Shown here: positions 1-64,000 of the stretch, in pieces
Numbering within the stretch: the stretch's first letter is position 1
Layout of the letters: each line of letters begins with the position of its first letter
DNA from: Caecitellus pseudoparvulus
Taxonomy: Eukaryota > Protista > Bigyra: Bicosoecida
DNA length: 64,000 bases
Assembly: GCA_965644315.1 (NCBI GenBank)
Contig: CBFFRQ010000019.1
Coordinates: 186,001 to 250,000, forward strand
Reading direction: 5' to 3'
Notes under the pieces: model-generated
The model's input: the letters and a program-made list of their open reading frames with translations, nothing else
Databases searched by the model: none
Told to the model about the DNA's origin: nothing
Position numbers and translations under genes: made by a program

Positions 1-950
1 GTGTACTGGATTTCACCAAGCTCGCTTCCACATGCAGTGAGACATCGTTTAGCACGCTGGTGAAGCCTGTGGTGGCTCGGAGCCCTCCACACCTACCCGC
101 GTATGCAAACCTTTCGGCGAGTGTTTCTCGGTCAAGGGGGGGGGCTGAGACCGCTGAGTTGTTGCTTTCCATGGGCATTGCGCGATCACAGGCTTCCTTT
201 GCCTCAGGGGCGGGCTTCAAGGGCTTCCAGGTGCTGCGAGGGGAGGCGGCAGTGTACGCGTACCCCAACGCGAAGACGTCGCGATGGGACACGTGTGCCC
301 TGGAGGGGATCTTGACGGCTATGGGAGGGGGCTTACTGAATGCGCAAGCAGGGGGGGGAGGCGGCAACCGCGCTCCGCACAAGTATTTGTACGCTTTCGT
401 CGATCCGAGAGTTAGGGACAGCCAAGTGACGGAGAACAAGCATGGTGTGTTTGCATCACAGTTCCCGGCGCTTGCGACCTGGACCATGCAGAATGCTGTG
501 CATGCGCGCTTGTTGGCTGAGAGCATTTGGGCGGGCCGTGCCACATGTCCGCCCATCACGCCCGCCGAGGTGGATGGCATGGTGCGGAGGGCGGTTGCAG
601 ATGGCGAGGGGGGCGATGCAGCTGGTAGTGAGCTTTTGCAGTCCCCCTCCACACCCCATGTGGTGGCATACGAGGTCTTGCCTGCGTTCACGCCCCCAGA
701 GTCCCCCAGGCCCATGCGGGCTTTCAACCTTCGCCTGCACTGGAGCCCCGACGCATCACATCGAGCGACGCCCCCACCCGCCACCCCCGCATTTCCGAGC
801 TGTGTGTCTGCGTCTGTTAGCATGTGGAAGCGTGTGGCTCTGCACACAGGCTCAGATTCGACCGTGCTGCCAACCACACTTACCCTTACCATGCCAGCGG
901 AGCGACCCATTGAGCCGACTGCCAAACGGGCACGCTGCAACCATGCGTGA
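1..950 (+). CDS. 3'(2'),5'-bisphosphate nucleotidase / inositol monophosphatase family protein, 5'-truncated by the window edge, with a C-terminal extension
   Basis: The frame is open from position 3. SGAGFKGFQVLRGEAAVYAY...TSRWDTCALEGILTAMGG matches the BPNT1/IMPase C-terminal signature (GAGxK...WDTCA.EA.L.A.GG). Confidence 0.8.
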   Translation, partial: VLDFTKLASTCSETSFSTLVKPVVARSPPHLPAYANLSASVSRSRGGAETAELLLSMGIARSQASFASGAGFKGFQVLRGEAAVYAYPNAKTSRWDTCALEGILTAMGGGLLNAQAGGGGGNRAPHKYLYAFVDPRVRDSQVTENKHGVFASQFPALATWTMQNAVHARLLAESIWAGRATCPPITPAEVDGMVRRAVADGEGGDAAGSELLQSPSTPHVVAYEVLPAFTPPESPRPMRAFNLRLHWSPDASHRATPPPATPAFPSCVSASVSMWKRVALHTGSDSTVLPTTLTLTMPAERPIEPTAKRARCNHA

Positions 951-989
951 GGCAGCTGGGGCGTGCATTCAAGCGAGTCAGAGAGAATA

Positions 990-3900
990 TCAAGTTGACT
1001 GACTTGAAGGCATGGGAAGCTGCAGTATGCTCGCCTTCTGCAAGCGCCGCACGTGTCCCCAAACTCCAAATGAAGCCTCTGACAGCCGCTTCGGGTTGCC
1101 GCACTCGGCTTCTGCGCTGCGGGTCAAGGCGGCCTGCACAAGGGTAGGTGGCACAAACAGGCCCACCTCTGAAGCTGGCAAGTGGCCTCCCCAGATCCCC
1201 ATCGTGTGCAAGAAGACGGCACACCTAAGAGCTGGAGCCTTTGTCGAGGGAGAGCCGGCCAAGCTGTGCAGGAGCCCGAAAGCTGAGAGTTGCAGGCACC
1301 GCCGGAGCCATGTGATGTGCCCGTGTGGAGCAGCTGCTCGTCCAGACGGTGTGTTTGCGGAGGGGTGCACAACATGGTACATGCTGTGCAGCAAGCTGTG
1401 CACTGCACAAGGCACCACGTCGGCAGAGTTGCTCCAGGCTCCAAAGGTGGGTGAGTACTGCGCCCCCTTCCACCAATTGTTGTGTTCAGGGCTGCCAACA
1501 CAGACTGCCAGTAGGATCGGCAAGTGGGACCAGATATCACGAGCCGCAGAGGCACCCGCATCGTGTCCACCTCCAGCCTCACGCAATGCGGCCTGCAAAG
1601 CTGAGTCGGACAGGCAGGCTGCACCACCAGGAGCGTCAAAGCCAGGTGCTGTGCCTACAGCTGCCCTTGAAACGGCTCCGGCCTTGACAAGGTCCCCTAG
1701 CAGGATTGCAGACTTATGGACTGCTGCTCCGTTGGCAACAACCTGCGATGTGGCCGACGTCGGTGCTGGGACATGTGCAGAGGACTCGTTGCCCGCTGCA
1801 ACGCCAGCGGACGCAGCAACACTGCACCAGGTGTCCAGCGCTGGCAAATGCACTCGCCCAGAGACGCTTGCTCCGCCCCCCGGAACGACTCCTGTGTGCA
1901 CGTCTTGTCCAGGTTGCAAGAGACCCCAGGCGGTTCGAAGCACCGCAAGCCCAGCGGAAGGAGCTGCACCTCGCGCTGCCGCTTCCTGCATGCTTGCAGC
2001 CCCAACTGCCTCGCCCAGCAGACGCCTGAGTGTCAACGCGTGGCCAATGGTCACGATCAAAGACGACGCACGATGCAGTTTCACGTGCTCCATGGATCGG
2101 AGCAGTTCGTCCCAGCACTGGAAGACGGTGGGCGCTGCGGTTGCGGGGCCAGCGCCAGGTGTTGCTTGTGACAGACTGCTAGGGCCAGGGGACTCTATAC
2201 TCGCAGCCAACGCAGCCAGTGGAGTCTTCAACACTGTTAGAAGGGCCTTCAGGTCCTTGACACACTCTGCAATCACTCCCAACAAAGAAGAAGACACGAC
2301 ACGCCAGCCACGAACACCCAACAAGCTCCCCAAGTGGAGCAAGTGGTGCCTCGTCACGGGGAGGGTGGCATTGCAGAAGCGGGCACGCTTGAGGTCGCCG
2401 AAGGGGGAAGGAATGTACTCCCCGCCATTCAAGGAGCTGAAAATGATTGGAGGGGAAGTGGCGACGTTCTTGGAGGCGGCGCCAGCATCGGCACCAGGCG
2501 CCACGCCCACCACACGCTCTACAAAGTGTTTCCACTGCACAGCTACATGGGCTGCGTAAGCCTCGCCAAGGCTGCCTTCTTCAACTTCACCGCATGGAGT
2601 GCGTGGCGTTGCACCAAGTGGAAGCCCCACCGCTGCCGAGATTGCTGCAGACCGCCCGGCACTGGAACGGTCGCTTGGCCCGCGCTCCGGCTCAGAAAGC
2701 AGGGAACCTGTGCTGGAGCCGCGCTCTCCCTCCACTTCCACCAGTTCTTCCACCAAGACTGCGCGAACAAGCTCAGAGGTGTCGATGCCCATGGCGCCAA
2801 TGCTCTCCACGGCAGCAACAAGCAAGCCAACAGTTGTCGCCGATGAGGCGGGGGGGTGTATGCCAACTGCCGCGGCGCCCGAGCCTCGCCCTCCCCAATC
2901 TCCCAACGGCCCAGCAGCTGCAATGTCTACTGTGCCTCCAGCCCCTGCAGCTAGTGCGGCCGCCACCGGGGAGATGCCTGCGCCAGAGGGGGCACCCATG
3001 CCTGACGCCCTCCGCACTGTGCCGGCGAGTGCTGCTCCCGTATCAGCGATGGACATTCGGCGGCCCCCTGTAAGCGGGCCTTGGCTGCCAGCCGAAGCAC
3101 CCAAGCGAGAGAGCGCCCGAATGCCGTCTCGTAGCGCAATGGCAAGCGCAGCTCGCAGGAAGGCCGGAGCTTGCAGCTCCGTGTTGAACACTTTGAAGCT
3201 TCCGAGGGAAATCGCGCCCCGGACCAGGGCATATGCCGTGCGCCGGGCCTGAAGTAAGGAAGGCAGACCCTCTCGCCGAGCATGCCGGGCCGTGCCAAAG
3301 TCCAGTCCCTCCTGCAGCTGGGAGTCGCTTGGAGGGGTCGTATCCAGCCCGTAGCCAGGGATACTCTCTACCCCAGGAGGCACACCCATGTGGGTGGTGG
3401 CCTTCATGGTTGCAGCAGAGAAAAGCGACACGTTAGCAGTGCCAGGCCCCAACACCACGGTTCCCCGGCCGCGACCTGGCGCTGCCCGTGCCGCTTCCGC
3501 CTCAGCCTCCGCTGCAGCCAGCGTGACCCACCTTCTCAAGCTTCCCTCCAAGCTGGCTTTGCCCTCTGCAAGCCCACTCCACCTTGCCAGCGTGTGCACT
3601 GCCCAACGCATGTGCGCGGCTAGTTCGCCCATCCACTCATGCTGTACCAGCGTAGCTGCCGCGTGGCCGATGGTGGCATGTTCGCCAGATCGCACCCCGT
3701 GCGCGTTCAGGGGGGCATCAGCCAGTGCCATGACAGCGTGCACTGCAGCACCCGGCAGGGCCCCAGGCGTGGGGAGGCGGAATGTGCGACGCAGAGACTC
3801 GCGCAACACGTCCTGAAACCACCACAATTCTGCCAAGGAGCCCTGGCGAACCAGAACTTGTTCCAGCGACGGGCTGTCTGCAGCCCAAGACGCCAGCTCG

Positions 3901-5789
3901 ACAGCGTGACTGGCCAGGGCTAGAGCGGCGTCAGCCTTGGCGTTGGAGTCAGCTTTGCTCTCTGCACCTGGCCCCGTCTGGCTGACTGCCGTTGAAGTGC
4001 GCACGGTGCTGTAGTGCAGCTGCACCCGCTGCAAGAGCACTCGAGCAGAGGAGAGGGGCGACGTCTGGCTGCCAGCTCCAGAGGACGAACCTGCTGCTGC
4101 AAGGATGTCATGCAGGGCCCAGAAACTTGGCATGGGGTGCGCAGGGGCAAAGGCAGACGCGTCAATGGCGGCTAAGAGCTCCTGCAGACCGGGGCAGAGC
4201 GTCTCTCGCAGGTACTGCGCAAAGTACTGCGTAATCAGGCTCGAGTGGCGGCGAACAAGCGCAGATATGGCAGCCACCTGCCCCACCAGCACAGCCAAGT
4301 GGTCATCTTCGTACTCATCAGCGGTCCACAACTCATGCGAAGATGTGGATAGAGTGAAGACTGCCGCCGCTTTCTTTGGCCCGCGCCCAGAATGCTGCGC
4401 CAGCCACACTGCCTCGCCTCGAGCAGCCCCGAGGAAAGCCCACACTATGGGCAACTTTGGGCCCAGCAGACCTGGCGCAGAGCGCAGCAGCTCATACAGC
4501 CGCTGGCCTTCTTGCCGGAGCATGAGCCGCGCGAAAGCATGGGCCCGGCCGGCGGTCACCACAGCGGCTTTCTTGTGCTCTTTCAGGCGAGCCAGTGTGA
4601 TCTCGAAAGGGGGCTCCTTCAGTGCCGCAGTCACGCTTTGAGCTTGAGGGGACTGGGCTTCCGAGAGGTACTTCAAGTGGGCGGCCCACTCCTCATGCTG
4701 GAACAGGAAAACGTCCCTGAAGAGACAGATCAAGTAGTCAGCCTGCAACACGCTGTGTAACATGCCTGGCAGGGCGGAGCACTTGCCTTGGGACCGCACA
4801 AGGGCCACATGTGGCAAGCAAAGCAGCAGCACCACGCTCACAGCATCCCACACTCTGTGGTATTCCCCGACGGCAGCATGCTGAGCATCCACAGCCAGCG
4901 CATCCAAGGGCTTCCCCGTGCGAGCACCAATGTCACCAAGGGGGTCGAAAAGGAAGCGCCCCTTGCCGTGGAACAGCACCCGCTCCGCTGAAGTCAGCTG
5001 AAGGTACGTTGAGCAGGCACCTTGCAGGAGCAGCGTGCCCAGCGGCGCGACGTCCAGAGATGCTGCCACTGTGGCCCCTCCTGGTGCGCAAAGGTCGTTG
5101 ATGAGAGTGGCGAGGGGGGCATGAGCAGGGTCTTGCCGTTCTTGCGTTGTCCAGTGCACCACAGCGTGCAGCCCCGCCAACGCCTGCGCGTCCCCGGCCG
5201 CGCACCACCGCGCCAGGAGGTGCAACACTCTCCAGTGCAAGGCAGCCAGCTCGAGGACGTGAAGTGTGAAAGAGCGGCGCCCGCTTATCTGAGGGCATGC
5301 AGCAGTACGAAGCAAGCGTGAAGACACAGAAAAGCCGGCGCTTCGCGGGCACACACCGTCAAGTGCATGAGCTCTGTGGCCAGCTCAGCGAAGAGGGCCT
5401 TGACCTCTCCCCGGAGAGCGACGACAGACTGCAGCGTGCTCATAAAGGATGTCATTGATGGCAAGATACTGTAGTCCGCCGCCTTGAGCGCCGCCAAGTC
5501 CTTCGCATGTCCCTGCAAGGTGTGGCAGTGTGAGCAGTGTGCTGGTTGCACGCGACACACCCAGCGTTGGTCACCAGCGCACCTTCTCCAGAGCCTCTGT
5601 GTCCAAGCTCTCAGTGCAGTGTTTCTGCACAAACTTCCTGATACCAGAAATGTCGCTGCGGGTCAAGGCCTCAGGACGCCTTGAGGCGTCTTGGAGCTGT
5701 TCATAGTCGAGGTACAGGCATGTTGCCACGCCGCGAGCCTCGTCAAGCAACACCTCCACCCGCTCAGCCGTTGCTTGAGCGTCCGCCAT
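990..5789 (-). CDS. NCKAP1: Nck-associated protein 1 (NAP1/Hem), WAVE regulatory complex subunit; 3 exons
   Basis: Exon 1 reads MADAQATAERVEVLLDEARGVATCLY. Motifs LFRDVFLFQH, PGLLGPK.PIVWAFLGAARGEAVWL, EDDHLAVL...ITQYFAQYL and PGVES match NCKAP1. GT-AG introns follow ...ALEK and ...MHLT. Confidence 0.88.
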
Positions 5790-5887
5790 GTCGACCGACA
5801 CCAATTTCAGCCACGACTCCACACTCGCCAGAAACCTATGCTTTTTCAGTTGAATTGTTGGCGCACGCACAGGTTGGCGCTGGAAGC

Positions 5888-7546
5888 CTACTTGGACCCC
5901 TCGAGCAATGCGTCGACTTCTGCGAGCACATCAACGTCAGCAGAGCTCTCTGTGGAGTCAAGCGAGTCGCCATCGTCTGTTGGGGTGCTCTCCGCAGCGG
6001 CAGCCTGGGAGCCAGGTGCGCTTTCCGTGGACTGCGCGACGCCCGCCGCCTCCTCGAACGGATCAGGGCTCGCCTCAGCTGGTGGTGCAGTCGAAGCCGA
6101 GGGTGCTGGGGCAGTACTGGACGAAGCTACCCCAGCAAAGAAATCATCTTCGTCAGTTTCACCAGCCTGAGAAGCTTGCTGGGGAGAGGGTGCAGGGGCA
6201 GGCTCTGGTGCCAGCTGAGCCTGTGGAACGGCTGGGGGAGCTGCGGCTGCCGCTGCCTGCTGGCCTGCCGTGGCAGAGGAAGGTGCGGGGGGTGGAGTGG
6301 CAGTGCTCATTTCACTGGCCCACTGCCCTCCCCCGCCCTGCGTTGGCACAGGGGCTGCCGTGCTCCCCAACCCCAGCAGATCCCCGTCCCCCCCACCCTG
6401 CGGGCTGCCGGAGCTCGGGTCCTCGCCTCCGCCGACTGCGGCTGCGGGGGGTCCCGATGCCAAGTCACTGACATCGAAATTAGCCATGGTGTACCCAGCA
6501 GGAACCTCAGCCAGGCCAGATCGAACCTTGGCAGCGTTGATTACGCGCGCCACCGGCTCATTGAGTGTCAACACTTTGTCGAAGGCTTCCCCCTGAAGCA
6601 AGCCCCTTGAACCAGCCTCCAGCAGTAGAGACAGGCGAGGGTGACACTGCTCGACAAAATCCAGCAAGTCAAGGAAGGTGTCGTCGGAGAGCAAGTCGCC
6701 AACTTCCTCTCGGCTCACGGACTGCGCCAGCTCACCGACTCGTGTCTCCAACACGGACAAGTGCTGCAGGAGCGCTGTGTGTTCACCTTCAATAGAAGAT
6801 TCAGGCTGAGTGCCTTGGCTTTCTGGTCTCTGTAGGCCTGGAGGGGCTGTGGAGTGACTGGGTGTTGGGGTGGGATCAGAACCAGATGGCTGGCCTGGAA
6901 TAGGTGTGAACAGCGGCTCTACATCACGGTCGTGCTTCACTGGGAAAGACATGCCCTGCTGGGCGAGAGTTTTATAATACGTGCGGAAGATGGGCATCGA
7001 AGAGCGCAGCTGTGCTTCACACCCAAGTTGCTGCACAAGTGCCAGCGCCTGCTCTGCCACACCAGAGCCACCCTGTGCCGGAGGAAGCGCTGCGCGGTGC
7101 CGCGGCACAACCGGAGGGCGGGGCAGGACTCACTGTTGTAGCCTTGCCCGCAAGAACTTCCATGAAACTGTCACTTGCGATGGCTGCGTGGAAGTTCGTG
7201 TTTTCGTTCTTCACACAGGCTTGGAGAAGCTGCGGGGGGAGTTGGCGGGGTGCGAGGAGCGCAAGGCGCCATTGACTCGCACTCCGCACGAACCTGGAGC
7301 GAAAGGCTCTGGACATGCTCGTCGGGATTCTGGAGTCTTTCCTTGACCGCCGTGATAACGCTTCCGATGCTGCGGCAAGGGCCCAGGGAACCAGGTGGCA
7401 TCCTCGCGTTTCCCGCACGTTTCACCCTCGACGCACTTTGCCTGGCTGCCGTTGATGTGATCAATCACCTCAAACACAGCACCATAATCGATTTCGGCCG
7501 ACTCCCCCGATGTTGCCCGAGTCACAGCTTCGCTTGGGAAAGCCAT
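5888..7546 (-). CDS. TOM1-like VHS-GAT endosomal adaptor; 4 exons
   Basis: The spliced N-terminus MAFPSEAVTRATS..EIDYGAVFEVIDHIN...LLQACVKN...FHAAIAS is a VHS domain ending YKTLAQQGMSFP. GAT-like helices (LLEAGSRG..EAFDKVLTLNE) and a low-complexity tail with DLL/DDFF/DPF motifs follow. Confidence 0.85.
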
Positions 7547-8002
7547 CCTGCCTGAACGCTGAGTCAGGCAGTATGTATAGCTGGCTCACCTGGCAACACT
7601 GGGCAGCACACCACCCTGTCGCCCTAGCGCAGTCCGAAGTGGGCCGTAAACGGCGCAAGAGTTCTTGGGCTAAACCCTGGACATGAGATTCAATATGCAA
7701 GCAATACGGTTGTGGTTCATAGAGGGGCTGGCAGAGGAGGAGGCTTCCGCTTCTGACGGGCAAAGTGTGCGGCATCGCTGGCGGCTTCCATCCCGCTTCG
7801 CTCCTCATTAGACAAGGTGAAAAGCGCGGTTCAATGTGGGAAGTCATGCGGCTGCATCTCTTCTCAGCGAAATACGTAGTGCGCCCGTTGTGGCCGACAG
7901 ACCCAAGGCCCAATCACGGTGTCTGCATTGTGTGCCAACGTTCACCACCGCAAGACGACGCAAGCTTGAAGCAGCCTGCCGGGACGAGGGATGGTGTCAA
8001 CC

Positions 8003-9307
8003 TCAGTCAAACTGGTTGAGCCACTTCATGCCAAGTTCTGCGTACAACATGGCACGCGAAGCAGAGCGTGTGCCGAGGCAGACAATGCCCAGGCGACAGC
8101 GAAGACGCACCGTAGGCCACGAAAGTGACGCCGTTTGCAGGTGCTGCGCGAGCCATGCAAGGGGCCATACCACGGAAAAATCCAGCCACACCTTCCTCCG
8201 CCAGGATGACTTGGGCAGAGCGCCAAATCTGCAGTGCATGTGAAGCGAGCTGGGTGCACTTCGAGAGGCGCTGAGCGGCGGCGTGCAGGCACACGTACGT
8301 TGGGATACTTGCGCTGGCCCGTCAGTGCATCGGCCTGCATCTTGGACTTGATGACGTCGAGGGGGTAGGCCGGAATCCACATGCCGAAGCCGGCCGCGGA
8401 GCCAGCTGCAAGGTAGTGCCCCACGTGCAAGTTCTCCTCACCTTGTGCAGCGGCAAACCGGCGCTTCACGATCTCGTAGGCACCGAAGTACCCAGCGTAG
8501 CCGATGATCTCTCGCCACATAGTAGCACTTGTGCCCTGATACAGTCCTCGGAAGCCATACGTCTTAAAGATCTGCCGGAAAGCGTCAATGCTGCCGTTGT
8601 ACGCTGGACCCGCCGCCGCCGAGAAGGCTCGAGCACCGGGAGGTGTGGAGACTGCCGCGCCTGCTGTGGCGCCGGGAGGAGATGGCCCTGAACCTTGCAG
8701 CTGCATGCGGATGCGAACGTGCTCGACAGGCGAAGAGACCGTGCCGGCCGACATGCCAGCAAGGCTGCCGCAAGCAGCCACTTCGCTGACAGACAACTCC
8801 GTGCTCTGCCCAGCAGCCTTGTGGCGGGCCACCAAGGCGCGCTTTGCCGCTTCGAGCACTCCAAACTGAATGCTCACCATGAAGCCCACTCCGATTAGGG
8901 GGGATACAGTGCCTGCGGGGCGGGGCAACAGAGGAAGCGTGAGCTGGATTCAAACGCAGAACTTCTGGAGAGGCGCCGCCGCAGGCAACTGCCTGTCGTA
9001 CCCTTGTAGAAGGTGCTCAGGCCTTCCGCAGCCGTCTTGCGGACACAGTCCATAGTCCCCGTATACGTGGGGTTCGTGCGGGACTGGCACTGTAGACGGA
9101 CCTGAGCCGCGCAAGAAAGCGGATCGCAAGCAGGGTGCGGAAAATGGCCAGCGCCAAGCAGGCAGCAATGCTTCGCACTTTGACGGTGTCAAATGGCTGG
9201 GCAGCCATAACCTGGGCCCAGCCTCCAACAGTTCCAGCCATCAAGTCCTTGGCCACTGCCCAAGTCCCGCTGGGGGGCTCATTCTCGATCGCTTCGATGG
9301 CTGCCAT
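8003..9307 (-). CDS. Mitochondrial carrier (SLC25; carnitine/acylcarnitine- or Ymc-like); 5 exons
   Basis: Three carrier signatures: PFDTVKVR, PVEHVRIRMQ and PLDVIKSKMQ. The C-terminus GFFRGMAPCMARAAPANGVTFVAY-ELGMKWLNQFD is recovered after GT-AG splicing. Confidence 0.92.
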
Positions 9308-9615
9308 GCTTCGCACAGAACCACTGGTGCAGTGTTGCAGCGAGCTTCGAACAGGCAAAATTGGCGCGGAAGGGCGGTGAGAGACATAGAACAATGGTCG
9401 CAGTTCAGGCACAGTGTAGAGGGAATTTTACCCGCTCTATCGCAGCGGCTGCGGAGCACGACCACCCTGCGCAATGCAGGGTTCCACTTTCAACCAACCA
9501 TCTTGAGGAGGGCTGCACGTGCCCAGCAACGCAAGGGCCTGCATTGACCATCTTGCTGCACACGACCAGCACCATTCGTGCGACCATTTTTCGAGACACC
9601 AGTCCCCCACACCCA

Positions 9616-11079
9616 TCACTCTGCCTTCAGCTCCAAAAGGCGCACACCTCGCTCATTCAGGCGTCCGAGCATGCGCTGCATGACATCAGAATGGTTGAAT
9701 GCGCTGCCTGGCGTCAGTACACCAGTAGTGGTGGGGTCTTCAGCGGGATAAATATCACCATCCTCCCCCAGGGCCCTTGCAGCTGCCACAACCATGGATG
9801 AGGTCGCAATGTACCCTGGCTCCGGTCCCCGCAACGAAAACAGCAAGCCTGCGTTGGGATGCACCTTGGAGCCCACACCGGCATCCGACGCATTGGTGTA
9901 CCCTTTCACGCGAAAGAGGCATTCAAACGTCGTCGCTGCGAGCTGCTCAGCTGTGGGCCCTTGGTGCGAAAACACTCCAAACGAAAACAGACCCGGGTAT
10001 GCCAGGAGCAGCTGCACTCCCCATGAAACCGAAGTGAGCGCTTGGAGCACCACACCGAAGAGCATGAACAGCAGCACATGGTACCACTCGGGGACAGAAA
10101 AGTACACGGCATACTGCAGCGGAGTCTCGCGCGGCTGGAACGCAGCGAGGTGCTGTTGAGTCCTGCGAACGACTGACGCATCTGCCCCTGGGAATGGCAG
10201 CACCCACCGCCCTGCATCTGCACTGTACCGGGGACCTTTTGAACGCTGCTGCTTGGCGCCGCGGTAGGCCACCTGGGTCGGCCAGCGCTTGGCCAGCTGC
10301 TTGCGAGTAGCCCTAAGGCTGCCCACGCTGGACATGCTGTGGACGAGGCTGTGCCAAGTCCCGTAGTGCACAGCCACCCCATGCCCATTCCCTGACACGC
10401 TCCAGGTGTGCTCAACTTCAGTGGCCACACTGCCAGGGAAGCGCTTTTCAAACTCCCGTGCAGCATATCGTGAAACCACGTCGGCAGGGATGCTGTCCAT
10501 GCCACACCCATGAACAATGCGAAGCCCCTTCTCCACAGCTGCGTCATGGAACTTCAGCTGGCTCAACTCCATGAACTCAGGCTCACCGGTGATGTCCACG
10601 TAGTGGCAGCCTCCCTCGATCGCCGCCTGGACAACAGCTTCGCCAAAAAAGCGAAAGGGACCAACACAGTTGATGAGCACAGCGACTGAGCAAGTCAAAG
10701 CACGCAAGCTCTCAGCACTTGAGACATCAGCCACCATGGGAAGGACTCCTGCAATAGCTTCCGCTCCGTGTTCCTCTCGGAGCTCTGCTGTCAGGGCTGC
10801 GGCGGGGCAGAGAGACGTGAAAGACCGTGTGCGGAAACTGGTTTGCTCTCCACGAACCCTGCAGCTTCTCCTGCGAGCGCGCGGCTAAAACAACGCTCGT
10901 CCCGGCAGGCAGGACGCTCATGAGTTCATGGGCGACTCGTCGGCCGGTGAAGCCCCTGGGAAACAAGCAAGTGGCGCAGGTGGTCAAGAAACGCAGGCAG
11001 ACGTGCAGGGACTCCTGCTCGCACACACAACTCACGTCGCTCCAAAAAGACCGTACACGCTACGTCCTTCGGCTGCCAT
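9616..11079 (-). CDS. SCCPDH: Saccharopine dehydrogenase-like oxidoreductase; 3 exons
   Basis: Spliced Rossmann motif GLFGAT-GFTG, then AARSQEKL, INCVGPFRFFGE, HYVDITGE, GMDSIPAD, GPEPGYIAT and GVLTPGSAF. Confidence 0.9.
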
Positions 11080-11496
11080 GACGCGATCGTACTGTGGATT
11101 TAGACAGGATGCGAATTGCACAAAGCAAGCACGCAAGTTGATACACCGCACAGATTGTACCCTTTCACATGCATTGTCTGGGCTTGTCAGCTGGGCACAG
11201 CTCGCCACAAAGAGAACATACTCTGCAGCCTTGAGGTGCCTGCCTCGGCCCCCATAGCCGGGGAGCAAGCTCTGGCAGTGCTCCTTGCAGCAAGCCTTGC
11301 GTGCGGCCACTGGCACAAAAGCACCTGCACGCTCGCCTCCTTTCAGGCGCCGGTGGGAGTGCACGGGTCGGACAAAGCGACACGAGCACCGCCCTGAGAG
11401 CACCGTGTACTTAGTTTGCCTTGTCTGAACTTACTGCCCGTCCGAACCACGTGCCTCCCATGTGTTCCCCCACTCTCACAGAGCGCAGCCAGTACC

Positions 11497-11875
11497 TCAT
11501 CGCTCCTCGGGCCGCAGGAGCTTCAAGGTCTCGTCATCAAAGTTTCGCAGGGAGCTGCCCTTGTACACTCGGCGTTCCATGTCCCAGTCCTGTAAACAAC
11601 AGTGCCATTCTTGAGCGCGAGCGTGCAGGCGGCCAGTGTGTGCCAGGACTCACGGGGTCAGGGCCAGCGTCCTGGCTTCCTGTGTTCAAGTACATGCCCC
11701 GCTGAATTTGACTTCCAGTCAAAGGTTTCTCGCTGGTCAGCAAATTGTGGTTTTCGTTGCTCTTCCGAACAAGCAGTGGGATGGAGCCGAAGCCGCCGAC
11801 AAGGAGGACGAGGCCGACAACAGCTGGGACGTTGTTGCGCTTGCTCCCCATCGCACGGCGGTAGGCGCCACTCAT
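11497..11875 (-). CDS. Small single-pass membrane protein of unknown function (~104 aa; 2 exons)
   Basis: MSGAYRRAMGSKRNN, a TM segment (VPAVVGLVLLVGGFGSIPLLV), then KPLTGSQIQRGMYLNTGSQDAGPDP|DWDMERRVYKG...EER*. The GT-AG intron starts at 11653. The RGxYxNTGSxDxGPD motif is recalled from an uncharacterised plant/protist family. Confidence 0.75.
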
Positions 11876-12201
11876 GTTGCCCGAACGTGTGTATGAAAGA
11901 ATGAATGTGGATGGCAAAGACAGGACCGTTGTGGGGGTCTGGGATTCACTAATTTTGCACAGGATTGGGTAGTGTTGTGCGGAAATTGGTGAGAGTGATG
12001 CGCGCAATCCCCCCCCCGAGCTGACGACGAGGCCCTTGAAGGAAACCGATTCCCATCGCACACCACAGTCCTGCACAATTGATCTTGCGGTGGAACCTGG
12101 CCTGGTGACTCTTTCAAGAACCCACGCGGTATCATCACCGCAACGCCACTTGCGTCATTGCGCCAGCCAGCACGCCGGGGATCAGCTGAAGCCTGACCGA
12201 C

Positions 12202-13138
12202 ATGGCCATGTCTTCCCTGACTCGTGGCCTCGGCCGTTTCACAACTATGGGCATGACCATGTCTACCTTCGCCAAAACAGCGGGTGCCTTGCCCAGGGCG
12301 GCGGTGAGAAGCATGTGCAGCACCAAGCATAGCACATCGGGTGATGGAGAGGAGAAAGGCTTCAACCCTGAAACACCGCAACAGCGAATGGTGTGGCTGC
12401 TGAGCCTTGGGGGAGTGGGAGCTGCAACTGTGTACTTCCTGTACCGTGTCTGGCGAGATTACTACACCGACGAGGGGCAAGCTGCGAGTGCCGAAGGGGT
12501 GCTTTCAACACCCCTCTTCGAAGGCAATCCTGTAGTCTTCTTAGACGTCGCTGCAGATGGAGAGCAGCTGGGGCGCATGGTGTTCCAGCTTCGAAAGGAT
12601 CTAGGTATGGCATTCCGCGGGCGCGTGCCTCCCCCACTACCTCCACATTGCCGCGCTGCTCCCACTCGCCTCAGTTCCTAACACGGCAGAGAACTTCAGG
12701 CAGCTGTTCACGGGGGAATGTGGCAGGTCATACAAAGGCAGCGACTTCCACTCCATCCTGCAGGCGAACTACGTAGTGGGTGGCAACGTCCCCGGCCCTG
12801 CTGGTGACAGGCACGAAGCTGCAGCGGGCGGGTACATCCCCGACGAGAGCTTCGCTTTGCAGCACACGGGCCCTGGCATTCTCTCCTCTGCATCGCAAAT
12901 GAGAGGCGAGAACGGGTCCCTCTTTTTCATCACGCTTGCCAAGGCACCCAACCTGAATGGCCGCTACGTCGCCTTTGGCAACATGCTTGACGGCATGGAC
13001 ACCCTTCGTGCAGTTGGCCGGCTAGGGGACACTGTGGGCCGACCCGCCGCCAAGGTCACCATCACAGACTGCGGCGAACTACGCATGCCCCCGGGATTGG
13101 AGGACACGGTGCCTCCTCAGCGACAGGAACGTCAATAG
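12202..13138 (+). CDS. Cyclophilin-fold protein with a mitochondrial-type presequence and one TM helix; catalytic residues degenerate; 2 exons
   Basis: NPVVFLDV..DGEQLGRMVFQLRKDL|VPNTAENFRQL...HTGPGILS..NGSLFFIT..VAFGNMLDG..KVTITDCGEL. Intron at ~12605-12675. Confidence 0.88.
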
Positions 13139-13189
13139 CTCTGCACTGGGAATGCATTTGGCTGTGCCTGCAGCGCCCACCGCCCAGCC

Positions 13190-15472
13190 TCATGCGTCTC
13201 CGTACCCTGTCTCAGGAGCATCCCAAGCCGCCAACTCTCGCGCCTCCCGTGCACTCCGTGCAGTTCCAGCACCAGACCTGTCAGCGCCGCCCCCCTCTTC
13301 CAGGGGGTCTGGCGGCAGCACTCGGCGCATGTCAGCGACACCGCGGTAAAAGGCGTGGCTGGGCGGCTCCCCAGCCAGATCAGGCCAAAAGCTGGGCCAG
13401 GCCTTGTGTGGAGCCCACCAGCCCAAGAGGTCCCGAGATGCGAGGGGGTCATGCGGCAGGCCGTCCACTGGGCCACCGTCGTCAAATGCTGCAGCCAGCA
13501 TGCCAAGCCGCTCCTGGCAGGCTTCCGCGCTGGCAGCATCGGCAACCAGGCAAGCCTCGCCCGGCGCAAAGGTGAGAGTTGTCAGGGTGTGGCTGGGTGT
13601 GGGCTGCAGAGTGCTGTGAGGCGGTGGGGGTGGGAGTGAGGGTGCTGTGCAGTGAGGCGGTGGGGGTGGCTGCAGCAGGGCCAGAGTCCTGTGCAGAGTC
13701 TGCACGTCCAGAGCTTCGTGCAATGGCTGGTCTTGTGTCGGGGGTGTGGGCAGCCTGGGCAGGGCATGCACGGGCCCGGCGTCGCCTTCATCCATGCCTG
13801 GAAGCAGGGCTTCGTCGGTCAAGCTCACACTTTGCGTTTGCAGTACAGGGTCTGATGCTGGGGTGGCGCGAGGCGGCATGGCAGCGCCCTGCGTCAATGC
13901 AGTCAGAATGCGCTGCCGGCGCTCGTTCCACACTTGTGCAAAGTTGCGAGAAATGCAGTTCAGCCCAAAGTCAGAGGCAAAGGCAGCTGTCATGGACACC
14001 GGCACCGCGATCCCCGCCTCGCGAGCAGCTGCCAAAGTGGCAGTGTCCACTCTGCTGTCACCCGCAAATGCCTCTGCAGCTGCCTTGCGCATGCGCCTGT
14101 GCGCTGTGCGAATTGAGTGTGACGGCGGCAGCACAGCAGCGCCGTACGTCGCTGCGGCATCGAAGGCCACGGCTGTACTGGCTGCTGCAGAGGCCTGTCC
14201 CATGGCAAGCTGCCGACGCATGAGGCGCAGCAACTGCCCCGCCCGCTTGGCAGCTGCTCTGCTCCGCACCACGCTATCCCGCGAATCTGGCAAGGTGACG
14301 TGTGCTTGCATCAGCGCGTGCAGGGTGTGTGCAGTGGGGGACGGCATGTGGCTGGGCCGTGTGCTGGGCATAGCTGGCCCTGGGGAGCTCTGTGCTGTCT
14401 CTGCAACAGGCTTGGCGGTGCGGCTGCTCCTTTCACGGCCAGGCGCCGCTGGCGTGCTGGGCATGCCTGCCTCTGCAGCCAACAGCGCTTGAGCGGTGCC
14501 CACCAGTCCCAGCCGTGCATCACGCCCGCCCTGCTCACCCAGCACTGTCACCAAGCACTCCCCTGCCGGGAACTCTGCCATCCACGCGGATGTGGCATGG
14601 GGCAACTGGCGCCCCAACCATGCAGCCGTCGCAGCGATGGCTCCCGCCGTCTCCTCCTCGTCCCCCTCTGGTACCAGGACCAAGACGTGGTCTGATGGGG
14701 GCAGAGGGGCACTGCGCCCTCGTCGCCGGGGCCGGGTGGGCACTGGGTTGCTGGTCAGAGACAGCGCGCCGTGCACTGCCACGGCAGCTGCGATGTGCTG
14801 AGCCCACCGCACATCACTCGCCAGGGACGCTATGGCGGTGTGCATGTGGCATGGAGTATCCTGCGCCACACTGGCTGCTGCCAGGAGTAATCTGCGCAGC
14901 TCTGGCGTTTGCCTGCTGCGCAGCAAGTAGGAGGCAAATGCCCAGTGAGGCAGGCCAGCAGCCAGCACTGCTGGGTGGGGCACACTCGTGGAGGCGTGCA
15001 GGACTGCAGTGAGCAGGGCATCGAAGATCACCCCTTGCTGACCTTGCACCCGGTGCACCACGCCTGATGGTCCGCGTGGTGCCTGGGTCAGTGGTGCCTT
15101 GTGCTGGAAGGCTGGCCCGGCCAGCAAGCGAGTCAAGTCACTGCCTTGAATGGTGCAGTCCTGCACTGTCGCGGGAGCAGGCTTGGTCATGAAGCCATCC
15201 TTGACAGACATGTCCCCACTGTCGCCACCTCTCTGTCTGTGCTTGTGGATGACGTTGGCAACGAAGGGAGGCTGGTCGCTGGCACTTGGCCGGCCGCCAG
15301 GATGGCCCGGCAAGGCCCACAGCGCTTCATCCGGTGGCAGCGATGGGAGTACCAGGGCTGCTGGACGGCAGTGGCGAATGAGATCCACCACCCCCGAGCA
15401 TGCCTGTCGCCCAGTAAGCTGTGTGCCGGCGACTGTGAGCCGGGCCGCTGGGTTCAGAACTCGGCCAGCCAT
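13190..15472 (-). CDS. Hypothetical protein, possibly with a divergent TraB/TIKI-like domain
   Basis: Long uninterrupted ORF (760 aa from the first ATG) with Ala-rich composition like neighbouring genes. The N-terminal LTVAGTQLTGRQACSGVVDLIRHCRPAALVL resembles the TraB start motif. Confidence 0.6.
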   Translation of the reverse strand: MAGRVLNPAARLTVAGTQLTGRQACSGVVDLIRHCRPAALVLPSLPPDEALWALPGHPGGRPSASDQPPFVANVIHKHRQRGGDSGDMSVKDGFMTKPAPATVQDCTIQGSDLTRLLAGPAFQHKAPLTQAPRGPSGVVHRVQGQQGVIFDALLTAVLHASTSVPHPAVLAAGLPHWAFASYLLRSRQTPELRRLLLAAASVAQDTPCHMHTAIASLASDVRWAQHIAAAVAVHGALSLTSNPVPTRPRRRGRSAPLPPSDHVLVLVPEGDEEETAGAIAATAAWLGRQLPHATSAWMAEFPAGECLVTVLGEQGGRDARLGLVGTAQALLAAEAGMPSTPAAPGRERSSRTAKPVAETAQSSPGPAMPSTRPSHMPSPTAHTLHALMQAHVTLPDSRDSVVRSRAAAKRAGQLLRLMRRQLAMGQASAAASTAVAFDAAATYGAAVLPPSHSIRTAHRRMRKAAAEAFAGDSRVDTATLAAAREAGIAVPVSMTAAFASDFGLNCISRNFAQVWNERRQRILTALTQGAAMPPRATPASDPVLQTQSVSLTDEALLPGMDEGDAGPVHALPRLPTPPTQDQPLHEALDVQTLHRTLALLQPPPPPHCTAPSLPPPPPHSTLQPTPSHTLTTLTFAPGEACLVADAASAEACQERLGMLAAAFDDGGPVDGLPHDPLASRDLLGWWAPHKAWPSFWPDLAGEPPSHAFYRGVADMRRVLPPDPLEEGGGADRSGAGTARSAREARELAAWDAPETGYGDA

Positions 15473-16162
15473 GTGGAACTGGCGCAATCCTGCAGAACAA
15501 ACGATCCCTCCAGGTAATTGCTCGCGGATACCGTGCGATTATACAGCCCTGGTAGCTGTGTGTGCTTTGATTTGCCAATGGGGGCGCCCTGTGCGAGGCG
15601 TGGCCTGCTGTGTGGATTGGCTCTGTGTAGCAATTACCGCAGCAGCCACGGCACAAGTCCTCGGCACGTCACAGGGAGCAAGCACAGGACACGCTGTGTG
15701 GTTCGGGTGTCAGCCTTCTGCTTGCTCTGTTCTGTGTGTCCTTGTGGTGGCAATATTGTCATTTGGTCCCGGAATGGGCAGGAAAGTGAGGATCACTGAG
15801 GATGAGAAAGCCACAAGATAATGGCAAGTACGTTCAGCTTACGAAAAAAGTAGAAAATTTGCTACCGAAATCCCTTTCACCCTATCCACCCCACTCTTGA
15901 CGACTCACAGTTGCTCACGAACACAAGACACTGAAGATTGTCTGAATGGACCGAGTCTGATCAGCCCAGCTACCCAGAATTCACCCGCACGGTCAGCTCG
16001 TGTGGTGGCAACAATTTCTCACGCTTGGCAGACAGTGACATTGCCAGGCTTCAGCCAAACCTGTCTTGTGCCGAAGGGACCCTGCAAATCACGTGCTGCT
16101 ACGAATCAGCGTGTGGCGGTGTGCCTTTGCGCCTGTGGCAGCCCAAGAGGCCACCCTGTGGC

Positions 16163-18603
16163 ATGCAATCACCACTGGCGGCGCCAGGCCGCAGCACGCC
16201 CCGCACTGCAGGCACCTTCGCCAACGCCAGCTCGCCCAGGCGAACACCAACGAAACTGGGCCGCCTGACACTGAAGCGGACGACATCACTGGGATCACCC
16301 ACTTCGTTTGGGCACCCAAGCGTGCGGCCGTTGCAAGGGCGCCCCAGCAGTCCCCAGCGCAGCCAGTCGCTGCGACGCTTGCAGCCAGCACCAGTTGAGG
16401 CAGTGCCAGCCTCCGAAGCTGGGAGTGCTCGTGCACAGTTGCGAAGGGCTGCAGTGGTGCTGCGGGAAGCAACAAAAACGTACGTCGTCAAGGCAGACTT
16501 CAAGGCTGTGTTGCCTCAGGAGCTGTCTGTGCGAGCAGGAGACCGAGTGAGGGTGGCAGGTGAGAGTGGCAGCTTCCATGCCACACCTTACAACATGTTG
16601 CCGCAGCGCCCCCACACTCCCTCGCAGTGGTCGACCCCGATGCCCATGCCTCTGGCTGGGTCATGGTGTATGCGACAAGCGAGCCTGACCGGACGTTGTT
16701 GACGGCCAAGTGTGAGGCGCTGATGGGCGTGCTGGCCAGCGTGGAGGAGGAAGATGTGGAGGCCAGCGCTGAAGCTGGGGAGGAGTTGCAGGACATCCCG
16801 CTCGTGGACAGTGTGGGGGAGGCGTGGGGTGTGGGGGGGGGCTTGGAAGGCCTCTTCGCGCGTGTGGCTGAGCACGCCGGCGACACGCCTCACCGGGTGG
16901 GGTATGTGCCCATCTCGTACCTGGAGCGAGACCCAGCGACAGGCCCAGAGTTGCTGCGTGGACTCGTGGCGGCACTGGGGACAGATGTTGACAGTGCCAG
17001 TGTATCGTCACCGGCATCTCCACAGCGTGGGGGCGCTGCGACTGCCGACGGCATTCAGCTTGCGGCCCTGCGCACTGGGGAGTTCATGGACATGTTCAAG
17101 CAGCCAGGGCGAGGTCCAGCGGGGCAGCAGTACACTGCATTCCTCTCACATGCGACCGGCGACGTCGTGCTGGCTGGCAAGTATGACGTCACCCACATGG
17201 GCAAGGATGGCCGCGTGCTGTGGCGCCGACCCACGGCCCTCTTAACGTCAGCGGGCCGGGGGGGCGAGCAGCCCCCCACCACCCCCAAGTCAACGACTTC
17301 TGCTCGAGGTGAGTCCATCGTGCTGAGCCTGAGCCCGGCACCAAGAAGGCAGGGGCCAGGCGGCGCCCACGTGCCAAGCAGCGCTCCCTCGCCGCCTGCC
17401 TCGTCCGGTCTGCGCATCGTGCGGTCAAAGGTGGTGGCCGTGCCCAAGCACGCGTCAGGCAGCGCGGGTGTGGGGGCCGGCTTGACGTGAGGCGCGTGAG
17501 GAAGCGAAGCGGCGAAGCCGCCCGCTCCAGCACGCTACACGCCCCTCGCCACGCTTTGTGCCACAGGTCGGAGGTCTCTCGTGAAGCGGCTGCTTGTGCG
17601 GGAGAGGGCCGTGCCAGTGTCACCCCCCACAGTGCCCATGTCAAGCCTGAGCACGTCAGGTAGTGTCGGAGCGCCTGCGAGACAGAGCCCCCACACCTTG
17701 CACAGGCAGCAATGGCAGCAGGGCCCCTTGCTGCTGCGCCCTTCACCGTTGCTGGGGGATGACTGCAGCGGACTGGGGCACGGTGGGGCTTGGGCAGCTG
17801 AACAGATGTGTGCCAGCTCTATGGCTGAGAGTGATCGACGGCAGTGGGTGTCGGAGTGGCACAGGGAAGCCGCGCTTCAGGCCCAGAGCGCTGCCGCCAG
17901 AGAGACCAAGGACAGCGCAAGCGAGGCGGGCGAGGCTGGACACCGTGCACCCGAGGTGGGTGAGGCTGGGCACAGTGCAAGCGAGGCGGGCGAGGCTGGG
18001 CACAGTGCACCCGAGGTGGGCGAGGCTGGACACAGTGCACCTGGCACGGGCGAGGCTGGGCACAGTGCGCCAGATGCGGATGAGACTGAGATGGAGGCAG
18101 TTGTGCGGTCTGTGTCGGGGACGCCGCTTGTGGACAGCGACGGGCAGGCTGCAGGCAGCGATGTGGAGCGTGTCTCGGCCCAGTCCGAGCCCAGGCGTGA
18201 GTGGAGCGGGGCGGAATCCGGGAGCAGTCTCCTGGACGCCCCGGACGCGTATGCAGAGCACGTAAGCGGAGTGCTGGCTACCATGCGAGAGCGCTTGCGA
18301 GGTAGTGAGGAGGTGGATGTGGGCGCCAGCGACCTGTCTCTTGCTGCGGAGGGCGTGTTCCCAGCGACGCCAGTGCGGACGCCGTCGAGGCCTGCACCAT
18401 CAGGGGTGGATGTGGAGGCGTTCTTGGCGTGGTCGAGGGGGCAAAGCAGTCGGGGCGGCTTGGATGTGGGGCGAGTGCGGGCTGCAGTGTCGGAGGGACT
18501 CGCAGCCAGCAAGGAAGCTGAGGCGCGATCTGGCAGACTGCTGGGTGGACTGTGGAGCTCCTACAGTGCAGGATTTGTAGGTAGGGCACCAACGACCAGT
18601 TAG
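16163..18603 (+). CDS. SH3-domain protein with a long low-complexity C-terminus; ~3 exons
   Basis: YVVKADFKAVLPQELSVRAGDRVRVA|VVDPDAHASGWVMVY ... RVGYVPISYLE contains the SH3 elements. Introns at ~16560-16627 and ~17468-17566 join the three ORFs in frame. Confidence 0.75.
17914..18072 (+). repeat. Coding 30-bp minisatellite, 5 full units plus a partial one (peptide SA[S/P]E[A/V]GEAGH)
   Basis: Units such as agtgcaagcgaggcgggcgaggctgggcac and agtgcacccgaggtgggcgaggctggacac are directly visible. Confidence 0.95.
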
Positions 18604-18921
18604 AGTGCCTCTAGGAGCATTGATTTGGCCAGAAGAGGAGCCAGCTGCGTGGCAGATGAAGAGATCTCAAAGCGACAAGCCTTGCGCTTCACTTGACTCG
18701 GCAAATATCACTAACCAATGCAACGCGCAGAAAACACGTGGAGAAATAAGCTGAGGTTTTGTGGGAATGATGTATTGAAACAGTGAATAGGCTCTGGGGC
18801 CGTGCCGTGCGCTTTGCGCTTGATTCCATCGCCTGTTTTTCTTACTGGTTGCGTTTCATCTGCGTTGCGCCAGTCCTAGCAAACGAGACAAGATCAAGGG
18901 GAGGCGGCTTTGGCTGCCTTA

Positions 18922-19260
18922 ATGATGGCTTCCACAACTCCCCTCCCAGTAGAAGCGCCCGCAGTTTCTCCGTCAGAGCAGGGCTCTATCTCCAAGCCGC
19001 AGAGCAAGCTATGGTCACGCGCTGAGGTGTTGCGAGAAGTGCAGGATGGAGAGCGGCTGCTCATCATTTTGCACAACGCAGTGTACGACGTTAGCGAGTG
19101 GACGTCCCAGCATCCTGGGGGTGACGAGGTCATTCTTGAGTACGTTGGCAAGGATGCAACTTCCGAGTTTGAGGCACTGGGGCACTCGAAAGGTGCACGT
19201 GAGATGCTGAAGAGTCTTTGCGTGGGTGGCTTGGTAGAAGAGGATGTGCTGGAGGTTTGA
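18922..19260 (+). CDS. Cytochrome b5 heme-binding protein without a C-terminal membrane anchor
   Basis: LIILHNAVYDVSEWTSQHPGGDEVILEYVGKDATSEFEALGHSKGAREML has both axial His motifs (HPGG, GHS). Confidence 0.93.
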   Translation: MMASTTPLPVEAPAVSPSEQGSISKPQSKLWSRAEVLREVQDGERLLIILHNAVYDVSEWTSQHPGGDEVILEYVGKDATSEFEALGHSKGAREMLKSLCVGGLVEEDVLEV

Positions 19261-19314
19261 ATGTACGCTGCACGAAATTGAGTGCATTGAGCATGACCAA
19301 ATCCTTGGACTCCC

Positions 19315-20433
19315 TTACTCTGCCTCAGCAGAGCCGAAGTAGTAGGCAGCGCCGGCACAGACAGCGCCGAGGGCATCGTGGCACTTCTCCAGGTTGCAGT
19401 TGCTCTTGTTGGCGTAGGCAATGTAGACGTATCTGTGTGGGTGCAATGCAGTGAGCAGTGCAGGTGGAGCAGGCGGGCTGGGCTGGATCAGCAGGTACGC
19501 ACGTCTGCTTGTCCTCAGCCACCAGCAGCTGGTGCTCGCCAGAGTTCAGCATGAACACTTTGTTGAAGATGACAGTGCGGTCCTCACCGTCCACTTCAGT
19601 GGTGAAGGTGCGCAGCTCCTCGACGTCGCGAGCAGCGCCTGCCATGACAGCGCGGGTCAGCGTGTACTTCTGGCCGGACACGTAAACGCCCTGGTTGTTG
19701 GGGCGGCGAGCACCGGTTGCGACGAGGGCCTGCAGGTTGGCCAGCTCATCAATGGTCTCGTCCTTCTCGGTGCCATCGTCTTGCATGATGGGGGCAGAGT
19801 AGGCGGCATCGCTCCCGTAGACCTGTGCAGGCGCCTCAATGTGAACGTGCACCAGGTGTCGAAGAAGGTACGTAGAGAAGCCAGGTGTGAGTGCGTGGCG
19901 CACTCGCACCTAGCACCACACGAGCACATGCGAGATATGTACGTACGGTAGCATAGCATGCATCAGCGGGTGTGTGGCCGTAGTATCCCTGGGCGGACGA
20001 GATGGGGCGAGTGGCGTGTCGACGAGCGTGAGGGGGGAGAAGGCAGGCTGGGGCACACAGCGGAGGGCCCAGAGCGCGGCAAAGGCCCACTCACCCAAGA
20101 GCCAGAGTCAGTGGCATACCTGGGGGTGGAGATGGGAGCGTTGGCGACGGGCGGTGCAGCGGGAGGTGGTGGTGCAAGTTGAGCACTGACAGACAGGCTG
20201 ACACGCCTTGGCAGGGCACTCACAGGCCTTCGCACACGTAGACGTCGGCGCCGTCCTTGTTCTTGTTGGTCTGAGCAGGGAAAAGAGGATTCTTGCATCA
20301 ATGTGCCGGGGTGCAGCCTGGGCGCAGCCCGGTGTCCAGGTGTCGGCGCCCGATTCTGGGTGCAAGGAGGTGCAGTACACTTGCTCACCTTCAGCTGCGT
20401 GGCAGCCTCGAGGTAGGGAGTCCACTCAGACAT
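19315..20433 (-). CDS. Profilin (alveolate/apicomplexan-type, with beta-hairpin arm); 6 exons
   Basis: Spliced product: MSEWTPYLEAATQLK|TNKNKDGADVYVCEGL|YATDSGSW|GYYGHTPADACYAT|VYGSDAAYSAPIMQDDGTEKDETIDELANL..GVYVSGQKY..DKQT|YVYIAYANKS..GAAYYFGSAEAE. All five introns are GT-AG. Confidence 0.8.
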
Positions 20434-20808
20434 GGTGAAAGGTGTGTTTGAGACGCTATGCTTCCGCTCTAAGGCAGTCAGGGTCGTACTGACACGTGAG
20501 GCTTCTTGTATCGGTGGTATGTTTTGAGGTATGGGGCAAATGGTCGAGGTTCCGCTGGCTGCAGGGGCACTGCGGCGCCCATTCCGCCGGCGAGTCAAAA
20601 AGTGCCTTCCACGAATTGCAGTACAGGCATCCAGTGGCACGCTAGAGTGTCCGTGTCTTGTGACTTGTTGCGGGTGCGACTCCTCCTCCCACGCAAGGTT
20701 AACAGGGCCTGGTCCTTGGCAGTGGGTGTTGAGTGAGGATCTGCAGGCAGTGTCGCAGGCGAGGCAGGCTGCAGACGAAGCTGAGCGCCACCTCTTCTGG
20801 ACGCAACG

Positions 20809-22003
20809 ATGGCCGCATCCAGAGTTGTTGGCACGCATGTGCGCTTGGATGGAACTTACCCTGTACGAACGCTGGGCGCCTGCTGCGTGTTGGAGTTTCA
20901 GCCACGTTTCACACTGCGTTCCGGTGCAGATCTACGGCGAGGACTCCTTCGCGGGGCTGGGGTTCCTTGAGGCCCTGAAGGAGCGCCTGCAAGTGAACAT
21001 AATCAAGGAGGATGAGGACAGCATCGAGTTTGACCTGGTGGGCGTGGAGGCGCCTCTGGCCAACGCTTTGCGGCGCATCTTGCTGGCTGAGGTGAGCAGG
21101 CTGTCGCCACTGCACTCGTGGGGCTCCAGCGTGCACTACAGACTGTGTGCGTCTTGCTCGCAGGTGCCGTCTGTGGCGATCGAGTCCGTGTTTGTGCACG
21201 ACAACACCAGTATCATCCAGGACGAGGTCCTGTCGCACCGGCTTGGGCTCGTGCCGCTGAACATCGACCCGCGGCTGCTGGAGTTCCCCTCCCCCACGCC
21301 TGGCAACACCACAACCGCCAACACGGTGGTCTTCACCATGGATGTCACTGGAGAGAAGCCCACTGCCCCTACGGATGGGAGCGAGCCTCACCGCTTCCAC
21401 CACGTGTATAGCTCCAGCATCCAGTACCACCCACAGGCTACAGGCCCTGAGTGGCCCACGACGCCAGGGCCTGTGCACCCCGACATCCTCCTGGCGAAGC
21501 TGCAGCCAGGGCAACGCATCTGCTTGGAGTTGCACGCCTGCAAGGGTGTCGGCAAGGACCATGCCAAGTTTTCACCCGTTGCCACTGCATCCTACCGCCT
21601 GCTGCCAGCTGTGCGCCTGCTGCGCCCGGTGTACGACGACGACGCCACAGAGCTGGCAGCACGCAGCAAGGTGTTCGACGCAGTGCCATGCACGGACGGC
21701 AGTGGGCACCGCCTGCAAGCAGTCGTGGCGCGGCCTCGCCTGTGCAACATGTCCCGCGAGCTGCTGCGAGATGCCAAGTTCAGCGACGCAGTGCACATCA
21801 GCCGCGTGAACGACCACTTTATTTTTTCAGTGGAGACCACAGGCGCCCTGCCTGCTCGTGTGATTGTGCAAGAAGCGTTCAAGGTGCTGGCGGCCAAGTG
21901 TGAGGCGGCATCCACGGCTCTGCAAGCGTGGGTGTCTGGGGAGGCTGCCGCACCTGCTTCGACAGATGAACCGGCCGCTGAAGCCAGTGACGTTGAGGCT
22001 TGA
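20809..22003 (+). CDS. RPAC1: RNA polymerase I/III subunit AC40; 3 exons
   Basis: IEFDLVGVEAPLANALRRILLAE|VPSVAIE, NTSIIQDEVLSHRLGLVPL, ILLAKLQPGQ, KGVGKDHAKFSPVATASYRLLP and HFIFSVETTG. Confidence 0.95.
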
Positions 22004-22145
22004 GGAGTAATGCACGTTGTTGCGAAGCCGTTTGCATTGCTGCCCACCGCTGCGCCCAACCCCACTTGGCACTTGCATGTGCTCAAACTAGTGCCAACCC
22101 CGACGCCACCGGGTGCCCGGCAGCTGAACTGTTGGTGCACCGCGC

Positions 22146-22800
22146 TTACTTGGCGGAGGCACGGGTGTAGATGCGTGCGTTGCGGGTGTGGACGACAGCC
22201 TTGATCAGGCCCTTGCTCTCCAGCTCATCGATGGCAATGCGGGCCAGAGATCCGGTGATCTTGAGGCGCTCGGAGACGGTGGCGATGGAGATCAGCTTCA
22301 TCTTGGGGATCTCCTTCTCGACCTTGTCGTGAGGGCAGTCCTTGCTGAAGACGACGTGGTTGTTGAGCTTGTCGCGGTTCTTCTCCTTGGACCACTTCTT
22401 CTTCTTGCCCTTGCCACCAGCGGCGGCGGCGCGTGCCTTGGCCTCCTTGGACTTGATCTGCACCTTGGCCTGCGCAGGGAGGAGGGAGTCCGACACGTGT
22501 AGGTGGGCCCCTCCGGACAGTAAACTCGACGCTGGTAGGGGGCTTATCACGCTTCCCACGCTGGCAGGGGGTGGTGCCGACACATGGCGCAGGCTCGCTC
22601 TGTCAGCGGAAATTGACAGCACCCTCAAGGAGTGCCTTGCTCATTCCCGCACGCCAGAGCTCCCCGTGACACTGCAGCACCAATGAAACATGCTACACGA
22701 TAAGGGCCGGGCCAGCCAGGTCCAAAGTTCTGGTTCAAGACACACCCAACGAACCAGCCCTACTGCGCGTGAATATCGGCATGCTGAGAGCACGTACCAT
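22146..22800 (-). CDS. RPS25: 40S ribosomal protein S25 (eS25); ATG-only first coding exon and a 328-nt intron (22470-22797)
   Basis: M|[37 protein letters not shown]...[31 protein letters not shown]. Confidence 0.95.
22598..22650 (-). ncRNA. Candidate intronic H/ACA-type guide hairpin in the RPS25 intron
   Basis: 8-bp lower stem gcgggaat/atttccgc, internal loop gagcaa/gtca, upper stem ggcactc/gggtgct, and ACA 14 nt below the upper stem. No target identified. Confidence 0.3.
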
Positions 22801-23187
22801 TGTGACTTTGCTGTCGCAGATTAGCTGCTAGGCAAACACAACAATCCAGCAAATGATTGCTGGTCGTTCCTTGAGTGACTGTGGTGTTGCTCGCAATGAA
22901 AGTGAGCGCGAGGAGGCCACGTTGGGATGCTCTTCAGCTGGGCCATGGAAGATGTTGTACACGAATGATGCAATTATGAGTTTTAGCATCCACACTCCCG
23001 TGCTGCCCCCTTTCGCCACCTCCCAGAAGGGTCGAGCCAGGACGCCTACCGAAGTGCGCCAGTCCGCGGCAAAACACCACACACTCTCCACATCACCGAA
23101 ACTGCAAGTCAAACGGCTGGCGTCTGGGCGCGCTATCCGGTTGTTGGCGTGGTGCTACATATCGCGGAATTTGGTTGCGCCTGCATC

Positions 23188-24039
23188 ATGGCGGCAGGCG
23201 ATTTAGGAGAGGTACGTGAGCCCCACGGTGTGACAGGCCGCGGCAGTGCCCTTTTTGCCAAAGAAGATGCATTTTTCCGGGCTGGCCGGGTTAAGCGCCC
23301 ACCCAATCCACCTTCTCTGGGCCGCACGCCGCGCTGGGGTTGCTTGCTCTTCGCAGTATGTGCTAGTGGTGGGCGATTTCCACATCCCCGACCGAGCCAA
23401 CGCCATCCCCGAGCAGTTCAAGGAGTTGCTGAAGCCAGGACGCATGCAGCATGTGCTGTGTACGGGGAACTTGACCGCCCCCGCCCAGATGGAAGCGGTG
23501 ATGGAGCTGGCGCCAAATGTGCACACAGTCCGTGGCGACTGTGATGAGGACGAGACGCTGCCTGAGGAGACTGTCGTGGTCATTGGCAGCTTCCGCATCG
23601 GCCTGTGCCACGGGCACCAAGTGAGCCCTGCCGGCAGCACGCAGGCCTTGGCACACCTCCAGCGGCGCATGGATGTGGACGTGCTTGTGACCGGGCACAC
23701 CCACCAGCACAGCATCGTGGAGTACGAGGTGTGTGGCACCAGCCCAGGCCTTGCGACACCGCAGAGACCCACCAGCCCCGCCATCCTGCTGCACAGAACA
23801 AACTGTTTGTGAACCCTGGGAGTGTGACAGGGGCCTTGTCCCCATCCACAGAGTGCGTGGTGTGCTCGCCGTGCCGCTGCGCTTCCATCACGCAGCTAGC
23901 TAGCTCCCACCGCAGGGACGTCGTGCCTTCCTTCCTCCTCTTTGCCGTCAAAGACAAGACCATCAACGTTTACATTTACCAAGTCGTGGATGGCAAGCGC
24001 ACTGTGACTCAGGCCGAGTTCACCAAGCCTGACGCTTGA
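23188..24039 (+). CDS. VPS29: Retromer subunit VPS29; 4 exons
   Basis: MAAGDLGE|YVLVVGDFHIP..FKELLKPGRMQHVLCTGNL..VRGDCDE..HGHQV..DVLVTGHTH..|NKLFVNPGSVTGA..|DVVPSFLL. Confidence 0.96.
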
Positions 24040-24223
24040 GCTGCAGGCGGCTGTGTCACCCCCCCCTCAGACACACTGCGCCTAGCCTCACCTCTCGGCA
24101 CAGGCCGGCTAAACCCAAACCAACCGACTGTCTCCTTTGCTTCCAATGCACTTCGTACCGCGCAACTTGCCGTTGCATGGGACCTTGACCAGCCAAAGCA
24201 CCACCTCCACCGCATTTCTGACC

Positions 24224-24811
24224 ATGCCGTCGTCCAGTTTGTCAGAAGATCCGAGGCGGCCTGAGGCCATCACCCGACTGCCGAAGGAGAACATAAACTC
24301 GGATGACATTCCTCCAAGTCTGTATGGCATGGCTAGCATGTTCTTGGGCATGGCAGGTGCGCTGGCAGCGATTTCCGCAGCTATCCACCTGCTTCTTGCT
24401 GTGCCTGCGGCGGTGACGGTGCCTGCACGGGTCCCCCGCAACGCTGTCACAGGATTGCTCATGCGGTACAAGCTCGCTGCATGGCTGGCGCTGTTCGCTT
24501 GCATGGCAAACATCGCCAACATGCGCACGGTGCGTGACACAGGTGGCTGTCCTGGCTATGCAAGGCAGCGCAGACTGCGCCCTTTCCGGCCCCTGCACAG
24601 GTCGAGTGGGACACACGCCAAGTCATCATGAACTTAGTGTGAGTGTTTTGCATTCCACGCGTCGCCTGGGCCTTCAATCGGACTTCCTCGCTCGACACGC
24701 AGCATTTCGCTGATGGGCTTGTTCACCTGTTACTTCACACCGGAGGGCCAGTCGGGACTGGCCTCGCTGCTGGGGCAGTCAAGCGGGTCTGCATCGAGCG
24801 GCGGATCGTAG
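24224..24811 (+). CDS. WDR83OS: PAT complex subunit Asterix (WDR83OS/UPF0139); 4 exons
   Basis: DPRRPEAI..DDIPPSLYGMASMFLGMA|GLLMRYKLAAWLALFACMANIANMRT|VEWDTRQVIMNLV|ISLMGLFTCYF. Confidence 0.88.
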
Positions 24812-24835
24812 TCGCCACCCTGCCTGAATGCATTC

Positions 24836-25746
24836 CTATCGCGTCTCACTGCCCCCCTCACTGTCCATCGCAACCTCGCTCTCCTGCCCGAGGCTGGCCC
24901 GCGCGCTCTCGGCCTTCGCTTGCCAGCACTCACTGTGACCTGTGAGCCACCGCTCGTCCAAGGCAGCCATGTTACACGGAAACTGCTCTTTGTCTGCAGC
25001 GCCAGCAAGGGGCGACCGGGTTCAGTGCCGCCGCATGAGCTTGCCCGCGAGGCGCCAGGCGTACCGAGGAAAGAGTTCACTTGATTGTGCAGCTTGCACA
25101 GATACAGCGCAAGCTCTTCCCGCGAGGCGAGACTGCGGGAGGGCACGCGCTCCATGGTGAATCACAATGTCCCCTGCCTCACTGGCAACCCTCAGTTGCG
25201 CGCATGGCAGGCACTTACGTGGGAGGGTGCTTCTCTAGATGCTCCTGCAGGTGTGCTGCACAGTGGCGGCAAGGGTACAGCAGTCCCAGCCCCATGAGGA
25301 TTCCTCGTGCGGCAGCTTGCTCCTTCTCAGTCGGCTGATCCGGATAATGTGCGGCCAGGGAGTGCAGCTGCGGCGAAGGAAGGTAACTGGCGTCGAGTTT
25401 CGCAGCGAAACGCCACCCGGCAAAGCGTCCCCCAAAGCTGCTCAGCACGCACCAGCTGCCACGAATGGAACCCCAGCTCTGCACGATCAGGAGGACACAG
25501 GGACATGTCTGGAACCGGGCCAGCCTGTGCCTCTGCAGCTTCCCTTGGGCTGTCAACTGCCTTAGTCCTCTGCGCTTGGACCTTGGACATCATGGCCAAG
25601 AACTCTTCCTTGCTGCTGCAGGCAGTGCTCGCACAAGCTGTGTACGATCCGCGCTCGCAGACTGCTGCTGATGGCAGTGATAGCAGGGCGAGGCCAGCTG
25701 CGCCCGCTGCGCTTGTCGTCGCACGCCGAAGCCACATTCTTTCCAT
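24836..25746 (-). CDS. ERV1: Erv1/ALR FAD-linked sulfhydryl oxidase; 4 exons
   Basis: CPPDRAELGFHSWQL|LHSLAAHYP..LYPCRHCAAHL..|LASREELALYLCKLHNQVNSFL|DKEQFPC..LDERW. The start could be at 25746 or 25737. Confidence 0.92.
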
Positions 25747-25982
25747 TCACGCACAGTCCCGGCCACCAGGCTGCTTCAAGTTGTGACCATGCTGGGCATG
25801 CAGTGCACTCGAAATGGAACAATTGTCCGACCAAGAATTTGATGTTGGGTGCCTTGCGCGCAGCCGACCAGCGTCCATTGCCCCCCCCCCCCAAGGCGCC
25901 GCTGTGTTTGTGTTGCGACGCCAGTGCAGCTGTCAACGGCCTTGGCCTTGTGGGGCTGCCGGGGAACGGCGGATCTTTGGAC

Positions 25983-28900
25983 ATGGAGTTCATCGACCCA
26001 GACACGGACAGCTGGGAAGCGTACATGGCCGATGTGCCAGATGCCTGCCATGGTCTAGAGCTGGAGCCCATCGCAACGGCAAGCTGCGGCGAGCTGGGAG
26101 CCTCAATTTCCGCTGCTGCCATTGCCGTGCAAACTGCTGAAGGAGAGGCAGAGAGAGTCTGTGTGCTGTCTGACAAGCTGGTGTACATCTTAAGTAGCAC
26201 CATTGATGAGGGTATGTCGGCGCAGTCGCTGCGCAGTGTGCAGCAGGGAACATGCATCGACCGCTGCCGTTGCGCAGAGGATGCTGTCACTGCCACATCC
26301 CTCGCGGTGGACCTGGGGGGAGTGCCTTCCGCAGCTGCGTGGAGTCAAGACGGAAGCGTGCTGGCAGTGGGGGACGAAGAGGGCAAGGTTCACTTCCTTT
26401 CAGCGGAGGGCGCCCTGCTCTTCTCGCAAGTGGTATTCAAGGCTGACGGACTGGGCGGCGGCTTCGCCACCCTGGGCTTCCTGACTCCGCCTTCCATCTT
26501 GCAAGCCCAGCCTGAGCTGGTCTTGCTGTCCAAGGCAGGCTCCTTGCTGCGTCTTGGAAACCTGCCGCTGGCCAGTCTGTCCGCTGCCGCCGCTGCAGGA
26601 GACGCGGCATTGCTCCGCACACACAGGCGCAGCATCACGCAGGCTCGAGGGCAAGTTGGCCAGCAACCTGGCGTGGCGCGGGCAGCCTTAATTTGGGCGC
26701 CTGCATGCACTGCAGTCGTCTTGCCAGGAGAGGGTGCGCTTCTTGACATTTGGGGCGTGCGTGATGGCGCCGACAGCGCTGACCTGCTGTGCAGCGCAGG
26801 AGGGCCAGCCGGGGCCGGCAGCCTGGGCGGCCTGGCCGTGGATGGCGGGGGGCGCTTCCTCTTCGCAGGGCTCCAATGTGGAGACATCCTCTTGCTGGAC
26901 ATGGGGGACTTCGTGCGCTCCTCCGCTGTGGACAGGCAGCCCCCCTCGCAAACCCTCAGCGCCCCCGCCTTGCCCGGCGCCACCGACGCGCCCTACAAGC
27001 TGGCGGCCCTCGCAGCCCTGCCACGAGGTGGCAGTGAAGACGAAGAGGGCAGCGATGCAGCTGCCTTGGCCCTGGGGGCCCCAGGCGGTCCCCCGTCCCA
27101 CCTCGTCGTGCTGGTGGCCCTGTTGTCGCAGCACGGCGATCAGCCAGATACTCTCGCTTCTCTACGAGTGCTGCTGGAGGCTGGGGAGGATGGCACCATC
27201 ACGGCGTCTCTCACGCTGGACGCCTTTTGCCGGCTGCCACCCAGCAGCACTGCCCAGCCCGCGCTTCTGGCCCCTCCCACAGCCCTGGCCCGGTACCTGC
27301 TCGTGCTGCAGAGCAAGGCCACGCTGCAGCTGTGGGGAGCAGTGGAGGAGAGCCCACATGCAGCACTGCAACGGCTGCTGGCCGAGGGGGACACTGAGGC
27401 TGCTCAGGCATGGGCACAGCAGCACAGGCTTGAGCCCGGCGAGTTTGCCGCGGTGGAGGCCCAAGTCGTCGCGGACGCCCTTTCTGCAGCGTGCCATGGC
27501 GGCGCGGTCGATCCAGAAGACGAGGCGGAGCAGGTGCGGCGCCTGGCACAGCACCTTGACGCGGTGGAGACTGACCTCGCCCTGGTCGTCCAGCTGTGCA
27601 CGACCGTCTGCGTCACGCAGCAGGTGCACACGGAGAAGCTCCTGCAGTACGCTGCAGCACGGTGCAAGCTGGCGAGGGACGCCTCAGCCACAGGGGCTGG
27701 CTCAGAGCAGGGAGACAGCGTACAGGATCTACTGCAGGCAGTGCAAGAGCAGCAGTACCTCCTGGAGACGTACAAGCGGATGGTGAGCAGCGACGCAGCA
27801 GCTGCCTGCTTCGCACAGCGCCAGGGCACGGCTGCGCCCCCCAGTGACGAGGAAGGTGATGGGGAAGGCGCCTTGTGGCAGGCTGATGCTTGGCACGCAT
27901 TTCGAGACACACCGCTTGTGGACACGGTTGCCAGGCTGTTGGCAGTTGGGGCCATCCCGGCGCTGCAGTTGCTCTGCGTGCGGCACGGTGGGGCACAGGT
28001 GGGCAAGGCGCTGGCCTCTGCAGCGAGCGGGTTGCCACACCTGACCCCCCCCACGGCCATCGTGGCCCTGCTTAAGACGTACGCTGTACCTGTCGCCGAC
28101 GAAGCAGGCGCCGTTGCTCTCTCTCGCCTGGCCATCGCTCGTGCAGTGGCATGGGAGGCACACACGGGGGACCCACAGGCAGCCTTGCAGTGGCTCGCCG
28201 TCGGGTCAGGGGAGGGTGCCGTCGTTGGCGCGCATGCTCCTCAGCAGGCCATCTTGGCAGCGTGCAGCCGCACACAAGGGTGGCAGGCAGCAGGCGAAGC
28301 ATGGAAGGATCTGGGCCTGCAGGAAGTGCTGTGCCAGCCGCCTGACTCTGGCCTCATGTGCGTGCAGGCACCCCCCGGCCTGCCGCGCCTGCGGGCCCTG
28401 CTGCAAGCCCAAGCAAGCCTGCTCTCCACCTTCAACCTGCGGGTGTCCCTGAAGGAGCTGGCGCAGTGCACCCCTGGCGACGTGGTCGTCATGCTGCTGG
28501 ACGTGGAGGAGGACGCGGACAGCCTCCCCACCCATGTGTCTGCAGTGGTGGCCTCCTTCACAACCCAGCACGGGGTGGACCTGGCGGCTTGCTTGACCAA
28601 CTACATCCTGGACCTCACGGGCGCCCTCCAGGAAGTGGAAGACCCGGGGGCCTTGGAGCACCGCATCGTGCAGTGTGTGCGGTCCATCGCCGACCCAGAC
28701 GCACGGGTGGACGCGGCGCTGCAGTACCTCAAAGGTCTCTCCCCACCCTTCTCCCACCACGCAGATGCCGTGATTCGGGAGTGCATTGCAACGCCCTGCG
28801 CGCATGATGAGGCAGTCACGCTTCAACTGCGCCTGATGCATCTGCACTCTTTGTTCGGGCGGTACCCCATCAGCCGGGCAAACCTCAGCTCCACCATGCA

Positions 28901-31900
28901 TGCTCGGCTTGTGCTGGGCTATGTGACCTCCCGCACAGACAAGCCGGGCAGCGTCTTCGATGCCATGTGCTTGTGTGCAGGGTACCCCACCCTGTCATCC
29001 CAAGAGGCCACCTGCGGCCACATCCTGGCCCTTGCCATAGCCCCGCCGCACGAAGGAGAGGTGGCATTTTTGGCACGCCAGAGCCTGCACGACATCGTCT
29101 GCAGCCTGCCACCGCAGACCATGGCCGCTCACCTGCATGATGTGATCAGCGGAGCGGCTTCCACCCCGGAGCCTGGCGCCCCGCTCCTTCGGCGCCAGCT
29201 CGCGGCCCGTGCCGACAGGGCTGTTGCAGCCCTGTTTGCGCCTTTGCGGGCGGCGGCTGCGCTGCATGCTTGGCGCCATGGGCGATGGGAGGACCACGTG
29301 GCCAGCACACCGGAAGAGGACCACCCAGCACACCTGGTGCCGTACCATTTCGCAGGGGCTATGCGCCGCGCCATCGAAGGGCACCTCGCCCCCCCCGCGC
29401 CGCAAGGCGTCTGGCGTGTAGATGTCGAGGCACTGGAAGCTGCCACCCCGGCAGCGCGGCAGGAAGCGTCCCTGGTTTGCAGCGCCATGTTTGACACTGG
29501 TTTGGGCAGTGTGCTGCAGGCCTTCTCACTGCAGCGGGTCGCACATTGTGCTGCTGTGGCGCTGCAAGGCTTGGCAGCTGCCCGCACGAAACACCTGGCA
29601 GCCCTGCAAGCTGCTTTGGGTTTGAGCTCTTCCGTTCCTCCGCCCCCCAGCGCCATTTTGGCACTGCTGAGTGCCCTGGAAGCGCTGATGAAAGCGAGTG
29701 TGGCAGCATCCTCCCCCCCGACCATGTCATTGTTCAACGACGCTTACCTGTGGCAGTGGGATGCCGTGACAGGCTCAGACGCTTGGGCAGCAGCACAGCT
29801 CGACGAGCAAGCTCTTACCGAGCAAGTGACGGCAGCTGGTGGTGGGGAGGAAGTCACGCTGTCTGCCGCCTTGCACAGCCTCTGGAGCGTCTTGTCGTGC
29901 GATACTCTCCTTACGGCCCTCTCTGCCGCCATGACCTTGCGTGGACTGTTGCCCCACCTGGATGCCGCGGCATGGAGCGTCCATGGCCAGGAGGAGGAGC
30001 AGAAAGGACACCTGCTGGGGGTGCCTGTCATTCCTACTTCTCAAATCTGTCTGACACCCCCGTCGCTACAGCTGGACTGCACAGTGGCCGTGTCCACATG
30101 GGCTCAGCAGCACCGGCAGGCGTTCCGCAGGTTGCAGCTCGTCCTGGGGGTGGGGTTGCTTGGCGTACCTGGCTCCGAGGCTTCCGTCCTCCGGCGCCTG
30201 GCACGCGATGTAGAGGCCATCGGCAAGGAGCTTGCCTCCCCGGACGCCCCCCTTCGCTTGCTTTCCCAAGCTGCAGAGGGCCTGGGGCACCACCCCCTGC
30301 TCGTGCAGCTGCAGGCGGCAGATGCTGCCCTTCGCAGTGGCGACTCCAAGGCTGCAATTTGGTGGCTTCGCCACCTTCCGACTGCCACCCCGCGGAACGC
30401 TCTTCGCGCGGCTGCGCTGCAGGTGGCGGACCAGCTTGCTCAGTCTCTGGCCACAATGATGAAGGGCAGCGAGGCAGCTGCCAAGGACCTGGCAGAGGCG
30501 CTGAACGACGTTGGAGACCTGCAGCTGCGGCTGGCTCCATGGGGCTCCCATGACTCCAGCTCAGCCGCACAGTCTGCCTGCCACCTACCTGGCAGTGTGC
30601 TGAGCCACACGGATCAGGGGGAGTATGCCTCTACCCACGTGGCAGTGGCGGCCCCACGCAGACCCCTCACTCTTGCAGCGGACTTGTTCGGAGGCAGCGC
30701 CAGCCCAGCAGCTGGGCTGCCTGCTGCATCACCTCCACTCAGTGTGCCCGGCAGCGATGAAGCAGCAGCGCTAGCAAGTCGGGCCGTGCTGGGGGCAGCT
30801 TGGCAGGCTTCTGGTTCGTCCGTCATCTCAACACTGCCAGCGGTGCAGGCTGCGGGGGCGGCGTCGAGGGCCCTTCTAGCTGGAACACCCTCCGTACCCG
30901 AAGTGCAGGCCTTGGTTGCGCTCCTGCACAAGAATCGCTGCAGCACGCCTGAGCTGCACGTGCAAGCAGCAGGGGCGAGGGTGCCTCCCGTGCGAGAGGC
31001 CATGCAGCGCCTCCTGCACCACACCTTACACAGCGGGCATGTCGATGCTCGGTTGGCTATCTTGGCCCTGTTTGGGGGCTCTGCTCCCCTCGCTATCGAG
31101 GAGTTGCGCTCAGCAGCGACAGGCCGTGGTGGTGCCTTTGCTCGCCTCGCGACGCTGGGGTGCCTTGGTGTTGACCTCGCGGCTGCACTGGGTGATGCAT
31201 CACTGGCAGAGGAGAGCCGCCAGCTCCTCACGAGTGCGCACTGGTGGCAGTTGTTTGCGGGATCTGGCGTGCAAGTGCACCCCGACCGCATGCAAGTTCG
31301 TGTGGGCAGCGGCGACGGCGACGGTTATGCTGCATCTTTACTGCCAGTTGTCTTGCACTTGGCGAAGTTCGAAGTGGAGCAAGTCCAGGGATACTGCAGT
31401 GCCTATGGTGTGCCCGTCAGCACTGCCGCGTGCATCGGCGTTCAGATGCTCCTAGCTCACCCACCCACCCTGGATGCCTGCACCACCAGCGCTTCAGGTG
31501 AACCGCCAGTCATTGCCTCCTGGCACCACCGAGTGCAGAAGCTCGCGAATATTGCTGAGGCTTCACACCTGGCGGAAGCGCTGCAGGCGATCTTCCCCAA
31601 AATCAATGCGGTGGACTACGGGCGACTGCAGCTGGCGCTGACGCTGCTGTGCAGGGCTGACGATACCAACACCGAGGCGGCCTCTACGCTGGAGGTGCTC
31701 AGCGTGATATCCCGGTATGGTGCCGTGGCACTGCAACCTCACCCGGCCGTGCAGGCCGTGCACAGCTCGGGCGCCGCATCCGGGCCATTCTACGGGGCGG
31801 AGGAACTCTCTTTTGCCCCGCCTTCTGCTACAGTGAGCGGGCGATACAAAGTGTGGGTGCAGCAAAACGCCCCCTCTCGCCTCCCGCTGCACGAGCTGCT

Positions 31901-34900
31901 GGAGGAGCCATGGTCTGTCCTCATGCCCCAGTTGACGCCAGCCCGCGTCTCGTCCCTGCTGTCCCTTGCTCTCACCCTGGGGTTGCCGGGGGACGAGCTG
32001 TACCTGCACCTGGCGCGGCGCATGACGCTGGCCCTTGTGAAGCAAACCACGACACGTGCCAGGCGCGCGCAGATTCACAGCGCTGCCACCCTGGCGCTGT
32101 CCCACGTTCAGCACATCGCCACAACCCTCGCTGCGCGGAGCGGCATGGACCCCTGCGGGCCGTGCAGCACTGCTGTCATCTTCCACCATGTCCCCGCGGA
32201 GCTTCTTCCAGCTGGGGCAGTGAGCGAGCCAGCCAGTGCTCCTTCGGCCCCTCTAGGTGACTGGGATTCTACAGGCCTGCCGTCCACCCTTACTCTCCCC
32301 CAGCTCATGCAGCAAGTGGCCGCCATCAGCAATGCTGAAGTGGCGCTGGAGGTGCTGGAGTGGGCCCTGCAGCAGATCCCTAGCGACCGCGTCCAACTGC
32401 TCTCCCTGCACCCCGAGCTGCATGAGGCGCTGTGGGGTGACCCCACCGCGCCAGCAGCAGATCGACAGGCACTTACTGTCCGAGTGGCCATGCCGTGCTC
32501 TGGGGAGGGCGGCCCGCTGCAAGTGCAGCTGACGCTGCCCCTGGACGCAGCCTGCGCTGCGGAGGCTGAGGTGGCAGCCCTGTTCGGCCACACGGCCACC
32601 ACGCTGGGTGTGCTTCACGCTACGCCTGGGACTACCCTCACCACGGCCCGCATGCCTGCGGGGGCGGTGCCCGATGCCCACGCAGCCTTGGACTCTGCCA
32701 CACAGCGCACGCTGTCTCTGGCGCCCTTTCTGCCGCATGGCTGCCTGGCACAGAATGGGGCCGGAACTCCCATCGTCGGCTGCTGCCTCCCCCTTCAAGC
32801 CCCGGCCATGCCAGCTCAGTACGCAGTGCTGGGAGCTGGAGGCCAGCCGGTTCCTGGAGCACCAGTTGTAGACTCAGCATTCTTGGACACTGCAGCGCTG
32901 CCCCCTCCACACGCGCTCCGCCAAGGCCACGAAGTGTACCTGCAGTGCCTGCTGGAGAGCCCAGACGTGACAGAGGATGGGCTCGAAGCGGTGCGCGCGT
33001 ACAACAAACTCCTGGGAGAGGGCGGCAGCGCCGACAGCGCGAAGTTGCCACCGCCCCTCCGACCGTTCTGGAACCATGCGTCTGTCGTGGGCGCACAGGG
33101 CTCCACGTGCAGTGTCTTGCTGGACGAAGAGTCTTCACGTCTTGGCTTGCTGCCGCTGCGGCTGTGCACGGCAAGGGCAGCATGTGGCATCGCAATGCGC
33201 CACAAAAACGACCTGGTAGAGATAGCTGGCAGCGAGGCAGCCCTGATGGCAGACGGTGGGGTTATTGGGGATGCATATGCTGCCCTAATGGAGAGCGTGG
33301 GGCGCATCTTGGAAGAGGCCAGCATGGATGCCTCCCGCATGGGACTGGCCGCGTTGGGGCCGGCAGCCTATGCCATGTTCGTGCCGTTGTTGGAGACGCC
33401 GGGAGACCTTGTAAAGGGCTTGCTGGCAGCACTGGCAGCACCTGCTGCATGTGTCGCGCTGCGAGGCGGAGGCCTAGGGAACGGCGTCGCAGCCATGCCC
33501 TGCCCGGCCAGTGCTGCTGCTGCTACAGCATTCCACACGCCCCTCGGAAGCGGGTGGGAGTTGTTCGAGTTTCTCTTTTGCCTGGCCTCCAAGTACAGTG
33601 ACCTGGGGATGTACTCTGCCAAGGGCAATCTGGTGCAGCGGTGGTTGCTGCGCCCACTGCAGCTGGCGCCCCTGCCGCCTCTGCCGCCTGCCCTGCAGTC
33701 ACTCGAACCCAGCGAAGTAGCAGAGGAACTTAACATTTTGCGAGTGCTGTACGTACTCGATGCCCCAGCACACGTGCCCATGTTGCCCAGTGCTGGCGGC
33801 AAGCCAGATTTGTTGGGTGATCGGAAGGCTGGCGGCACTGTGCTGATTAAGGTCGCGTACATGAAGGATACCAGTCGGGTGAGCTTGAGGGCTCGGGTAC
33901 GCGCGTTGAGTGCGTTGCTGCAATTGCTCCCTCCCCTCCACATCAATGCCCTGTACTCAAAAGGGCTTCCAGCCTTGGGACAGTATTGGCAAGAGTGCAG
34001 CAAGCTCGCCGCGCTGAGGGATGCTCAGGTGCCAGTGGACCTGTTGACGCTGCAAGGCAGTGACCCCCTTCCTTTGGTACGGGGCCTGTGGCGCGACCAT
34101 GGGGCCATGCGCGCTGCCCCCTTGGCACTCCACAAAGTCCTGGCAGACATCCTTTTGGACGCCCGTGTAGAAGATGCTGCGCTGTGGCACACTCTGCTGT
34201 CAAGCATGCAGCGGCGGGGCTGGCACACCCCAGTCCGTCAGCTCCTCTTGCGACTAGCTGAAAGCGGCATGCACCGTAGCTTGGTAGGGGTGGACATGCA
34301 GGGGGTGTGGGACACTGCAATCGCGTGGCCCACCACATGGCTCCGGTCGCGACATGAGGAAGGCCCACCAGTAGCACTGCCTGGAGGCCCAGCTCAAACC
34401 CCATCAGACTTGGTGCACCATGCTGCTGCAGTGCACTTGACTTCTTCGCAGGTGTGGGAGGCGGAGGGTCTCCTCGAGGCGCTGCGCAGCACAGTGCACC
34501 TGCTGTTTGTGAGCCCCTCCCCGCCTGCTGATCTCTCAGCTCTGGTGCAAGAGGTGGCTTCGCTTGGCAGTGTGACGGCTAGCATTGCGCTCAACATGGC
34601 CATGACACCCCTCTCACATTCCACAAAGGCAGGTTTGCTGCAAGACGTGGTGCGCGTGGCTGGCTTCCTTCCTGCCCTGCTTGCAGCGCTGGGCACTGGG
34701 GCTGGCGATGACTTGCCTGGAGCAGCAGCCTCCCCGCTGCCTGCCTTGGTGCGAGAGCTCAGCGCTTCTAAGACCTTGTTGAAAGAGTCCTTGGGCAGTC
34801 GCCAGTGGCTTGCGATCGCCGCTGCACTGGCGAAGTTTTGCGATGACCCTACTCAGCAGAGTGTGGTGCAGGTGCTGCTCGAGTATGGTGCCCCTGCGCA

Positions 34901-35189
34901 GGCCGCTGCAGTAGTTGCTGCCATCTATCGCCAGGGCCTGCCAGGGTTTCTCGTTTCCGTGACCGACGCGGAAGTGGACGTGGACGTGGACGAGGAGGAG
35001 CTGCGAGGTCCGCTTGAAGCATGGGGCGAGCACGTTCGGCCAGTGCTGGAGGGTCATGTTGAGGAAGCAATCCTTGCGCTGAAACGTTTGCAGCTGTATG
35101 CTTTGCATGCGCCGGATGTGGAGGAAACACTTGTGCAGCGACTGTTCGGGCATGGCTCTGGAGGGGGCGCTTCCTCTGACATGCCATAG
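25983..35189 (+). CDS. KNTC1: Kinetochore-associated protein 1 (ROD, RZZ complex), ~3050 aa; probable in-frame intron 26212-26277
   Basis: N-terminal beta-propeller (AAWSQDGSVLAVGDEEGKVHF), Sec39-like solenoid (LQRLLAEGDTEAAQAWAQQHRL, TEKLLQYAAAR, WHAF, LLCVRH) and Rod_C-like motifs (RVRALSALLQL, LVRGLWRDH). Confidence 0.8.
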   Translation: MEFIDPDTDSWEAYMADVPDACHGLELEPIATASCGELGASISAAAIAVQTAEGEAERVCVLSDKLVYILSSTIDEGMSAQSLRSVQQGTCIDRCRCAEDAVTATSLAVDLGGVPSAAAWSQDGSVLAVGDEEGKVHFLSAEGALLFSQVVFKADGLGGGFATLGFLTPPSILQAQPELVLLSKAGSLLRLGNLPLASLSAAAAAGDAALLRTHRRSITQARGQVGQQPGVARAALIWAPACTAVVLPGEGALLDIWGVRDGADSADLLCSAGGPAGAGSLGGLAVDGGGRFLFAGLQCGDILLLDMGDFVRSSAVDRQPPSQTLSAPALPGATDAPYKLAALAALPRGGSEDEEGSDAAALALGAPGGPPSHLVVLVALLSQHGDQPDTLASLRVLLEAGEDGTITASLTLDAFCRLPPSSTAQPALLAPPTALARYLLVLQSKATLQLWGAVEESPHAALQRLLAEGDTEAAQAWAQQHRLEPGEFAAVEAQVVADALSAACHGGAVDPEDEAEQVRRLAQHLDAVETDLALVVQLCTTVCVTQQVHTEKLLQYAAARCKLARDASATGAGSEQGDSVQDLLQAVQEQQYLLETYKRMVSSDAAAACFAQRQGTAAPPSDEEGDGEGALWQADAWHAFRDTPLVDTVARLLAVGAIPALQLLCVRHGGAQVGKALASAASGLPHLTPPTAIVALLKTYAVPVADEAGAVALSRLAIARAVAWEAHTGDPQAALQWLAVGSGEGAVVGAHAPQQAILAACSRTQGWQAAGEAWKDLGLQEVLCQPPDSGLMCVQAPPGLPRLRALLQAQASLLSTFNLRVSLKELAQCTPGDVVVMLLDVEEDADSLPTHVSAVVASFTTQHGVDLAACLTNYILDLTGALQEVEDPGALEHRIVQCVRSIADPDARVDAALQYLKGLSPPFSHHADAVIRECIATPCAHDEAVTLQLRLMHLHSLFGRYPISRANLSSTMHARLVLGYVTSRTDKPGSVFDAMCLCAGYPTLSSQEATCGHILALAIAPPHEGEVAFLARQSLHDIVCSLPPQTMAAHLHDVISGAASTPEPGAPLLRRQLAARADRAVAALFAPLRAAAALHAWRHGRWEDHVASTPEEDHPAHLVPYHFAGAMRRAIEGHLAPPAPQGVWRVDVEALEAATPAARQEASLVCSAMFDTGLGSVLQAFSLQRVAHCAAVALQGLAAARTKHLAALQAALGLSSSVPPPPSAILALLSALEALMKASVAASSPPTMSLFNDAYLWQWDAVTGSDAWAAAQLDEQALTEQVTAAGGGEEVTLSAALHSLWSVLSCDTLLTALSAAMTLRGLLPHLDAAAWSVHGQEEEQKGHLLGVPVIPTSQICLTPPSLQLDCTVAVSTWAQQHRQAFRRLQLVLGVGLLGVPGSEASVLRRLARDVEAIGKELASPDAPLRLLSQAAEGLGHHPLLVQLQAADAALRSGDSKAAIWWLRHLPTATPRNALRAAALQVADQLAQSLATMMKGSEAAAKDLAEALNDVGDLQLRLAPWGSHDSSSAAQSACHLPGSVLSHTDQGEYASTHVAVAAPRRPLTLAADLFGGSASPAAGLPAASPPLSVPGSDEAAALASRAVLGAAWQASGSSVISTLPAVQAAGAASRALLAGTPSVPEVQALVALLHKNRCSTPELHVQAAGARVPPVREAMQRLLHHTLHSGHVDARLAILALFGGSAPLAIEELRSAATGRGGAFARLATLGCLGVDLAAALGDASLAEESRQLLTSAHWWQLFAGSGVQVHPDRMQVRVGSGDGDGYAASLLPVVLHLAKFEVEQVQGYCSAYGVPVSTAACIGVQMLLAHPPTLDACTTSASGEPPVIASWHHRVQKLANIAEASHLAEALQAIFPKINAVDYGRLQLALTLLCRADDTNTEAASTLEVLSVISRYGAVALQPHPAVQAVHSSGAASGPFYGAEELSFAPPSATVSGRYKVWVQQNAPSRLPLHELLEEPWSVLMPQLTPARVSSLLSLALTLGLPGDELYLHLARRMTLALVKQTTTRARRAQIHSAATLALSHVQHIATTLAARSGMDPCGPCSTAVIFHHVPAELLPAGAVSEPASAPSAPLGDWDSTGLPSTLTLPQLMQQVAAISNAEVALEVLEWALQQIPSDRVQLLSLHPELHEALWGDPTAPAADRQALTVRVAMPCSGEGGPLQVQLTLPLDAACAAEAEVAALFGHTATTLGVLHATPGTTLTTARMPAGAVPDAHAALDSATQRTLSLAPFLPHGCLAQNGAGTPIVGCCLPLQAPAMPAQYAVLGAGGQPVPGAPVVDSAFLDTAALPPPHALRQGHEVYLQCLLESPDVTEDGLEAVRAYNKLLGEGGSADSAKLPPPLRPFWNHASVVGAQGSTCSVLLDEESSRLGLLPLRLCTARAACGIAMRHKNDLVEIAGSEAALMADGGVIGDAYAALMESVGRILEEASMDASRMGLAALGPAAYAMFVPLLETPGDLVKGLLAALAAPAACVALRGGGLGNGVAAMPCPASAAAATAFHTPLGSGWELFEFLFCLASKYSDLGMYSAKGNLVQRWLLRPLQLAPLPPLPPALQSLEPSEVAEELNILRVLYVLDAPAHVPMLPSAGGKPDLLGDRKAGGTVLIKVAYMKDTSRVSLRARVRALSALLQLLPPLHINALYSKGLPALGQYWQECSKLAALRDAQVPVDLLTLQGSDPLPLVRGLWRDHGAMRAAPLALHKVLADILLDARVEDAALWHTLLSSMQRRGWHTPVRQLLLRLAESGMHRSLVGVDMQGVWDTAIAWPTTWLRSRHEEGPPVALPGGPAQTPSDLVHHAAAVHLTSSQVWEAEGLLEALRSTVHLLFVSPSPPADLSALVQEVASLGSVTASIALNMAMTPLSHSTKAGLLQDVVRVAGFLPALLAALGTGAGDDLPGAAASPLPALVRELSASKTLLKESLGSRQWLAIAAALAKFCDDPTQQSVVQVLLEYGAPAQAAAVVAAIYRQGLPGFLVSVTDAEVDVDVDEEELRGPLEAWGEHVRPVLEGHVEEAILALKRLQLYALHAPDVEETLVQRLFGHGSGGGASSDMP

Positions 35190-35414
35190 ACGTTGAAAGC
35201 CACAAGTGCACTGCCTCAGGGGCAGCCAAATCCGCAAGCCAGGTGAACACCTGGTCCACGCTTTCACCCAGCTTCCAAGAAAAGATCCCCAGCAGCGAAT
35301 GCACAAGGTTTGTGACCGCCTTCAATTTCAGGGACCGCGGGGGGCTGCAGAGCGTGTCCTCGGACCGTTGCGACGTTGCCTGCGAGCTGGAGCAGCTGAA
35401 GCCAACGCGAAGGC

Positions 35415-38400
35415 ATGCCGCACAGCGCCTCTGGCTCGCCTGCCGAAGAAGCGGGAGCGAAGGCTGCCGTCGTAGCATGCTTAGAAGGCGACGCCGTTGC
35501 CCTCTCTGCACTGCCGCGTGAATCCCTGCCGACGGGGAAGCTGGGAGGGCGCTTTGCGAAGGTACGGCGTGGCACGCGGCCTGGCATGGGCCTATCTTCC
35601 GCTACATGACGGCTCTCCCCACCTGGCCGCCCCTCATCATGCACAGTACACTTCTCTGATTCACATCGTTGCATCGAAAGGCCATGGCGGCCTGGTGCCG
35701 TATTTGCACTCCTCAGGATGCAAGCTTGATGTCTTGAATTCCGTAGGTTTCTCGCACGCCGCATGCGACGCCTGGCGACGGCTTCACGTGCATGGCCTTT
35801 GCCGCGCTCACAGGCCTCCCGGTCTGCCCTGCACACTGCGTGCCTATCAGGAATAGAGGACTGCGCTCTCGCGCTGCTCAAAGCTGGCGCAGACGTGTAC
35901 GCTTCGGACAAGGTGGGTCAACATGTCGTGGTCCGCAGCCACTCCTGGCGAGCGTTGAGCTGCATGGCACTTACTTGGCGCTTGTGCACAGGGCGGAGCG
36001 ACAGCTCTGCACTTTGCGGCACGACGTGGAATGACCAACGTCATCGGCAAGCTGCTCCTGGCTGGTGCTCGAGTGAACGCACAGGACAAGCGAGGCATGA
36101 CCCCCATGCACGAGGCGAGCCGCAGCAAACGCACGGAGGCCATGCAGGCGCTGCTGAGGAGCGGGGCGAACACAGTGGTGGCAAACAAGGATGGTGACAC
36201 ACCGCTCCACTTGGCTGTTCGAAGTGCTGATGCGGTTCGGGTGCTGTTGTTGGCCGGGGCTAGCGTAGAGGTCAGGAACCACGAAGGCGCTTGTGCGCTT
36301 CTGTCAGCCTGCGTGCATGGAGACGTGGAAGTATTGAAGTTGTTGCTGCAGGCTGGTCAAGGGGCCAACGTGAATACGGCAAACGGAAAGGGCATGACGC
36401 CAGTTCACGTTGCCGCTCACTATGGTCACGAAGAGTCCTTGAGACTGCTGGTCGAGGAGCATGGCGCGGATGTGCACGCCAAGCGTGCTGGGAATGGGCA
36501 TTGCACCCTGCACACTGCCGCTGCAGCAGGGAACGCAGGGTGTATACAGGCCCTTCTGGACGCGGGGGCGGATGCAAACGAGACAGACTCTGCAGGGCAA
36601 AGCCCCCTGCACTTGGCAGCAAAGAAGCAGCACGCTGAAGTCGTGCGAGTGCTGCTGAGGCATGGAGCGGCACTTGATGAGCCAGACAACAGCGGCAGCA
36701 CTCCTGCAGACATGATCATGCAGCGGAAGGGCGCATTTGACTCGGACATCATGGAGGCAGTCGTGACGGCACTGCGGGGGCGCAGGGGCACACCGAGGCA
36801 TCGGCGCGGCGGAGCGGCAGGTTCGCCGACAGCGTCAGGGGCCATCGAGCTGGACCCTCTTCGCAAAGACATTGATGCTGTCGCAATCTGCGTCCCAGTG
36901 GGGGCCGAGGCGTACGTTGCCAGTGGATTAGTGATTCTGGATGGTCTGCTGTCCTTCGCAGACTTCATCTCAGACATCATCGTCTCGATCCAGTTCTTCT
37001 ATGGCGCGGACATATGGTGGGGTATCTTGTCCACATTCATCTTGGTTATTTCCTGGAGCTCCACGATGACCACAGTAGTGCTGTCGAATTCGGCTGTGTA
37101 CACTCGCGCAGAGCAAGCGCTGCGACTGGCCTTGGCTTCCACCGGCTTGTTCCCACTGGGCCTTTCCCTGGGACTCAAGGTTGTGGGCAAGTCTGAGTTT
37201 GTCTTCTTTGAGCAACTGCGCATGCTGGAGGTTTTCGTGGAGAGCATCCCCGAACTGCTGCTGCAGATGTACGTGCTGGTAATCACGGTGTCCCGGGCGG
37301 GGGGCAGCACCGCCACCGTCTCCAGCGCACAAGTCGCGTCCTTGACCCTTTCCTTGCTCTCCGTTGCGAATGCTGTCTTCGACTCCCGGCGGCGCGACAT
37401 CATTTCGGTGTCAGTGCCCGGGCTGGTGGAGGATCTCGTGGCGAGGAGGCCGTGGGGCATTTTCGTGCGGTGGTCTGTGCTGCTGCTGACTGTCATGGAG
37501 GTAGCAGCTGCCATCATCATCTACTCCATGTTTGCGTCGGTTTTCGGCATCTACATTTTCCTCATGCTGGGCTGGTGCGTGTCCATGGTTTGGCTGTACA
37601 CCGCATACAGATACCACACCCTGACTGGGGCGCGGGCGGGGAAGACTGTCAACGACGGCGTGGACTCTCGCCTTATCTTCTTGTACTACGCTGGCTTGTC
37701 GGTGGTGTCTGGGGCTGGCTTCGTGCATGGGTGGGGTGCCGCTCGCGATGACCACCTGCGCCACAAGGCCTTGGCATTGAAGCTGTTTGGCACAGGCGAG
37801 CACGACCGCTTGCTGCTGACGGCGGCCTGGAAGAGCCTCTGGTTCTTGTTGTCAACTCTCATTGCCTCCCTTCTCGTGACTCGTTGCTCAGATCAAGCCC
37901 TGAACGTGTGCACTTCTGGAAACTGGGATACCCTCGCGTGGGCATGCTTCGGTTGCTGCGTGGCGGTGCACGTCGTCTACACTGGGCTGCTCCTGATCCA
38001 GCGACACCTGCTGACACTGGATCACCCGGCGGCGCCGACCCACACTGAGCATGTGCGCAAGGTGAAGGCATCTGCCGCGACACGGGCCATCATCAATTCC
38101 CGCGAGGAGCGGCGACGGGGCACCCCTGGCAGCAGCAGTGGGTCACGGTCTGACATGACAGCAGCTGTGGGGGTCATGGACGCTCCTGGGGCAAAGTGGG
38201 CAGTGCCATCTGCACCGCTCAAGGCGGCACCTCTCGACAGCGCGCATGCTGCATCCTCCAAGTCTGGGCCGGGCACCAGCTCTGAGCCTCGCGGCCCGGT
38301 GGAGCCCAGTAGCGGCGGGTGGCAAGCTCACGACGACATGCAAGATGGGACTTCAACCATCGTGTCAGACGTGGAGTCTGTGTCATCCAAGCAGCAAGCG

Positions 38401-38793
38401 GAGGAAGGTCACGCTGGCCTGGGGCACTCGCACGCCGCAGCGCTTCGTGTGGAGACTGCCGCAGAGTCCAAGGGCATGGGAGGCGCAAAGGCCTCCTTTC
38501 GCGACGCCTTCATGACAGCAGATGACTGGGCTGCGACCCCACTGGACCAGCACCAAGCCTGGGCAGACGTCGAGAAGCAGGCTAAGGGTGCCACTGCCAC
38601 TCCCAGCGGAGTGAAGCCAAGCTGGGGCAGCACTGCCAAGGCACCCAGCAAGCGCCAGCGTGCGAGCATCGCGACAACAGCGTCACTAGGAAGCACCAAG
38701 TCGAGCACTGTCGGTGGTGGCTTCACTCTGCGCTCCGCCCAACGCGGCGCTGCGAAGCCGACCCGTGGACGTGGTCGAGGGTTTGGCAGGTAG
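35415..38793 (+). CDS. Ankyrin-repeat protein fused to an XK-related (Xkr scramblase-like) multi-pass membrane domain; 4 exons
   Basis: About 9-10 ankyrin repeats (TPMHEA, TPLHLA, TPVHVAA, SPLHLAA), then SFADFISDIIVSIQFF..WWGILSTFIL, LRMLEVFVESIPELLLQMYV and QVASLTLSLLSVA, which are XK-family motifs. Confidence 0.8.
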
Positions 38794-38992
38794 TGGAGGG
38801 GCCGGCCGGGCAAGCGCAGCCTTACCCCACATGGAGAGGCTGAACCACATTTCTTTGTTAGTGTTGAAAATGTAAACGTGCATGCATGGCTGGGCACCCC
38901 ATGCCAGTGTGCCAGCTCTGGTCCAAGCTGCGCTTGCGTCGAGCCAGTGAGTAAACCAGTGGTGTGATTTGCCTCGGAAACAGTGCAGCACA

Positions 38993-40651
38993 ATGGTCAG
39001 CCACGAGGAGATCGCAACGACGAACTTTGCTAGGAAGCCGTTCCGCACATTGTCACTCTTTGCCTATGTCTGTGTCCTCGGCGTGCAGTGGTGGGTGCTC
39101 GCGAGCGTGAATGGGTCGCGGAAATTGCATGCACCCTCCTGGCGGATCGCAGGGCGGCATCCCAGGCAGTGCAGCATGCGAGAATCGTCTTATCGGCAGC
39201 AGTTGTGCTGTCCGTTGGGGCGCTGACAGTGCTGTATACACCACCGGGCTGGGTGGAGGCACGCAACTCAGCCGTGGAGGTGAGTGGCGCTGCGTCCGAG
39301 GTGCAGCATCGTGAATGGCTTCAATGGACCAGGCCGTCTCTCTTCCCAGAATGCCGAGTTTGCGGCGTACTGGATTCTGCTAGGGGTTCTGTCCTCTGTT
39401 GGGCTCGGGTCTGGCCTGCACACATTCCTGCTGTACCTGGGTCCGCACATTATCCGTGTGACGAATCACGCAGTGCAGTGCGGCAACACAAGCTTCACCG
39501 CACAGCAGTCTGTGTATTGGGCACCCACTCCGGAGTATGACGAGAGTGCATGGGACTGTGTCAAGTCCTTTGATTCAGAGGGGCAGGTTCTGCCCGTGCC
39601 AGTGACGAGCATCCTCGCCAAGGTGGCGCCAGCTGCCTTCCTGTGGGGCCTGGGCACGGCACTGGGGGAGTTGCCGCCATACTTCGCGGCCCGAGCTGCC
39701 GTGCGCAGCGGCAAGCGCCTGGCGGAGCTGCGAGAAGTGCAGGACAGCGAGGAGGCCGTGGAGAGCAAGGCCTCCGTTGGCGTCATGGAGTGGGCCAAGG
39801 TGCTGGTGTACGAGGGCATCCAGAAGTACGGCTTCGCGGCGGTGATGCTGGCGGCGTCCATCCCCAATCCGCTCTTCGACCTGGCTGGCATGACCTGCGG
39901 GCACTTTGGCGTGCCCTTCTGGACCTTCTTCGGCGCCACGCTGGTGGGCAAGGCATGTGTGAAGGTCATGATCCAAGTCGTCTTCTACGCCACTGTGTTC
40001 AACCCTGCATCGCTGGAGGCACTGCGCACTGGAGTGGTGGGGGCCATCCAGGCCCTGGAGGACAGTGTCTTTGGCTACCAGTACAAGTCATGCTGGGCTG
40101 GCCTCCCTAGCAAGTACCTGCACGGCGAGGCGGCCACGGCCGCCGCTCAGACCGGCCATGCTGTGTGGGTGGAGGATGCACCAGGTGGGGGGGCAGCATT
40201 GCCCCAAGCTGCATTGCAGCAGTGCATGTCGTGTTGCCACACCACGTTCACTGGTGCGAAGATCGCTGAGGAGCGGTGCGCAGAAGGCTGCAGCACCTTT
40301 GTCCACGGCCCGGGGGTGTTGCCCATGGTGTGGCAGGGCCTCGTTGCCCTGGCCATCGGCTGGTTCTTGCTGACGTTTGTGGAGAGCACAGTGCAGGACT
40401 TCCTGACTCAGCGCTCCCTAGCAGCTGCCGAGCAAGAGGAGGCTGGAGGTGCGAGCCGCGCTGCCAAGCGTGGCACACACCACGCCCCAGCAGACCCGAC
40501 GTTCAGGCCAAGCAAGGAAGCCCTGCGCGCTGCAGATGACGGGGAAGGGGGACATGTGGCGGCCCCCGTGGGGCGCACCATCGCCACGCGGACTCGGTCT
40601 GCTCAGCGCCCTCGCTCTCGCACGCGCCTTCCCAGGCTGCGCGACGCGTAG
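38993..40651 (+). CDS. VMP1: Vacuole membrane protein 1 (DedA/SNARE_assoc family); 3 exons
   Basis: YWILLGVLSSVGLGSGLHTFLLYLGPHI, FLWGLGTALGELPPYF and ASIPNPLFDLAGMTCGHFGVPFWTFFGATLVGKA. Confidence 0.95.
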
Positions 40652-40887
40652 CACTCGGGCAGCCAATTCACCACACCCAGTGACAATGCGCTGAGTTGGA
40701 AGAGTTACAGGTGGAGGCACGCTGGTTGAGCTCGCCCCCCCCCGCCTCTCTCCCTTTTTGCGGACACTCCGCTACAGGCATAGACACACGTGGAGCCAGG
40801 GCAAGCCAACACGCCACCCCTGCACTGCGGCTGGAGCCGACGCCGGGCCTGCGTGAGGCTCGCGTGCAACAAAGGAAGGCGTAAAGA

Positions 40888-41946
40888 ATGGATCAGGTGA
40901 ATTTGCTGGACTGGTACCACAGCATTCCGCCTGTGACCAGGGTTCTATTCACAGCGTCGATGGCCATCACTGCTGCTTGCGCTCTGGACATGCTGTCTCC
41001 GTTTTCCCTGTACTACAACTACTCCCTCATCTGGGAGCGAGGAGAGGTGAGAAAGCACACAGTTCATGGGATTTACCAAACCCTGGTGCCTTTCGGAGTT
41101 CGCTCGACCCGGCAAGCGCTCGCGCCCTGCGTTGTCTTTCGTTTGCGTAACGCCGCCGAAACGCGGCCAACTCCCCGCCCGCGCAGGTGTGGCGCCTCGT
41201 CACAAACTTCCTCTTCTATGGCCGCTTCGGCATCGACTACATTTTCCACATGTACTTCTGTGAGCTTCTCTGCCCGCGTCGTCTTCTGGCTGCGGGGCGT
41301 GCATGCACTCTCTCCCGCTCACGTCACGCAGTGTGAGCCCCCTTCTGCTAGACCTATACCGCGGTGCAAGGCGTGCCACATGGCCCCACCCTTCACCCCT
41401 TCCCAATTACAGTGTACGCTTCGCAAGTGCCCTGGAACATAGCTCCTTCAGGCGCCAAGTGGCTGACCACCTTTGGTTCTTGACACTGGGCGGGGCATTT
41501 TTTATGGTGCGTTGCCCCCTTGCTGCTCGACAAGTCTCGCCGCTTGCGGCGTATTCAACGACCCTGGGGCGCGTTCCTCGCAGAGTATAGCGCCGTGGGT
41601 GCCCATGCACTTCTTCGGATCTGCACTGACGTTCATGATGGTGTATGTGTGGGCCAGGCGCAATCCCCACGAGCGAATGGCCATGCTGGGTGTGGTTCAC
41701 TTTGACGCGCCTTGGCTGCCGTGGGTGTACTTCAGCCTCTCCCTCTTGCTTGGTCAGACAGTACTGGTGGACCTCATGGGCATAGCCGCTGGCCACACGT
41801 ACTTCTTCTTCCAGGATGTCCTGCCTGCGGTGTGTGCTTCGCGGGGCTGGGCGCCGGTTCAGCCGCTCTCTGCCCCCTCAGCTCTCAAGTTCTTGCTGGG
41901 GCAGCAGGACCACCCTGCAGAGTTTCAAGTGATTCAAGGCGGGTGA
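40888..41946 (+). CDS. Derlin-2-like ERAD membrane protein; introns 41047-41186, 41260-41331, 41333-41412 and 41507-41583 (1-nt exon at 41332)
   Basis: WYHSIPPVTR..GE|VWRLVTNFLFYG..FHMYF(F)VRFASALEHSSFR..AD..|FFGSALTFMMVYVWARRNP..APWLPWV..DLMGIAAGHTYFFFQDV. Confidence 0.93.
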
Positions 41947-42329
41947 GCCTGCACGCTCCCCCCCTCCCACAGCCCAGGTTCGCGCCGTGTACGGCTGGCA
42001 CCAGCCAGCCACGAAGGCGGGCTGGTCTGCCCACCGCCCCCTGCACCGACAGGTTCCGCTGCCATTCAGACACTCGGAATACATCTCCATGCTCACCGCC
42101 CCACAAGAATCAATGCTTCTGACTGGTCCCCCGCCTACCACCTGCGAGTGCTTCTGTTTGCTTGACAGCAGCAGGGGGCGCGGTGTGGACAGGACTGCGA
42201 GCGTGGCGTGGCAACGCTTGCAGCGCGAAGTGCTTGGTCGGATCTCCCCCCCAAGCCACTGAATTGGCCTGCTACACACACAGTAACAACTATTCCTATT
42301 GTCAGCTTCTTGCAACCGCCGCTTGCATC

Positions 42330-45300
42330 ATGTCGTCGCCTGAAGCAGCTGAGGGGGCTGCTTCCGGAAGTGGTGGTAGTCGCAGCGACGCTCCCCGAAG
42401 ACGTTCAAAGGTGCCCGGAGGGGAGGAAGCGTCTCGCCTGCGTCAGGCAGGCACCGCAGCAGCAGGGGAGGATGCATCGGAGACGGTGCACTCCTCAGCC
42501 CCTGAACCGGCCAGCGTGAAGCGCGCAGATGGCCTGCAGGCGGGCGTCTTGCCACAGGTGTCGGCGGTACTGGTGGGGCACGAGCGACTGCAGGAAGGCA
42601 CGTCCAAGCGCCCGTACACGGTGTACACAGTGCAGCTCTCCACGCCCATGGCAACATGGGAAGTTCGCCACCGCTACCGATCCCTCCTGCGGTTGCACCG
42701 ATGCTTGCAGCGTGCATTGGGGGACGCTGCGCCCGCATTCCCATCGAAGAGCAAGCTCTTCAGCAGCAACTTGGCAGCCTCCTTCATCCAGCAGCGACAA
42801 GAGCACCTGGAGGCATGGCTGTCCAAAGTGGTCGTCATGCCCTCTGCTCTTCAGCTCGAAGTGGTCTTTGAGCTCCTGGACTCACCTCACGGGGACTTGC
42901 GCACATACGTGCACCTCATGTCCTTGTCCGCGTCACACTCGGGCCTGAACCAGGCCGTGGAGCATTCCCACGCCCGCATGGAGTCGCTACAGGAAGCTCT
43001 TCGGCGCAGCAACACCACCATCTTCCAGCTCCGCATGCGGGTGGCGCGCATGGAGTCTGCTCTGGACGTCCTGTTTGAGGCAGTGAGCAGGGCGTCTGGC
43101 TCGGACGCATCGGCCATGCGGCAGCTGCTCTCTGGCGCTCCTCTACACAAGCAACCCCTTCCATCGGAGCCCACTGAATCAAGTGCTCCATTGTCGTTTC
43201 CTCCCGCCAGCCAGGTGCGGACACGCCGGAGCTTGAGCGCTCAAGCCGTTCTTCGCGTTGCCGAGCTGTGGCACAGTCGGGCTGGCCCCCTCAAGTGGGA
43301 GCACGGCGAGACAGGCATGGCAGCCAGCCACAGGCCTTCCCGGCCTGCACAAGCACCGCCGCCACCTGCCAGGCACTCCAGCCTCTCGTCCCCCCTGCCG
43401 CCGACGCCAGAGCAGACGAAGAGCTCAGGGCCGACACTTGCAGACTCTGCTGTGTCCATGCCTGAAGGCAGTGGCGCTGCGGGGCTGCCCCTCACTAGTC
43501 CTCCGGGGGGGGGTGCTGAGGACAGCGACACGACATCTGAGTTTTCGTACGAAGAGCCGACAGCCTCCGCTGTGGACCGGCGCGCCTTCACCTTCCCACA
43601 CCCATCCATGCAGGGGGCAGTGCCGGCCTTGCACGGGCGCAGGGGCAGTGCAAAAGAGAAGGCGGAGGATCCGCTGGACGGCGCACCACTGGCGGTTGCC
43701 TGGAGTCTGGGCACCCCAGACACTCGACCCCCCGCGCGTTCCCTGCAAGCAGCGGCGACAAGCACAGCCGTGCATGCTGAGGTAGATGCAGTCAGTTTCT
43801 TGGACTTCGCAGCCCAGGTGGAAGACCGCGGCAGCATCGACCTGGACACCCACCACACGCTGTCCAGTGCCTCGGCGTCGGGCATTCGCGTGGAAATGGC
43901 GCCCCGCACCGCCAGTGACCTTTCCTCCCAGGGCACGGGCGCGGCGCCGGCTCCCGCACTGCAAGCTATCTCTGGCGTCTTCGACGCTGTGGTTGGCATG
44001 GCGGCACCGACGCCCGAGGCAACAGCGCACCGCAAGCGCATCCACACCTTCATCGCTGACCTGCTCCAGCGCGCGTTGGGCTCGGAGTGTGTCTTGACTG
44101 GGAGTGGGGCAACGAGCACCTACTTGCCGGGCAGTGACATGGACACGACGCTGCTTGTGGGGCACGACCACCCTCCTGCCTTGGTAGCCTGGGTCTCACA
44201 GCTGCTAACCATGATTGCCTCCGGGTCGAAGGTGGACGATGCCATCCTGAGCATGCGGGGAATGGTGGCCGATGCCGCCGCCGAGGCAGACGAAGCAAGT
44301 GCTGACCACGGCAGCACCGCCCCTCAACGAGATGTCTCGAAGCCAGCATGGCTGCAGGGAGTGGCTGTGGACGCGGCCTCTGCGCCCGCCAGCTCAACGT
44401 ACGTGCCTGCCTGGTCGGACGTAGACTCGTCATCCCCAAGCGAGCCAACGCATGTGGAGGACTCCCTGCCCGCCCTTGCACTACACAACGTGTCGTTTAT
44501 CTCTGCGGAAGTGCCGGTGGTCCGGTGCACGGTAGCTGCAGTAAGTGTGGACATCAGCTTGAACGGGGCAGGGGCTGCTGCGGCAGCAGCCTTGCTGGAG
44601 TGTGCTGATGCGTGGGTGGGGCGAAACCACCTATTCAAACGCAGCATGTTGCTGCTGAAGGCCATGCTGAACTTTGACGTGCCAGAGTACCACCCCAGCC
44701 GTCCATTCCTGAACGAGAGCTCTGCTGGGACGTTCTCCTCCTGGTGCCTCAGCATCATGATGCTCTCGCTGCTGAACTCTCACCCCATCCCCGTCGACAG
44801 CCCACTCCGGGCGGTGGTGTTGTTTGTGGAAGAATATGCCGACTTTGACTGGGGGACGCACATGATCACCATGGATGGGCCTGTGCACATGTACCTGAAC
44901 ACACGCCCTCGCCCGACAGTCCAGCCCCGCTTCATCACGCGCAAGCGCCTTCACCCCTTTCGCCAATTCGCTCATGACACAGCCTTGCACAAGCAAGACG
45001 AACAGCACTTTGATATTCGCAGCGTGAACGTTCAGGACCCCCTACGCCCCGCTGCCAACGCTGCGCGGTCCGTCTCCCGGGCCGGCCTCCAAGCCATTTC
45101 GGCAGGCTTGCAGGCTGCACGCACGCGTTTCCGACAGCTGCTTTTTGCCGTGCACGAGCACCGGGCGGAGGAAGCGGGCGTGTTGGACTCTCCAGCTGTG
45201 CTGGCAGCGTTGCACTCCATCTTGCTTGGCAGTGTCGGCAACCTCTTCCAGGCCCGGCGCCCCGACACTCTCCCGTACAAGGTCCCAGAGGCCACCACGG

Positions 45301-46211
45301 GGCTAGTTGCCAGCCCTGGTACGTCGCGTGGCGATGCGCACTTTGCGCGCTTCATGGCCTCCGTCAAGTCCGCAGGGCCCACAGGCCTCTCCGCTCCTCT
45401 GGAGCTGTGGTCCGACCCCACGCACCTCAAGCACACCATGCAGGCGCTGCAGTTTGCGTACTTGCAGCTCAGCGACAGTCTCTCTACGAGGGCGCTGCAG
45501 CGAGTGCTTGCAGGCATCCTCGCCCGCACAGGCCCCCTGACTGTGGGGCAGGTCGGCCGCGTCCTGCAAGACCTGTGTGGGGGCGGCGCCGTGCTCGCCA
45601 AAATCAAGGAGGCCCATGGCGGTTTGAAGCGCTTCTTGCAGAGCATGCCCTCCACATTCACCATGGCGGGTGACCACGCGTTCAACCCCCTGTGCTCCCT
45701 TGTAGGGCACACGGCTGCGACGAAGGCGCCAGCCACAACCAGCACGCAGCGGACAGGGGGGCGCGCAGGAGGGCAAAAGTCACGAAAACAGCGTGGCAGC
45801 ACTCCCTCCAGTGGAGCCCCCCCCCGTGGATCTCAGGCAGACCACGCAGGCGCTCCGCGCAGAGGGCAGGCTGGCGCCCGCCAGCAACAGGGCCAGCTTG
45901 GCCATGCTCCCCACCGGGGCCACTTCTCACAGGCAGGCATGCAGGGCCAGCCCACGTGGCCAGGTACCCAACAGCACTATGGTGGGCATGCAGGGGGCGG
46001 GAACACGTCTGCAGCTGCAGCTGCTGCGGCAGCCATGATGCAAGCAGCCAGCTGGCAGCAGCGCCAGGCTGGGGCGAGCCCCAGGTCCAGCATGCAGCGC
46101 CCAATGCGGGCTCACCCCGCCCCAATGCCCCATGGCATGCCCCATCATTGGCAAGGTGGCTGGGTGCCGCCGCTGCAACACGCCCACCAGCCCGGCCAGC
46201 CCCCAAAGTAG
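42330..46211 (+). CDS. PX domain + coiled coil + non-canonical poly(A) polymerase/OAS-type nucleotidyltransferase + LOTUS/winged-helix-like domain + Q/G/H-rich tail
   Basis: PX: YTVYTVQ..WEVRHRYRSLLRLH..FPSK..FIQQRQEHLEAWL. NTase: GSGATSTYLPGSDMD, AEVPVVRC, VDISLN, HLFKRSMLLLKA, FDW, VNVQDPL..ARSVS. wHTH: GPLTVGQVGRVL..IKEAHGGLKRFL. Confidence 0.82.
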   Translation: MSSPEAAEGAASGSGGSRSDAPRRRSKVPGGEEASRLRQAGTAAAGEDASETVHSSAPEPASVKRADGLQAGVLPQVSAVLVGHERLQEGTSKRPYTVYTVQLSTPMATWEVRHRYRSLLRLHRCLQRALGDAAPAFPSKSKLFSSNLAASFIQQRQEHLEAWLSKVVVMPSALQLEVVFELLDSPHGDLRTYVHLMSLSASHSGLNQAVEHSHARMESLQEALRRSNTTIFQLRMRVARMESALDVLFEAVSRASGSDASAMRQLLSGAPLHKQPLPSEPTESSAPLSFPPASQVRTRRSLSAQAVLRVAELWHSRAGPLKWEHGETGMAASHRPSRPAQAPPPPARHSSLSSPLPPTPEQTKSSGPTLADSAVSMPEGSGAAGLPLTSPPGGGAEDSDTTSEFSYEEPTASAVDRRAFTFPHPSMQGAVPALHGRRGSAKEKAEDPLDGAPLAVAWSLGTPDTRPPARSLQAAATSTAVHAEVDAVSFLDFAAQVEDRGSIDLDTHHTLSSASASGIRVEMAPRTASDLSSQGTGAAPAPALQAISGVFDAVVGMAAPTPEATAHRKRIHTFIADLLQRALGSECVLTGSGATSTYLPGSDMDTTLLVGHDHPPALVAWVSQLLTMIASGSKVDDAILSMRGMVADAAAEADEASADHGSTAPQRDVSKPAWLQGVAVDAASAPASSTYVPAWSDVDSSSPSEPTHVEDSLPALALHNVSFISAEVPVVRCTVAAVSVDISLNGAGAAAAAALLECADAWVGRNHLFKRSMLLLKAMLNFDVPEYHPSRPFLNESSAGTFSSWCLSIMMLSLLNSHPIPVDSPLRAVVLFVEEYADFDWGTHMITMDGPVHMYLNTRPRPTVQPRFITRKRLHPFRQFAHDTALHKQDEQHFDIRSVNVQDPLRPAANAARSVSRAGLQAISAGLQAARTRFRQLLFAVHEHRAEEAGVLDSPAVLAALHSILLGSVGNLFQARRPDTLPYKVPEATTGLVASPGTSRGDAHFARFMASVKSAGPTGLSAPLELWSDPTHLKHTMQALQFAYLQLSDSLSTRALQRVLAGILARTGPLTVGQVGRVLQDLCGGGAVLAKIKEAHGGLKRFLQSMPSTFTMAGDHAFNPLCSLVGHTAATKAPATTSTQRTGGRAGGQKSRKQRGSTPSSGAPPRGSQADHAGAPRRGQAGARQQQGQLGHAPHRGHFSQAGMQGQPTWPGTQQHYGGHAGGGNTSAAAAAAAAMMQAASWQQRQAGASPRSSMQRPMRAHPAPMPHGMPHHWQGGWVPPLQHAHQPGQPPK

Positions 46212-46445
46212 TCTGAGGGAACCAGTTCCTGCACCGCTGGACGGTTGCAGTGCTGCAGGTCCTTCACAATCTTCTCACGTCACTAATCCTTATCCAATTC
46301 AGGAGCCTTTTCAGAAACACAACCTGCTTTCTAGGTGACTGCGCATCTCATATCTATCTACGGTGAGGATCCGTGAGTGGGGTGTGCGAACGCCCAACCA
46401 ACTCGATTCCATGCGGAATTCGCCCAGCGCAGAGCACTTGCAAGC

Positions 46446-47216
46446 ATGGACGCTGAGCCCCACCCAAGCGCGGCAAAGCGAGAGGCAGACGAGGACTTCC
46501 ACCCAGAGCGATTTGCAGCATGGCAGCAGCTCCTGGCAGAGTTCATTGGCACTGCATTCCTACTCATGGCCATGGTTGGCGCGGGAATCCAAGCGAGTGC
46601 TGGCTCGGCAACAGTCTCAGACTTGGGCTTGCTCGGCATCTCCCTTGCCACCGGCCTGTCACTTTTCGTCCTCATCCCGACCTTTGGACACGTCTCGGGG
46701 GCCCACTTCAACCCTGTCGTCTCCCTGGTCATGGCCCTGCGCCGTGACATCACGCCGATCATGGCGGCGCTGTACACTGTCGCCCAGTGCGCAGGCGGAT
46801 TCGTCGGCCTTTGGATCGCCCACGCGATGTTCAAAGCTGACATCTTCCAAATCTCCACATCTGCTCGCTCTGGCTTTGGCATGTGGCTCGCTGAGTTCAT
46901 GTGCACGGCCGGCCTGCTGCTCGTCATCTTGAACACCAGCCGCGCTGCACCCCACGCAACACCGGCAGCCGTTGGGCTCTTCATCTTCGCCGCCTTTTGG
47001 TTCACAGCGTCAACTGCCTTTGCAAACCCTGCCGCTACACTGGCTCGCACCTTCACCAACACCCTCTCTGGCATTCGCCCAGCTGACATGGGGCAGTTCA
47101 TCGCATCACAGTACCTCGGTGCACTCTTCGCGTGGGCACTGAACACCTTCGCACTGCAGCCTCAAGACGACGCCACACCTACCCCCTTCTCTGCAAACAA
47201 GCCCTTGCTTGGCTAA
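46446..47216 (+). CDS. MIP/aquaporin of the bacterial AqpS (arsenic-resistance operon) type; intronless
   Basis: LLAEFIGTAFL, SGAHFNPVVSL, IAHAMF, RSGFGMWLAE and VGLFIFAAFWFTASTAFANPAATLARTFTNTLSGIRPAD. Confidence 0.92.
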   Translation: MDAEPHPSAAKREADEDFHPERFAAWQQLLAEFIGTAFLLMAMVGAGIQASAGSATVSDLGLLGISLATGLSLFVLIPTFGHVSGAHFNPVVSLVMALRRDITPIMAALYTVAQCAGGFVGLWIAHAMFKADIFQISTSARSGFGMWLAEFMCTAGLLLVILNTSRAAPHATPAAVGLFIFAAFWFTASTAFANPAATLARTFTNTLSGIRPADMGQFIASQYLGALFAWALNTFALQPQDDATPTPFSANKPLLG

Positions 47217-47418
47217 GCCCCCCCCTTGCCAGGGACACAGGCTAACTGCTGCCCTCCCCATCGGCCTCACCCTTCCTCACCAAAAACAGCCTTTGACCTT
47301 GACGGAGGCGCGCATGTAAGCAATGCATGGTGAAAAGAACAGCTAAGGACCAACCTAAAATTCTCCCCCAAAATGCTCAGAAGCGCAGCAAATGGGGAGC
47401 CGAGCGTAATGGTTGGCG

Positions 47419-47423
47419 AAAAA
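47419..47423 (-). terminator. Pol III oligo-T terminator of the tRNA gene
   Basis: TTTTT on the minus strand, 4 nt downstream of the tRNA 3' end. Confidence 0.7.
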
Positions 47424-47427
47424 GACA

Positions 47428-47500
47428 AGTCCGACACGGGCCTCGATCCCGCAACCTCTCGATCCGTAGTCAAGTGCGCTGCCAATTGCGCCAACCGGAC
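47428..47500 (-). tRNA. tRNA-Arg (anticodon ACG), intronless
   Basis: GTCCGGT TG GCGC AATTGGCA GCGC A CTTGA CTACGGA TCGAG AGGTT GCGGG ATCGAGG CCCGT GTCGGAC T folds into a complete 73-nt cloverleaf. Confidence 0.93.
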
Positions 47501-47521
47501 ATGGTTGTGCTCGATACTTTG

Positions 47522-47534
47522 GATATATTATAAT
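47522..47534 (-). promoter_or_regulatory. TATA-like element upstream of the tRNA gene
   Basis: ATTATAATATAT at about -23 to -34 from the tRNA 5' end, in otherwise GC-rich DNA. Confidence 0.55.
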
Positions 47535-48144
47535 GTGTAGTAGTAGCAGGCAAACTTGCTACTCGTGGCTTCGCTGCGGAGTGAAGCAGCTTGTCAGGTA
47601 ATGCAGCAGGAAGGGGCTGAGTCCAAGCAAGCGTGAAACGAAAGGGGCATGCGCTTCAGACGCGCAGTACAGTGATGTGTGCGAGGGCTCGCCCCGCGCT
47701 ACAGCGTGACTCGGAAGGGGGGGGGGGGGCTCGCAGCGCAGCAATCTCATCGGCCGAAGCACTCACTGCCGCGCATCAAACTCCCCACCGCACCCAGCAC
47801 CCACTACAAACTCAGCAACACGCACTTCAAGCGAAATACGCAGTCGAGTGTACTTGTTGTCTGTGGCTGCCCTGCTCTTGGCAGCGCGCAGTCTGCACTT
47901 GCGGTGCGTTGGGAGAGGCTGCTCAGGTTGCGCACTCCCACCACCACTTGCAAGCAGCGTTGAAGTCACGCCCCAAGCCGAACACCGCCACTGTGAGACT
48001 AAACCAACGCTTCAGCACTAGAACAAGCAGTAAGTGCTGTCCTGCACCATGGAGTGGCTCCCGTTGCGAGAGCATGTGGCTGCGGCTGTGGCCGCGTTGC
48101 CAGCTCTTGCGCCGGCAGAACCCGCCATTGTTTGACTTGCAGGC

Positions 48145-50277
48145 ATGGCGGCAGCAGCAGCGCCCACGGTGGGCAGGAGCTATGGAGGCAAGATAGGGCC
48201 ATTTCAGAAGCTGTGTTTGTCTGGATTGCCCGTTGACTGCCCAGAAGAGGTGGCTGCGGCGTTCAAGCAGGTGTGGCGGAAGATGGTGCTCAACAAGCGA
48301 GGCGCGTTTCTGCCCCTGAAGCATTTGGCTAAAGAGTTCAACGCTCTCGCAAACATGGCCGAGCAGCTGCATGGAGATGTACCCACGCCACAAGCGCTCT
48401 TGATTACAGGCCCGAAGGGCAACGGCAAAGTGTTGCTGTACCGCGCTTTCGCTGACTTCCTGGACGAGGAGAACACTGAACCCGCCGACGGCAAACTGAC
48501 CCTCTGCCTGCGCGTCAACCTGTCCAAGCGGAAGCCTGAGAACATGGGGTGCTTTCAGCAGTGGCTGCTGAGAGCGATCGCGATCAAGCTGCGCACCCTG
48601 GGACAGCACCTTGACTTGGCTGAAGCGTTCTTCCAGCTCGCCCAAGCTGCTGAGGGGAACCCGAGCACTCATGTGAGCACGCAGCAGCTGTCGGAAGCCC
48701 TGTCATCATGTGGCATTTCCGAGGCCCGGTCGCCTGAAGTGTGGGCAGCGCTGCTGGTGGCTCGTGAACAAGGGCGCTTGGCCGTCGCAAGCGCCCTTCT
48801 GAAGCAGGAAAGAATCGCTGTCATCTTGCACCTCGAAGAAGCCGAGTGTCTGTTCCAAGCCTCGGCCTTCAAGCTTGAGTGCGCCGAACAGTGGAGCTCC
48901 CAACTGATGGGGCTGCTCTCTGCTGCAAGCTCTGCCATCGGCATCGTGTTGACGACCTCATTTCTGCGAGCCCCACGGCTCTTCTTGCCCGATGGCAAGC
49001 CACACCTCTTCCCACGCGAGTTCACGCACTTGTGCTTACGAGCCAAGTGGAAGAATGCCAAGCTCAAACATGTTTCCTTAATCGGGGCCATGTGGGCGCG
49101 CCGGTCCCTTGCATCCTTCCTGCTCACGCACGCATGCAAAACAGTGGACCCTTCCTTCTCACTGTTCGGAAGGGTGCCTGGGGAGCTGCCGTCCGACGCA
49201 GCGCTAGACGTGGCGAGAGCTCTTGATGTGCATGTCCTGCGGCGCTGTGGCAGCGAAGGTGAGCAAAGCGACATGCAGATGCTCGACTCGTTCTTGGATC
49301 TCACACTGGAGCAGTACGGAGTCACACCCCGTGAGTTGGCGACTGCAGCAGCAAGTGACACCTTTCTACAGGAGCCCGTCAGCACACTGCCAGAAGCAAG
49401 TGGACCTGGCAGCGGCGGAGTCCCGTCTGAATCGGATGCGAGCCTTAAGCAGCACAGCACATCCGCCGCCTTGACAGCCTGTTCCAGTGCCTTCGAAGCT
49501 GAAACTCTGGAGCGGCTGCGCGCAGAAATCGTGTCAGAACTCCAAGCAGACTTGCAAGCACAAACTGCCGTGCAGGGAGCTGGAGGGTCAGGTGGTGATG
49601 GCCAAGCAGCGGAGGCTGAGGCGGGCTTGAGCGAACGAGCGCTCGCCGCGTACGACTCGCTGCAACGAGCTCATTCCACGTTGAAAGAGTGGATGACCCT
49701 CTTCAAAGGTGGATTCTGGATAAAGGAGGTCTCTAATTCTTGGGGCAGCAACGTACTTGGCGTGTTCCCTGAACATGGGGAGCGAGCGATGACTGTGAGG
49801 ATCGTGCGCTCATACACGATCCTGGCTTCCCAGGAAGTACTGAAGAGCGGAGACAGGGATGGCGTTGGGGCTGCCAAAGTGCAGGAAGTGGTGAAGGGCA
49901 TCATGGGCGTAGAATCCTTTGACGAAGCGCGACGAGAGCACCTGGGGCGATCGCATTTGCCAGCTGTGCGGGCGGTGGGTGACGTTTGTATTGCCGCCAT
50001 CGCGGAGAAGCTCAGCACGGTGCCAAGCCGAACCTCGCCGCGGATCTGGAAGGCATTTTTCGACAAGCTTGTGATGCGTGGCGACGTCCGCGTAGTAGAT
50101 GGCGGCGCCATGATTGCCACGACACACAGAGTCCCAGACGAACTGCGGGATTACGTGGAGAACCAACTCGGCATCCGCATCCTGGATGGCAGCAACCTGC
50201 GAGGGCATTGGGGGGCGTTGCAGCGTGTGTGCGATGCACAGGGAGTGTACCTGGAGGCAGCCGAGAGCCCACCATGA
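48145..50277 (+). CDS. Divergent P-loop NTPase with a possible degenerate C-terminal restriction-endonuclease-like domain (CR/Crinkler-effector-like architecture)
   Basis: 710-aa ORF with LLITGPKGNGKV (Walker A-like), IAVILHLEEAE (Walker B-like) and IVLTTS (sensor-like). The C-terminus has MIATTHRV..LGIRILDGSNL..HW. An upstream exon is possible via a GT-AG intron at 48030-48142. Confidence 0.6.
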   Translation: MAAAAAPTVGRSYGGKIGPFQKLCLSGLPVDCPEEVAAAFKQVWRKMVLNKRGAFLPLKHLAKEFNALANMAEQLHGDVPTPQALLITGPKGNGKVLLYRAFADFLDEENTEPADGKLTLCLRVNLSKRKPENMGCFQQWLLRAIAIKLRTLGQHLDLAEAFFQLAQAAEGNPSTHVSTQQLSEALSSCGISEARSPEVWAALLVAREQGRLAVASALLKQERIAVILHLEEAECLFQASAFKLECAEQWSSQLMGLLSAASSAIGIVLTTSFLRAPRLFLPDGKPHLFPREFTHLCLRAKWKNAKLKHVSLIGAMWARRSLASFLLTHACKTVDPSFSLFGRVPGELPSDAALDVARALDVHVLRRCGSEGEQSDMQMLDSFLDLTLEQYGVTPRELATAAASDTFLQEPVSTLPEASGPGSGGVPSESDASLKQHSTSAALTACSSAFEAETLERLRAEIVSELQADLQAQTAVQGAGGSGGDGQAAEAEAGLSERALAAYDSLQRAHSTLKEWMTLFKGGFWIKEVSNSWGSNVLGVFPEHGERAMTVRIVRSYTILASQEVLKSGDRDGVGAAKVQEVVKGIMGVESFDEARREHLGRSHLPAVRAVGDVCIAAIAEKLSTVPSRTSPRIWKAFFDKLVMRGDVRVVDGGAMIATTHRVPDELRDYVENQLGIRILDGSNLRGHWGALQRVCDAQGVYLEAAESPP

Positions 50278-50299
50278 CTGACAGTGGAGCCCAAGAGCC

Positions 50300-53030
50300 C
50301 AAACACCGAAGCACTTCGGCCGCATCACGAGCAAAGACAAGACTTCGCAAACAAAACACAAGAAACAACAATAAAATACAGTGCCGTGCCTTGTTCCACT
50401 TCGAGGCCCGCAAGGCGCTGCCTAACTTGCAGCAACTTGTACTCCTGCTTGTTCCTTGACTCGCTTACGAAGCCAACGAACCAAGCCGAACGGTTTGCTT
50501 ATGTCAAAGTCCGTTTACGAACCCCAGCGCGCCCTACAAACCACTTCAACCGCTGAATGTATCAGGGTGATCGCAAGCTGGAAACAATGCAGCACCTGCA
50601 GCTAAAAAAGAAAAAGTCAGTTCGATGACGCGCAATCACTTTTCGGCAATCAAAAACTTGTCGGACTTCCGTCAGAACAGATACAACAAGATCTCCTTTC
50701 AACAAGAATAACTTGCGCATCAGGAATGTCTCCAAGATGAAACTGAATGCAGCAATGATGTGTCACTTTTTACTGGCCACCGCCTGACCAGATACGAGAA
50801 TTGCTCTACCGCATGCACAACAACGTTTCACACAGAAAGCTGATTTTCATGGAGCAGTGTTTAGTGCATGACGCTCAGACTTGCTTTGTAAGGTCACCGG
50901 ATTGAATCATTAAAGTGTTGCAACTTTGAAAGGATAGGCCTGCGTTTTCTACTTGTTGAGGAAAAGAACGAAAAGTGCTTACCGTACCATTAACAAGATT
51001 TTGAGAACCGTTGCCCCAAGCTGCACGACGTATTGATTGTGCAGGTTTGAAGCTTCGAAGAATGCCAATTCGCGCATGGGGGGTAGGTTCTGTTGCAGAG
51101 CCGTACCAAAGCACCAACATGAGTGTCTCAAGTGGGTTGCACAACGTTCTGCATTCTGTATGGAATGGCTCCCTTCAGATTGAAATACATGCAAACGTTG
51201 CAAGAAAAAAGATAGATGCAAAGAAACATACTGGCGAAAGACAATCTATGGATGCCTTTTTCATAAAATCTTGATTTTCTAGTGAAAAAGAGTGACAAAC
51301 CTCCAAGCTATCCCTCAGTATCACTCAAGGTAGCATGCTCTCTTGTCTTGGCGATGCACAAGGAAGACTTGCTGGCTTGTCCACATGCAGTATGTGTGAA
51401 ATTGAGATCGGTCTACTTTGTGTTGTTCATTTCATCTTTTGAGCCTCGAATCCCGAGAGCTAGCTTGATCTTCTTTTTTCAGTAAGCGAGAAATCCTTCC
51501 TGTGGGTTTACACAGGTATCTTCTACCACAGCACACAAAGTGATCACAAATGATGTCCACAAAGGACCATGCGCGGAGCTTTGAGTGGACGAAGGACACG
51601 ACAAATGACTCGAAAGAGGCAGAATTTTCAGAGAGATCCGTGACACATTACAGTTCTCTTCAACTCTTGTGCATGAACCAGGAGAACGGGACAACTGCGG
51701 GATGAACGCCCTCTTCAACGCTTCAGAGTGTGCTTTCATTTTAACAAACTGGTTTATTGCGACCGATTCCAAATCTTGTGGACCAAGCATCTGTTGACGG
51801 AAGTAAAAAACGTTCTGGACTGATTTTACTATAAGGAAGAGTGCCTCTGCATGGAGTTGGCACTTCGTTGTTCTCATCAGCAATGTAAGAGTTGAGTACG
51901 TAAATGTGGAAGGAATGGACAGCTGATCAAAAGGAGTTCAACTGACACATGGTTCTATTTTGCGTGTATGCCACGAGCCCGTGGCGAGCATGTGGCAATG
52001 CTTCGCAACTATGGAACATGGATCACATTTGTTGTGAACCTGAGTTCCAGTTCCTACACGAAGTGATTCGGGGCAAGAATGCCCCATCCTGGGCCGCTCG
52101 GAATCTAGGTTGCATTCTCACTGAGCAGGTGACATGTAGTTTGCAACCATTTCCTTCAGATTATGTGCAACGTATAGTCTGCTCTCACTTCAGGGAAAAC
52201 ACTTCTTGTTGCTGGATCGCAGCCAAACTTCAGCATCCAAACACAGAATCCGAGCATTGTAAGATACAGTATCGGAGGGTTGTCGTGAATAAATGTGCAC
52301 GTTGACGTCAGTTCGTGAGAATCGTGAGTGCACCAACGTGTCCAGAAATTAATGTATTCCTTTTTGCATGACTGACATGTCATTTGAGCTCAGTGCACTG
52401 TCGTCATCCTGCGTTATGAATTTAGCGGCGAGAATGGCAATGCATGAAAAGTGTGTTTAGTACAAGCTCCAATGCCACGAAGCCATGCATACGGACAGTC
52501 TCTTCTGTGTCCTTTCCCAGCCCAGCGATACTGTGCTGCATTCAGCATTGGGTGGGAAAGCATCGTTGAAGTGAAAGATCAGCGATGCAGGACGGTTTTT
52601 TGGTTTCAAGTATTGCTGAGTTTGTCTTCCACTCCCCTGACGTCCGAGGTCTTCGGGAGGAAGAAGACAGCGAAGACCACGTGCTTCGTTGCTCAGAGCT
52701 GCGTGAAAGTGAGAAAGTCCAGCTTCAACCTTCAGCGATACTTTTTTACTGCACGGGTTTGGTGGTGCTTCTCGTTTTGCGGAACACTTCTGTCGCCTAT
52801 GACCGAGACACGGAGGGTATATACTCGGGTTCTGTTCAAAGGCGCGTAAGTGTTTTGTTTGTGGCTTGAGCGGGAGCACAGGCCTTTCGTTGTGGAAATC
52901 CAGAGCGTGAGTTGCGTCTTGTTCTTGTACATTTTTGTCGCTTTGTGCACATTTCTGATTCCGAGACAGGTTTGATCCTTGTGGTGCTCATCATACTTGT
53001 TGCTGTGACGGATTCCGTGCATTGCGAGCG
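50300..53030. other. Low-GC island lacking a convincing ORF (candidate centromere and/or cryptic intron-rich gene)
   Basis: Hand counts give 21/60 and 18/60 G+C at 51181-51300, versus 45/60 at 26761-26820. Only short ORFs without recognisable motifs are present. Confidence 0.6.
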
Positions 53031-53038
53031 TGGTTGTG

Positions 53039-55476
53039 ATGGTCAGGAGTCTCACCATTGCGTTGAGTGCTGTGGTGTTGTTGATTCGGTTCAAGATGGA
53101 CGTGATGGGAACTCGCATACACAGCCAAGCTTCAAGAGCGTGGAACTATGATCATGCAAGTGAGCTTCATGTTGGGTCTAGTTCTTGGAGGCCGCACGAG
53201 GCTTGCGCACGGGTTGTGGAGCGGTGTGAGTGGGCTCAAATTCCGCGTGCGTGCACGATTCAAACGACTTGCCCTTGGTCGCCCACGGTGCTTCTCAGTT
53301 GCACAAATACACGCAAATGCTGATTCAAGCAGCGAGTCAGTATCATGTGCGAATCTTGAGGCTGTGGCGATGCCACGTGTGTTGATTCCGTTCCCGAGCG
53401 ACGGCTGCGGCGACCTGCTGGCGCAAGCTGCGGCTCAGGTGGCTCAGGATCTGATAACTTGTGGACTGTGGGGCCAACTGGAGATTGTGGAAGAGTGTAG
53501 GGTGTCCATGGCAGCACGATGGCCAGAATTATCGGCTCCTGCCATGCATGCGTGGGCGACGGCGGCGCAGCTCTCAGGCCAGCTGGCCAAGGCGCTCGTG
53601 TTGTACGAGGGGGTGCTCGTTGAAGATCCTGGGCGAATTGGAGCTTTGGCAAACATGGGCGGAATCCTAGCCTCTCAAGGTCGGATCGACGAGGCCCACG
53701 TAGTTCTGCAACAAGCCCTGAAGCTTGAAGCAAACCACGCCACTGCCCTTGCAAACATGGCGCTCGTTTACCAGGTCTGCGGCAACTGGCGCGCATCCCT
53801 CGCCAGCCTTGAGCGTGCAGTGCGCACAAAACCGTCAGTATCACTGCACATTCGTGCAGCTGCCACAGGTGTTGCGGTACATACCTCTGTGGCAGATATG
53901 TTGGCGTTGCGGCAGCGCTCTTTTTCGCACGCGCAGACGGCCGCGACACTTCAAGCTTCGGGCCGCATCCAACTGGATCCTTTCTTTGAAGTGGAGTTCT
54001 CACCCTTCTCACTTGCATACCATGGCATGAACGACGTGGCACACTTGCAGCTGTTCCGTGACGCAACGCTTGGACCGGGAAGAAAAGTGATTGGGCCGCC
54101 TGCGAAAATGCCACCTCAGGGGGAGAAAGTGCGCGTGGTCTTTGTTTCTGCCCACTTTACTGAAGAGCACATTCACGGGCAGCTGCTGCAGGTAAGTTGG
54201 CATTGCAACCTGGAGCTGTGCGAGCTGTGATTGCACATCCGTTTCCTTCGCTTCGCAGGGGGCCATGGGAGGGTTGGACCGCAGCCAGTTTCACGTCTCT
54301 GCGGTGTGCCTTGGGGCATGTGACCCATTAAGTGAGCCCATCAAGCAGGCAGTGGATGCAGTTGTGCAGCTACCTCGAGCAGTGGGCGCTCTGCAAGGCC
54401 TGGCGCTCCTCAAGCCGCACGTGCTCGTGTATGCGGACCAACACAGCGAGCCTTTGGCTCCTTTCCTTGCCCAGCACAGACTGGCACCCGTTCAGGCGGT
54501 GTTCTGGGGCAACCCTGTCACGTCAGGGCACCGACACAGCATCGACTACTTCATCTCGGGGGAAAAGCTGGAGCACACTCCGGTCCACCATGGCCACTAT
54601 GTTGAGCAAGTTGTGCTGCTGGGGGGGCAGGGTGTGTACTTGCCTCGTCCGCCCAGGACAACACAGGCTACGGAGTGCCCGCTCAGCACCAAGGAACACC
54701 TTCGCACGCTCGAGCCCTCTGTCACTTTTTCTTGTTTACAAAGTGCTCACAAGTTTCACCCACTCTTCGTGCACGCGCTTGCTGAAATTCTGCTGCAAGT
54801 CCCTGGCGCTGTGTTGCTGCTGCTGAAGTCTCGGCGCCCGGAATGGGAAGCACTGCTCAAGGAGCAGATGGATTCACACTTGCATGGCGAGGTGAGAGAG
54901 CGAGTTCTTTGGCTTCCCAGAGCCCGCAACAAACACACCTTCTTGCAGTTAATGGCATGCAGCGACGTGGTGCTCCAACCTTGGCCATTTGACGGCGCTG
55001 GCACTGCAGCAGATGCCTTGAGCCTGCATCTGCCCTTGGTGACCATGCCAACAGAGCATCTGCGAGGCCGCATGGCATGTGCACTCTTGCAGACGGTGGG
55101 GGCCCACAACCTGGTCGCGAGGAACACGAGCGATTTTGTCCGTATTGCAGTTGAGCTCGGGCGCAGTCCCAGTCTCCGATACCAGGCGCAAGCCACAATC
55201 CTCCAAGGCCACGAGCGACTCTGGGAGCAACAAGCGTATGTCTTGGACTGGCAACTTTGGCTTCAGCGCGTGACTCGGCGAAGCCGTGGCTCCATTGGAA
55301 GCACACTGGATTCCTTGCGACGCAATCAGCCGCACGCGATCTGGAACGAGGCGCTCCAGGAGGCCCTTGATTCCACTAGCCACACACAAAGAAGGCAAGG
55401 CGCAAAGTGGACGCTTGGTACTTGTCCAGCGTTTATGTTTGGTGAACTCAAGATGGCCCCCGAAAGAATGCGATGA
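53039..55476 (+). CDS. TPR-containing GT41 glycosyltransferase (SPINDLY/OGT-like); intron 54192-54258, 5' end uncertain
   Basis: TPRs (ALANMGGILASQGRIDEA..LQQALKL..HATALANMA). GT41 motifs: VRVVFVSAHF..HIHG, RLAPVQAVFWGNPVTSG..IDYFIS, QSAHKFHP and DVVLQPWPFDGAGTAADAL..PLVTM..LRGR. Confidence 0.85.
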
Positions 55477-58400
55477 GGTCATCAAGTGTGAGCTTCGCAG
55501 AAGCTGTCGAGGAGCCGGCAGCAAGGGCGGACGAGGCCAAGGCCGCCTTCTTTTCATGCAATGCCAGGAGCGTCTCCTCAACGCTGGCACTCACGATGAA
55601 CCTCTGCACGATGACTGGCTTGGTGGCACCCAAGCGCCACACGCGGCCGATGGCCTGCTCTTCAACCTGGACATTCCACCACGGGTCGACGATTAAGCAG
55701 ATACAAGCCTCCGTTAAGTTCAGGCCAAGGGCAGCAGCTTTCATGGACATGAGCATCGTGCATGTCTTCGGCTCAGTTTTGAACCTGTGGACGGCTGCTT
55801 CACGTTTGGCTTGGGGCATGGAGCCATCAAGCCGCTCAAAGACGAGGCCTGCCTTCCGCAGGGGAATCTCCAACAAGTCTAGCATTGAGGTCCACTGACT
55901 GAACACCACAGCTTTCATGGGCCCTGTGGTCGAAATGTGTGGCCCGAGGAGCTCCCTGATCTCACGGGAATCGATGCCCCCATGCCCCAGCTGCTGTTGA
56001 GGCTCAGAGTGTTCGGCGGCAGTTGCTAAGCCCAGTTCGGCCTGTTCCGGAGGAGTGCAGGCCACCGAATCTTCAGAAACCACAGCATCTGAATCTGAAT
56101 CACCACTTTCGGTGGCAGAGGAGGACAGGGTTCCCTCCGACACTCGCGAGGAGCGGAGAACTCGCTGCGGCTGGCTGGGACCTGCTGTCGCTCGCCTGCG
56201 CTGAGCCCGTGTGGACAGCCCCCTTGCAGAAGGTCTAAGCCTTTTGGTCCCCCTTCTCGGTTGGCGATGTGACTCCCGTGAAGAACCCGAACGCAAGAAC
56301 CTTGCCATGCTAGCACCGGCTGGTCGACTGCTGTGCGGAACAGGGTCAACTCCGTCAGCACCAGTGTCCCCTTCATCCAGGCTCCAAAACTGCGCGTTGA
56401 AGGACTGGAGTGCTTCCAGAACTTGCACAACACGCTTTGATTTGGAGCTCCATAACCAGTCCTGTGCCAGGCCGTGCATGGTGGCAACCGAAGCACTGTG
56501 GACAACATTTGGCTCGGCTGCCGCAGCGGCTTGACCAGTGGCCACGGAGATGATGTCCTCATCTCCCAGGTCCTTACGGCAAAATGGACACGTTCGAGAT
56601 GAGCCAAACTTGAATGCTTCGTCCAAGCATTCCTTGCAGAACACCTTGGCACAGCACACTCCGATCACGGCTCCTTGCGGCTTCATCATGCAGATTGGGC
56701 AGGACAGTTCTGCTGTCCCGCCTGATGACAGCTTGCTTAAAACGTGCTGCACATACTCAGGCAAGCCCGCAAAAGCGGAAGAGGATGCTGTGGCATCTGA
56801 TGTTCCTGCAGACAACGTACTGCCAGACTCTTCTTTTGAAGCATGAGATGCGGAGCTCCGAAACTTGTCATACAAGCTGCTCACCACATCGGGCTGCAGA
56901 GCGTCGTCACTTGCATGCTTCGGCACTGCAGGCCCTGGGGTGAGATCATCAGAAGGGCGGTCTCCGTGAGTCCCCAAGACTAGCAGAGGGTGGTCGCAGG
57001 CTTGTCGGAGGCGCAGGAGCAGCGTAAGCATGGCAGCGTACTTGTGCATGACGCTCCCTGCAGCCATGAAGCCCTCAAATTGAAGCTGCACACGCTGATA
57101 CAAGGCCGAGTAAAACACCCGCTCAGCAGGAGAGAAATCCAGCTTCACGACTGTCACATGCCGTGGTGGCAGTGCCACGATCGGCTTGCCGTCGACGTCT
57201 CGCATGTCCTTCGTGCGTCGAAGTAGAATGGGGCGAAGCACTGCCTGCACTGTGTGCACGGCTTCTTGGGAGCCTGACTTGTAGGGGTCCGTGACCATGC
57301 GCTTCCACCACTGGTGCTCACACCACGGCTCATGTGAGAGGAAGTGCAGCAAAGAGAAGAGGTCGTCGAGGCTGTTGTGCAGTGGGGTGCCTGTCAAGCA
57401 CCACTTCGTGTGCCCCGTCAGTGCGAAGCAAGCACGGGCACTTTCCGTCTCCCGGTTGCGAATTTCGTGTGCTTCATCCAGCACAATGCGGTCCCAGTGC
57501 ACCCCATACAGAACACCCAAGCTGTCATCACTGCGCAGCGAACCGCCTCCTGGCCCCACACCCAGCTGCACCTGGCTGCCAGCAACAGCTGCTGCAAGGG
57601 TCGACGCGTCTTTGCGCTGCAGTGCGAGGAGCTCTGCCTTGAGGCATCCGTAGCTGGTCACAACCACATCATGCTGAGCAAGCTCTGCAGGACTGCTCGC
57701 GCGCCCAGATCCATAGTGCTCCAAAGCGCGCAGAGCCCCGCCGGTGAACTTGCGAACCTCCTGAGTCCACTGTCGCACTACGGAGAGAGGGGCGACGATA
57801 AGCGTGGCTTTGATCGCAGGTCCATTGCGCTGCTCCCCTGTCATGGGTGCGCCCTTGTCATCTTCGCCTAACACTCCAGGGCAGCTCCATCCCCGCTCAT
57901 GCCGTCGTTGACAGAGCAATGCCAGAAGCTCAATGGTCTTGCCCATTCCCATTTCATCTGCTAGAATCCCACCTTTGCAAGGCTTGGCAATTGGTGGTGG
58001 GGAGAGTGACGCAATGCGACTGTAAGGGTTGACAAACACTCTGTCAAAGGCAGGCCGGCGTGTGTGAGTGGTGGAAGACAAAGCACACTCGCGCCATAGT
58101 GGGTTCTCTGAAAGAGATGGCGGCGATGGTCCAGAAACGCTTCCTTCTGGGGTTTCAGAAATGTGAGTTCTGCTAGGGGTGGCGGTCTGCGGCTGATCGT
58201 GGGATGCGGGTAGCTCTCCCTCAGTGCCTGTCTGGGCGTCCGGCGGACCGGCCCCGGAGGCGGCCGAGCTTCCGCTGGGGAACACAATGCACCGGCCATC
58301 ATCGTCTCCTGGCATCTGCGCGCGCTCCCGACCTAGCATCCAAGACAAGGCTTGCATCTGGTATGGCCTGAGTGTCAAGTGCTCCATCATGAGGTCTAGA

Positions 58401-59760
58401 GTCTGTTTGAAGTTGTGGAGCGGGGCCCTCTGCCCACCCTGAAGCAGGGTCTCAGCATCGCGAGCATCGACCGGCTTGTCAGATTTGTCGCTGTGGCTGT
58501 TGGGATCAATATCAGATGGGGCGGGGGCTGCCGTGGTCGGCTGGTCATGGGCTGGGCCCGCAGACACCTGCACGAGCTGCGGGGTCTGATTGTGCACTGC
58601 AGCATGAATCATTGCGTACACTCGCTCACGGAGCTCTGGAAGGCTTGCATGGCATGCTTTGAGAGCCGCCCGGGCGACACAGATGTCTCCAGACGAGCGC
58701 GGCGCCAGCATGGAGTCTGCACTTGAACTTCCGGCGCCGGTGCTGCTTTGCCCCTGCATGAGGCGCCGAACAAGAGCCTGATCAGTGGAGTGGCAGCTGG
58801 GGCCATGCACGGCCAAGACTTGGTGGGGAGGCTTGCGTGAGAGAAGCCACGAGTTGGCCGCGGGGTGGAAGAGTGAAAACGCAGCGGTGTGTGCGCGAAC
58901 GTGAACCTGCAGAGGAATGGGTGTGAAAACGTCGCACACAGGAGGGGGTGACATGATCACTCCCCGCAATTCAAAGAGGCCCGAGTCCAGGACAGGCGCG
59001 ACGATGGCGGCTAGGGCTGCAGGCAAGCGTGCGAAGACCTGACGCCCATGCTGCGTTGGAAGCCCGACCCGCACAAATTGATCCGCCTTTTGCTTGCGCC
59101 TTCGCGACCTGGCCCCCCTCGCTGCGACTGCAGCTCGCGCAGCTTGAAGTTTTGTGCGCGTGTGGGCAGTTATGTCCCGGTACAGTACCACCTCGTCGCC
59201 GTGCTTGGCAGGTGGAGTCCCTCGGCGTGTTGAGCTTGCTTGGCAGACGAAGCTGCCCAACGGCAGCCAGCGCTGGTCTGAGTCTTCAGTAGGGAACTCT
59301 GACAATGTTGCTATTGGCTTGGAAGGGCGGGGGGGCGTGTCATCTTCTATGTGGATGACGCCGTCATCATTCAAAGCTGAATCGAGCGTCGGGGTGAGAG
59401 TTCTTCGGGCACTTGTCTGGGGCATACTGTCACGGACTCGTGGGTCTTCCTCTGAAGCTCCGCCAGACGGCACATGTTGGTGTCTAATCACAGGCCTCGC
59501 AGGGTGTGATCCTGCCGTGCGCCGAGCTTGAGAGGCGAAGGTCGTGCCGGGCTCAAACCACCTGCGAAAGTGCGGAGCCACGTTCAAAGCAAGCTGTGCC
59601 AGGCATGGCCTCGTGCACGAGCCACGCACGCGTTCACTGCTGCGGAGACTGAGCCAGCCCTGCGAATTGCTTTGCGGGCATCCACATCTGCGATGCTCTC
59701 GTCTCCTATGAATGCCTTGAATTGCTTCACCTGCGAAGAAAGCGCTGCAGTAGAAGCCAT
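55448..59760 (-). CDS. RAD5: RAD5/HLTF-type DNA repair protein (HIRAN + SNF2 helicase + RING); intron 59562-59629
   Basis: HIRAN (FARLPAALAAIVAPVLDSG), LRPYQMQALSWM, GGILADEMGMGKT, RIVLDEAH, LTGTP, LLRLRQACDHP, RING CPIC..FCKEC..CPFCR, VVFSQWTSMLDL, GLNLT and QAIGRVWRLG. Confidence 0.95.
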
Positions 59761-60131
59761 CCCAGCGTTTCGCATGTAACACTCTCCGCGAGACAGAGAG
59801 GAGGGAGCTGGCCTCAACTTTGCCACAAATGTGTGGAGGTACGGGATATTGTGGCAACTGCTTTTAATGGCGTGCAATGACTTACTGCCACTTCTTTTCC
59901 CCCGCCTGCCCTGCCGCACTGCGCTCCCCTCCAGCGAACTGCAGCAACAATCCTCACACTCGTGTCAAATTCCGGAACTCTACAGAACGCACACGAGGCC
60001 CATTCGCTCTACGAGTCTCTTCCCTGCTTCCAGCGCCCAGAGCTCTGCACGGCGGGTTTCGCGGTGAAACGCCACCGCCCCACTTGGTTTCCGAGGCCGC
60101 CCTCCTTGCGCTGCAACCTCCCTCCCACAAC

Positions 60132-60486
60132 ATGGCAAGTCGAGCCCATCCAATTTTCCAGCTGCAGCTGCTTTCATTGCGCCGCCTGTTCCTCTGCACA
60201 GCTGTTCCTGACCTTTTTCAAGACCCTCGTGGGTAAGCAGGTGACAGTTGAGCTGAAGAACTCACTGGCAGTGACAGGCACGCTGCACAGCGTGGACCAG
60301 TACATGAACTTTCGCCTCGATGGTGCAAGTGTGGTAGACGAGGCTGCCTTTCCACAGCTGATGGCAGTCAAGAGCATGTTCATCCGTGGCTCGACAGTTC
60401 GCTACGTGCACTTGTCCAGCTCAGATGTGGACACGGACGTGCTCCAGGACGCTGCTCGGAAAGCGGCCTCTGGCTCAGCGAAGTAA
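60132..60486 (+). CDS. LSM2: U6 snRNA-associated Sm-like protein LSm2; ATG exon followed by a GC-AG intron (60135-60201)
   Basis: M|LFLTFFKTLVGKQVTVELKNSLAVTGTLHSVDQYMNFRL..FIRGSTVRYVHL..VDTDVLQDAARK. Confidence 0.95.
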
Positions 60487-60962
60487 AGCCACCCCCATGC
60501 CACTGCTACCGCTGCGGCTGTGCCTGTCCTCCCAGCTGCTGCCAGGCATGTGAACCACACAAGGAGCCAGTCCATTGCCACGCCTACGTGCACCAACACC
60601 CCCCTCCATGGTGGCTGGTGAGGCACGGCAGCTAGAGCGCTCTCTCAGTCTAGAGGCCCCTTCCCTTGTCAACGTTCTGAGACTCGCCTCGTGGCGAATG
60701 CACGCAAGCCAACGCTGCAAAGCTAGCTCACGCCAATCCTGCTACTCCCTGCACCCTCCTCTGTGCTACCGGCAGCAATCACGCCCACAGCCACAAAATT
60801 GGCCCTCCTCAAAGTCGTTACCATGCAAGTGTCCTCTACTTGGTCTGCCAGAGCTGAGGCTTGCCTCGGATTCCTGGTGTGCTCTGCGAGTAGCGGCGTG
60901 GACAAGGCGAATTCCGCAACTGCACCCGGCGTGCTGGCGGCACCGCCAAGACAAGGATCAAG

Positions 60963-63785
60963 ATGGCAGGGCAAATGGAGCGCATGAAGGCTCTCATGGC
61001 CAGCTACTACGCCATTCAAGGAGACGGTGGCTCTGGAGCTGCGGCAGTAGACACAGCGCGAGACCTGGATGGTGCAGGCTTCGACGCAGAGCTGTACAGC
61101 CGCGAGCTGCTGCAGGAGCAAACCCTGCCCCAGTTGATTGCGAAGGAGGAGACCTTGCGTTCGGAAGTGCGCTCCCTAGACTCCAGCATGCAGAACTTGG
61201 TGTACGAGAACTACAACAAGTTCTTGGATGCCGCCGACACCGTGCGAGACATGCGCAGCAGCGTTGGTGACATTGAGGGCAAGCTGGCCCACCTGAGCGA
61301 GGCAATCGAGACACTGGGCTCCACTGCAGATCAGCTGTCGAGGGAACTGGAGCCATCCCGTGAAAAAATCACACAGCTTGTTGGCGTGCGTGGGCTGCTG
61401 GAGAAGCTGGAGTTCCTGTACGACCTGCCACTGCGCCTGCGCCGGGCTGTTGAGCTCGGCGCGCACGGGCAGGCAGTGCGGTACTACGCCGCTGCAGCCA
61501 GCGTGCTGGCGCGGCATAGGGACGTGCCCTCTCTTGCTAACATCGCCGGGGAGGCGCGGGACATCATGGTGGACTTGGCCAACACACTGCGAGGCGCCGT
61601 TGATTCGTACGCGTCCGGTGTACGGGCAGGCGGGCGCAGCGCTGGTCTCTCCAGCTTTGGAGAATCATTGCGCCTGCTGCACGTGCTTGGTGAGCCTGCA
61701 GACCAGCTGTGCGCGGTGTTTTTGGAGACACATGCTGCCCTCCTACGAAACACCATGCGGGCGTACCTGGCGTCGGAGGGCTGGGGCTCAGACCCGTCTG
61801 CCTTCATGGCTGGCCTGAATGACAGATTCGTCGACCCCCTCGTGTCTACCTGCGAAGCATACGAAGAGGTGTTTCTCAGCGTCCACGGTGGGGCTGGTGA
61901 GAGTGATGCCAGCGGGGGCGTGGCTGCCGTGCATGAGGATGCCAAGGTCGTGTCCAGCATCTCCAGCCAAGCTCCGGAGCCTACAGACGGGCTGCCAGCG
62001 CTCCCCATATCGCGTGCTCCCCTCGTCAACATGGCACGATCCGTTGCCGGGGCTTACTTTGAAGCCGTGGTGAAGGTGCTGTCGGAGTGGCAAGGTGAGG
62101 GGGAGGGCGATGCGGCGAGGCAGGTGGCGGCTGACCGCCTGCAGCCTGTGCTGGGCATGCTGCTGACGGACATGCGCGCAGCTGCAGCGAGGCTCCCCGA
62201 GCTGCGACTGGTCGGCCGAGCGTCTGAGTCGGTGACGGCCATCTTGCGTGCACACGTGCAGGGCGCGTTCGCTGCGGTGCGCACTGAGACAGCCCAGGCC
62301 CTGGCGCGGCTTGTGGGGCAGCAAACACTCTTGCGCTCATCTGCCCGGACTCAAGAGGTGAAAGACTTGACCCCTGACTTGGCGCCTGCAACCCCAGACG
62401 TGCCTGCCCCGGCTGCAGCAGGCTCGGGGGAAGTGGAGCATGAGCCAGCGCAGCCAGGGGTGAGGCAACCTCCCGCCCCAACGCAGCCCCACACCCCGGG
62501 CACAGTCGGGTGGAGGGTGTTGTATGGCCGCTCGCTTCGGGGGGGCATCCAGGGCGTTGTGGTGAGGAGTGTGCAGTCGATGTCTGGCGCTCTGCGCAGC
62601 AGTGCACCGCTGGCTACCATCGGCTGCAGCCTGCTCCCAGACTTGGCCCCCGCGTTCACCGGCCTGCTAGCGGAGCAGGCCGTTCAGTGCCTACTGTGGC
62701 TCACTGGAACCCTAGAAAGCGTGGGGGACGCAACGCACCCCGCCTTGCCTGGATGCGAGGGCGTGCAGTTGCAGGTAGCAGGCGGGGGAGGAGGGGGCGG
62801 CCGTGTTGGAGCTGACACCGCGCCCACATTGCGGCTGCGTGCGCAAGGAACAGTGCAGGGCCTTGTGCTTAGCACCCCCACCACTCTGCCGATCGAATGG
62901 TTGCTGACATTTGCACACGGGTGCCTCCTGCTGGCCAAGGATGGCATCCCCACCTGCCTCCGGGCGCTGGGTGAGGTGCTTGCGACTGTGCCTGGTGGGG
63001 GTATGGGTGCAGCGGTACACCAGCCAGATATCCGAAGCCGGGCTGCGGCAGGAGCTAAACGCTTGACCCGGGCTTACATCTTGGGCGTGGGGGGCGACTT
63101 GGCTGATACGCTGCGACAAGGGCTGCTTACTGGAGACTGGATGGACATGCCGGAGCCGCGAGGAGCCAGCCTTGCCACACGTTTGGCACTGGAAACCCTT
63201 ACCCACCATCGAGAAATGACCGCAGGCATCATCGAAGCGAAAACCGGACTCGGACCTTGTCTCCCGGCAGCTGCCGACGGCGGCGAGGCGTGTGAGGCGG
63301 ACGCAAGCGCTGTTTTGTCAGCATTGCCGCTGCCCACCGGCCAAGCAGCCCGCAAGTTGGCAGCTGGACTAGGAGGCGGGGCTCTAGGCAAGGATAGCTC
63401 TGGGGGTGCTGATGGCGGCTTGCACTTGGGCATCGAGCAACTCTTTGCTGTGGCCAAGAGCCCCGCGCTGAAGGCTCTGGACCTGACCCTGCCGGCCATC
63501 ACAGCATGTGCTGCTCGCGTGGCGGTGGACACGCTGGTTGAGGCTGTGCGTGACATGACTCTGGGGCAGGGTGGGTACCAGCAGCTGCAAGTGGACACCG
63601 CCACTCTGTTCCTGGTGCTGGGTGCCAGCATGACAGGCAAGGCTTTCACAGCCGCCCAGGTGGAGGCCAGGTGTCGTGATGTGTTGGTGTCTGCAGTGGA
63701 TAGGTGTGTGGACCTGCAGCCACTCCCGCCCACTGTCGTCTACGCCGTCGCAACAGAGGGCTTGCCTCGCATGCGCTTGCGGTGA
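60963..63785 (+). CDS. VPS51: GARP/EARP tethering complex subunit VPS51
   Basis: LMASYY, DLDGAGFDAELY..LPQLI..LRSEVRSLDSSMQNLVYENYNKFLDAADTV, LLEKLEFLYDLP.RL and C-terminal LVEAVRDMTLGQGGYQQLQVD..RCVDLQPL. Confidence 0.93.
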   Translation: MAGQMERMKALMASYYAIQGDGGSGAAAVDTARDLDGAGFDAELYSRELLQEQTLPQLIAKEETLRSEVRSLDSSMQNLVYENYNKFLDAADTVRDMRSSVGDIEGKLAHLSEAIETLGSTADQLSRELEPSREKITQLVGVRGLLEKLEFLYDLPLRLRRAVELGAHGQAVRYYAAAASVLARHRDVPSLANIAGEARDIMVDLANTLRGAVDSYASGVRAGGRSAGLSSFGESLRLLHVLGEPADQLCAVFLETHAALLRNTMRAYLASEGWGSDPSAFMAGLNDRFVDPLVSTCEAYEEVFLSVHGGAGESDASGGVAAVHEDAKVVSSISSQAPEPTDGLPALPISRAPLVNMARSVAGAYFEAVVKVLSEWQGEGEGDAARQVAADRLQPVLGMLLTDMRAAAARLPELRLVGRASESVTAILRAHVQGAFAAVRTETAQALARLVGQQTLLRSSARTQEVKDLTPDLAPATPDVPAPAAAGSGEVEHEPAQPGVRQPPAPTQPHTPGTVGWRVLYGRSLRGGIQGVVVRSVQSMSGALRSSAPLATIGCSLLPDLAPAFTGLLAEQAVQCLLWLTGTLESVGDATHPALPGCEGVQLQVAGGGGGGGRVGADTAPTLRLRAQGTVQGLVLSTPTTLPIEWLLTFAHGCLLLAKDGIPTCLRALGEVLATVPGGGMGAAVHQPDIRSRAAAGAKRLTRAYILGVGGDLADTLRQGLLTGDWMDMPEPRGASLATRLALETLTHHREMTAGIIEAKTGLGPCLPAAADGGEACEADASAVLSALPLPTGQAARKLAAGLGGGALGKDSSGGADGGLHLGIEQLFAVAKSPALKALDLTLPAITACAARVAVDTLVEAVRDMTLGQGGYQQLQVDTATLFLVLGASMTGKAFTAAQVEARCRDVLVSAVDRCVDLQPLPPTVVYAVATEGLPRMRLR

Positions 63786-64000
63786 GTGGGCGAAGTGCTC
63801 CCCACGATAATCGTTTGGTTTGCCAAAAACCCCACTCCGTTGAAACACGGCCTTTGCCACCCTGTCGACATGGTGTGCGAAGCCACAAGTAATCATGGCG
63901 AAGTCACTTGCATTGCTCATTGTGGCAGCAGGCGCGGCGGCGGCCGCTGCCGGTGCTGTGCGTGGCCAGTCTCCTGACTCGCCTGCCTCGCCCAGTGCCT

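Follow-up and report, generated by a model that had tools for sequence, protein, structure and literature searches.

Exons of one base show that exon definition by the spliceosome is possible when virtually all exonic information is missing, and in the literature searched the known families of one-base spliceosomal exons are plant APC11, plant VPS55 and Fusarium CYP621A. In Arabidopsis thaliana, the single-nucleotide exon of APC11, to which a first-pass annotation of the DNA studied here had already pointed as a documented case, was indeed proven by mutating the base (Guo & Liu 2015, PMC4674806). The 1-nt exons of APC11 and VPS55 have been described across land plants (Yu et al. 2022, PMC8831610). 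In addition, a one-nucleotide exon has been reported in the CYP621A gene of Fusarium (Nelson & Syed 2026, PMC12940212), in a paper that calls it the second known example, overlooking the VPS55 exon of plants.

Here we report that a T at position 41332 of the window (the whole stretch of 64,000 nucleotides that was analysed), inside a Derlin gene, is very probably a genuine one-nucleotide spliceosomal exon, lying between two complete short GT-AG introns (a, 72 nt, and b, 80 nt) that are both removed to give the codon TTT. Exons of this kind are already documented and form a very small class, to which the Derlin T adds a new lineage; our literature search found no case of a one-base spliceosomal exon in a protist or an alga.

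The Derlin locus shares with APC11 the presence of a single base between an AG and a GT inside an interval annotated as one intron, and in both genes the base is needed for the frame, constitutive in cDNA, missed by annotation and conserved between species. The two cases differ in the base itself, which is an A in APC11, and in the size of the neighbouring introns, the upstream intron of APC11 being 333 nt long, while the Derlin introns are both short, measuring 72 and 80 nt in the window and, in the closest relative L014, 58 and 65 nt. Moreover, the APC11 exon belongs to a plant and its proof is the mutation of the base, whereas the Derlin exon belongs to a marine protist, probably non-photosynthetic, and the evidence for it consists of transcript contigs and comparative data. 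With the VPS55 exon of plants (PMC8831610), the Derlin T has in common its location in a small multi-pass membrane protein and a conserved GTRAGT-type donor following the microexon; unlike the VPS55 microexon of early land plants, which is alternatively used via intron retention, it occurs in contigs that display no alternative form. As in CYP621A (PMC12940212), the one-nucleotide exon provides the middle base of a codon between two short introns, which total about 139 nt in the fungal gene, and its recognition resembles that of the CYP621A exon, which was inferred from a frame deficit with respect to an intron-less relative, confirmed by public RNA reads and found to be conserved genus-wide. 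The host genes are different, CYP621A being a rarely expressed fungal P450 of secondary metabolism and the Derlin gene a housekeeping gene of another eukaryotic lineage. A one-base exon confirmed by RNA sequencing is likewise described for placozoan mitochondrial cox1 (PMC5436844), a single-base-pair exon that is organellar and not spliceosomal. To these systems, the Derlin case adds a housekeeping gene of endoplasmic-reticulum quality control which is expressed in cultures and in seawater, with both flanking introns near minimal size and the same layout predicted in a related species.

Recursive splice sites of Drosophila and vertebrates, in which an acceptor abuts a donor (YAG/GTRAGT), lead to the removal of a long interval in two steps; at these ratchet points, found in very long introns, use of the second donor has to await the first ligation, and zero bases are left. 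The Derlin site cannot be considered a ratchet point in the strict sense, since one base is kept and acceptor and donor do not abut; unlike ratchet points, it also lies between two introns that are both near minimal size, and their stepwise removal is presumed. In the stwintrons of filamentous fungi, an inner intron interrupts a splice signal of an outer one and the two are removed sequentially from one interval. The Derlin introns would also leave a single interval in sequence, but each of them has complete GTGAGC..YAG signals of its own, and the stwintron reading was consequently discarded.

Gene model and position of the one-base exon

Derlins have a role in endoplasmic-reticulum protein quality control. 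The Der1-like (Derlin) gene examined here occupies positions 40888-41946 (+) of the window, which has a GC content of 61% and forms part of contig C19 in a genome assembly of 30.6 Mb and 215 contigs. The protein is encoded in five coding pieces, and the features of the gene are the following:

40888..41046, + strand: Derlin exon 1; ATG at 40888; 53 codons; DER1 profile positions 1-38, 33.5 bits
41047..41186, + strand: intron 1; 140 nt, GTGAGA..CAG; skipped in the X13 and X2 contigs, partly retained in X1
41187..41259, + strand: exon 2; 24 codons plus T (base 1 of the split Phe codon); DER1 positions 42-65
41260..41331, + strand: intron a; 72 nt, GTGAGC..CACGCAG; missing from the X13, X1 and X2 RNA contigs
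41332, + strand: very probable one-nucleotide exon T; base 2 of the Phe codon TTT
41333..41412, + strand: intron b; 80 nt, GTGAGC..TTACAG; missing from the RNA contigs; three population SNPs
41413..41506, + strand: exon 3; T (base 3 of the Phe codon) plus 31 codons, VRFASALE...; RNA contig pieces span 41413-41505/6
41507..41583, + strand: intron 4; 77 nt, GTGCGT..CGCAG; RNA joint 41505 to 41583, which with the cut moved by +1 is 41506/41584
41584..41946, + strand: exon 4; 120 codons plus the stop TGA at 41944-46; DER1 positions 104-179, 73.7 bits

The RNA joint between exons 1 and 2 runs from 41044 to 41185, that is, 41046/41187 after the cut is moved by +2. Together, the coding pieces amount to 159+73+1+94+363 = 690 nt, corresponding to 230 codons including the stop. 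Protein searches were run exon by exon and the reading frame was checked by arithmetic. Against the Pfam DER1 profile (PF04511), with a cut-off of 26.6 bits, exons 1 (33.5) and 4 (73.7) score above the threshold, while exon 2 taken alone (21.4) is below it. The WR and GxxxG motifs are family-defining marks of rhomboid-like pseudoproteases. The WR motif is found inside exon 2, whose translation reads VWRLV...HMYF, and a GxxxG-type motif, GIAAG, is carried by exon 4, in which the DER1 match begins at residue 7. Judged by its DER1 profile match and by the presence of both motifs, the gene is a member of the Der1-like/Derlin family. The neighbouring gene is VMP1, which on comparison with protein clusters matched broad eukaryotic ones only.

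Exons 2 and 3 are separated by an interval of 153 nt (41260-41412), in which the acceptor AG at 41330-41331 is followed by T41332 and by a second GTGAGC donor at 41333-41338, the next acceptor AG being located at 41411-41412. The single T, in the context CAG/T/GTGAGC (41329-41338), leaves an intron of 72 nt on its 5' side and one of 80 nt on its 3' side, sizes that are ordinary for this gene, whose other introns measure 77 and 140 nt. Intron a has canonical GT..AG ends and a CTCAC branch-like motif 10 nt 5' of its AG. These donors, acceptors and the central T, as well as the division into two introns of 72 and 80 nt, are all present as the first-pass annotation had described them. Its placement of the end of exon 2 at 41260 was right as to the sequence and one base off as to the position, given that the last exon base is 41259 and that 41260 is the first base of the intron.

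A direct join of 41259 to 41413 shifts the frame and leads to a TGA after 22 codons, as that annotation had also stated, and read-through from exon 2 meets a TGA at 41333-35. Conversely, T41259, T41332 and T41413 together form TTT (Phe), and exon 3 is kept in frame. Exon 2 ends at DER1 position 65 and the first residue of exon 3 falls at about position 67 of the profile, as counted back from exon 4 over the 31 residues of exon 3; therefore, one residue is lacking between the two exons. At this site, the DER1 profile and about 70 relatives leave room for one residue, no more and no fewer, in agreement with the earlier proposal that the product has the length of the Derlin consensus.

Among the 35 T residues of the interval, T41332 is the sole one with AG before and GT after it, and the probability of an AG-T-GTRAG composite, estimated from 200,000 shuffles of the interval, is about 0.0005. 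A search of the whole window with the loose motif YAGNGTRAGY returned 5 matches versus 4.5 expected, hence no enrichment; the other matches (n=4) bear no sign of a one-base exon, and the one at 24635 fits an ordinary donor. Accordingly, it is the frame and the RNA evidence, and not motif statistics, that make the T41332 site significant. A second exact copy of CAGTGTGAGC lies at positions 5526-5535 (+) of the window, where frame inspection is compatible with an ordinary donor as well as with another tiny exon.

Transcript contigs and competing explanations

The first-pass annotation had proposed that this organism splices a 1-nt exon, giving HMYF-F-VRFASALE, and that the corresponding junction should be sought in transcripts. 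The junction was found in contigs from three studies: in X13 (study P10), X1 (P1) and X2 (P2), position 41259 is followed by a single T and then by 41413. X2 is a seawater metatranscriptomic library; for two of the three runs the RNA label is a guess, and the RNA nature of the sequences rests on exact intron removal. Specifically, the X13 and X2 contigs are also devoid of introns 1 and 4, cut at their GT..AG borders, which indicates that they represent spliced mRNA. The X1 contig keeps the 3' part of intron 1, with introns a and b already gone, which is what an incompletely processed pre-mRNA would look like. The one-base T is present in all the spliced contigs, and no alternative form was seen in any contig; at the level of such assembled sequences (Logan), minor isoforms and intermediates of splicing are invisible, as is the order in which the introns leave.

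In the genome, the T found in the mRNA adjoins neither exon 2 nor exon 3. In addition, the genomic base at both borders is a G (41260 and 41412), so that the extra T does not come from a shifted donor or acceptor. Contigs display the product of a reaction and not its source, and this junction falls in a short T run (TTCT-T-TGT), which would suit the removal of a single 153-nt intron followed by the post-transcriptional addition of a U (insertional editing or slippage), or the recruitment of the T from elsewhere in the intron via non-canonical sites. We consider these possibilities very improbable: all the other T residues of the interval are without AG before and GT after, and a composite expected only about 0.0005-0.0009 times per interval is nevertheless shared by L014 and the window species, and it is the most conserved patch between introns that cannot be aligned. 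To our knowledge, U-insertion editing of nuclear mRNAs has never been reported.

It is slightly less probable still that the main product arises through another in-frame route. Two such routes, both with canonical GT/AG dinucleotides, can be drawn: donor 41260 may be joined to the in-frame acceptor AG at 41350-51, resulting in 21 codons instead of 1, or intron a may be retained and donor 41333 used, resulting in 25 codons instead of 1. Either route would place a loop in the membrane helix, whereas all relatives have exactly one residue here. No RNA coverage of 41279-41395 is observed in the X13, X1 and X2 contigs, and the use of the acceptor at 41351, which the first-pass annotation had put forward as the competing outcome, leaves no trace in them. 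Moreover, a variant common in the population, an A>G substitution at 41350 that is one of the three SNPs of intron b, turns the AG into GG in the DNA contig X12 and in four of six metagenome contigs (L006, L007, L008 and L011); it destroys this acceptor, to which intron b contains no other in-frame alternative.

Draft assemblies commonly contain one-base errors, and an error of this kind at an exon border could give one ordinary intron of 153 nt the appearance of breaking the frame; we attach hardly any weight to this explanation, also raised in the earlier annotation. X12 is a DNA assembly in which contigs reach 273 kb; its contig of 4151 nt is colinear with the window and differs from it by 8 substitutions, without any indel. 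Six further DNA contigs, taken from metagenome and Logan assemblies (L006-L011), also follow the window colinearly and gap-free from 40850 to 42000, with 2-5 mismatches. As seven independent DNA assemblies of the species, from several samples, are colinear and indel-free, an assembly error is not the cause. Across these assemblies, all 9 variant positions map to introns or to the 3' UTR and none to exons; the CAG/T/GTGAGC sequence is invariant in the six contigs, and no variant occurs at 41332 in any of the seven. The G at 41260 and 41412 likewise prevents the extra T from being read from either flank, and the same one-base deficit is found in the related species L014.

Finally, the guessed RNA labels could suggest that the intron-less contigs derive from a processed DNA copy (retrogene) and not from mRNA, an equally negligible prospect, because a whole-genome (G000) DER1 search returned two loci, this gene and a paralog on C52 that carries its own intron, and hence no processed copy that could mimic the mRNA, because X2 is metatranscriptomic, and because X1 contigs keep parts of intron 1, as a pre-mRNA would. 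In the paralog (G000:C52:17632-18376, - strand; loci L001/L003), DER1 positions 40-190 lie in one open frame, and thus no intron is present at the site that is split twice in the window gene. In conclusion, all the sequence-level properties of a single-nucleotide spliceosomal exon are found at T41332.

The layout has consequences for annotation, as gene callers split or truncate the Derlin gene, and in the output of spliced aligners the locus would appear as a frameshifting intron of 153 nt with an insertion of one base. Prokaryote-style gene calls divide the gene into a 184-aa ORF running through the introns (40888-41442) and a second call (41473-41946), in which a 113-aa ORF is nested in a 157-aa open frame. 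A full-length Derlin of this species was not found in a public collection of 5.8 billion proteins, which contains its ORF fragments only.

Predicted conservation of the layout in relatives

An alignment that combined exon 4 with two relatives was used to scan JGI metagenome contigs, and 80 loci were obtained. The closest relative, L014, is found on a 29.8-kb contig with 57% GC and shows 68% protein identity in exon 4. In the layout predicted from its DNA, exon 2 ends at T2726 and is followed by an intron of 58 nt (GTACGT..CAG), the single T2785, an intron of 65 nt (GTAAGC..CAG) and exon 3, which begins at T2851 with T GTG AGA. The comparison of Derlin orthologs suggested in the first-pass annotation yielded the same predicted arrangement in a second species. 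When the window species and L014 are compared, the block around the single T represents the longest conserved stretch between the exons, while the intron bodies cannot be aligned; the chance of the composite in the L014 interval is about 0.0009. From these sequences we infer that the one-base-exon layout is probably older than the split from the L014 species. When L014:2726-2851 is read through, the frame stays open by chance for 42 codons and agrees in phase with both exon 2 and exon 3, and intron retention there would consequently not truncate the protein.

In distant Derlins, wherever the region is continuous (transcript contigs and intron-poor genomes), one Leu codon (CTN or TTG) is found between HMYF and VRY. 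In five AT-rich genomic loci (L020, L032, L044, L045 and L080), a single phase-0 intron lies directly after that Leu codon. A codon split twice is seen in the window species and in L014 only, and there it reads TTT (Phe). Across Derlin lineages, three intron positions thus fall within three bases, a clustering that may be due to the sliding of introns or to their recurrent gain at a single site. Word searches for closer relatives returned ORF fragments and two short relatives, whose contigs end before the junction, and a scan of viral and prokaryotic genome contigs found no Derlin relatives.

Splicing order, origin of the introns and host

With introns as short as a and b, the splice sites may be paired across the intron (intron definition), in which case signals bridging the exon would be unneeded. 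The pairing of U1 at donor 41333 is predicted to cover about 41330-41338 and would overlap the AG of intron a; because of this overlap, the two introns would not be fully engaged together and would be removed one after the other. Following the removal of either one, the remaining intron would keep its signals, namely T/GTGAGC for intron b and CACGCAG/T for intron a. We thus infer a sequential, recursive-like removal of introns a and b, and this stepwise process would resemble recursive splicing with one base retained. As for an RNA structure joining the splice sites, nothing unusual emerged, the Z-scores ranging from -1.4 to +0.7.

With regard to origin, the first-pass annotation had read the matching splice contexts as a hint of intron duplication, a suggestion that our data do not bear out. 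Introns a and b are no more alike than shuffled sequences (global p=0.12, local p=0.36), so that a tandem duplication was rejected; an ancient duplication, since erased, is conceivable. The two L014 donors differ from each other (GTACGT versus GTAAGC), and the identity of the GTGAGC donors in the window is therefore hardly informative as to a common origin. An introner origin was also discarded, since a DNA search of G000 with 41260-41412 returned this locus alone. It is plausible that the second intron was gained one base away from an existing one, in a lineage that tolerates such close neighbours.

A broader reading is that the Derlin T represents one case of a genome-wide habit, in which the spliceosome works by pure intron definition and routinely tolerates exons of 1-2 nt; we regard this as possible, although the odds are rather against it. 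In such a genome, tiny exons would arise whenever a new intron inserts one or two bases from an old one. Should further micro-exons in this genome prove true, this protist would offer a favourable natural system in which to study intron definition and recursive-type splicing.

No match to LHC (chlorophyll a/b-binding, PF00504) genes was found anywhere in the 30.6-Mb assembly, which indicates that the host is probably a heterotrophic marine protist. Pelagomonas was rejected as the host, having 0.45 introns per gene, a peak of intron length at 210 nt and low-GC regions of 259 kb (PMC9481584). The heterotrophic protist may be travelling as a culture companion. The stretch turns up in seawater metatranscriptomes as well as in runs that carry the labels of seven different organisms.
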